DNA of 64,000 bases from Chrysemys picta bellii (lineage: Eukaryota), in contig NC_088800.1 of the NCBI RefSeq assembly GCF_011386835.1, forward strand, positions 79,918,001-79,982,000. Reading direction: 5' to 3'. Position 1 is the stretch's first letter. Each line of letters opens with the position of its first letter. Of the stretch, positions 1-64,000 are shown one piece after another. The notes beneath the pieces were generated by a model that was given only the letters and a program-made list of their open reading frames with translations, searched no databases and was not told the DNA's origin. A program made the position numbers and the translations under genes.

Positions 1-504
1 CAGCTTCCTGTTTTTTAAGGTTATCTGGACCTTCTTGTTTCCTTTCAATGCCCTGACTGTGACAGGTTGCTGCCAAAGGGCCATTCCAGGAAGACTTGAA
101 AAGGGAACTGGGGGGGGAGGCCTCGCTGTGTCCTTCCAGCAATAAGGCTCGACTGGATGGTAAGATCATTGCCAGAGCGCCGGGTCCATCTTGTGGGCTG
201 GACCATGAGGCCCTAGCCTAGTCTCTTCTCATTTTGCACCACCAATCTCCCTCCACCAAAGGCATAAGGGGAGTAATTTATCAGACTAAATTAGTAACGC
301 ATTCCAGTGCTGACTTGCGAGAATCAGACAGTCTTAAGAAATGCTTGGGGTTACTGACTCGAAAGGGCTGGCCACAGAGAGAGGAGTGTGTGACTTCCTG
401 GCTTTTCATCGGTTGGAGATCTGGCTTCAAATCCAGCCCTAGGTTAACAATGAATTGATGGGTCCTCCTCCTAGTTCCTAGTGGCCCAAACAACTACACA
501 GGTC

Positions 505-1713
505 ATGATTAGTTGAACTGGTCTGAAATCAAATCTGAAATGCAACACAGATAAGTGCAAAGTACTACAGTTAGGAAGGAAAAATAAAATGCACAAATAT
601 AAAGTGGGGAATAACTGGCTAGGCAGGAGTGCTACCGAAAAGGAGCCAGGAGTGATAATGGATCACAAATTGAATATGAACATACAGTGGCAAAAAAGGC
701 TAATATCATTCTGGGGTGTAGTAACAAGAGGGTTGTAGGTAAGACCAGGGCTGGCTCCAGGCACCAGCTGAGGAAGCTGGTGCTTGGGGCGGCAGATTGT
801 TGGAGGCGGCATTCTGCCCAATCCTAGGGCAGCACGGCCGCTTTTGTTGTTGTTGTTCTTGTTACGCTCCGGCCGCCCTGTAGGGGGCGGCGGCGCGGAG
901 AACCAGAGCGCCCTGCAGGGCAGTCCTCTTCCTTCCCTCCCCGCCGACCGGAGCGGAGCCCTCGCGGCAGGAGGCGGCGCGGCGGGAGGGGCCGCGTGGC
1001 AGCGCCCCTGCTGTAGCCCTGGCCGCCCCTTCTCTCTCTCTCTCTCCCGCCCGCTCCCTCCTCCTCCCCCCCCCCACAAGCCGGTCCCCCTGCACCTGTG
1101 CTCCAGCCGCGCCGCAGTTTTTTTTTTTTTCTTGGGGCGGCCAAAAAGCCAGAGCCGGCCCTGGGTAAGACACAGGAGATAATTGTCTACTCAGCACTGG
1201 TGAAGCCTCAGCTGGAGTTCTGTGTCCAATTGTGGGCAATAGGCTTTCGGAAAGATGCAAACAAAGTGGAGGGAGTCCAGAGGAGAGCAACACAAACGAT
1301 AAAAGGTTTAGGGAACCTGCCCTATGAAGAAATATTTTAAAAATTGGTATGTTTAGTCTTGAGAAAAGAAGACTAACGGGCACCCTAGTAATAGGCTTCA
1401 AATATGTTCAGGGCTGTTATAAAGAGACCTGTCATCGATTGTTCTTCGTCTCCACTGAAGGTAGGGCAAGAAGTAATGAGTTCAATCTGCAGCAAGGGAG
1501 ATTTAGCTGAGCTCTTAGGGAAACGTGTCTGTTAGGATAATTACGCTCTGGAAGAGAGTTCCAAGGGAGGTTGTGGGATCCCTCTCATTGGAGGTTTTTA
1601 AGAACAGGTTGGCCTAACACTGGTCTAGGTGGACTTGGCCTACCTCAGTAGAGCGGGCTGGACTAGATGACCTCTCAGGGTCCCTTCCAGCGTTACATTT
1701 AAATGATTCTATG
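505..1713 (+). mobile_element. CR1 LINE 3' fragment (degenerate RT C-terminus plus 3' UTR), split by a hAT MITE
   Basis: Degenerate ORF2 (YSALVKPQLEFCVQLW..KVEGVQRRAT), CR1 3' end GGTCCCTTCCAG and ATTCTATG tail; ends approximate. Confidence 0.85.
746..1163 (+). mobile_element. Non-autonomous hAT DNA transposon (MITE)
   Basis: TIR CAGGGC(T/C)GGCTC; perfect 8-bp TSD GGTAAGAC (738-745 and 1164-1171). Confidence 0.9.
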
Positions 1714-1986
1714 AAAGCCAATTGAAGTCAATGGAGCTATGCAGATTTACATCAACTGAGGAGCTGGCCTTTGGTTTCAGTTGTCATTGAACACCAGCGT
1801 GAGAATCACCATGAATCTACCGAGTCAGGCAATGATTGGGTGACCAAGGAGCAGATTCCAGTTTACCGCCCTTATAGTGGCTTGCTCCCTTTGGTGGCTA
1901 TTTCCTTTAGATGTGGCTGACGAGGGCCCTCTTTTAACCTGGCTCTTACATCTCTGCCTTTTCACTTTCGTTCCAGCTGAAAAGCC

Positions 1987-11712
<9,726 letters not shown>

Positions 11713-11998
11713 CGGAGCCTGTCGGGAAAGGCCATTTGCAGCACCGCCAGCCTCGCTCTCTTATTCCAATTCTGCTTGCTTTTTTTTCTGTAAGATGTTG
11801 AGTTCAGATCAAGACGACTGATAGTTGCAGATACACATCTCCCCTGGCAGCGGTACAACTGCCTGGGCTCAAAGGCACTTGGGAGACTTGTCAGCTGAAG
11901 TAAATTAAGTACAAAGAAATTAAGTAGTATTTTTAAGACTTTTTTACATTTTAAAACAATGCACCTATGCTGGTCATAAATTGCTTAAAGAAACAGAA

Positions 11999-12004
11999 AA
12001 TAAA
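11999..12004 (+). terminator. AATAAA polyadenylation signal of ARPC1B
   Basis: AATAAA about 290 nt after the stop codon, followed by U/GU-rich sequence. Confidence 0.7.
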
Positions 12005-13180
12005 GTGTCTTTTTCATGTAAATCCAGCGGCTGCTTTCTTTCGAATATATATTGATGTCGTGTCACTGTTAAGTTCTCCCCAAGGTAGCAGATATCATGG
12101 GGGAGTCTCCTAGTGCTGTCTCTGCGTCTGTTTCACACCTCAGAACCACTTCCTGTTTCAAACAATTGCTGCACTCACGCCTGGCACCCTTTATTGCCAG
12201 AACAGAAACAGCTTTTGCCTGGGAGGCGTTCTGCCCATGCCTGCTCAGCCATGTACAGCCCCACCCAGTCTGCTCAAAGAGAAGCAGGTTTCCCAACCTG
12301 CGATGTTGCTGCCCTGGTTTCATAACTCTACCTGCAAACATGGGACCCAAAGCTTGCACCTCCACGGTGCCATCCTCGTGGTTGAGTTCAGCGCAGCTTC
12401 CAGACAGGTGGGGGCTTTTCAAAGACGCAAGTAGTAAGCCTGGTGTGTGGCACCTTATCTTTCCAAAACACTTAAAGATACAAGGGGATAAAGATGGAAG
12501 AAAAAAAGATCGTTCCCATTGGATTTTAACCAGTCGTGTCCACTTCTAAATGTCTCCTTCTCATTTATACAGACTTCCAAGGATCACGTTCTGGTGCCCA
12601 GGTAGGGGACAACTCTCTCCCGGTAGCACAGTGGCAGAGCTTTCCATGATAAATACGCCCTCTTTTCCCTCCTCCCAGAAACCTCACACTAACCCTCCCA
12701 ATTCTGAAAGGTGTAACAGTCCAGGGTTAGCTCTATCCACATTGAAGAGGACATGGATTGAAAGAAGTTAGAGGACAATTATCCCCTTCCACTAGGCTAG
12801 CCAACTGTGTGTGTGTAGAGCAGATCTAATGAGATGTCCACCAGACCCAAGCAGGGAAAGCGCGTTACCTTCAGGCTGTAGCTGTTGGTACAGTCCAGAT
12901 GCTCCAGTCAGACTTGTCCTATTGGCTCCATTTTGACAGTGCAAGCGGCACAAAGTGCCAGGAAAGCAGAGCAAAACAGAGACATGAAATAGCAAGTCAC
13001 CATCATAGCTCACAGGTACGGGGCATCTCCCACAAGTTGTTGTAACTGGAAACCCCATAGAAGCATACCCGGTGCCCATGAGATTTCATGCTGACACGCA
13101 CAAAAGACAAGGGCAAAGCGTTTACGATAATTTAAATTTTAATCAGCCAAATATACAAGTTTGGGTTGGTTTGTTTTTAA

Positions 13181-13186
13181 TTTATT
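13181..13186 (-). terminator. Candidate AATAAA polyadenylation signal of PDAP1
   Basis: TTTATT on the + strand about 680 nt downstream of the PDAP1 stop, in an AT-rich stretch. Confidence 0.5.
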
Positions 13187-13859
13187 GAGTTTTTCTTTTT
13201 ACCTGGGTTTTGGTACAATCAATGAAGGCTTTGCTTTAAACAAAGGATGATGTGGTTAAAAACTGACACTATCCCTAGTCAGAGGAGAGAAAAAAGGAGG
13301 GAAAAGGGGGGGGGGGGGGGAGGGTGAAAATGGGAATGAACAGCACTCCAGAAAAACAGCCCTGAAGTTAGGCTTCCAGACTATTCTTACAACACTCTGC
13401 AGCTCAATTTCACGGGCTGTTTGCAGAAGTGGGTCCTGACGATACACCCCCCCGACCTTTGGGTTTTCATCAAGATTACCGACCCCATACCCCACCCCCA
13501 AGCTGACAGAAAAATCTAGGTTTTGTGATCTAATATATGAAGCATTTCCCCTCCCACCTTGCTCCCCTACCCTGCCCCTAATGTGTTCTCGGTCCTAAAA
13601 ACAGCAAAAACATTCAGGTTTCCAAACTGTTACACAGAGAAGTGCTGCTCAGCACGGTTCTGCCCTGAAGATAGCAGCTGCCCCCCCAACCCAAAATGGA
13701 ATTCTGTGCCAAGATGAAGACGAACACACTGTCAGTGTCTCTTGGAGGTGAATTTGACTTCGATGTTGCAGTACACCCTATGTGGTATGCAACATGGCAG
13801 AGTTCCTGGCAGGCACCAGGCAGAGTTCCCTGGAATTCTTCCTCCTGCATGTCCTGTGC

Positions 13860-16800
13860 TTATTTGTTAAGGGATAGTGATTGCAGTCTTTTGCCTGCCA
13901 CAGACGCGTCATCTTTTGCTGTGGGAGTGGGAGGGGAGAAAGAAAAGAGAGAGACTTGTCAATGTTTCCAGATGCAGGTGGGGAATTGGTGCTGTCTCGG
14001 TGGCCCTAGAGACAGAGCTCCATTTAGCCACACTAGACGTATAACAGCTTAGCAAGTGTCCCTCTGCCACCCCCCTGCTTAGATGCTAAAATTCCTGGTG
14101 GGTCCACATCCAGAGTGAAAGGAGAATGCCATCTCTACGGTCCATCCTGACCCTGGCCTCAGTCATTGGTGCCAACTGTGGAGAGATCTGTGCAGTGCGA
14201 AATGCACTGAGACCAAACCCCCATCACCACTTTGGTTCACTAGATACTTCAGCTGAATTAAGGGTCAGCCTGTGACCTAGAGGTGCAAAGCTCTATATCC
14301 TATTACCAATTCCCTGAGCCGTTTAGGCCCCACCCCATATGTACTTCTGATGCACAATATCCAAGCTGTTTGCAGGGAATTCACTGAACTGCTGGTGCGA
14401 ACATGTACAAAAATCCACTACCTTTGCCTGTTCAGCTGAAGCGCTGAGGTGTAGAGAGCAAATCCCTCCTTACTTTGCCTGCTCACTGCCTAACTAATCT
14501 ACCCCTTTATGACGCAGCATAAAGCAGAGGATGAAACAAAGCTGACTCTAGGGTTGAACAGAATAGCTGTTTAACAGCACACAGTAACAGCACTGGTAGA
14601 AAGGGAATACTATGCCTACTTCGCTTGTGATACTGAGATCACAGCTCCTGGAGGTATGGCTGTCAGCGAGGACAGTTAGGGGTGGACTGAATGAGGAACT
14701 GTTATTGTAAGGCCTTACCTTTTCTTTCCTCCTCTTTCTTTTTGGCAGCTTCTTCCCTCTGTTTCCGGATGATGGCTAGTCGAGCGAGATCTGCCTTTGC
14801 CTGTTCCGTTTTACCAGCTAGATGCATTTTCATGTATCTTTCTTTTGCTTTCTGCTTCTCTATTTCTTCTCTGTTTGAGTGAAATACACTAGTCGTCATG
14901 GTATCCAAATTAACACACAGGTATCGTTAGCGTTAGAAAGGGGATTAAGAGAAGGCGTGATCTCGAGCAGCATCGACCTCTGATCTTAGAGCACAAATGC
15001 GCAGTCATTTCAATCTCTAATTAGCATTTTAGCAATTGAGCAATTCAAGGAGGCTGAAGATCAAAATAATGTTTAAATCCTTTTCAGAGCAGTCACGGGG
15101 CTTGGGAAAAGCCATGCTGAAGATGGCTTCTGGCTTGAAAAGCTACCTAAATAAAGGCTTCTTTCTAACATTCATTATCACCACACCCAAGTGCCTCACA
15201 GTAGCCCAGTGAATTAGGGATTGTTTCTGTTCCCACTGTGCCAGGGAAAACTCTGGCACAGAGTTAAGTGACTTAGGGTACGTCTATACTACCTGCCGGA
15301 TAGCATTCCATGTATCGGGGGTCGATTTATCGCGTCTCGTCCAGACGAGACAAATCGATCCGCGAATCGACGCCCGTACTCCACCTCGGCAGGAGGAGTA
15401 AGCGGAGTCGACGGGGGAGCCGCGGCAGTCGACTCGCCACCGTGAGGACGGCCAGGTAAGTCGAACTGAGATACTTCGACTTCAACTATGCGAATAGCGT
15501 AGCTGAAGTTGCGTCTCTTAGTTCGAACCCCCTGCTAGTGTAGCCCAGGCCTTAGCCTAATATCCCACAGCAGGACAGTGTCAAACCAGAGCACAGTCCT
15601 CCTGCTTCCCAGTCTAGTGCCCTACCCAAAAGCCACCCTTCAGCTGTAGGAATCGGTATTGAATCAAACTCGCACTTTTCTCTCTAAAAACCCACGTGTG
15701 AAATGGCAACTGAGTTCAAGACTGAAAACAAAATCTAAGTGTCCACTGGGGCAAGTAACTTCACTCTGACCCCAGGAATCTGGAAAACGCACTCCCATCC
15801 ATACTAGGGCTCCTGCCACACCAGGAACTTAACAGGGTGACCCTTGGCATGGTATTTTTCTGCCACTACGCACTAATGCACAGGGGCAGTTATTTCTGAT
15901 TATTGACATCAGGCTTTTAGAAAGGAAAACTAGATAGCCAGGGTCCATGACTAGGGCTACTAGGTGCTTAACACAAATAATTAATAACCATTATAATAAT
16001 TAGCAGAGGAAAAAACACTTATGCCCGTCTCAATGCGTTTCGCAAAGCTGCCTGACTTTAGGATGACAAGGTGGGTGAGGTAATATCTTTTATTGGACCA
16101 ACTTCTGCTGGTGAAAGAGACAAGCTTCCAAGCTTATACAGAGCTCTTCTTCAGGTCTGGGAAAGGTGCTCAGAGTGTCACAGCTAACTACAGATTGTTT
16201 AGCATAAGTAGTTAACACATATAGGATGGCAGCCACCAACATAGGCTGGCTCTACTTAACCATGTAAGTTCCTACCCAATGAAATTGGGATCCAAAGTGA
16301 ATCCTGACAATTATCTTCACACCTACTGTGACGGTGGGCTCAAATAAATAAAGGACCTCACTGAGACGGCAACTTCCCTCCCAGCAGGTCAGATTTACTG
16401 GCACTACGTGGCTTGGCCACTGCAGGGGGCAGAACATTATTCTAGGAACAAACACAGAACACACATCTCTCCAAGCTATAAGAGAGAAGGGGGATTGTTA
16501 CCGCTCTCTCCGCGACAGCTCCTTGGGTCCATCCAGATCCAGCTGAGTTACTTTTTTGGCTGTCTGAACAACGCGATTGGGATTCTCTATGTCTATCAAC
16601 CCTTCCACGCCTTTGCGCTTTTGCTGGAGTTTAGAAACAAAGGACATGCATGTTATCAATGAGTTCTGTAGCTGTCAAGGCTCAATGAGTCTTCTTCACA
16701 TACATCCTAGTGGAGAAAGTTCACTCACGTGGTCATTACCTCTGAAACCAAACCTAGACAGACACTAAAAAAATTCTTATTACCAGGGAATATATCTGCT

Positions 16801-19800
16801 GCCACATCGTATTTTACTTTACCATGTGTTTTCAACCCCATTGTTAATAGTGAACGTTACCACGTCTGTTTCTTCCACTTCAGTGTACAGCAATGAACAA
16901 ATTATTAATGGAGTGAAGATTAACTAGGAGGAGACACACACTACGTTTAACTTTAAAAAAATCCCACCATCCTTATAAATCTGGGCTCAGGAGCCCACAA
17001 ATACATGGGGAAAATAAAAATCAAGGATTAGCAGGTTGGTTGTGCCTTGAGAATGTGGGGTGTTCATCTACGTTAAATGCATTGGGAGTTACGGTACCTG
17101 ATAGTCCTCGTCATCTTCGTCACTCTCGTCTGAATCTAACGATTTCTTCTCTTTTTTGGGGTCTCCTATTGCCCCCTCTCCCCCTTCTTCTTGCTCCTCC
17201 TCTTCCTATGCGTTTACAGGAGATTAAGAAAAAATGTAAACTGATGAAATTGCAACCACTAGCAACGACTCTTTAAAAGAAGTCAGCACAGTGAAAACAT
17301 TAATAGGCAAGGGATACAACTGCATGGCCGAGAATGTCAGTATTATTGGTATGTCTTCTCTAATCAATTTTATTTGTATTGCATTCAAGAGCAAGATACG
17401 TTTTGTCCCCTAAATGTGTCCCATTATTCACATCACCTGCATTAACAGGGTCCTCAATAAGAGACTCCACTGCTTTCTATATACAATATGATATCCATTG
17501 CTAGGTAACTTGATCACCATATTCTATGTTTCACATTTTACCTCCCACAGAGGAAGAGAATAAGGGACACATTCTGACTTTGGTTTCAAGTGCTCGATAC
17601 CCCATTGATTTTGATAGAAACTGCCTAAACATCACTACGAATTAGATCCAGCTCTAAAACTCTATGTCACCAACAGAAAATCTGGAGAATTGCAGATTGT
17701 CAAACCCAACATAGAAGCGTTTCCACATATTGTAATTCAGGTGACAGAATGATTTACACCACTTGACTCTAAGCTGCCTTTGCTCATGAACTGCAAAATA
17801 ATTGAGTATAAGAGCAGCAGTTTATCTCGCTAAGCACATGACCAGACAGAACACATACCCTGGCCTTTTGTTTTTCTGCTTGGAGCTGTGCATCAATCTC
17901 TTCAGGGCTTGTGTACTGTCTTGCTCGGCCTTTGTGGCCTCCTTTTCTACCTGCATGAGAAATTAAGTCAGTAGCTGATTTAGTGAGATGTTTCCACAAA
18001 CTCAAAAGCCTGTCCCCAATTCTCTCTTGGCTGTAGTTGTGCATAGTACAGACCAGTTCTTCTTCCAGTAAAAGCTAAAAGAACGCAGAAGTAGCCCAAT
18101 AATTCACCAACCTTAGTCAAGCACTTCGAGCCCTTAGATAAATACACAGAGAACTGTTATTGAACCACAAAAGTGTTCAGAGAAAATTTTTCAGACTTAG
18201 CTTAACCCCTCCAGTTTCTAGGGAAGCCTGCACCAGTTGGACCATCTAATCCAATGGTCTGTATTTGAGAGGGCCCAGTTATACCTGGCATCACCAGAAA
18301 AGAACATAGCCCATCATCTCCATAAGATTCTCTACATCATGTTAGCAAATAAAAGCTCTGAATAATTTCAACATTTCCTGTAGTTCACTAGGGATGTTCT
18401 CACCACTCCTCAAGGTAGGTACTACTGTTTTCATCCCTCAACTACTACAGACACCAGGCATTGCAGCACGGTTCTGTCAGGCTATAGAAGGATGAGGAGA
18501 ATTACGCTTCCAAGGGCTCAAGATAGTGGAATGACACCATCCTTCCCCTTCCATCCACATCCACAGTTGCCTCTGATTCACTTCCTGGGTTGGCAACCAA
18601 ATATAAATCCCACAACCACTCCCTACTCTGCATTTACTACACAGCAGGAAGCTGCGCTCTAACTATGCTGCCACAGAAACACTAGGGAGTGACAGCAATT
18701 GTAAGTGAATTTCTACTATAACCCTGATTTTTCCTGACTGCCCGCCGCCCCTACACACATACCCAGAAAAATGAGAGATGAAATCAGTTTCCCTGGATGC
18801 ATTGCCCTAGCTGAGATCCGGTACCTACCACCAAACTTTAATACCTATCGCCAAACTTAAATTGATTGATGTGAAATCACTGAAACTATTAATGTTTCCC
18901 GAAGAATGGCAGCGCCAGTGGTCGCGGCACAAGACATCCAAGGACTGCTGGAGACCTGGGCTTTCTTTTTTAAGCAGTCTCTACCCTTTTCCCTGCAGAC
19001 ACAGAGCTCAAAGTACAATCTGACCACTAAAAGTACTTTGCAATTATTTTTTTGCCAAACAGTTCATGAGGGGGTTCTCTCCTCCTGCAGATCTCAGGAG
19101 GGCCACTGGCAGGAGCCATGGGACATCCGTTTGACCTCTTTACCCCCCTGTTTATTCCCCGAGGTCAGTAAGTAGCCTTGCGGGGAAGGGGTCGGGGGCG
19201 AGAGATCAAGGGAACACTCTTCCTGAGATCTGTATGAGGGGAGAGCACCAGCTCCCCTGCAGAGGTTCAGTAGTGCCCAACTAACCTAATTTGTTGAGCT
19301 GGTTGAATAATTGGAAAATGTTCATGAAAAAACTGTCCCTTTTTTGGCATTAGTACATTGGTCCAGCAGAGGCAGGCAACCCCTGTTTTCTTGATCAGAG
19401 CTGAACCACTTACTGTGACCGTGGCTGGAGTTGTCTTGAGGAATCTACCAAGGCTGGGGGGGCACAACTGTTCATGAGGAGGGCTCTCAATAGCTCAGTA
19501 GCTCCAACATACCTCCCCCCCGCTCCCCTCGTCCTCTTTCCTCACACTGCTTATCACTGATTTTCTAAAGTCTCTAGGAAGGGAACTTTGAACATGCAGT
19601 TCTTAGAAGATCTGAAGGGGGGAAATGAAAAAAGCAGGAGGCTTGAAGGGAGAATTCCCAGCCAATCTTGGGGAGCTCAATAAGCCACCTCCCCACAAAT
19701 CTTAAGAAGCCTCATGGCCCCTTCACCTCTGCATTTCTACGTTTTCTAACATGAGAGGTGAGGTTCTGTACACTAGTGGCCTTGAAAGGGGATATTCACT

Positions 19801-22800
19801 CAAAGAACTTACATGTGCCTGCCGCCTTCAAAAAGCATGGGATAGATTTTCAGTTGTGATTTCAACTACAGTGTCTGCAGCCACTGATAGATGGTGCTGT
19901 CCATTAAAGGACTTCTCTACCCCAGTAAACCACCCTTTTTTTCCTCACAGCTTATAGAGATGCCAGAGTAGCGTTACAATTCAAAATTGGTTACTTATTT
20001 AAAAAAAGTGTGGCATGACTGATACAGGTACAAAGTAACTACTATGCTGTAAACTTTATGCATTATTCTACCCCGTGAAGGGCTACATGATCTAAAACAA
20101 TGATCTGCTACAATACTACCAGGGTAACTAGGCTCTTTGGTGTCTGGCAGATGCATTTTCAGGCATTTGTTTTCTTTATGAGTCAGGTCAGCTTATAACA
20201 GCAGATTTCAACGTACTTTTTCAAAAAATAAAACTAGCCTGTAACCCCCTTTGGTCTTCACATTAGGTGTTGTCAAAAGCAATAGATACGAAGAGCAAAG
20301 CTTATTAGTTCTAAGTTTTACCCATTCTACACTGAAGCCTGTACCAAATAATTAAGTATTGTACCGCTCAATACTTTTACCATCATCTCATCAACTAGAA
20401 TGAGATGAGACCTGAGTCGCATTAGTATGCCGATATTTAATCAAGGAGGGCATAGGGAAGGCCTTTGCTCATGGTAAGGAGGCAGGACTGTAAGGGGCTT
20501 TGGGCTGTGAGTCATGCAACCTGAGTTCTATTCCTAGCTCTGCCACTGACCTGCTGCATTACGTTGGGCAAGTCACTTCACCTCTGTGCCTCAGTTTCCC
20601 CCATCTGTAAAATAGGGATAATGAGTCTTATCCTCCTTTGCAAAGCACTTTGAAACCCACAGATGATTGTATTTTTAAACTATGGTAAAGGCACACAGAG
20701 CCTAAGATAGGCATGTTTTTAAATACATATTTCAGTCTATAAGAGTATTACTATTAATGTGAATTTAAGCTTAGAAGAATTTTATGGAGCTATGAGTTTA
20801 AAAAAAAACTTGGGAAAACGGGTTTCGACAGCCTCTAAACAGAGATCAAGAAGTACTTCAGAAACACTTGTTCTGTATTAGCAGACAAGCTCATATTTGT
20901 GCAGCAGAAAGGGTTTCTCTCCCAAAACATTATGAACTACTTCTTCAATAGCGCTATTTCTTTACAGAACATAGATTATAAAAAAATTACACACACACAT
21001 TACAGAAAAGAGAAGAGCATTCACCGAGTGGATCCTTTTGGAGCAAGATGTATTTGTAATATATGCAGCTGCGGGTTTTTTGTTTTTTTTAATTATTGAC
21101 AGGATTAAATCCAAGTGTGCTACCAAACACTGCAGGCAAAACCCTGGCCCCCCTGAAGTCAATGGCAAAACACCCATTGATTTCATTGGGGCCAGGATTT
21201 CACCCTGCAAAGCCACAGACAAACTTGAGAGGGGTATGTTTAGAATTGTGTGATGAATTTGGAATAGGAAAAATTGAATTTATTGAGCTTTCATTACAAA
21301 AATAATTATGAGCATCAATACAAATAAGTCTGGAGCCTTTTCCTATGTCTAGCAATAGTTTTATATAGTACAAACTGGTATGAAGGATGTCTGGCCTAGA
21401 TCAAGATATCAAAGAACCTGTATTAAAAAACTGGGAAACAAATCTTATGATATTAAAGACCGTGGAGGGCGGGGGGGGGGATACTGTATTTGATGCCTAA
21501 AGAATTCTCTAACAGTCACAAACTCAGTTAATGGACACTAATAAAGTAAATTGGCAGAGACTACAGGAAGGGTAGAATGGGGAATAATAATTTACATTAA
21601 CATAGTAAGATTTGATTCCATAGAAAGCATGAAAGAGCCAATTATGTGGACAGATTTAGTGAATCTAGAGAATGATCTGGGTAGATCCAGCTCAGACTTG
21701 ATGGACTCTCATTCCCTCATTAGCTCTCCTGTACCACATGCAGGCAGGTTGGTACCCACTGCATAACAGCAAGATGCTGTGAGTGAAGCTATTATGATGG
21801 TGGGTTTAGAGCCACTAAAAACTCTAAAATGAGACATTAAAAGTCATCTTTGTGTCTTCTTCTGTACAGTACTCTTATGCAGCAAGTAACCACCTTCTCT
21901 TCATTTAGATCAGTAGTTCTCAGACTTTTGTACTAATAGCAAGCCTCTGAGTGTGACCCCCCCTTATACATTAAAAACACTTTTTTATATATTTAACACC
22001 ATTATAAATGCTGGCAGCAAAGCAGGGTTTGGGGTGGAGGCTGACAGCTCACAATCCCCCATGTAATAACCTTGCGACCCCCTGAGGGGTTCCGACCCCC
22101 AGTTTGAGAACCCCTGATTTAGATCCTTTCTACATATCCCCAGAGGCCTCTCAAATACTAATCCACTGAAGGAAGAATCTTAAAGAACCACATGCCATCA
22201 GCATCCCTTTGAAATAGGCCCCATCAGTCAGTACATTGGGTACATGTGAACTGCATTCTGTGCCCGATTTAGCTTGTGAGCTCAGTGCCTCATGTATTCT
22301 GTACAGCACCAATCATACACTCCATGCTCAACAGATGCCAGCCTCCTCCCCAGTGCAGAACAAAACCCATCACCTGGCACTAGATCTGCTATGGGCCACC
22401 AGTCCCACTACTTTTCCCCTGCACACAGTACCCCTACAACTTGCACATACCCCTTAGTTCCCAGGGGCTTCTGCCCCCTCATGCTTCTCCCATCACCCAC
22501 AGGGGCTTCAAGCTGGTACTCCCCTGAACCTGCCATCGGTCCATGGGGGCTTGCACCTCCCCATAACCCATCACTCCATTCCCCTGGGCTTGCATCTTCC
22601 TCTCAATCCAATCGCTCCAGGGGGGTTATACCCCTCCCCCAGGGACTTAGGGCTTGCCCCCCCCCCCTTGATCCTATCGCTGTGGGGCTTACACCCCTTC
22701 CCCAGAGCCCTAAGGCTTGCCCCGACAAACCCCACTGCTCCTAGGGGGCTTATACCCCTCCCCCAGGGACCTAGAGCTTGGGCCCGCCCTTAACCCACCA

Positions 22801-22983
22801 CTCGTGGGGGGGTTATACCCCTTCCCCAGGAACCTAGGGCTTGCCCCCCCCCAACCCCACCGCTCCTGGGGGGGCTTATATCCCCCCCCCCCGGGATTTA
22901 GGGCTTGGGGCCCCCCTCCTTAGCCCCACCGTTCCTGGGGCCTGTTTCCTCTCATCCGCCCCTCCCTCACCTCCTTTCGGCAT
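13860..22983 (-). CDS. PDAP1: PDGFA-associated protein 1 (28 kDa heat- and acid-stable phosphoprotein), 181 aa, 6 exons
   Basis: complement join(22971-22983,17859-17950,17098-17205,16502-16623,14719-14870,13860-13918) = 546 nt. Reads [35 protein letters not shown]...[11 protein letters not shown]; all introns GT-AG. Confidence 0.97.
14120..14325 (-). mobile_element. LF-SINE-like tRNA-derived SINE fragment
   Basis: Reverse complement reads GGCTCAGGGAATTGGTAATAGGATATAGAGCTTTGCACCTCTAGGTCACAGG, resembling the LF-SINE head from memory. Confidence 0.5.
15276..15551. mobile_element. PIF/Harbinger MITE nested in a MIR-like SINE (about 15175-15615, minus strand)
   Basis: Termini GGGTACGTCTATACTAC / GTGTAGCCCAGGCC; 3-bp TSD TTA (15273-15275 and 15552-15554). 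The flanks rejoin as a CORE-SINE (GGCACAGAGTTAAGTGACTTA|GCCT). Confidence 0.85.
16065..16222 (-). mobile_element. Older Penelope-like element terminal fragment with a degenerate hammerhead motif (16118-16158)
   Basis: Minus strand reads AGAC CTGAAGA A GAGCT-CTGTATA-AGCTT GGAA GCTT GTCT, the same layout as the motif at 46914-46954. Confidence 0.65.
20470..20670 (+). mobile_element. MIR-like CORE-SINE
   Basis: TTGGGCAAGTCACTTCACCTCTGTGCCTCAGTTTCCCCATCTGTAAAATAGGGATAAT core. Confidence 0.85.
21911..22116. mobile_element. hAT (Charlie-like) MITE
   Basis: TIR CAGTAGTTCTCA / TGAGAACCCCTG; perfect 8-bp TSD ATTTAGAT (21903-21910 and 22117-22124). Confidence 0.88.
22600..22940. repeat. Degenerate about 60-bp tandem repeat (5-6 copies) in PDAP1 intron 1
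   Basis: Recurring CCCCAC.GCTCCT.GGGGG.TTATACCCCT.CCCCAGGGA..TAGGGCTTG unit. Confidence 0.8.
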
Positions 22984-23470
22984 AGCGGCGGTGATGGCGG
23001 CTCCGGCAGCAGCTGCAGCGAGTCCCCCAGTCCTCGACCCGGAAGCGGAAGCCGCACACCGCAGCCCCAGCGCGCGGCTCCCTCCTCAGCCCAGTCACCA
23101 AGCCTGGCCCTGGAGCACGAGGCCCCCAGCACAAGGGCTAACCGCAGCACTGCCTGAGTACAAACCGAGCCGCTACCTTCCCATTGCCCCTCACTCACGG
23201 CACCAGTGGTGAGGCCTGTCCCTGCTCCTTCCTTCCGCACCCGGGGCGGGGGAGGAGAGGGAAATTCCTTACAGGCATTACAATGGACACCAAATGCACG
23301 CGAGGATTGCGGTGAAACTCGCGCTCCCCACCCAGAAAACGGCGAGTGAATTTAGTCATTAAAGCGACTAGGCAGCGGAAGGACCCCAGCTGCTTGTGAC
23401 GCCATAGGGGAGCGACGGATTTGAAAAGGCGGAAGCTGTAAATAGTGATCGTCTTTTTCTCTCCCGGCAG
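22984..23470. promoter_or_regulatory. Bidirectional CpG-island promoter PDAP1/BUD31, including BUD31 non-coding exon 1 (donor CAG|GTGAGC at 23471)
   Basis: CpG-rich interval between the PDAP1 ATG (22983) and the BUD31 first donor; tandem ETS/GABP-like CCGGAAGCGGAAGC at 23039-23052. Confidence 0.75.
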
Positions 23471-24186
23471 GTGAGCTCCTTTCTTTCCGGGAGAGCGATA
23501 TTCCCCGGGGCGGCGGTGGGTCGCATTGCACTGCCCGACACGCCGCTGGGCGGGGTGAGAGTAGGGCAGGGGGTACTAGGCCACAGGCAGGCTATTGTAA
23601 GAGGTGGCGTGTTCTCCCTTAGAGTCTAGCAACGAGAGACCTGCGCCTGGCCTGCTCCTTATTCCAGCCAGCCCGCTTCGACCGTCCCTTGGGGTGTCTG
23701 GTCTGGGTCTCCTACAGAGATAGTCCCCTAGCTACACGCAGCAACTACGGGTCAATATTACCAGCTTTCAGCCCAGCCCAGGATGTTTAAACTCAGGTTT
23801 TCCTTGACCTGGCTAGGTGGTTTCACAATATCTGTGTATAATGGTTACGGCCATAGTCTGTGGTTAAAAGCAAATGTGAGGGGAGCTAAGACTCGGCGAT
23901 TCCCAGCTTTGTCACTGACTGCCGGGTGATATTTGGCTTCCTGGCCTTTACAATGGCAGTTATGATGCCTACGTATCTCTCAGTAGTTTGTGACGCATAA
24001 TAGGTCTTTGGATTTAAGACATTAGAGAAGGGTAAAGTACTATTAACTGGGAAACCTGCCCTGAAAAGTGAAGGAATATGTTATGAATTAAAACGGAAAT
24101 TAGGAAAGGCTCCCTCCCTCCTATACACTGATAACATGTTAAACACTTATTCATTGTTTAAAAAAAAAAAAAACTTGTCAGACCAT

Positions 24187-24547
24187 TTTTCAGAGTAGCA
24201 GCCGTGTTAGTCTGTATCCGCAAAAAGAACAGGAGTACTTGTGGCACCTTAGAGACTAACAAATTATGTAGATTGTAATGGATTTTTTACCTTTAGTCCT
24301 TTTGGTATGGTGTCCATCTGCTTGCATTTGGAAAGGAAGATGATGTCTGTCTGTATCTGTGTGAGTTTTTTCATGAAGTTGATGGATTTCCACTCCATAC
24401 GGCTAAATGCAGTGCCTTGCATAATGACAGGTTTCAGAGTAGCAGCCGTGTTAGTCTGTATCTGCAAAAAGAACAGGAGTACTTGTGGCACCTTAGAGAC
24501 TAACAAATTTGTTAGTCTCTAAGGTGCCACAAGTACTCCTGTTCTTT
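24187..24547 (-). mobile_element. Penelope-like element insertion (pLTR end, ORF N-terminus, pLTR, fold-back) in BUD31 intron 1
   Basis: 12-bp TSD TTGTCAGACCAT (24175-24186 and 24548-24559). The minus strand encodes MQGTAFSRMEWKSINFMKKLTQIQTDIIFLSKCKQMDTIPKGLK. Perfect 86-bp palindrome at 24465-24550. Confidence 0.88.
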
Positions 24548-24781
24548 TTGTCAGACCATGTCATTTGTTTGTTCCTTAGTTTAATTTATCTCTAAATAAA
24601 AAACCCACCTCTATCTTTATCATTGAAAAAGGGAGTCAAAATAATGCTGAAAAATCTCAAGGGCTTCCTTATGCTTTTTTTTGGAGGGGTGGGGGTGCAT
24701 GATGACCTTATGATATCTGGAAACATAAGTGCTATTGAAACTTGACCTGCATTTATCCCTATAACAGCCTTTTTTGAGAAG

Positions 24782-27288
24782 ATGCCCAAAGTAAAGAGAA
24801 GCAGGAAAGCTCCTCCGGATGGCTGGGAACTGATTGAACCAACATTGGATGAGCTGGATCAAAAAATGAGAGAAGGTAAGTTATGAAGCCAGATACTGGT
24901 TAGCATGTGACCCTATGATTGTACAGTCCTTAAGAGCTTCAGGATACATGTTTTATAAAAGGACAGCAAGTGTGGATTTTTAAATCTGTTTTCATTAGGG
25001 GCTAATAATGAAGATGAAACATTTTGATGATGATAACTTAGTGTGTTAATTTCTTGCATCAAAAGTTACCCCTAGAAGACAAATTCCTAATTCTAATTTA
25101 GGACACATGGAATTGGGACATGGCAGAATGAGTTACGTGGATCATCTCTGGATCTATGGCTTAATTTGCAAATGAAATGAATATTGTTCTGAGTCCATAG
25201 TACTCCACCCAAGCTCTAAGGACTACTGTAGGCCAGGATTGAAGCACGCTGGTATAATTATGTGCAGGGGGAAGCTTGCATTGCAAAGGCCAGCAGTGTT
25301 TGGTTCTAGTCTGTGCTGTCACTCTTGGTACTCAGATGTGCCTGTCCTATCCAATCATTATACCTGCATTTTCCTTACCATCATCCCTTTAGCGCGCTGA
25401 CTTCCTTTCCAAAGGGAGTGCAAGAGAGTTAAAGACCTCCTGTGTGTATTTTTACTGCAGTGAATTTTGTTTTTGACTATCTCCCCACACCCCTTTAAAA
25501 CTACATTTTTTTTCCTCAGAACAATTGTGCTTTTTTAGGATATATAGTGCTGTAATAACTTATAGGCCACTGCAAGTTAAATCTGATTTCTGTGTCCTCT
25601 TCCCTCAGCGGAGACTGAGCCTCATGAAGGGAAGAGGAAGGTGGAATCCCTCTGGCCCATCTTCAGAATTCATCATCAGAAAACGCGCTACATCTTTGAT
25701 CTCTTCTATAAGAGAAAAGCTATTAGCAGAGGTAAAAAGCTTAAATATTTGCTCTTGTGGTGAAGAGATCACAGCTTCCATACGGAGTGTCTGAATCATT
25801 AGCCAGTGAGTGTAAACCAGAATTAGATTATTGATGGGAAAGGATTAAATAATTGTTCTTAAAAAAAAAAAAAAGTGACTTTCCCTCTGTCTGTATTTGC
25901 CAGGAAGTGGAACTAGCAATGAGAACTAGATTCAGTGGAAAGACTAAAACTTTTTAAATAAACTGTTCATTTATCTGCCCCAATGAGAATTCTGTGGTGC
26001 TCACCAGTCACCTCTCTCGTGCAGAACTGTATGAGTACTGTATCAGAGAAGGATACGCTGACAAAAACCTGATTGCAAAGTGGAAGAAACAGGGTTATGA
26101 GAACCTTTGCTGCCTGCGCTGTATCCAGACTCGGGATACCAACTTTGGAACTAACTGCATTTGCAGGGTCCCAAAAAGCAAGCTGGAAGTGGTATGAATT
26201 TTTTATTTGCTCTGATGCTATTTTCCTTGCTTGGATTTTGAGCCAGCAGTCATGACTTACCATAATTGTATTTCCTCTGCTACCTTTGACAATAGTATCA
26301 ATTTCTAGTTTTCTTTACCACTGGATTCTGCTATTAAGTGGCCATCCTCTGTTTTTCCTGTTTCCTGAAGCATTTGCCCATGAAAATGACATTAAGGGGC
26401 TAATATAGACTTGTCCCAGTTACCTTCACACTTAACCAACTAAAATTCTGGTGCAGTGTTTAGGGTGCTAGAACAACACTTAAGACCAGAGCACTGACTT
26501 CCTATACATAGTGCCTTGAGCCTAATTACATGTATTACTGTGGCATCTAAGTGCCCTAGTCATAGACCAGGACCTGATTGTGCTAGGCACTGCACAAACA
26601 CAGAACAAAGAATGGTCCTTGTCTCCTGAAAGTCAGACTGAGGAATTTTTGAGAGGGATTTGACTGTGGCAAAGTACAGTGAAAGGAATCTTAAATACCC
26701 AAAAGGAAATACAACTGTCTAGTTTCTGATGTGTTCCCTTTCTTCTTAATAACTTGAGCTTGTAACATAGCTATAGTGCAGAAGTTCCCACTGCTTTAGA
26801 TAAAAATTTGTAATACTAGGAAGGAAAACTGATAATCCTAGATGTTAATTGGTCCCATGACTGTCCCTCGAATGTTCTATTCATAGTTCCAGACAGCAGA
26901 GTCTCACTGATGCACTTCTTGGCCAAATCTAGTTCTATAGGATTCCATAATCTTTCCTGGTGGAATATTCACTTCCATTTGGTTTTATAGTAATGCCTGA
27001 TTCTTGCTTCACCCCCGGAGGGAAGGTGGGGCTTGTGTAGCCTCTGCATAATGTTGTGAAAAGTGGGGTGGGAGACTGTTTGTAGAGTAGCAGGAAACTT
27101 GGAGCTATGGGCGCTTCAGAGGGCTTCCCCTGTTTGAGATGTAGCATACTGCACTAGCTTTTTATTAAGAATACTTGTTCTTGATATAAAGTAACTTACC
27201 TGGAATGTGGTGACTAATGCTTGTTTTTGCTTTATAGGGGAGAATCATTGAGTGCACGCACTGTGGATGCAGAGGCTGCTCTGGGTGA
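24782..27288 (+). CDS. BUD31: BUD31 homolog (G10 spliceosomal protein), 144 aa, 4 coding exons
   Basis: join(24782-24875,25609-25731,26025-26191,27238-27288) = 435 nt. Reads [22 protein letters not shown]...[16 protein letters not shown]. Confidence 0.98.
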
Positions 27289-27488
27289 AATCTTTAAAAA
27301 CTGGACACTTTTGGGGTTCTGAAAAGTGCTGATTTCACATCATGGACTATTCCTGCTATAATTGTCTTGTATAAACTCTGCAGTGAGTGAAGCTTCCTTT
27401 ATCAGTCTGAACAGCAATATGCCCACCTGGATCATAAAATGTAGTAGTGAATGATTTTGACTAGTCTTGTATAACCATTTTATTTTAA

Positions 27489-27494
27489 AATAAA
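27489..27494 (+). terminator. AATAAA polyadenylation signal of BUD31
   Basis: AATAAA about 200 nt after the stop codon. Confidence 0.65.
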
Positions 27495-28391
27495 ATCTTA
27501 CCTCCCCCCCAGAGTGGAGTGGAATAATCTTGTGACAAGGCAGTTCAAAGATTGATTACACATATTCACAATGGCATATGGCTCCTGGCAGCAGAGCTGT
27601 ATTGTCAGTAGTAGAGGCACCCGTGAATGGGATGTAATCCTTAACAAGTGACAACTCTATGCCATACCCAGGTAGCTATCCCTGTACAATTATCCCTTTG
27701 TCTTTAATAGTAGTGTCCTACTTACAAAGTGACTCCCTAAAGCAAGATAGTGAGGCAGGTATACAGAAACTCGTGTACAGGTTTTCTGTTACTTCAAATT
27801 TCAGTACTAGTGAAGCTAGCTGGCCTGGCTGGGTGTTGTACCATTGGAAAGTCAAGCTTCCTCATTCCCCCTGGGTTACAGCTTTCTGTTAGGACTGAGT
27901 TCCTGGGGTTTGGAATTGTTGTCTGTTACTAAATCTAGCAAGTCCCAGACTGCCAGCTTTCAAGCCCTGAACACTTCTTGCGGTGGAGGGGAAGGTACCT
28001 TTCAATAAACTGCTTAATATGAATTGCATTGTAAGTTTAGTGGGACAGCATGGAGGTACAAACTGAGTACTTAATTTCATGGATAATCGCACCATTTGGC
28101 AAACACTAAGGAAAGTAACCTAGGGTCAAATGTGTATTGTCTCCTATTTGAGCCAAAAACTAGCCTGAGGTTGTCATTAATGATACAAATGCTTAGCACC
28201 TCTATTCCACGAGCAGCTGTTAGATGGAGAACTTAAAATGCTTAACACTATCATATACTCCATCTCCTCTGCCACATGTGATTACATTGTAGCCCTTCTA
28301 AAAACAGCCAGAAATGCAAATGCTTATTAATTTTCTACAGAAGCATCTAATAAGTGTTTTGACCTTTGAAAAAAAGATAAGCCTCTTACTT

Positions 28392-28522
28392 AAAAAGAAC
28401 AGGAGTACTTATGGCACCTTAGAGACTAACAAATTTATTAGAGCATAAATTTGTTAGTCTCTAAGGTGCCACAAGTACTCCTGTTCTTTTTGAGGATACA
28501 GACTAACACGGCTGCTACCCTG
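28392..28522 (+). mobile_element. Penelope-like element mini-insertion with inverted arms
   Basis: 13-bp TSD AAGCCTCTTACTT (28379-28391 and 28523-28535); two inverted copies of the pLTR end seen at 24187. Confidence 0.88.
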
Positions 28523-28871
28523 AAGCCTCTTACTTGTTACTCGTGTTCTAGGGGTGATGCTAGTTTCCTCTCCTAGGGACCAGCAGACATTGGCTGCCGT
28601 TCAGGTCTAAAGGCCCTCTTCTTCGGTGATGCCTGGACCCAGAGAGGCAGATGGAATCAAAAACTGCCTTATGAACTACCTCTGAAGATGAATTAGAGAA
28701 CCACTGAGTAGTTGTTTCTAACAGCTCTGGCAATTCAAACCTCTTACAAAATCAAACACAAGCTTGCCACTTATTAACAAAGCATCTATTAATAGTAGTG
28801 GGAAGCGACGCTGTGCTGATGACCACCTAGTCCTTTTTAGTTCTTATTTCTCCTTTCTGTTGAGATGGTAC

Positions 28872-28877
28872 TTTATT
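28872..28877 (-). terminator. AATAAA polyadenylation signal of PTCD1
   Basis: TTTATT on the + strand about 140 nt downstream of the stop. Confidence 0.6.
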
Positions 28878-29017
28878 AAACAGTCAGAACATACAAGTAC
28901 AGTGCTGCCAGCTATACGGCACCTGAAGGAAACAACCCTCCAAATTCCTCTGTCTAGGTCCAGCATCTGACGTCGTGCACATTCAACACATGGAGAATAG
29001 TGACTTGCTCTCAATAG

Positions 29018-32000
29018 TTACTGTTCCCTGGTGCCCTGGGGCTGCGTGTCCTCTGCACTGCCCTTGGCTGCTGAATTCTTAGTTCTGTATTTTGCCCATG
29101 GGTGTGGAGTCTCCTCTGCTACCATTGCTTTTAGCCAGCGGAAATAGTAGCCTCGGAACCCATCAATCTTCTCCAGATAGGTGTTCTTTGACTTATACTG
29201 CAAGTGAAAGCCCAACAGTACATGTTATTCTATGGAAGAGTAACTAGGCTGCTCTGATTCTGCAAATTGGAAGAAGACCGAATACTCCTACTAAGCCGCT
29301 ACAGAAAATATTTGGCAGCTGCACTGTACTCTTAACTGTCACCATTTCAGCCAATGCTTAAACAGGTGGTAGATGAGGAAGATACAATTTTATTGGGGCA
29401 GGGAGGAAAGGTAGAGATCTTAAAAATTACTTCACTCTCCTGCTAGGCGTTATATAAACAGACAGTCCTTATCCAAAACAGCTTAGTCTCATCTGTGCTT
29501 TTCCACATTACAATGTTCACTTCAGCCATAATCAGTTACATTGGTCCTGGTCCTAATAAATGACTGTGGTACTTACCCTGTCAAACTGAGGTGGATACTG
29601 AGCTGCAAACTCCAGCTGGCGTATGACAACTTCGTTTGGGGGGACCTGGTTCTTTCTCATGTCTCGTAGGATTTCTGTGAGGTAAGTATAGTCCAACTGC
29701 TTCACAGCTGCATTGATAAGGGTGCTGTAGATGTGGGTGTTGGGAGTAATCCCAGAGTTCTGAAAACACATCAGTGTCCGAATTATTAGTGCCTGCTATC
29801 TACTACAGAGCTGATCTCTGCAGACCTTTCTGCCGGAGAGATATGAGCACATCCTAACGGAGGATTTTGACTAATATTATTTGACCTCAGTGCTGGCAAG
29901 TCACATCACCACTTAAGAGTGCAAGAGCTGAAGCATAAATACTTTTGCCTACCAACACGCACTTTGGGGGACGTGTGTGTCACAACTCCACTGCAGATAA
30001 GGGGGAAGGGCCCATTACCTAGGGAGTGCAGCTGCCTTTCCTGTTATGGTTTTGGTTACCTGTACAGTACTAGTGAAGTTTACAATCCAATCCTCCTTCC
30101 CATGACCCATGCATTAAGCTAGACTACTGTACCACAAAGGAGGAGTTGCAGAAGATCTGACTAGAGGGAGTTCCGTTACTTTAGCCTCAGTGAAAGCTCA
30201 TGTAGAGAAAGGTACAGGATCACTGCCTGTAGGAATCCCCCAGTTACTGCTGTCCCAATAATAAAGTAATAATACTTTCCAGTAGCCAGAGCTGTAGTTT
30301 TTGTACCTTCATGTCCAAAAGTAACTGCAGTCCATCTTTCTCTTTGCGGCAGGCTATGGCCAAGTTACAAAACGTCTGTATGTTGGGTGATATTCCCCTC
30401 TGCACTAGAGCTGTCAGCATGCCCTGCAAAACACAAATACTTGAGTACTTAGACCATTCTAGATGATTTAAGATGCAGCACTGACTGTTTCCAAAAGAAG
30501 TTCCAGCTAGTTCTCTTTAGCCAGAAGGCTGCTATATGAGAATGCAACAGAATCCGCAGAGCTCCAATAAGTACTTTAAGGGTCCCTTATGGGAGAGGGA
30601 GAGAATATACGATTCTGTGCCTTCTGCTGTGAGTGGAGAGTTGATCTCAAAGGTTAAAAGGCAGCTAACGTGACACCAGTATGACGATAAAAGTTTGCAG
30701 TATAGTCATCATTTGGGGGCTCTTATTCTTACCTTTGCACCTTCTAGGTCTCCCTGTTTACTCTTCTTTCTCAACAAAGTATTAAACAAGGTCACATCTA
30801 CTTTCACTTTATGTTCATCCAGGACTGTCAATAAAGAGGATTCTGACTGGCTCAAAGGTTCAACCAGCTCAGCCAACAGTGTGAAAGTCTTAATGTTGGG
30901 TGCCACATTGTCCTCTTTCATTTTATTCAAAAACCCCTCCATGTTCCCCATCAAAGCCAGCCTATCGGAGGGCGTTGCTACTGTCCCTAAGGAAACCAAG
31001 TTCTTATTGGAGATGTTTAAGTCCAACAAATTGGGCAGGTTCCAAGCAGACTCAACAAATTCACCTCGGTTTGTTTGAGGTGGATCTGAAATAGCCTGGT
31101 TTCTTCTGAAGTGTCCAATCGTACTGCATTCTACTGTCTTATTAGTGAGACCAGTCAATCCAGTTCCTGGCTCAGTCTGAACCTCACTCACGTCTTTGTC
31201 TTCATTGTTGATTAAGTGTTCCTCAGTTCCTCTGGAATCTTCTTGAAATATTTGTTTTTCCATGGTTTCCACATCTAACTGGGTAGCAACTCCACTGTCT
31301 GCTCCCTTCCTTTTCTGACTTTTCACCTTTTGACCCCGCCTACCCGATATGAGCTTTACTTGAGCAGGGTTTTCATCTGTGCTTCTTAGCAACAAGTCAG
31401 AAGCCACAACTGGGTCACCTATTCCACAATCCCTTGCAGCATGGAGCATCAAATTGTAAATGTAACCATCAGGTTTAATTCCCAATTTAGTCATTTGTCG
31501 CCAAACCTGTTTTGAAAGGGAAAAAATGTAGAGATGCTTAGATAGAGTTAATGTATGTGAAAAGTGTACAGCATTAAAGAAGTGGGGTATTTTTAGCTAG
31601 AAGTAATCTGTCATATTTAGACCCAATTATTGTAACATTTTAGGTGCCCACCATCAGGCTTTCTAGCTGCACAAATGGGAATGATACACTTCTTCAACAG
31701 AAAAGACCTCCACACCCCAGACCGGACACCCATCCAAACTATTATTAGTACAATCCTCTAGTGCACATGGCACTTTATGGGCATCAGATAAGAAACCTGA
31801 CTGAGGAGCTTACAGTTTAAGCATTTTCCACCTCCATCAGCTCCAAAGGCCCCTCCCGCAGGTTCCAATCCCAAATTACAGATACAACAGTTACATGAAT
31901 GGCAAAACAGGATAGAACTAGACCTGCAAGGCATATCTGAGGCCACTCTCCTTGTCCTTTATGCAGCCCATGAGAAGGAAGCTGAAGGTCTCTGTGGTGA

Positions 32001-34449
32001 CAGCATGGCCTTTATGCACAATTTCCTAGAGAAGGAAAAGGAAGATGACAGTTACACCAAGGGAGTTTATTCTGCAGCTGATTGCTTAATGGAAAGTATT
32101 GCCTTTCTTGCTGCTGAATGGAATCACTTTTTTGAGACACATCTGCAGCAAACTGCATGGGAGGTCTAAGGACTCCAAGTACTTTAAGCAGAATGATGGC
32201 TACAGAAAAGAGAAAAAACAACATCTGACAGCTACTTCAATCTCAGCCTGTCTCAGCAGAAGGTGCTATAGGGAATAATGTAGGAAATTTGGGTGGGATA
32301 TAGGAAGGAACTGCTCAGCTGCTCCACTGTCAGCCTTTCAAGGGGGAGCTGCAGTAGAGGCAAAAGCAACCGCTTTAGATGAATACATGTTTGTAAAAAA
32401 GGGACCGTAAACCTGACCTTTACACAACACTTAATACTTGAGAGCAGAATTTCAAAACCTCTAAGTCTGAGCCTGCAAAATCCTGTTTTTGTCTGTTTAA
32501 ACTGAATACTTAAGATATTGAACTACCCAGTATGACTGCATAACTCAACGCAAGCATAAAAGAGTGATCCTTAAAAAAAAAAAAAAAAAAAAATTTCAAT
32601 CTATTCCCCCAAGCTTAAAGGCTAATATAATAATACATAATTACAACCTGTCTGCAAGGAAAGCCACATGCTTCCCCCTAAAGTGCTTTGATTAGAGATG
32701 GAGATATGTATAGTACAAGAAGATACTCCTCTTTACCTTCAGTACGTCAAAGCATGTCCTGAGATCTGAGCAGATGGCACATACTTTCATTAGAGCGTGA
32801 TATGTTATCAGATTCAGCTCCACATTTTTGCACTTTAGTTGTTGCCGTAGATTGAGCGCACTCTGCAGACCCGAATCTTTCCATGGCGACTCAGCACAGG
32901 CATTGAAGAGGGCTGTGTATGTAGCGTCTGTGGGGATTAAACCCCGCTTTTTCATCTACTCTCAGGGGGAAAAAAGTTAAGGAAATAAATTATATTAAAT
33001 AAAGAGCCCAGAATTAAGATAAAAAATAGTTCCACCTTGTACAGATACCTTGGCGATAGGCACATTAGGAAAACCTAAAATAAATTAGATACAACTTGTA
33101 AGCTTCAAGGCTACAGTAAATTCTTGAGCTCCAGTCTTCTGAGTCCCAAGCAAAGTGGAAACACCCATGGAAAGACATTTTGGAGGAAGCATCTCCAGAA
33201 TTATCTCTTTCTATGGGACAGAACGCGAATGGGTATACTTTAACTCATGAAAGACCCCCATTGTACTACCTGCCAGTGACCCTGACCCCTTTCTTAGGGA
33301 AACAGCTATAATATTTACATCATTGTAAAGTCTGAATGCCTTCTTCACATAGCCGACTCTGCCACAGCCACCAATCAGAACAGTGTAGTTGCTCTCCTCT
33401 GGCTGCAGATGCTCTTCCTTCAGCATCTGCACCTCAAACAGCTTCAGAGCCTCTGCCAGCTACAGACAGGAGAGACAAAGATGAGAAGGTAAGAGAAGCA
33501 GTTCCTTAAATAACATTTAATAAAGCAGATACATATACAAATATGGAGACACACTATGATGAGACAAGGGATGCATGTTTATATTTCATCTTGGGATGGA
33601 AACCACTACCCCTCCATTCCTTATGAAGCCACAGAAATGTAATCATAATTCCTTTGCCCAAAGCGGTGACTAGTGAGAGGCCCTCTCCTTCCCACTCAGA
33701 GGTTAAGAGCAATTATCACTCTTTAATGAATTAATGCTCTCCAACACCCCTGTGAATTAGGTAGATAGATATTACTCCTGGGAAACTGAGGCTTATAAGG
33801 AGGTAGCCAGACTGTCCCGGGCTTTAATTCTACCTCTGAATTTTTGTCTCCCAGTCCCACAACCAATCTAATAGATCATACTGCCCCTCAATTATCAAAT
33901 GCTGTTAATTACTCTAGTGATTACATGACTTGAGAAACCAACCTTGTCTTCCTTTATCAGTGCCTTGCATTGCAAAAAGTACCAGTATGGTGTGTTCTTA
34001 GGACCACGTCTAGGTTTCCGTTCTGACACTTTTTCCTCCTCTTCCTCTTCTGCTTGAAATCTTAAGTTCTGCAACGCTGATGTTGTTTTGTGAAAATATT
34101 TTCTAGATGAAAATTTATTAGATAGTGTTCCAAAGCCTACATCTGCATCACCGTCTTCTGATTCTTCTTCACGTTTCCTGATAGCTTCAGGTGAGCTGGC
34201 AGGGTCAATCGGTTTCAAGTCTCGGTTGTGTAACTTACAGAGACCCTGTGATGAGCTGAAAGGCCTCAGCCTCATGCACTGCAGTCTCTGGCCCAGGAAT
34301 CTGAGCAGACTCGGTATATTTTTGGGACACCCTGAAAAACTCTTTGGAGTTGCCCAAAACATTCGACTGTGACACACCAAGGGATAGTAGCATTTCAGGG
34401 AGAACAATCCTCCAGGGAGCTGGCGGGACACCAACTGCGTGAACCTCAT
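29018..34449 (-). CDS. PTCD1: Pentatricopeptide repeat domain protein 1, mitochondrial, 740 aa, 8 coding exons
   Basis: complement join(33943-34449,33319-33459,32737-32955,31924-32025,30733-31506,30307-30423,29577-29759,29018-29197) = 2223 nt, all introns phase 0. PPR motifs ([37 protein letters not shown]); C-terminal [19 protein letters not shown]; Arg/Ser-rich presequence-like N-terminus. Confidence 0.95.
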
Positions 34450-34927
34450 GATGCACCTCTTGTGTCGCTCCCCTTCACTACGAGGTTAAACGTCCATCTC
34501 CTAAAGTCAACCAGAAAAGAGAGCCGATGAGAGGAGCCCGAATGGGGTCAGCAAGGGGATCCCTCGGAGAGAGCGGGAGACACACCAGGGACAGGCACTA
34601 GCAAGGCAGGGGCTGAAAGGCTTTTCCCCTGAGGGTGGAGAAAGTCCAGGACCTTGCACATGCTGTCAGGGCTAGTCCCAGCCCCTGGCTGCTCCCTGAC
34701 CCACGGGGGGGGGGAGGGGTGTCCATGCTCTGATCTCCCCCGCCCTCCAGCCCCAGCCTGCTGGGGCTAGGCCCCACGAGGCGCCCCTGCCCCCGGGGGG
34801 GCTCTACCGGGAACCGGGGGGGGGCTGCTGCTGGTGGTGGGGAGAAGGGTTTCCGGGGGGGGGGGGAGTATGGCCCTTCCCACCCCTCAGCCCCAGAGCG
34901 CGCGCGGCACAACCCCCTTCAACTCAC

Positions 34928-35162
34928 CCGCAGCCCTCGCCTCAGCTCGCGCTCAGGGGCGGGGTCATGGCAGGCTCCCCTCCCCATTGGCGGAGGCGGC
35001 CCCGCGCGGTGCATGCTGGGAGCTGGGGGGTCAGAGGTGGCGGCGGGTGAGGGTTGAGATCCCAGCATCCCGCGGGCGGGCGGTCCGGAGCGGCTGAGCC
35101 GGTGGCCCCGCCGGCCCCCAACTCCGCGAGTCCCCGGCCCAGGCCCCCTCCCCGCCGCCATC
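34928..35162. promoter_or_regulatory. Bidirectional CpG-island promoter PTCD1/CPSF4, with PTCD1 non-coding exon 1 (donor CGG|GTGAGT at 34927)
   Basis: About 235 bp CpG-rich interval with a GC box (GGGGCGGGG) and an inverted CCAAT; PTCD1 exon 2 acceptor at 34500. Confidence 0.75.
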
Positions 35163-38100
35163 ATGCAGGAGCTCATCGCCAGCGTGGACCACATCAAGTT
35201 CGACCTGGAGATCGCGGTGGAGCAGCAGCTGGGGGCGCAGCCCCTGCCCTTCCCCGGCATGGACAGTGCGTGAGGGGCCGGGAAGTCCGCTCCCCATCGC
35301 CCCCCCCGGGGGGACACCCCCTCTCCTGCGGAGATCCCCCCATGGTCCCGGGGGGGACACCTCTCCTCCTGGGGAGACCTCCCCCCTCACAGCCCCCGGG
35401 GGGAGCCCTCCTCCCCTGCGGAGACCCCCCCCATGGTCCCGGGGGGGACACCCCTCTCCTGCGGAGACCTGCCCTCTTACAGCCCCCGGAGGGAGCCCCC
35501 CTCCCCTGCGGAGACACCCCCCCCATGGTCCCGGGGGACACCCCCCTCTCCTGCGGAGACCCCATCCAAGGTCCCAGGGGGGACACCCCTCCTCCTGGGG
35601 AGACCTCCCCCCTCACAGCCCCCGCGGGGAGTCCCCCTCCCCTGCGGAGACCCCCCATGGTCCCGGGGGGAACACCCCCCCCCTCCTGGGGAGACCTGCC
35701 CTCGCGGGTCCCGGGGGGGAACACCCCCCTCTCCTGGGAGACCCCCCCCATGGTCCCGAGGAGGGAACACCCCCCCCATGGGGAAAACCCCCTCCTTCCC
35801 CTTCTCACCCCACCCTTGTGTGAGAGACTCCTCCATATCTTTCTTCCTAGGGGAAAGCTCCCCTCAAGGCCATGAGGAGATGCTTCCTTCATCCCTTTAA
35901 CCTCCCCCGCCCCCCCCAACCCCAGCATTGGGCAGATGGCCCCACAGGTTCTCATTCATGGCCTAATGGAATGTGTTTTGTATTTTGGTGTCTGATCTGC
36001 ATGATTATTGCTTGAAAACAGACTTTATCTCATTAATTAAGGGACACTAGGGACCAGATTACTGTGAGGTAGGTCAGCATCAGTATGCCCACCCTATTGA
36101 TGGGGAAAACGATTGGACAGAGAGGTGAAGTGACTTGTCCCTGGTCACACCAGGTCTGTGGGTGAGCCTCAAAACCTTGTGTTCTGATGATTGACGCCAG
36201 TAGTGGGAGGATAGGCATCGGTTAACAATATGTGCTGGCTAGCCTAGTGTCCTTGTGTTTGACTCTGCTTGCACACCGCAGATGCTCTAAGTCGGGATCA
36301 TCAAGCATAACAAGGGGCAGTGTGCTGTTGACCACACTGTACTTGTTCGGTGGATAAATACTGCATGAGATTTCAGTCTCCAGGACTGGACAGGTTCTTT
36401 CACCAATGTGAAACTAACTTAAAAGTAACAAAAAATACTCTGAAGAGCCAAATGGCTGAGACCAGCACAAGAAAGTTCATATATTCCATTAACATGTAAT
36501 TTGCCAGGGGGATTTTTAATACTGCTCAACTGCTTTTGATGCCCAGAACTAGCTCATCTCTAGATGGAAGGAAACACTTTTAACATGGTTGCAGAGTTTC
36601 AGAAACCTTCACTGTGAATTTTTTTTCTCCACAGAATCGGGTGCTGCTGTCTGTGAATTTTTTTTAAGAGCTGCCTGTGGAAAAGGCAAGTGACATCCCT
36701 AATACTATATTCTAACAGAAACAAAAATAGGAGAAATAGGGGTGTTGGCAGTTCATTAATTATATTATCTTAATTTATAATACCCTAGTTATATTGCAGG
36801 GGTTGGGGAGAGAGACAGTGAGATGGAGATCAAGAGGGACTATGTTTCACGCACTAGAGCTCTCCAAAGCAAAGATGCATTGGTGGGATCCCTATAAGGT
36901 GGATGATGCGTGAACTAAGAAATTCAGGAGGGTGAGGCTTGAATTGATTACATACAAACCCTTTTGAGGGGTTTGGGCAATGGTAGTGGTAGGAACTGAG
37001 TACTAGGGTACGTCTTCACTACCCGCCGGATCGGTGGGTAGCAATCGATCTATCGGGGATCGATTTATCGTGTCTCATCTAGACGCGATAAATCGATCCC
37101 CAAACGTGCTCCCGGTCGACTCCGGAACTCCACCAGGGCGAGAGGCGGAAGCAGAGTCGACGGGGGAGCCACGGCCATCGATCCCACGCAGTGAGGATGG
37201 GAAGTAAGTCGATCTAAGATACGTCGACTTCAGCTACGCTATTCTCGTAGATAAAGTTGCGTATCTTAGATTGATTCTCTTCCCCCCCCCCCGTGTAGAC
37301 CAGCCCATAGACTGCCATGCAGAGGATCTGTCTGTTGAACTCCTAACCATCTATGTGGATAAACAGAAGACCTCCCTTTTCTAGGGCTGTCAGTTCAGGA
37401 CCTTTCACCAGCGCTAAATGGTAAATTCATATGCAAATGTAAAGACTTCTGAAACTCCTCTTCCAGGATTCAAACAAAGGACCACCATTGCCCTGTAGGC
37501 TTGCACAAAGCTTCTTGCACTAAAAGTTCCAAATGTTCATTCTTACTTCTCCCCTCTCCACCCATAGGAGGCATGTGTCCTTTCCGACACATCAGTGGAG
37601 AAAAGACAGTTGTGTGCAAACACTGGCTCCGAGGGCTGTGCAAGAAGGGAGACCAGTGTGAGTTCCTTCATGAGTATGACATGACCAAGATGCCTGAGTG
37701 TTATTTCTACTCCAAATTTGGTAAGGGGTGTTGTAGTTTCTCATTGACTTCACTTGCTAGTGTGGGAATATGACTGGCAAAGAGGACCCTGGTATATACC
37801 TGTCATCTCTGCTTCATCTGCTCTCTCTACCCTTCTATGTCTGCTACTGATGCTTGTTAGATTGTAATTTATGAGCTCTGATCAGATCTGTTTAGTTCCA
37901 CATTGTATTTTACCCCCTTAACTCTTCGCACATTTAAAGTTTTGTCTTTCATAGCTTGTCCCTAACTTGAACTCTTTGACCCATGACTTTAATGGGTTTT
38001 GTACCTGTTATGCTGATTTGGATCAGAGTTGATTTGGATGAATAGGTGGTCTCTACATGAATTAATTTTTCAGCAGATGATGGGTGACAGGAGGCTCAAG

Positions 38101-41100
38101 GATCCAAAAATTGAATGCCTCAGTCTTTCAGCTCTGGAGACCTGGGCTAAATTAAATTAACATATTGAGGTAACTTGTTAGAAAATTATAGTCCTGTAGG
38201 TTTCCTTGGATCAAGGTTAGCATGTAATTTATAGTTTCGCCACAATTTTGCTGCATTAAATGTTTAGTTTTGCTGTAATTGCTTCCCTTTCCAGTATACT
38301 TTATTTTTAAATGCGCATCTAAATAACCCAATCTAGCAAAATCTTACTCACCTGCAGTGAGTATTTGTTGATGTTGGTAAAGGGCAGGCAAATATATTTT
38401 GTGCCTGGATTTAGAAATATTCATGACAGTTTTGCTGGGACTAGATGACCTAGGTATTGTTTTGGGAGGGGATTTTACCTCACGCATGCTCTGTTTCCTA
38501 AAGTGTGTGTTTGGCTTTGGTACAGGAGAGTGCAGTAACAAAGAATGTCCGTTCTTGCACATTGACCCGGAGTCTAAGATCAAAGATTGCCCCTGGTATG
38601 ACAGAGGCTTCTGTAAACACGGTATGTATGGTGCATAGGTGCTGCTTTTGTGACTATAAAAATGAGGCTAATGTAATCCACCTCCCATATGTGCCACTGG
38701 TAGGTGCTGGGGTATGTGTGTAATATATGTGATCTATGAAGTTTTATGTTGTAGGTCCCCTCTGCAGACACAGACACACTCGAAGAGTCATTTGTGTGAA
38801 TTACCTGGTGGGATTCTGTCCGGAGGGGCCCGCTTGTAAATTCATGCAGTGAGTATGTTCTAGGGTCTTTTCTGTCATCTGTAGTTTCCTCTCTGATCAG
38901 TTACCCATCAGGTCTATCTTACCTATATTGCACCCATCAGTGTAGAACATTTGCAGCACTGATGCAATAACTGTACTGTACCACACATCTGAAGTTTTGT
39001 TCATATTTGAGTTTACCTCTTAAAAGTGAAAAGAATTTGTAGTCAGGATGATCAAAAGAGATTGGGCAAATCACACCAATGTTCCCCAAGAAGACATTGA
39101 AAATGTCAGTCAGTGCTTACATGGTCAATACAACTTGTACAAAGCAATTTAATTAATTACAGTTGATCTGATCCTCTTAACTCTAGACACATTATTCCAA
39201 CAGTTACGCTTTCAGCTACGCAACTGTTTTATTTCATAGTATATATTTTTTTAATCCTTGCATATGAGTAGTTCATTCAGTGGCCAAAATTGGTATGGAC
39301 ATTTCCTATATTGCATTGCATTTTCCAAATATCAGATTAAAGTGGCTGTTTCGATATTTACACACACAACTCTGGGACATCAAACAAAGGTTGTGAGGAC
39401 AACTGCAGATTCGATGAGTATATATCCCAGAATACAGAAATACTCTTTACTGTCTCAGTACCTCCCCAACCACTTTAGTTTATAAAGGCTAAGCAGCAGA
39501 ACACAGGAGAGAAGGTCCACTTGTTGTGAAGCACAGTTTAAATAACTAAAGGTTTGCTTTGCTCTCTGGACCGTTATTTGTCTCTTAAGGAATTAGTTCA
39601 GTGCTGTGCTGATAGTATATGCCAGTTTCTGGTTTGAGTTTCAATTCTCTATATGTGTCTTTTCTCTTTGTGTGTTTATAAACCAGTCCTCGATTTGAAC
39701 TGCCTATGGGAACCACAGAGCAACCACCACTGCCTCAGCCGACACAACCACAGCAAAAGGTACACGACTTCCCTGCCTCTCCCAGAGACAACACATTCGA
39801 AGCACAGCTCATTTAGATAAACCAAGTTGACTCTCTTTTTAAAGAGGGCATGTGGTTAGAACAGGAACGAGCCATCAGGACTCTTATCCTACTCATCGTG
39901 TCTTGGGAAAACATCTGTAAAATGGGGATAATCCTTTCCTAGTTCAGAGCCCTATTGAAACTTGACCAAAAGTTTTTAAAGAACTTTGAGATCATTGGAG
40001 GAAATCCACCATAAAAATGCAAAGTATTATCCTTTTCCTCTCCTCTCTTACTCCTGGCATTGATCACAGTTGCTGCCTCCTTCATTCTGGGGTTGTTTTT
40101 TTTTTTCTTCTAACTGAACCCCTGATTTCCCTCTTCCACAGTCACCATTCTGCTGCTGCCACCTTCCTTCAGCTGAGAGGGCAAATGCATGGCCAGTAGT
40201 GACAGTTCTGTTCCGTGGACTGTCTGGAAGGTGGGCACTGTGTAAGCATTAAGCAGTGCACCTGAGCTCTGCTACACTGACAAGCACAAGTCCTAAGATC
40301 ACTCGTATATTGCAGTGTAAGCCCTTGGTCACAGAGCACTACCATGTTACATAGTATATCATATACATCTGTGTTTTCTTTATTCCAAGCAACCATCTGT
40401 CAGATTTAAAAAAATAAATCTGCTTGACACCTGTCATGGAGCTCTAATGGACATATCTGGCAAGCTAGCCCAGCTCTGTAGATCTGTTTTGTGAGGGAAG
40501 TCTTGGTTGCTAGGTCAAGCCCTGTATGCCCTATTGTTTCTGAACTTTCATCTCTGGTGCTTGGGCTGGCAGATAAATTTTCCTATGAATTTATTTAGAA
40601 GGTTATCATTCAATGTGTGGGATGTTCTCTTCCCTCCCAGCAAAATAACAATCCGCCATTACAAAGGTCATCATCCTTGATCCAGTTAACGAGTCAGAAC
40701 TCTTCTCCCAACCAGCAGAGGACCCCACAAGTCATCGGAGTTATGCAGTCTCAAAGCAACAATGTGGGGAACAGAGGTCCCCGGCCGCTGGAGCAGGTCA
40801 CCTGTTACAAGGTAACTCTCAGAGGGTGTTGGCATTTGAAAAATGCAAGGTAAAAGTCACCTAAACTGACTAATGCATCCTTTGTGCTGCTAGTCACCTG
40901 TCACATTGCTTTTCAACTTGGTGCAGATTGCAGTAAAGGGAACAGGTGGCTGAGTTGCTGGGGCAGCAGGGCCTGTGAAGAAGCATTGACATTGTAAAGA
41001 AAAGTATTGAAATGTATGCACTGGTTATTAGACATGTATTTTGGATAGTGGGTGCAGCTTGGGATCAGGAAGTTAGTATTGCGCTATGGAGCCTGTGGGT

Positions 41101-43037
41101 TACCAGTTACCTAGTCTGTGGGTTGGCAATGACTGTCAGATGGCTCCTCAGTGGCCTGTATGAAATGGTTCAATGCACTTGATCCACTTGCTAATCACAG
41201 AAAACCCCACTAGTGGCAGTTAAAAGGACATTGTCAACCCGAAATTGAGCCAATTTCAAAAACCGTCTTAGAAGTAGTTTCAGCTGCTACCCCTGCCCCT
41301 GAATGTTCCTCCTTGCATTTTCCTATTTTTAAAAAGGCTTCTCCCCTGTTACTGTGTGAAAAACTCACCCAAACAGGGGAAAGTGACTATACACAGTCAA
41401 ATCCAGAAAGGCTGAAGATGGTTCTGCCACAGCACGCGTAGTTCCTGCCAAACCGAGGAACAAGACATCATACCCAAATTTCTCAGTTTGTGGTGCAGGC
41501 AGCTCCTCAATTAAACTGAAACCTCAATTTCCATTAACATTTTGCAGAAACATCCCCACATGCTACTGTAGATAGCAAAGGATCTTCTTAGCCACTCTCT
41601 TCAGTAAGTCGGACCAAGATGAGCACTAGCATTAATAATGAACCTAAACGTTTCTTTATTCAAAACTAAGTCTCTTAATAATCTAAACATACAACTAAGA
41701 CTGTTTTTTGGACTCATTCCACCATTATCTTCTATAACTAGACATTTATTCTGGCTACATGATTATAAACATCCAAATCCGTTTAACTGAGAACCTCTAA
41801 GGCTCCAATTTAATGCAAGATTTGGGTTTCAGTGAAGGCAAAGGGCCTAAACCTACCCACTAAAGTTATCCTTGTGAGTCTTGCCCTTAACTTCCTTTGT
41901 AGCAGAAACTCTAATTGGGGCTAGTTGTATGTCATGGGGGGGCGGGGGGGAGAAATGGGCAGGGGAGAAGTCATATGCTTCCAATGCTCTTCTATGACTA
42001 ATCTATGCAACGCTGTTGCCTTTGTCAAAGGTAAAGCAGGAAAGCAGCACAAAAGAGGATATAGGGGCAGCAGCAGTTCTCTTCCCCCTCCCTTCCTCCC
42101 CGTTCTCTCTCTCACCACAGAGCTTCCCCACCAGGCACTGAGATCGTATGTTTAACGGGTTCTAACATTTTAGTCAGTTTTTTATTGGAAAATAAAAGAT
42201 ATTTTGATTTCAATTAGTTACCCCATGACTCTTGTCATGCATTTGTTTGGTTTTATTATCAATGCGTTACTTTCCATTTTTCTGCAGCTGAAGCTTTGAA
42301 AAGTCACTACCCTACCCAAGGCTAAGCAGTTTCTCTGCATAGTCATCAATAAAAGAGTGCTATCAGGCTGGGATTTAAGGAAGTAATTCAAATAAATTGC
42401 ACATCTGGAGAAAGTAGGAGGGTCAGACTACGATATGTCATGGCTTCACAGCTTAGAAGGCTGTTTCAGAGCATAGGAAGCATCTTTTGTTCAGATTGAG
42501 TTTTACCCTTTTAGTCCAGGGTGGCTGACAAGGAGACTCTCATCTGAACGTTTATGTTCATCATACACATTGGTCAGAGCAGAGTCCTTGAGACTTCAGG
42601 TGCTGAAATATAGCAGGTAAAAAGCCCCTTTCTCTACAGCGGAGTAATGCAGTTAAATCTCCTCAGGGCTTTGAGTATCTCTATTGCAGCCCTTTCCCAT
42701 TGGTAGTGCCAAGAACCCCAGTGTTCAGATGGAACCTGGGTCTTCAGGTTATAGTGGCAGGCAAGTTCTGGTCCTAACAGTCAAGTGGCCCCAAAAGGGT
42801 CTGTGGCAAGGATCTCATTTATGGTATAGCACAGAATGCATTAACTTGCTGAATATTGTCTCTCGTGTACAAATGGCATTGCTTCCAAACTAGAACTACT
42901 TGCCAGTTGGTTTGTTAAAGGCAGTGTTGGGAAAAGCCACAATAACTCCTCCCTTTTTTCCTTCCTAGTGTGGTGAAAAAGGACATTACGCCAACAGATG
43001 CACCAAAGGACATCTGGCCTTTCTAAGCGGACAGTGA
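35163..43037 (+). CDS. CPSF4: Cleavage and polyadenylation specificity factor subunit 4 (CPSF30), 269 aa, 8 exons
   Basis: join(35163-35265,36635-36685,37568-37720,38526-38621,38755-38848,39687-39759,40641-40811,42969-43037) = 810 nt. Starts MQELIASVDHIKFDLEIAVEQQLG; five CCCH fingers and a C-terminal CCHC knuckle (CYKCGEKGHYANRC). Intron 2 is GC-AG. Confidence 0.98.
35295..35790. repeat. GC-rich minisatellite (alternating about 41-45-bp units) in CPSF4 intron 1
   Basis: Alternating GGAGACCCCCCCATGGTCCCGGGGGGGACACCCCTCTCCTG and GGAGACCTCCCCCTCACAGCCCCCGGGGGGAGCCCTCCTCCCCTGC units. Confidence 0.9.
37006..37306. mobile_element. PIF/Harbinger MITE (family of 15276-15551) in CPSF4 intron 2
   Basis: Termini GGGTACGTCTTCACTAC / GTGTAGACCAGCCC; internal similarity to the 15276 copy; TSD CTA/ATA imperfect. 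Confidence 0.85.
41060..41200 (+). mobile_element. LF-SINE-like fragment in CPSF4 intron 7
   Basis: GACTGTCAGATGGCTCCTCAGTGGCCTGTATGAAATG resembles the LF-SINE body from memory. Confidence 0.4.
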
Positions 43038-43584
43038 GACAGCATAGAGGGAGGAGAGTGCAAGGAGGTTCTTTACACTGGGGAAAAGTTTCCGCCTAGC
43101 ACTATTTCTTGAACTATTGATCAGGTGTTTTGGTTTTTTTTTAAACGCCATTAGTGAAAGAACTGTGGCCAGAGGCTGGCTGCTGATAAACATTTTTGTA
43201 ACTGTCCAATTTTTTATGTTTTAACCTTTTAAAATAGATCTTGGCCTCTGCCTTCTTTCACTGAGCCTAGCTGGGAGGTAGATCTAAAGGCAAATAGATG
43301 TGCAAATCCCCACCAACGCAACATTCAGCGTAATACACATCTTGCTCCAGTGTGTTTCTGTAAAGGATAGCCTTTGGGAACCTCCAACCTTTCAGCAATC
43401 CTTGTTCAAGGAGGAAGACAGACTGGAAGAACTAGTACTTGAAATGCCTCCCACTTCAGTGAGGGAGCTTGTCATGCAGCTCTTGAAAGGAGGCCCCATG
43501 TTCCCTTATTCAATCGGAGGTTTCTTAACCTGATGGCTCACATAACATGTGGTGTACCAAGATGTAAAGTATTTGTCCAACTGC

Positions 43585-43590
43585 AATAAA
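43585..43590 (+). terminator. Candidate AATAAA polyadenylation signal of CPSF4 (a second one at 43886-43891)
   Basis: AATAAA followed by GU-rich sequence about 550 nt after the stop. Confidence 0.55.
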
Positions 43591-45274
43591 AGTTTGTATG
43601 CTTTGGCCGGAAGCATTTTCCCCTTTGCTGTTCTGCGGGGTGAGAAGTTGGTCCTTGTATGTGAAAACCACTTGTAGGGGAATGAACGTACATTTATGGT
43701 TTTAGCTGAAATCACAAAAGCATTGGCTGTAGAAGAGGCGCAGGTCTGTTCTCACCATGGCAACCCTGAACTCAGACCTGAAGTAGCTTTGAAGGTGTAA
43801 CACTATATGGATACCAACAGATGAAGTTAGTTGGCATTCCCACAAGCAGTCAATTGCACAAGTATCTTCACAGGCTCTCGAAACAAATAAATGGAACTAT
43901 ATATTCTTGAGATTGCTTTTAAATTGGACTCTGAGTGTTAGAGTATCCTCATAGGAGCATGTTTTTCCAAGCCAAAACACCTTAATTTTGTAAGACTTTG
44001 GTCCTTTGAAATAATGACAAAGAGAATTTAAAAAAAAAAAACCCATCTGTTGCATCTGGAATATGTGAGCCTTTTCTAGTCTCGAGCATCTATCTACATT
44101 TGCTTATCTGCCGTTGTTTTTTCCTTCCTATTTTAAAGTTTTCTGTGAAACTTAGGTTGTGATTTTTCAGGAAAAGGGTAATGTATGCCTAGGAAGCGAT
44201 AGGACCCTGGGTTGGTTTAAATGATTACACAGGACTGTTGATTTTAAAAAAATTGTAGAAGAAGCTGTACTTACTGATACTCCTTTTAGTAAGTACACAG
44301 TGGGATATTTAGGCTTAAAAGTTAAAATTAAATCCACAGGTGTAAGTTGGCTGACTAGCATTGCTCATTCTGCATTTTTCAGAACACGCATCAAGACTTC
44401 TGTCCCTGAAGTCTATAAACAAGTGCCAAACCTGTGTTTGTGCTTCCAGCACAGGGCTGTTAAAGACTGTGCATCTCTAAGCAACTACCCCCATCTACAC
44501 TTAGTGAACTAAAGCTTATCTGCTTGAGAGTATGGTCAGCTGGTGGAAGTTTTTTCAAGCCAGACAGTAATTTCATCTTTATAATACTGCTGAACACAGA
44601 AGTGCTCCCTGCCATCCTCCAGCAAGACCTTTATTCTAACCAGGTTCTTAATAGGCAGGGGCCTCTGTACCCCATTAACAGCTGTTATCAAACACTCTTA
44701 TCACTGTTAGCTTTAGACAAACAGCCTCTTGTAATTCATCCATAAAGAACTGGCCCCTGCATCCTTCTGAACAGTAGCATCATTACTTACTGATGTGTTT
44801 TGTTAATGTAGGTGGTCCCGAGTATATCGAAGCTGTGCTTCTTTAAGTGACAACCATGTACTCTCCCCCTTGCTTATTTAGACTTTCACCATCATGGTTG
44901 GAAGTGTCAGCTGACAAACATGGCTTTGCTGCTGTAGAAGTTTCATTTCATCCCTCTCCACTTTATTTAAAAAAATAAAACCCAATAGCTTTAGCATAGT
45001 TGCTTGTCCCTGGCATTTAGAATAATCTGTCACATTCCATTTTAAATATAGGCTACTCATTTGCTTTCATTCTGCCTTTACCATCACTTGGGCAAGGGTT
45101 GTTCTACACACAAATCTATGGACACCTTTTAGGACCAGTGGCAGGAGCTGCTTGGCAACATACTATTGAAGACAACCACTATCCGAGATCTTACTTAGTA
45201 AAACAGTACAGATTAAAAGTGGTGGAAGTGGCCGCTAGCAGAGAAATTTTGTTTTGTATGAGGCAACTATTATT

Positions 45275-45502
45275 ATAGATTCATAGATTCTAGGACTAGA
45301 AGGGACCTCAAGAGGTCAGCGAGTCCAATCCCCTGCCCGCATGGCAGGACCAAATACGGTCTAGACCATCCCTGATAGACATTTATCTAACCTACTCTTA
45401 AATATCTCCAGAGATGGAGATTCCACAACCTCCCTAGGCAATTTATTCCAGTGTTTAACCACCCTGACAGTTAGGAACTTTTTCCTAAATGTCCAACCTA
45501 AA
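45275..45502 (-). mobile_element. CR1 3' end (young subfamily)
   Basis: (ATAGATTC)n tail plus 3' UTR; near reverse complement of 55729-55920. Confidence 0.88.
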
Positions 45503-45787
45503 ATATACAACTTGGAATGGATTTGAGGCACATTGTGCCATAAGCAGATTCTTTTGAAAATAAGTGGCTAAACAAAGTTTAAAAAGCACAGTAATAGGAG
45601 AAAATGTTTTTCTGGTACAGGACTAGTAGTACAAAAAAAATAGTGTACAAGTACCTCGATAACACACCCGTTTTGCAATAATGCAACTTTTAAGTTTCAT
45701 ATTCAGAGGGGTAGCCGTGTTAGTCTGAATCTGTAAAAAGCAACAGAGGGTCCTGTGGCACCTTTGAGACTAACAGAAGTACTGGGA

Positions 45788-45828
45788 GCATAAGCTTTCG
45801 TGGGTAAGAACCTCACTTCTTCAGATGC
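45788..45828 (-). ncRNA. Minimal type I hammerhead ribozyme motif (identical inverted copy)
   Basis: Exact reverse complement of 46914-46954. Confidence 0.7.
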
Positions 45829-46029
45829 AAGTAATGGAAATCTCCAGAGGCAGGTATATATCAGTGTGGAGATAACGAGGTTAGTTCAATCAGGGAGGGT
45901 GAGGTGCTCTGCTAGCAGTTTAGGTGTGAACACCAAGGGAGGAGAAACTGTTTCTGTAGTTGGATAGCCATTCACAGTCTTTGTTTAATCCTGATCTGAT
46001 GGTGTCAAATTTGCAAATGAACTGGAGCT

Positions 46030-46712
46030 GGCCCATCCGACCTGAGGCTGTGGTTGGTGGACAGAAAGCCAGAGAACCCGCGACACGCCGGGCAGCTGGC
46101 TGATGAGTTTGTAAAGAGCCGGTCAGGGGGTGGCAGGGAGGAGCCCCAAAGGAACAGGCCCGCCGTGATGCAGAGAGAGAGTCACCCTGGGACCTCCCAA
46201 AGAGGGAATATGGGGAATCCCCTCCCACGGGGAATGCCCAGCGTCAGGGACAACCGACCGGCTCGAGGGGACCCACAGGACATGAGCTGCTATTACTGCG
46301 GCCGAAGAGGCCACGTTCGGGCCCAGTGCCCCAAGCTCAAGGACAGACTGAGCAGACCGAACCCGCATAGGGTTAACTTGGTAGAGGCCCAGACGGACGA
46401 GGGGCAGGCTTCTCACGCAAGAGGGGCTGGCAGCTTATCAACTGCTCAAGAGAGAGAAGGGCCCCAGGCCAGCTCCTCTAGGGGGCTGGATGCCCCAGAC
46501 TCAGGGTTTTTGGTTTATACGGTGGGCGCGGGGCTGTCCCTCCGGAGAGAGTACCTTGTTCCCCTGGAGGTGGATGGGAGGAAGGTCAATGGATACTGGG
46601 ATACGGGCGCAGAGGTGACGCTGGCCCAGCCCGAGGTGGTGGCCCCAGATCAGGTGGTGCCCAACTCCTACCTGACCCTGACGGGGGTGGGCGGAACACC
46701 AGTCAAAGTCTG
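46030..46712 (+). mobile_element. Gypsy/Ty3 LTR-retrotransposon internal fragment: gag C-terminus, CCHC zinc knuckle, aspartic protease N-half
   Basis: Stop-free frame with GPSDLRLWLVDRKPENPRHAGQLADEF, CYYCGRRGHVRAQC and VDGRKVNGYWDTGAEVTL (DTG active site); no LTR ends. Confidence 0.92.
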
Positions 46713-46913
46713 AGCTCCAGTTCATTTGCAAATTTGACACCATCAGATCAGGATTAAACAAAGACTGTGAATGGCTATCCAACTACAGAAACAGTTTCTC
46801 CTCCCTTGGTGTTCACACCTAAACTGCTAGCAGAGCACCTCACCCTCCCTGATTGAACTAACCTCGTTATCTCCACACTGATATATACCTGCCTCTGGAG
46901 ATTTCCATTACTT

Positions 46914-46954
46914 GCATCTGAAGAAGTGAGGTTCTTACCCACGAAAGCTTATGC
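46914..46954 (+). ncRNA. Minimal type I hammerhead ribozyme motif (Penelope pLTR)
   Basis: Stem I GCAT/ATGC, core CTGAAGA plus an extra A, stem II GTG(A)GGT-TCTT-ACCCAC, GAAA, palindromic stem III AGCT; predicted cleavage CUU|A between 46950 and 46951. Confidence 0.7.
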
Positions 46955-47780
46955 TCCCAGTACTTCTGTTAGTCTCAAAGGTGCCACAGGACCCTCTGTT
47001 AAGTTTCATATTGTTAACTATCAATAGTCCACGCAGAGTTAAGGCTCCACATTTCAACAACATGCTAAGTTTCCTAAAGAAAGCTACTTTAACAGGCATA
47101 ACCAAGATGTTCCCTCATTTGATCAACTCCAACTAACTTGATGTGCAGAAGGGCTTAAATATCCAGAGTAAGCCACATGCAACATTTGTTACTTTGATCA
47201 ATTTTCCAAAAAATTATCAGAACATTGACAATAAGATAAAGGGAGAAAAACATGGAGGAATGGAATTCTAATGACTATACATGCATATTCTTTTGACAGT
47301 AAGGGAAAACCCTTTTACAGATAAGTTACAAAGAGAGAAGGCAAATAAACAATTTTGTACAAGAAAATTATTATGAGTTTTAGATATCTGTGGCTACTAT
47401 GAAGTGTCTGTTGGCATCTTAAACAATTGAATTCTCCTTTGCAACAGTAAGAATCCTGTTAAAACAAGTTCTGACCAGTAATGTCTGCACCAATTTGGTT
47501 GAAGTGAAGGGATCATTAAAGTAGAGGTACCCTATACAGTGGTAATACTTCTCAGTAAAATAGTTAAAGATTAATCAGTCTTATCCTTAGTCATTTGCAC
47601 TGCACATTAGACCAATTTATTATTAAATGGCGAAAGGCTTTCTAACCATCTTCATTGTACCTACCATATAGAGGGGAAAAAAGGCAAGAAGACGCACACA
47701 ATTTTCAGCACCAGAAAGTGAAAGTCTCACAATAATAAGAATATTAGCTACATAAACCAACCAACCTTAAATGTACATAT

Positions 47781-47786
47781 TTTATT
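47781..47786 (-). terminator. AATAAA polyadenylation signal of ATP5MF
   Basis: TTTATT on the + strand about 140 nt downstream of the stop. Confidence 0.65.
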
Positions 47787-47924
47787 GGTCATAGAATCTG
47801 CCTGGAATTATAACAGTACAGAATTCAGTGTGACTGGCTTATATGCCTTCATCGGGAAAAGTTGTTCCAGCAGCTGAATCCAGGTCCAGGGCTGCAACTT
47901 GCATTGCTGCAGTAAGTTAATGTT

Positions 47925-50900
47925 TCAATGATACTTCCTCCAACGCTCATGCTCTGCATCATTTAAATTAAAACAAGTCAGTTTGCTGAAGTCATAAAGA
48001 CCATTTTTAGTACTTAGGTATTTAAAGTACAGTCTAAGATTGCACTACACAGTAGGCAGTTCTTGACTACTGTTGGACAATAAAAGCAGCGAGATAATCT
48101 TTGTTCACCACTAGCACAAGTACTATTTTGTAAATTATTTAATTCCTAAATATTACCAAACGGCTAATTCATCTTCACAACTTCCGACAGGCAAGTATTA
48201 TACCCATTTTCTACATAGGTTAAAATTATTAAGTGACGGTCACAAAACTGCAGAGGCAGGGTTAGAATTTAGCTCCCTACTCCTAGTCCCATGCTCAATC
48301 TGTTAGTATGTGTCTTGTCAGCATTTCTCCGATATATAAATAAGAAAGTTAAGCACTCTCTCTCACTTTGCTTCCTCTTCCAGGAACAGTTTTTGAAATC
48401 ACCCCCCCACCCCCATAGTTCTACAGACTACACTAGTGTGCCCAACCATACAAAGTAAGGTTTTACTTACTCAAATGGTGATAGTTCCAAATGTAGCTGA
48501 CAACAACATAACCAAAAAGCACCATAGAGATACCACCGATGCCGCCTTTCTTCACACTGATGTACTTATTTAAGTATCTGACATAACCTAAATAGGGGAG
48601 AGAGTTATTTTCTTAGGTTCAGTGTCAATTATACCCTGTATACAGTTATACTTACAACTCAAAAGTCATTTTGTACAGCTACTTACTGTACCCCTTTCAA
48701 CAGAAATTCAGATGAGAAAAAACACTAGAAAATCTCTAGAAAATAGCATCTATGATCTCCAAACATACTAATGCAGTGGTTCTCAACCTATTTATCATTG
48801 TGGGCCGCATCCAATATTACCTGTATGGCTCTGAGGATGTCACATGGGCCATAGCTGTGCACTGACTGGGCTACAGGTTGAGAACCACTGTACTAATGAA
48901 ACAAGTCTACCAGAAGACAACTCATGTTAAGAAAAATAGGATAGTATTAGCTTTAGACTCATGTATGGAACGGAATAAGAGTGACTCAGTATCTTGTTTC
49001 AAGCCAGATACTACTGAGACTTTCATGAGAGCAAAGTTGTTTCTCCAGTTATTCAATTTTTAAAAGAACTATATGCTCTGTCTACCGAACTACGACTAGT
49101 CAAGAATACTTGAGCTCATTGGAAGCTTCATGTGTTTAAAGATATCTGAAGATGCATATGGCACCTACATAAACCATGAAGTTACAACAGAAGTACAGTA
49201 TTTAGAAATTGCTTAGTCCTTAGGGTTTTTGCAAAATTGTTACTGAATTTTATTAGACTTTGTATTATGTTAATCTCTACCAAAAACCTTGTTTCTTTCC
49301 AAACCATTGCCACCTAAAATTATACATTTTATTTGCCTCTTGTGATATGAAAAAAAGTACTGATTGTTTATTTTAAGCACATCAATTCAGGTCCCACACA
49401 CTCATTTTAAGGAATAAGCAGGCCATTTTACTGACGTAAAACTTCTAAAAGATTTATTTATCTATATGTAAACTGAAAGCATATTAAACCTCTGAACAGG
49501 CTGACAAAGCAACCCTAATGAATTCAAACACATTCATAAGAACAGAACAATATACTATAAAAGGCAACATTTCTGTGCCTGTTTTAGGAACATAAGAATT
49601 GCCATATTGAATTACATCAGTGGGCCATCTAGTCTGGTATTCTGTCATCAATGGCCAGTACCAGCTGCTTCAGAAGCAGCACCAGGCAATTATGGGATAA
49701 CCCGTCCCCAAGGAAAACTTTCTGCCTAGCCCCTGCAATAATTAGAGGTTGGCTTATGCGCCAAAGTTTCTTCCTCACAGGAAGGATGGTGACAGTATAT
49801 TTAAATATGTGCATAGTGCTGGTCAGCCTCAGTAGGGGAGATGCTTCCACTTCCTTAATGAGGGGCAGCATTCCCCACCGAGGATAGGTCTACGCTTGCG
49901 GTGGCATGCAGGGTACAGAAGCTGCACACCCAGCTAGCACCGGTATAAACAACAACATAGACAATGAGGCACAGCGTTGGCAAGTAGGGTCGAGTACCCT
50001 ACATGCCTGAACTCTAGGGTATATGCCCTACGTGGCGCTCTACAAGTCCAAGCAGTGCCGCTGCCACAGTGAAACTCCAGCAGCAGGCAAAGGCAGGAGC
50101 TGCCAGAGCCTTTCCTCACTGCCTCCCCCTCGCTAGAACTCTTCGTTGCCATGCGTATCTACACACTGCAGCGAGTGTGGATGCAGGCTGTTTTTCACCG
50201 TGATGGGTAGACAAGGTCGAAGTTTGAGAGGAGTGGGGGATGGGTGGGGCAGATTTAAATTTTATTAGAGAATATTTAAAAAGTAAACAATACAGAAAAT
50301 TTGAAGCGTCAGTTATTGGTCATTGGGGGCAACATACAGAGTATAGGGGTATGTTGGTGTTTTGGGGTTGGGCAGCACACATAGTATATACAGACTGCAA
50401 TGTCCCCAATGAGGGGTGGGTAACCGGTGGGCGGGATCAGGAAACAGTCGATAAGCGGTGAGGGTCTATCACCCATACGGGAAGTAGAGACAGTCATGGG
50501 TATAAGTAAGCGGGCTGGGTAATGGGGATGGGGTGACCCTCACGTGGTGGGATTCAGCTAGGTTTGGTGGGTTCAGGGCTCAGGGGATAGAGTCCAGCAG
50601 GGGGTGTGTGTGGGTGCACTACCACTTAGTTCTCCCCAGTGAAGCCAGACATGGCCATTTAGGCCCAGATCCTGCAGTCGGCTCTGAGCAGGATCTGAGA
50701 ACGTGTGCAAGGTTAGGATATGTGGACAGGATCTAGAGGGCAGGGCAGCTCCACATCTGTCCTCGCCGTCACTAGCACTTGGCCTTACCCTTTACCAAGG
50801 CTACCCCTGCCGGCTCATGGGGCAGACTCACCTCTTCGCACAGCCCCAGTCAGCCCGGAGGGGGTGAAATCCCGCATTGCAATCCAGCTGGGCAGCTGGC

Positions 50901-51374
50901 CCAGCTTCACGTCCAGGAGCCTGGTGTCTTTGAGAGGAACTGAGACACAGAGAAAGCCCGTCACTGCCCGTTTGTCGGGGAATAGCTGCAGCACAGGGAC
51001 ACGGACAGCTCCCCCCACCCCCCGGGGGGGACAGGCACGGAGAGAATCACATTGGAGGGGAGCGTATCCGAGAGGTGAGCAAGGCTCTCCGGGGGGATGG
51101 GCAGTGAAGCGGGGGCAGGGATCCTGGGGGTGTGGGGATGGGCATAGAGGGCGCGGGGGCAGGGGAGGGCCAGGCACTGGAGGGAGGGAATCCTGGGGGC
51201 ATGGGGTGGGCAGGACCGCGCCCGGGGCGTCCCTTTTGGGGGGAAGGGGTCACGCTGCGGAGGCCGGGCTAGGGCCAGAGGCGCCCCGCAGGCCCTGGAC
51301 CAGGGGCTGGGCGGGAACCAGTCTCCGGTCACCTTGGAGCCCCCGGGGCCGCACTCACCGAGCCGGTCCGCCAT
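47925..51374 (-). CDS. ATP5MF: ATP synthase membrane subunit f (ATP5J2), 89 aa, 4 exons
   Basis: complement join(51359-51374,50832-50939,48471-48587,47925-47953) = 270 nt. Reads MADRLVPLKDTRLLDVKLGQLPSWIAMRDFTPSG...KYISVKKGGIGG...KHERWRKYH*. Confidence 0.97.
48774..48890. mobile_element. Short hAT (Charlie-like) MITE in ATP5MF intron 2
   Basis: TIR CAGTGGTTCTCAACC / GGTTGAGAACCACTG; perfect 8-bp TSD TACTAATG (48766-48773 and 48891-48898). Confidence 0.92.
49589..49790 (-). mobile_element. CR1 3' fragment
   Basis: AACATAAGAATTGCCATA tail and a CR1 3' UTR-like body; ends approximate. Confidence 0.7.
49881..50218. mobile_element. Old Harbinger-like MITE
   Basis: Degenerate GGTCTAC... and ...GTAGACAAGG termini. 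Confidence 0.35.
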
Positions 51375-51560
51375 CTTGCAACTGCGCGGGGTGTCGGTGC
51401 GCAAGAGAGGAAGACGGGCAGAACGTGGCGCTGAGACTCACGGGAGGAAGGGCTCAGAAGCCGGAAGTGAGGCAGCCGTTGCCGGCGTGGGCGGGGCGCC
51501 ATGATAGGGAGGGCGGGGTTGGCTGGCTCCGAGCCACGTGCGAGCAGGCCCTCCCCCGCG
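51368..51560 (-). promoter_or_regulatory. ATP5MF CpG-island promoter
   Basis: YY1-type CCGCCATCTT overlapping the start codon (51368-51377), GABP/ETS CCGGAAGTG (51461-51469), GC box and CACGTG E-box. This motif set is typical of nuclear OXPHOS genes. Confidence 0.7.
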
Positions 51561-51699
51561 TGTCACGTGCAAGGCGACACCCCCTCGTGTGAACAGACCA
51601 CCCACGTGTCACGTTCAAGGCGACACCCCCTCGTGTGAACAGACCACCCGCGTGTCATGTGCAAGAGACACCCCTGTGAACAGACCCGGGCGTGTCACC
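51559..51699. repeat. 46-bp tandem repeat (about 3.2 copies) just upstream of ATP5MF
   Basis: Units start at 51559, 51605, 51651 and 51691: CGTGTCACGTGCAAGGCGACACCCCCTCGTGTGAACAGACCACCC. Confidence 0.9.
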
Positions 51700-52167
51700 T
51701 CACTTCCCGGGGCTCTGCACCCCACACACGGGGCCACTCTGTGCTCTCTGGCGCGGCCTTTATTTGATGCCTGACACTCAGCAGGACTTTTCCCCAAATG
51801 TTACCCCGCCCGGTGTTGTGTCTCTGTGGGAACGGCTCCATTTTGCATTCAGGGTTGGCGTCCCCATCCCGGGACTCAATGCCTTGTATCAAACTGACAT
51901 CACTTTTCATGAAAATATCATGACCTAGGGATGCAAGATGAGGGAATCATGTGAAAACGTAGTGACTTGTGGTGACATATGATAACATCTTTGACCCGGG
52001 ACCAAGCGGTATCACGCTGCACCGGAATGTCTGCACAGTGCATCTGTACATCATCGTGCAGAGAGGCAGCATGAGGACTTCAGTGCTGAACTGATGCAAT
52101 GCAATGATTTTTGTATGCAAATAAGATCAAGTCACACGCAATATCGCCTAGCATCTCAAGGCAAAGA

Positions 52168-52320
52168 CATAGAAACATAGGAATTGCCAGGCTGGATCAG
52201 ACCCAAGGTCCATTCTGGTCCAATGTCCTGCTGCTGATAGCGGCCAATACCAGATGCTTCAGTGGAAGATGTAAGAACCCTGCACTAGGCAAATGTGGGA
52301 AACTCTATCCCCCAAATTAA
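52168..52320 (-). mobile_element. CR1 3' fragment abutting, and probably interrupted by, a Harbinger MITE
   Basis: CATAGAAACATAGGAATTGCCAGGCTGGATCAGACC tail and UTR. Confidence 0.75.
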
Positions 52321-52578
52321 GGGCTTGTCTACACTTACCGGGGGATCGATGAGCGATGCATCTGCTAAATCGACCACAGATCACTCTCCTGTCGACCACT
52401 GTACTCCACCGGATCGAGAAGAGTAGGGTGAGTCGACGGGAGAGCGTCTCCCGTTGACATCCCATAGTGTTGGCCCCCGCGGTAAGTAGATCTAAGCTAC
52501 GTCGATTTGAGTTACGCTAGTCACGTAACTCAAATTGCATAGCTTAGATCGAATTTTCCCTGTGGTATAGACAAGGCC
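52321..52578. mobile_element. PIF/Harbinger MITE
   Basis: Termini GGGCTTGTCTACACT / GTATAGACAAGGCC; TAA/CAA TSD; internal similarity to the 15276 and 37006 copies. Confidence 0.82.
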
Positions 52579-53235
52579 CAAGTCTCATCATCATGGAACC
52601 TAACAGAAAATAGCTTAATACATGAGATTTAATATCCCTTCCAAAACTTATCAAATATGATACAGTAGAACCTCAATTTTATGAACACCAATTTTATGAA
52701 TAAATATGAAAAAATTTTCCTGTGGGAGAAAAACAGTAATCACAAAATAAAAGTGATGCTGATGAAGACCAAGTAAACATCCCTTAACATTCCAGTGCCC
52801 TTAGTGCATTAGAAATCACTTTGGAGTGTTTTGAAGGACAAGAAGAAAACAATGCAGCGCACCGTACTGCAACTTATGCACCGTGCACCGTATCTTCTGT
52901 AATTTTGAGATGTTCTATTTTATTCATGTTTTGATCCTCCGTTAGTTTGTAAAATAAGGGGTCTATTATACCTCTGGATAGTCTTGTTATCCATGTAAAG
53001 GTCCAGACCCTTTTATAATCCTGTTAAGTTTTTGGCTTCAATTACTTCCTGTGGCAATGAATTCTGTATCATGTCAGAACATCTTTGTTCATGAAAACAT
53101 CACGTAGCAATGCACCATCATCACTTCATGTCTGGCCATCATCAAGGCACATGAGTGTTCCCAAGGAACAATGCAGTGTGAGGACACTGAATCCGAATGA
53201 CATTATGTCATGTGAAAACATCACATGGGTTAGAC

Positions 53236-53405
53236 CAGTGGTTCTCAATCTATTTACCATTGTGGGCTGCATATGCAGCTCTCTATGTGTTATGTGGGCT
53301 GCATCCACACAATATATATACTACCTGTGTGGCCCTGAGGATGTCACATGGGCCAGAGCTGTGTGCTGATTGGGCTGCAAGTGGCCCACGGGTTGAGAAC
53401 CATTG
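53236..53405. mobile_element. hAT MITE, same family as 48774-48890
   Basis: TIR CAGTGGTTCTCAA / GGTTGAGAACCATTG and shared internal CTGAGGATGTCACATGGGCC; TSD not preserved. Confidence 0.8.
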
Positions 53406-54316
53406 TCCTGTCATGGGAGAATGTTACATGATGTCCAAAGGGCAGCGCCACATGATGAAGTTACATGAGATTGTCGCCACATTATATCAGAACTTTGCAG
53501 TGTAATAATGTTTCACAACCCTCCCAAAAGTTATTTGGTGTTAGCTAATGTCTTGCAAGTGACATTTCCAGGATGTGGGATCAGTGCAACAAAAAGAGGA
53601 CGATCCTCGCACTGTCAGCTCAGATGATATCAGGAGTCTAAGGGCTGGAGAGGGAAAAACCCAGAGCTCTTTCTCTTTTACCATTTCAGAGATACTAGAG
53701 AGTTGGAGGGGTTGATCTTTTTTTCTAGCTATGTTCCTCCAGTGTTTCTTAATGTTTCTGAAGCTGAGGACCCACTACTTCCTTCCTCACCCAAAACAGT
53801 GTGCATCTAAAATATGTTAATTTTATTCTGGAACAAGCCTGTCACTGCAGAACCTCCAAACTATTTCTGGGCCCTTTCTGGGGTCATGGATTTTGGTTTG
53901 TAATTAGCATCTGCCTCTATCCTCCTACTCCTGTTTCTGTTCCCCACACGTCTGTGCTCTCGCCACATCCCCCGTCTGTCTCAGGATTGTATCTTACAGT
54001 GTGGTCTCCAATGCTGTGTATGCTCTGCTGTTAAATTACTTATAGGATGAAGGGGGTGAGTTAGGCCCCTAGCTTTTCCTATACTAGTGATTATGTGTCA
54101 AGTGAAAAATGAATCACGTGGTCCCATCTTAGTCCCGTTTGGGCTTTTTTTTTACATGTCAAAACCATCCCACCCTTCAGCACCACAGGCGAAAGCGGCC
54201 AAGGACTAGTACAGCAGTTAGTTGTAACTAAGAACTGCTATGCCATTGTATAGGCAGAAGCGTGTAAGGATAGTTAGCATATTACCTGCAGGAACTGTGC
54301 CTTGCTGTGATGAGTG

Positions 54317-57300
54317 CTATTTCCTCATTTCCATAAATATTAACAGAGCATCCAGATTTGTTTCATGTTTAATTTTCTTTGCCCATGAGTCACTATTGGG
54401 GTCCCTGGGCATGTGTGGGCTGGGCAGCAAGGAGATCTCTTTATGCAGAAGGGAGGGAGGGATTCTGAAAAACTAGATATGATTAAATGAATGATCATTT
54501 TAACAAGTAGAAAACCCCAGCAGGTGTCAGCCTTGCTTAGCAGAACTGTTCATCTAGAAATAATCTCTACATTAGCCCGACCTCTAGAGGTTTTAAAACG
54601 ACATAATTCAAACTCATGAACTAAGCGTTGGGTTTTCTATGAAAGCAAAATGATACGGCAGGAAACAGAGACTAGCCGTCCACCGGTGCCTCTGGAGCGC
54701 CAGAGAAGTCCCAAGTTTTGCTCCCACTTATTCTGATAATACTATTCTACAGTTTAATAGACTTTATCCTCAGGGGTTCTACATGTTCGGCTCATATTTT
54801 GCCTTAATCAGTTTCTTAACTTAGAAGCATGCTCTCTCCCTTAAATAAGAAAACGGATGGAATAGATTAATGCCAGTTATTTTCTTTTACTTATTAGTAG
54901 GAATCAGTATTAGTAAAATGTAATGTGCTCATTCAGTTAAAGGAATTATTCCTCCCCAATTCTCTGTTAAATGAGTTAAAAATCCTTCGATTAAATTAAG
55001 TTTTATTTTATTATTGCACTTACCGGTAATGTTTTTTTATTGCAAAAGTGGCCCCTGACGAACTCTCATATGGCCTTTTTCTTGTATTGCTAGACTCTAT
55101 AGGCTCCGTCCTGCTTCCCTTCCTGAGGCATGTAGTCCTGTTGTCTGAAATGGGACTATTCATGTGAGCAAGGATCATTTGCAGGGGGGAAATCTGTAGG
55201 GTCAGGTCCCTGTTCTCAAGCAGTTCCTTTCCTGTGGAAAAGTGCCTGGCACTGTGCAAAGAAGATAATGTCAGGCTGGTGGAAATTAGGGGTGGAATTT
55301 AAATCAGCTTTTCTTTTTTTAAGTCTCCAATACAGGTTCACTTAGACAGCAGTGATCTAACCCCTGATAAGAACTGTCCACCTTCTTTTAGACTAGAGTA
55401 AGAGTAGAGATAGTCGCTGATTAGGCCCAGAGCCTTAAATTAGGTTCCTAACTTCCATGGAAATCAATCAGAGGTAGGTGCCTAAATAAGTTTTGAGGAG
55501 CTGAGTTTTAGTCTTTATACAACCTCAACCCTGAGCGGAGCACAATATTTAACTGATGTAAGTATGTGCAGTGGATCTGTGACACATAATAGCCTACTGA
55601 AGTGCTACCCCGAGGCTTTCACTCATTTCTCCGGGGACCTCCTAAATGGTGGGAAGTTACTTCACAAGTAATCGCATGGAAACACCAGGGATTTCATCTT
55701 TCAAATATACAGAGTGTTTTGTAAAAGAATTCAGTGAATGCTATGGACATTGCCTAGGGAGGTTGTGGAATCTCCATCTCTGGAGATATTTAAGAGTAGG
55801 TTAGATAAATGTCTATCAGGGATGGTCTAGACAGTATTTGGTCCTGCCATGCAGGCAGGGGACTGGACTCAATGACCTCTCGAGGTCCCTTCCAGTCCTA
55901 GAATCTATGAATCTATGAATTTTTCTTTTTATGTAGCATCCTTGATTCACAGTATTACAGTATGCTTCATTGGGAAAGCCAATTGTAAGCTAAAGAGTAA
56001 TGACAGAGGCGGATTATGGTTTTGTGGAACCCTGGGCCAGAGCAAGTGGGGGCCCCTCCCGACCCCTTCCGCCTGCAGTCCGCTCCTGCTGGGGAAATGA
56101 GGTCGGGGCGCGGGGGCTTGCCCCGCCCGGTGCTCCTGCCAGGGAGCGGGAGAAGCCCCGCAGGAGCGCCGGGTGGGCGGAGCAGATCGGGGCATGTCAG
56201 AGACCATTTTTCCAGGGCCCCTGAATTGGCAGGGGCCCCTGGGCATGGGCCTCATTGGCCCAGGGGCTAATCTGCCACTGAGTAAAGAAAGGTTTTATAG
56301 CCAGACGAATAAGAAGTAGTTTAAAATTAATGTTTGTACAGTGCCTAGCACAAAGGAGTCCTGGTCCTATGTGCTATGGTAATACAAATAATAATAATAA
56401 TCTTCTTGTGCCTTGTAAAATATTTTGAGATTCTTGGATGATGAGCGCTACAGAATATTATTACTGTATTACTGATGTAGCAGAATGTTTGCATAAATCA
56501 AACCAATCCAAACTGTAAAGGGTCCACATACTTAGCTTTTATCATACAGTAATGATACTTTGCATTCCTCTAGCTCCTTCCCTCTGAGGTCCTCAAAGCA
56601 CTTTACAAACATTAATGAATTAAGGTAGGTAAGGGATATATGAGGACCCCTCCATCCACTGCTATAATGCAGCAGTTTAGCAACACATAGCAGCACTGCT
56701 TAACAATAAGGACAGGAAGTAAAGAAGACTACCACAGCTAACTGAAACTGCAGAGAGAATTCAAGCAGGCAGATTGCAATTATCTGTATTGGAATTTGGT
56801 CAGGACACAAGGATTAATTTCCTACGCTAACAAAAAGTACTATGGGATCTTCAATGGCCATGGTGATCAGACACTCAGTTTTAATCATATCCAGAAGACT
56901 GTCCCCTCACCTAACACCTTAATGGACAATTGGTTTACCAATGACTACAGGGGAGGGTACCGCTTAACGAATTGCTACCACAACTCCCTAGAACAGGAAG
57001 ATGTTACCTGCAGGTCTCCTAGCCAAGTAGTGATGCAACCCAATCCTACTTATCTTTTGAGATCTCGAGGCAACCACAGCAGATGATAGCTTGGCTGCAG
57101 GCATAGTGGTAAGGTTGGTGCACACAGGGCATGCAAAATATCAGCAGCCAGCACAACCTGCACTTCGCTATCATTAATGTTTCCTTAGAGTTGCTGCCCT
57201 GGCAAGCCCTCATATCCTGGGGCCTCTTCCTCTTCTCTCTTTTGGTCTGAGGCTCTTTGCCAGTTGGGGTTTTCCCTAAGATGAAAAGGAAGAAGAGGAA

Positions 57301-59408
57301 AATGGCAGCTGCAGAGACATTGGCTGTCTGGGTTGGAAAGGGAAAGAGGAGGCCTGAGACATGACCTGTTAAGACAGAGATGAAGCAAGAAGGGAGGTTG
57401 AGACATTTTAGAGAAAGACTGGCCAAGCAGTCTCCTATCTCATAAGCACTTGCTGCTTCTCCATTGCCACGAAGTACAGTGGCTGGAGTAGCACAAGGCC
57501 TTTCTTCTGAAGACCTGGAGCTGGCAGGAGATGTTTTTGGGTTATGAGAACTGAAAAGGCTGAGCAGAGCTGAAAACGGGGGCTAGGTTCCACAAGTGGG
57601 CATGCAGCTGCAGAACCTGAACCTGATGCAGACAGACTTCTGAATTTTCCAAGTTGGCTTCAGATTTGTAAGGTGCTCAGATATCCGTGGTGGGCATGGT
57701 ATAAGAATCCCGGTAGGTTAGCTGAGAGTGGATTATCATTATCCTAGCTTTGTTATTTACCAATCTTGACCATTAAAGTATCTGGCCCTGGTGACTGGGT
57801 AACAAATGGCAGATGAAATTCAATGTTGCTAAATGCAAAGTAATGCGTATTGGAAAACACAATCCCAACTATACGTACAAAATGGTGGGATCTAAATTAG
57901 CTGTTACCACTCAAGAAAGAGATCATGGAGTCAATGTGGATAGTTCTCCAAAAACATCCACTCAACGTGCAACGGCCATCAAAAAAGCTAACAATATCAG
58001 GGGCCATCAGGCAAGGGATTGATAATAAGACAATAAATATCATAATGCCACTATATAAAGCCATGGTATGCCCACACTGTGAACACTGCATGCAGTTCTG
58101 GTTGCCCCATCTCAAAGATATATATTACGAATGGTAAAGGTACAGAGAAGAGCAACAAAAATGCTTAAGGGTATGGAACAGCTTCCATGTATGGAAAGAT
58201 TGAAAAGACTGGGACTATTCAGCTTGGAAAAGAGAGGACTAAAAGGGGATATGATAGAGATCTATAAAATCATGAACAGTGTGGAGAAATTAAATAAGGA
58301 ACTGTTATTTACTCCTTCACATAACACAAGAACCAGGGGTCACCCAATGAAATTAATAGGCAGCAAGTTTAAAAACAAATAAAGGGAAATACTTCTTCAC
58401 ACAACATACAGTCAACCTGTGGAACTCATTGCCAGGGGATGTTGTAAAGGACAAAACTGGGTTAAAAAAATTAGATAAGTTAATGAAGAATAGGTCCATC
58501 CATGGACCTAGGGATGGTCAGGGATGCAACCCCATTCTCTGGGTGTCCCTAAGCCTTTTACTGCCAGATGCTTGGATTGGACAACAGGGGATGGATCACT
58601 TGATAATTACTCTGTTCTGTTCATTCCCTTTGAAATATCTGGCATTGGACACTGTTGGAAGACAGGATACTGGGCTAGATTGCCATTGTTTCTGACTCAG
58701 TATGGCCGTTCTTATGGCCCTGTTTTAACTAAGGTGCGGTAAAATGACTCCTGTGATGGATCTAGGTATGCATGACAGTGGATCAATCCCCTATGAACTG
58801 ATTGAGGTAGTGTGATCTACAGTAGTTCACAGGACAGTTGACAACTAAGAGGTGCCCTTGTTCTTTGCTTGTGAATATATCTCATTTCAGATTTCTGTAT
58901 ATATAGCATTTTCTCGGATGCCAGCCTAAGGGACAATTATACATTAATAGCTACTTCTTTCAGAAGCAGCCAGCCCTGCTCCTGAGAAAGGGCTATTTTC
59001 AGGCAGCCCTGTTTCTGCGGAGCTGCTATTTTTAGTGACTTCTATTTCTGAGGGGAAGAAAGCCATTTCTTTATCTCTAAACCAGGCCCCAGACCCATTG
59101 GCTGTCTCACATTTTACAATAAACGTTTCCTCTTTACATCTCAGTAGCCTAGGGAAAGTGGATCTCCAGCCATTACACAAAGCAACAATCCAAGCAAGGT
59201 CTAACTAGGCAGACAAAGGATTTGCGGGAGCTGGTCTGTGCACACGTACCTTTGATTCCTTTTCTAATAACAGGGAAATGTAACAGTTCCCTCCTGGAAA
59301 ATGCAGGACTTTTGGATGCCTCATTTGGAAGTCCAATCTGCTTTCTGGTTTCAACATCCCAAGAGTAATGATTTATCCTGTGCTTCAGGTTTTTGTGATT
59401 CAGTCCAT
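54317..59408 (-). CDS. Putative uncharacterised protein, C-terminal about 217 aa, from 4 phase-compatible exons (5' exons not located)
   Basis: complement join(59250-59408,57158-57275,55024-55251,54317-54464); AG/GT boundaries; phases 1-1, 1-2, 2-2, 2-stop. Only the chained frame is open in the first three exons. No recognisable homology. Confidence 0.55.
55729..55920 (+). mobile_element. CR1 3' end (young subfamily)
   Basis: GGTCCCTTCCAGTCCTAGAATCTATGAATCTATGAAT tail. Confidence 0.88.
56004..56280. mobile_element. hAT MITE
   Basis: TIR CAGAGGCGGATTA / TAATCTGCCACTG; 8-bp TSD AGTAATGA/AGTAAAGA (7 of 8 match). Confidence 0.85.
56570..56900 (-). mobile_element. Ancient Deu-domain-type SINE, degenerate
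   Basis: CCTCAAAGCACTTTACAAAC tail and AATTTGGTCAGGACAC..TATGGGATCTTCAATG body in reverse orientation; ends approximate. Confidence 0.45.
57790..58716 (+). mobile_element. CR1 LINE 3' about 0.9 kb (degenerate RT C-terminus plus UTR)
   Basis: WQMKFNVAKCKVMRIG, LYKAMVCPH..CMQFW and QRRATKM..LGLFSLEKR motifs with frameshifts; TTCTTATG tail. Confidence 0.92.
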
Positions 59409-59438
59409 CTGTAGGTGTGGTAATATGTGTTGTGCATG

Positions 59439-60430
59439 TGTGACGGGTCTCAGTCACAACGGGGACACTGCCCTGCGGCCGGGTCTAGGAATTAGCTCTT
59501 ACCCACTCTGGAACCCTTTTCATCGATTGCTCGCACTGTTCCCCCATCTCTCTGTGTGACTTGGCCCTCCGGGCAGGTCACTATTTAATCCTCCCTTTCC
59601 AGAGTATCAAAGTCCCCTAGACAAACTGTCTGCATGCTGTGTCAGGCAGTCTTCCGATCAAAGTGCAGGTCCAGTACCTCTTTCCCAGTGGCTGGTAGGG
59701 GAACCCGGATCCACCCACTACTCCGACCTCCAGCCCAGGGACCCTATGCTTAGCAACAGTCTACTCAATCTCCAGCCTTGTTGCTGTTTCCCTGGGCTCC
59801 TTCCTACCTCATTTCTCTATTTCCTGCCCCACTGTGGGTTTCCCAGCCCAAGCTTTCTCCACTCCCAGTGGCTTCTTCACCCCCTCAGCTTCTTGCCAAA
59901 TGCTGTAATCCAGGGCAGGATCCCAGGGCTTACACCCCCCCTAAAACTCCTCCTTGTCCCTAGCCAGTTCCCTTTTTCCCTCAGCAGGTACTGCAGAACT
60001 CATCCCTGCTAGCAGGGCCGGCTCCAGCATTTCTGCCGCCCCAAGCAAAAAAAAAAAAAAAAAAAAAAAAAAGCCGCGATCGGCGGCAGCAATTGGAAAA
60101 AAAAAAAAAAAGCTGTGATCGGCTGTGGCAGTTCAGCGGCAGGTCCTTCGCTCCTAGAGGGAGTAAGGGACCTGCTGCCCCCGAATTGCTGCAGGTGCCG
60201 CCCCTCTCCCTTGGCCGCCCCAAGCACCTGCTTGTTAAGCTGGTGCCTGGAGCCGGCCCTGCCTGCTAGCCCCTCTTGTGCTCAACTTCCTGATTTTGTA
60301 CAAGCCCAGCCTGCCTTTGCCCAGCCGGGCTTCACCTTCAATTAGGCTTTATCAGGCCCTGACTCTCCTTCCGGTGCAGCCTATAAAGTTAATTGGCCCT
60401 TTTTAACCTGCTCAGGCCTTGGCAATGACA
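59439..60430. mobile_element. Probable solo LTR (Gypsy-type) carrying a nested hAT MITE
   Basis: Starts TGTGAC.., ends ..TGACA; composition resembles reptile Gypsy LTRs; no clear TSD. Confidence 0.5.
60013..60261 (-). mobile_element. hAT MITE (family of 746-1163)
   Basis: TIR CAGGGCCGGCTCCAG; perfect 8-bp TSD CCTGCTAG (60005-60012 and 60262-60269). Confidence 0.92.
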
Positions 60431-60493
60431 CTGTGTAAATGATTCAAGGCAACAAACGTCCCAGCTTTATGGTCATTAACCTATTGCACATAC

Positions 60494-60737
60494 CAGGGCC
60501 GGCTCCAGGCACCAGCTTAACAAGCAGGTGCTTGGGGCGGCCAAGGGAGAGGGGCGGCACCTGCGGCAATTCGGGGGCGGCAGGTCCCTCACGCCCTGAA
60601 GGAGAAGGACCTGCCGCCAAACTGCCGCCACCAATCGCGGCTTTTTTTTTTTTTTTCAATTGCCGCCGCCGATTGCGATCGCGGCTTTTTTTTTTTTTTT
60701 TTTGCTTGGGGCGGCAGAAATGCTGGAGCCGGCCCTG
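60494..60737 (+). mobile_element. hAT MITE, inverted relative to 60013-60261
   Basis: TIR CAGGGCCGGCTCCAG; TSD GCACATAC/GAACGTAC (6 of 8 match). Confidence 0.9.
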
Positions 60738-61987
60738 GAACGTACACATCTGGCTGAGATTGGAACTCAGAATCTGCAGCTCTAAGGTACAGTTTTCCCT
60801 CTATGGAAGATAAAAGAGGCTCCATTAGTGCAGAAGAAGCTGGATCTCACTAATATGATCCTGATCCCATTGAAGTTAATGGGAGTTTGTCATTGACTTA
60901 AATGGGTGGACGGGTCCAGTATTGTCTTGCGCCACCACCCTCAAAGTGCTATACGAGGGATGAGTTTATAGTAATATACCAGGAATACTTCTTTCTTATT
61001 AGCAGAACTAGCTCTAAGCTGGTGGCCAGATACGAGAGTGAAGCAACTCTCGTCAGAGGGAAGAAGTGCTAAGCTTGTCTCAGCTGGAAGTAGCTAGTGT
61101 TATAGCTCGTGACTGCTCCTGGACACTCCAGGCAGATTGCAACAGCAGTGTGGCTGAATGTAGCCGATTTGGGTGACAGCAGCATCAGTGGAGAACTAGA
61201 CCATAAAAGAACCCAGGGAGCTGCTCTTTTAGTTTACAGGCTAGATGCCAGGCATTCTGGAGGCAAAACTAGCAAGTTTGAATTCCTTGGCCTCCTCCAG
61301 ATGTTGTGCCTATGGGAATCACTACAGATTGGTGCCCAACCAGTTGGTGAACATCAGATACTCTGTCTCCTGCTGGAGGCCATCGCTAGAGAAGGAAGTA
61401 TGTGCTGATTTGTGGTGCATGGGCGACACCGCCCTCTACCAGAAAATAGGAGAATTGATCATAATACTGAACTCACAGAGTTTGTCCTTTAAATGGCCTG
61501 ATAGAGGACAGACTTTGAGGCGACTCTTGTCCTGAGTTCAAATCTGTTGCATTCTTTCAATGTCGCTTTTTAATACAGTTCAGCCACACCACCCAGCCAG
61601 CTGATCTTTTTCTTTCTCCAGTGTACTGCCCCTTCCCAGAGTTCGACAAGGGTTTCATGGAGATTTAGATGCTGCCATTCAGAGCAAGACCGTAAGTCAG
61701 TCCCATTTGCGCTGCAGCATCTCATTCACTCTGGGCGTGTTGTTATTTACATTGTTATTGTGGGCAGGACAAGAAGATCATTTCTACCGGAGCTGGATGT
61801 GCTGCTTGGAGTGGGATGCTCCTGATTTTAAGAGAACGGAACCAAAATATCACTATAAATCATCATTCCACTGGAAAACTGCTCCAAGCCTCCTAAGCAG
61901 TGAGACGCATCCCCTCTGGCCATATGGAAATGTGAACAAGCAGCTCTAACCGAGTATCTAACACACACGGGTTGCCACTGGCACTGC

Positions 61988-62109
61988 TAGGGTGACCAGA
62001 TGTCCCGATTGTATAGGGACAGTCCCGATTTTGGGGTCTTTTTCTTATATAGGCACCTATTACCCCCCACCCCATCCCGATTTTTTACACTTGCTATCTG
62101 GTCATCCTA
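61988..62109. mobile_element. hAT (Tip100-like) MITE
   Basis: TIR TAGGGTGACCAGA / TCTGGTCATCCTA; TSD GGCACTGC/GGCCCTGC (7 of 8 match). Confidence 0.85.
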
Positions 62110-63604
62110 GGCCCTGCTGATGCATCCGAGTTATGCTTCCTCATCAGCATAAGGATTTTCATAGCCAGATAAAAGGCAGAACAAATCCCCAGCAAATCCC
62201 ATAAAGGGAGACGGCTGGAAGAGGTTTCCTTAGCACACAGGAATGATACAGGAAGGGAAGTCCCTTTTCTTCTGGAATTATTACTTAATATATTGAGGTT
62301 TCATGCTACCATAAAGCCCCACTAATCAGGGTGCAACGGGGAAGGAGCTTGTTGCAGAGTAGACAAATGGCCCTGGAAAATGTGCTGTTGAAATGGCATG
62401 AGGAAGCTCTCAAAGTCCTTCCAACAGGGGGTGCTGTGATAATCAGGCCAGAGCATTCTGTTGCCATGACAGCAGAGGGCGTCCATTGTGTGGCAACAGC
62501 CCAGAGCTGCCATTCCACCCCAGGGGCACGAGGGAAGCTGGCTGGAGAGCTGTGTAATACCAGCAAGCGGGAGGGAGGAGCAACGGGGCTGGGTGAAGAG
62601 AAACACAGTATGCCCATATAGAAATAGAATAAGAAAGGACAGGATGGGGGTGGCACTGTGCTAGCATGTCACATCTGTACTTAAGCACGGCTATTGATAC
62701 CACCATTTCCCTGAGCCATGTGGGCAAAATTTTTTTTCTCGTTGTGACTACTGTGTTATATGTACTAGAGGCTATTTAGCAGATAAGTCTCTAGCACCCC
62801 TTAAATACCACAAGGATTTGCACTAATGATCCTGTGGTCATTCAGGTGCTGATCTGGTCTTTGGTGCAAATTAAAGGATGCCCTGATTTGCAGGCAGTTC
62901 TGGCAGCCCCTTTTTCTGAGCCAGACAATCCACACGTTCAGCAGGAGGGGACTTGGCGTAAAAGCCTCTCCGGCAGCTCTATGCCACCTGCGGATTGTCC
63001 TGCAAAGGGGCATATTCCATCAGCCGGGGAAGCCAGCTTCAGAACCGGTTGGCAGTATAGACACGATTAAAGAGAAAGAAGCTGGGGAGGGGAACTCATC
63101 ATATGTGGTGCAGAAAATCAGAGCAATGGGAAGCAAAGGAGACATTAGAGGACATAATTGCTGCAATTGATGTTTGAGATGTGTAACAGATGAATGGAAA
63201 TTTCCTGGATCTCAATGGGCTTGTAAGCCAATGAAAGGGAGAACACATTTATCTCTTAGCTTTGATCCTTGAAACCCCTCCAGGGGAACCTTCTAAATAA
63301 AGACACAGACATCACTAGATTTCCCTCAGCAGGATTTTACAATCTAAATGCAGCAAGAGAAGTGGGCAGCTTTGCCTCTGGCCCGGGCCATAGTGGATGC
63401 AAAGATGGCACCCCCCTGCCAGACCCTCTTGGCTGAAGGCACCATTTGTTCAGAGCAGTCTCTCTGCTGACCCTGGGAAGATGTGGACGGAAGAGTTTCC
63501 CTGAATAGGAAGGGCAGAGAAAGGTGCTTGCTTCCTGGCCATAGTGGGGACGAGGCATGGCAGGTTGCATCAGCTCAGCTGAAGCCTAGGGAAGTGTTGT
63601 GCAG

Positions 63605-63657
63605 GAGGTCAGACTAGGTGATCACAATGGTCCATTCTGGAATCCATGAATTTATGA
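63605..63657 (+). mobile_element. Short CR1 3' end
   Basis: GGTCAGACTAGGTGATCACAATGGTCCATTCTGG..TATGA. Confidence 0.55.
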
Positions 63658-64000
63658 AGTGCGGAGAGACCCGTCTTCCCAACCACTGCGAGCTGGGGCT
63701 TGCATCAGTCCTGGGCCATGCGCTATGCCTACAGCATTGATAGACCTGACTGGTATTAAATAAAACTTTGTCACATTTTTAAGCCTGGTCTAAAGAGGTT
63801 CTCAACTGTGAGTAGAGCAATGTTGGTTTTTTTTACAGAGTAAGAATTCCCTAACTCCGGGAAAAGCCAGGACTCATTGGCAGCCTTTCTAAGGCCTGAC
63901 CGCCTTTGTATTCTGGGCTCAGGCAAAGAACAGTATATGAAGCATGAGTGAGTCTCGGCTGCTTCTATCAGAATGAGAGCTCATTATTTGGCACTTTCTC

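Follow-up and report, generated by a model that had tools for sequence, protein, structure and literature searches.

A painted-turtle insertion in which two inverted Penelope 3′-end pieces enclose a fragment of a Gypsy retrotransposon

Insertions of Penelope-like elements (PLEs) typically contain an inverted, 5′-truncated copy in head-to-head orientation within a target-site duplication of variable length, and a tail of 30–40 bp is often present at one end only (PMC8557442). The purified PLE protein of Anolis cleaves and extends both strands of its target, prefers ATT targets, and uses two internal start sites of reverse transcription, which mark the limits of the tail (PMC11167929). For Adineta vaga, parts of the account by Arkhipova et al. 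2013 describe template jumps by PLEs and unrelated sequence captured between terminal repeats within one target-site duplication, and propose either template jumps or self-priming, with palindromes at the inverted junctions (PMC3846280). Among non-LTR reverse transcriptases, end-to-end jumps without homology and the addition of non-templated nucleotides are known. In LINE-1 twin priming and in chimeras of LINE-1 with U6 or other RNAs (10.1101/2025.02.02.635956; PMC4476161), both target strands prime, the reverse transcriptase (RT) switches to a second RNA while target-primed reverse transcription is under way, and the resulting chimeras are dead on arrival.

The unit described here lies in a window of 64,000 nt (the whole stretch of DNA that was analysed) from the painted turtle, Chrysemys picta bellii. 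It is made up of two inverted Penelope 3′-end pieces around 679 bp of a recently active Gypsy element, and it is specific to the painted turtle. As in canonical EN+ PLE complex insertions (PMC8557442, PMC11167929), its 3′ ends are inverted and 5′-truncated, just one side has a tail (38 nt), the AT-rich target has ATT at its end and is duplicated over 14 bp, and the inversion falls at a palindromic motif. It departs from them in having 679 nt of an unrelated retroelement between the two copies and in the shortness of its arms (326 and 289 nt), neither of which contains an RT.

Foreign sequence enclosed by PLE ends and a single duplication is also the likeness to the A. vaga captures, as far as the relevant parts of Arkhipova et al. 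2013 go (PMC3846280), whereas the host here is a vertebrate and the cargo comes from the coding interior of an LTR retrotransposon. The same parts of that paper give the A. vaga capture of an NRPS gene two direct repeats and a third, inverted one, in contrast to the two inverted copies that stand head to head here. LINE-1 twin priming inverts a different, upstream part of the RNA, whereas both arms of the turtle unit represent the same 3′ segment and correspond to two PLE start sites, and the enzyme concerned is a GIY-YIG/telomerase-like PLE protein. The cargo is closest to Gmr1-like (Gmr30-type) Ty3/Gypsy elements, its own homologues having the order SCAN, CCHC, integrase, RT and RNase H and its nearest copies being 99.6–99.9% identical to it, but it comprises just 679 internal nt, with no LTR, no primer-binding site and no pol sequence past the start of the protease.

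Architecture, orthologous sites and age

The two arms (45742–46029 and 46713–47000), delimited by a repeat search and a script, are 288 nt each, 100% complementary and 683 nt apart, and the 14-mer that brackets the unit (Table 1) has no other occurrence in the 64-kb window. A first-pass annotation, made from the letters of the sequence, had proposed one duplication around two exact 288-bp inverted arms, and both parts of that description are borne out; its arithmetic for a 572-bp palindrome (288 + 288 − 4) is likewise correct. The two ends of the unit are not equivalent, as the left copy carries 38 outer nucleotides that the right arm lacks, while the last two nucleotides (TT) of the right arm overlap the target-site duplication. 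The left arm, antisense on the + strand, terminates in ...GGAGCT at 46029. Base composition changes along the unit, with a GC content of 63% in the middle, 45% in the arms and 37–39% in the flanks.

Table 1. Features of the composite unit and the insertion that contains it (positions in the window)
Feature	Position	Strand	Basis or remark
Left target-site duplication, 14 bp, TTAAGTTTCATATT	45690–45703		Single copy at the Trachemys empty site
Penelope tail, 38 nt, outermost 3′ end, left copy only	45704–45741	-	Absent from right arm
Left arm, Penelope 3′ region (last 36 EN ORF codons and 3′ UTR)	45742–46029	-	Reverse complement of right arm
Single G at left junction, possibly a non-templated addition	46030		Neither Gypsy (T) nor Penelope (C)
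Internal Gmr1-like Ty3/Gypsy fragment, 679 nt, frame open	46031–46709	+	Homology to Gypsy copies
CTG, probable Penelope sequence just upstream of right arm	46710–46712	+	Homologous position in a related copy (L004:7941–7947)
Right arm, same Penelope 3′ region in sense, tail-less	46713–46998	+	Complement of left arm
Right target-site duplication, TTAAGTTTCATATT	46999–47012		Single 14-mer in Trachemys
Older host insertion containing the unit	45277–47366		Present in Trachemys; empty site in Emys and Mauremys

Alignment of the flanks with Trachemys scripta elegans (L005) extends to 45703 and resumes at 46996; the empty site there carries a single 14-mer with GTTAAC directly after it. The precision of this empty site implies that the whole 1,295-bp unit was inserted in the Chrysemys lineage, and the single copy of the 14-mer identifies it as a true target-site duplication. 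The inspection of the orthologous locus that had been recommended thus returned an empty site with one 14-mer, and the event is lineage-specific.

The unit is nested in an older host insertion, which measures ~770 bp without the Penelope unit and is flanked by an 8-bp duplication, ATTATTAT, at 45269–45276 and 47367–47374. Trachemys contains this older insertion (L005, 96%). Emys and Mauremys show its empty site and therefore cannot show the site of the Penelope unit.

The flanks of Chrysemys and Trachemys differ by 1.44% substitution divergence (98.6% identical), and the complete lack of differences between the 288-bp arms only bounds the age of the unit to less than ~0.7 of the time since the Chrysemys–Trachemys split. 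The earlier statement that identical arms imply either a very recent event or conversion between them went too far, since at this divergence of the flanks neither extreme youth nor conversion is needed.

Two convergent genes face the unit with their 3′ ends, ATP5MF (51374–47925, minus strand) from a distance of 0.9 kb and CPSF4 (end near 43037) from 2.7 kb. An exon of ATP5MF is located on the minus strand near 50.8–50.95 kb, with turtle orthologues found; an ORF at 50720–51592 was judged to be a spurious GC-rich frame. Word shares of 0.6–0.8 were obtained in seven organisms, very small runs included; they mainly reflect that the two repeat families are both multi-copy and common to emydids, and do not bear on this locus. 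The composite itself is a dead-on-arrival product with no sign of function.

The Penelope arms and the captured Gypsy fragment

On its sense strand the right arm holds 36 codons followed by a stop, and these align (16/25, E=3e-11) to the C-terminus of an ORF from Mauremys (L004:7650–8024). This Mauremys PLE ORF has a GIY-YIG match (E=0.004) and, upstream on the same strand, an RVT_1 match (E=4e-5), both of which are below the Pfam cut-offs. The arms would accordingly be classed, on homology, as 3′-terminal fragments of an EN+ PLE in head-to-head orientation, and the first-pass annotation had named them correctly as Penelope. The wider arrangement is also that of a PLE insertion: an adjacent, inverted, 5′-truncated copy lies within one target-site duplication, itself validated by the Trachemys empty site, and the one-sided 38-nt extension agrees with the published PLE tail of 30–40 bp. 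A CTGAAGA...GAAA motif occurs at 46918 and is mirrored at 45811, and Rfam gave no hammerhead match at E<=1 over 45500–47200. The Rfam output for this interval consisted of just one sub-threshold miRNA match.

Related insertions are found elsewhere in the window. Three further copies of the terminal 72 nt, ~82% identical, are located at 24190, 24434 and 28513. Two of these places are small head-to-head PLE insertions in their own right, at 28392–28522 with the duplication AAGCCTCTTACTT and at 24187–24549 with the duplication GTCAGACCAT. Both have one full end and another that is ~30–40 nt shorter, so that the asymmetry of tail and no tail is seen again. In the composite near 24 kb, Penelope sequence starts anew, precisely at its 3′ end, after 173 bp of foreign filler, which shows that serial jumps took place there too; this composite also includes a perfect palindrome with AAATTT at its centre (24507/24508).

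The middle of the unit (46030–46712) is stop-free over 227 codons in frame 1, for which a chance probability of ~0.002 was calculated at 63% GC. A CCHC knuckle is recognised by Pfam (E=7e-5), a DTGA protease motif was read by eye, and the opening ~30 residues correspond in alignment to the last part of the SCAN domain in two homologous proteins (P0001/P0002). The fragment, sense on the + strand, runs from the end of a SCAN-like gag domain through the CCHC knuckle to the start of the protease. Homology to Gypsy is restricted, in four independent Gypsy copies, to the 679 nt from 46031 to 46709. The earlier description of this middle as 683 bp of stop-free, LTR-less gag/CCHC/protease sequence therefore stands as to its open frame, its content and the lack of an LTR, but not as to its extent, since only 46031–46709 is Gypsy.

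The closest copies reside in the painted turtle itself. Over 46031–46709 a C. picta copy on another chromosome (L007:11016–11694) matches at 678/679 positions (99.85%) and a further C. picta copy (L009) at 676/679 (99.56%), followed by two more from C. picta with 97.8% (L001) and 93.5% (L008) identity, and one from Lepidochelys with 84% (L002); gaps in these DNA alignments occur in L001 alone. At the protein level P0198 is 99.6% identical to the captured piece. The Gypsy copy in L007 is internally deleted, and its 300-bp LTRs are 100% identical, from which it follows that the family moved recently. L001 has frameshifts, and the captured piece keeps its frame. Penelope sequence in L007 amounts to a terminal copy of merely 98 nt.

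A profile-free search of 1.8 billion representatives returned, as homologues of the fragment, turtle proteins with SCAN, CCHC and integrase domains followed by RT/RNase H. In P0030 the integrase occupies 601–790 and RVT_1 1083–1215, in P0024 the integrase occupies 724–896 and RNase H 1145–1248, and the product of L008 (P0199) has the full domain set. With the integrase upstream of RT/RNase H in these homologues, the fragment is that of a Gmr1-like Ty3/Gypsy element. No LTR was found in the unit, and in the L007 copy the corresponding segment lies ~1.5 kb inward of the 5′ LTR; the Gypsy piece is best regarded as a captured fragment and not as an element. Compared with Trachemys, the unit is one insertion with a tail on one copy, defined orientations, exact boundaries and a cargo nearly identical to a resident Gypsy.

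Junctions and origin of the composite

At the left junction, position 46030 is G, against a T in Gypsy (L001, L002 and L007) and the C that a continuation of Penelope would give. At the right junction the Gypsy sequence stops with ...AAAGT at 46709; all four Gypsy copies go on with GCC, and the window reads CTG and then AGCTCC. A related Penelope copy (L004:7941–7947) reads aCTGAAC at the homologous place, in a BLAST alignment that begins exactly at 46710, and the assignment of CTG to Penelope rests on this copy, which belongs to another subfamily and is 75% identical. On this assignment the right Penelope copy would reach 3 nt further inward than the left, and CTG would show that the right copy continued on the PLE template beyond the centre of a palindrome. 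That palindrome, GAGCTC (6 bp, 46712–46717), occurs once in 45601–47100 and is completed by the G of CTG; the AGCT tetramer, as part of it, is native Penelope sequence.

The placement of the Gypsy piece at the exact centre of the palindrome, as had been claimed, does not strictly hold, because the inner ends of the left and right Penelope copies are offset by 3 nt. Microhomology with Gypsy is present at neither junction, and a Penelope reference of the same subfamily spanning GAGCTC was not found in ~165 kb of turtle DNA. AGCT was also considered as a 4-bp duplication made by a Gypsy integrase, and this was rejected, as the insert has neither an LTR nor TG...CA ends.

We give somewhat better than even credence to a single PLE integration event, with priming from both target strands and a jump of the right-hand cDNA onto a sense Gypsy RNA. 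The PLE endonuclease would have cut both strands of the AT-rich site, 14 bp apart. The + strand target end, which reads ...CATATT-3′ here, would have primed at the outermost start site of the PLE RNA to give the left copy with its 38-nt tail, and the − strand end would have primed at an internal start site to give the tail-less right copy. After 289 nt, at the GAGCTC palindrome, the right-hand cDNA would have exchanged the PLE template for sense RNA from a Gmr1-like Gypsy that had lately been active, of which it copied 679 nt, with one extra nucleotide added. Its joining to the 3′ end of the left-hand cDNA (...GGAGCT), or its continuation on that end, followed by fill-in, would leave the 14-bp duplication around arm, Gypsy and arm. 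What we infer from the structure of the unit is that both strands primed, that the RT changed template, that one base was added without a template, and in which order the pieces were joined.

Several features point this way. The left copy has bases that are absent from the right, and so cannot be a copy of it; and since the outer ends lie at two known kinds of start site, the simplest view is that each target strand primed the arm attached to it. On the − strand, antisense Gypsy follows the right Penelope cDNA without a break, as expected from the copying of a sense Gypsy RNA. The first-pass annotation had offered two models, and of the second of these the RT template switch onto Gypsy RNA fits best, with the contiguous antisense Gypsy and the three extra Penelope nucleotides in its favour; the mobile family of chimeras bounded by inverted repeats that the same model envisaged gains nothing, no second copy being present in ~165 kb of other turtle DNA, which counts slightly against it.

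The weak point of a single event is that the two PLE copies end no more than 3 nt apart, which is not expected of independent cDNAs unless the end point is fixed. To fix it calls for an added assumption: either the RNA had a broken end, or the two cDNAs, identical in sense, paired for a short time at GAGCTC. That cDNAs do pair in this way is suggested by the perfect AAATTT-centred palindrome at 24507/24508.

An origin in two steps, the main rival, appears unlikely, though it has real points in its favour and accounts for the position of the filler just as well. A PLE fold-back, in which GGAGCT and CTGAGCTCC met, would have formed a long, nearly perfect palindrome; its extrusion as a hairpin or cruciform would have led to a break at the tip, where end-joining captured the Gypsy fragment, as cDNA or RNA-templated DNA, and one G. 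Long palindromes are unstable, and work in mouse and yeast has established that breaks at their centres are repaired and that breaks can take up retroelement cDNA. The turtle unit resembles the outcome of such repair in that its long inverted repeat has a retroelement filler at the point of symmetry: the filler lies exactly where the arms meet and no arm sequence is lost, as a break at the centre predicts, arms ending no more than 3 nt apart are normal in the plain fold-backs of the window, and the Gypsy family was active at the time. However, two rare events are required within a short time at one site, the orientation of the filler matches that expected of an RT jump, for which the chance is 1 in 2, and no bare-palindrome intermediate was seen in the one genome compared, Trachemys, which has the empty site.

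The strict form of this two-step history, which was the first of the two models, assumed a perfect palindrome centred on AGCT and opened off centre, and it is weakened by the junction bases. Cleavage of the perfect palindrome gives TGG where the window has CTG, so that CTG would be a 1/64 coincidence and fits better with direct copying of the PLE template, and the AGCT on both sides, being native Penelope sequence, does not need the off-centre opening. A variant with a slightly asymmetric junction nevertheless stays a live rival to the single event.

It is very unlikely, in our estimate, that the right junction was inherited from a PLE already lodged inside a Gypsy in like orientation, whose read-through RNA would have been moved in trans by PLE proteins, with the left arm then added by second-strand priming; in its extended form this would make the unit a member of a mobile chimeric family. 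The + strand has sense Gypsy running directly into sense PLE, as such a transcript would, non-autonomous PLE derivatives exist in vertebrates, and part of the rotifer study holds the terminal sequences of PLEs sufficient to mobilise foreign inserts in trans (PMC3846280). Some weight, if not much, lies on the other side: no such junction is present in ~165 kb of other turtle DNA, the four Gypsy copies included, the end of the chimera's ORF is absent from a collection of 5.8 billion proteins within the searchable length range, the right copy has no tail, and promoter evidence is lacking. The protein search with the 227-aa piece gave four matches, none of which ends like the chimera's ORF. A run search with the left junction (46000–46059) used 2 sampled words, none of which was listed, short unitigs between repeats having likely been dropped.

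That an assembler created the structure of Gypsy between identical arms is extremely improbable: perfect inverted repeats are error-prone in short-read assemblies (PMC8557442), but 43000–50000 of the window is 100% identical to chromosome CM062327.1 of GCA_011386835.2 (SLU_Cpb5.0), which was built with hifiasm from ~14-kb PacBio HiFi reads at ~20x (PMC13077969) that span many times over a structure of 1.3 kb, well inside the length of one read, and the tail/no-tail ends, the duplication and the exact Trachemys empty site are biological signatures.

Implications for Penelope transposition

The locus is a new example of a known Penelope habit, distinguished by its vertebrate host and its LTR-retrotransposon cargo, and is not a new kind of mobile element. 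The PLE transposition cycle is poorly understood. An in vitro study of 2024 reported the cleavage and extension of both strands and the use of two internal start sites (PMC11167929), and the painted-turtle locus is a tidy natural example that is consistent with this picture and with template jumping in vivo. Its junctions are resolved to the base, a sister genus provides a clean empty site, and the donor family is nearly identical to the cargo. The more ambitious reading, that it is a datable in vivo footprint of a vertebrate PLE RT priming both strands at two start sites and jumping end to end onto the RNA of another retroelement, is a long shot in our judgement.

One class of retroelement can scatter the coding fragments of another. 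If the footprint reading is true, PLE ends could package Gypsy coding sequence in a unit bounded by inverted repeats, perhaps to be re-mobilised by PLE proteins.

Other Penelope insertions

Two further Penelope insertions lie in the window (see table). The composite insertion carries one tail-bearing Penelope end of 75 nt (the tail being the outermost 3' end of Penelope-like elements), a 173-bp filler that is unique and unmatched elsewhere in the window or in the fetched turtle loci, and a second tail-bearing end whose start is the exact element terminus; it also contains AAATTT (24507/24508), the centre of a perfect palindrome with 43-nt arms. In the smaller fold-back only the right copy has a tail, and the centre is asymmetric, with a 6-8 nt loop.

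Features in the window and at locus L007
Feature	Position	Strand	Target-site duplication	Remarks
Composite Penelope insertion	24177-24559		GTCAGACCAT	subfamily differs from that of the main unit
Small head-to-head Penelope fold-back	28379-28535		AAGCCTCTTACTT	
Large PPR-repeat exon	30709-31494	-		PTCD1-like, judged by eye
Older insertion, ~770 bp	45277-47366		ATTATTAT	
Hammerhead-like core, CTGAAGA ... GAAA	46918-46950; mirror 45811-45824			in both arms
ATP5MF exon	50830-50950	-		
Gmr1-like Gypsy copy	L007:9190-13075			internally deleted; 902-aa ORF with SCAN and integrase zinc domain

Surroundings and arms of the main unit

The main unit, two inverted Penelope arms around a captured Gypsy piece, sits within an older insertion common to Chrysemys and Trachemys and missing in Emys and Mauremys, the first 166 bp of which are repeated at 55749-55914 (96%). 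CPSF4 (+ strand) lies between the PPR-repeat and ATP5MF exons and is convergent with ATP5MF; a 290-aa ORF (50720-51592) was rejected as a gene, being a spurious GC-rich frame over the ATP5MF CpG island.

The core in the arms is a hammerhead-like candidate, and Rfam gives no hammerhead match at E<=1 over 45500-47200; the motif recurs in a 98-nt copy of their Penelope subfamily (L007:21154-21251).

Gypsy copies elsewhere in C. picta

One NCBI gene model, 'cyclin-dependent kinase 12-like isoform X3' (L009:10001-22044), incorporates the Gypsy gag sequence, which there shares 98.6% identity with the captured piece; this model is probably transposon-contaminated. The L007 Gypsy copy, hosted by a Ras/ArfGAP/ankyrin gene, has 300-bp terminal repeats that are 100% identical, which indicates very recent LTR-element activity.
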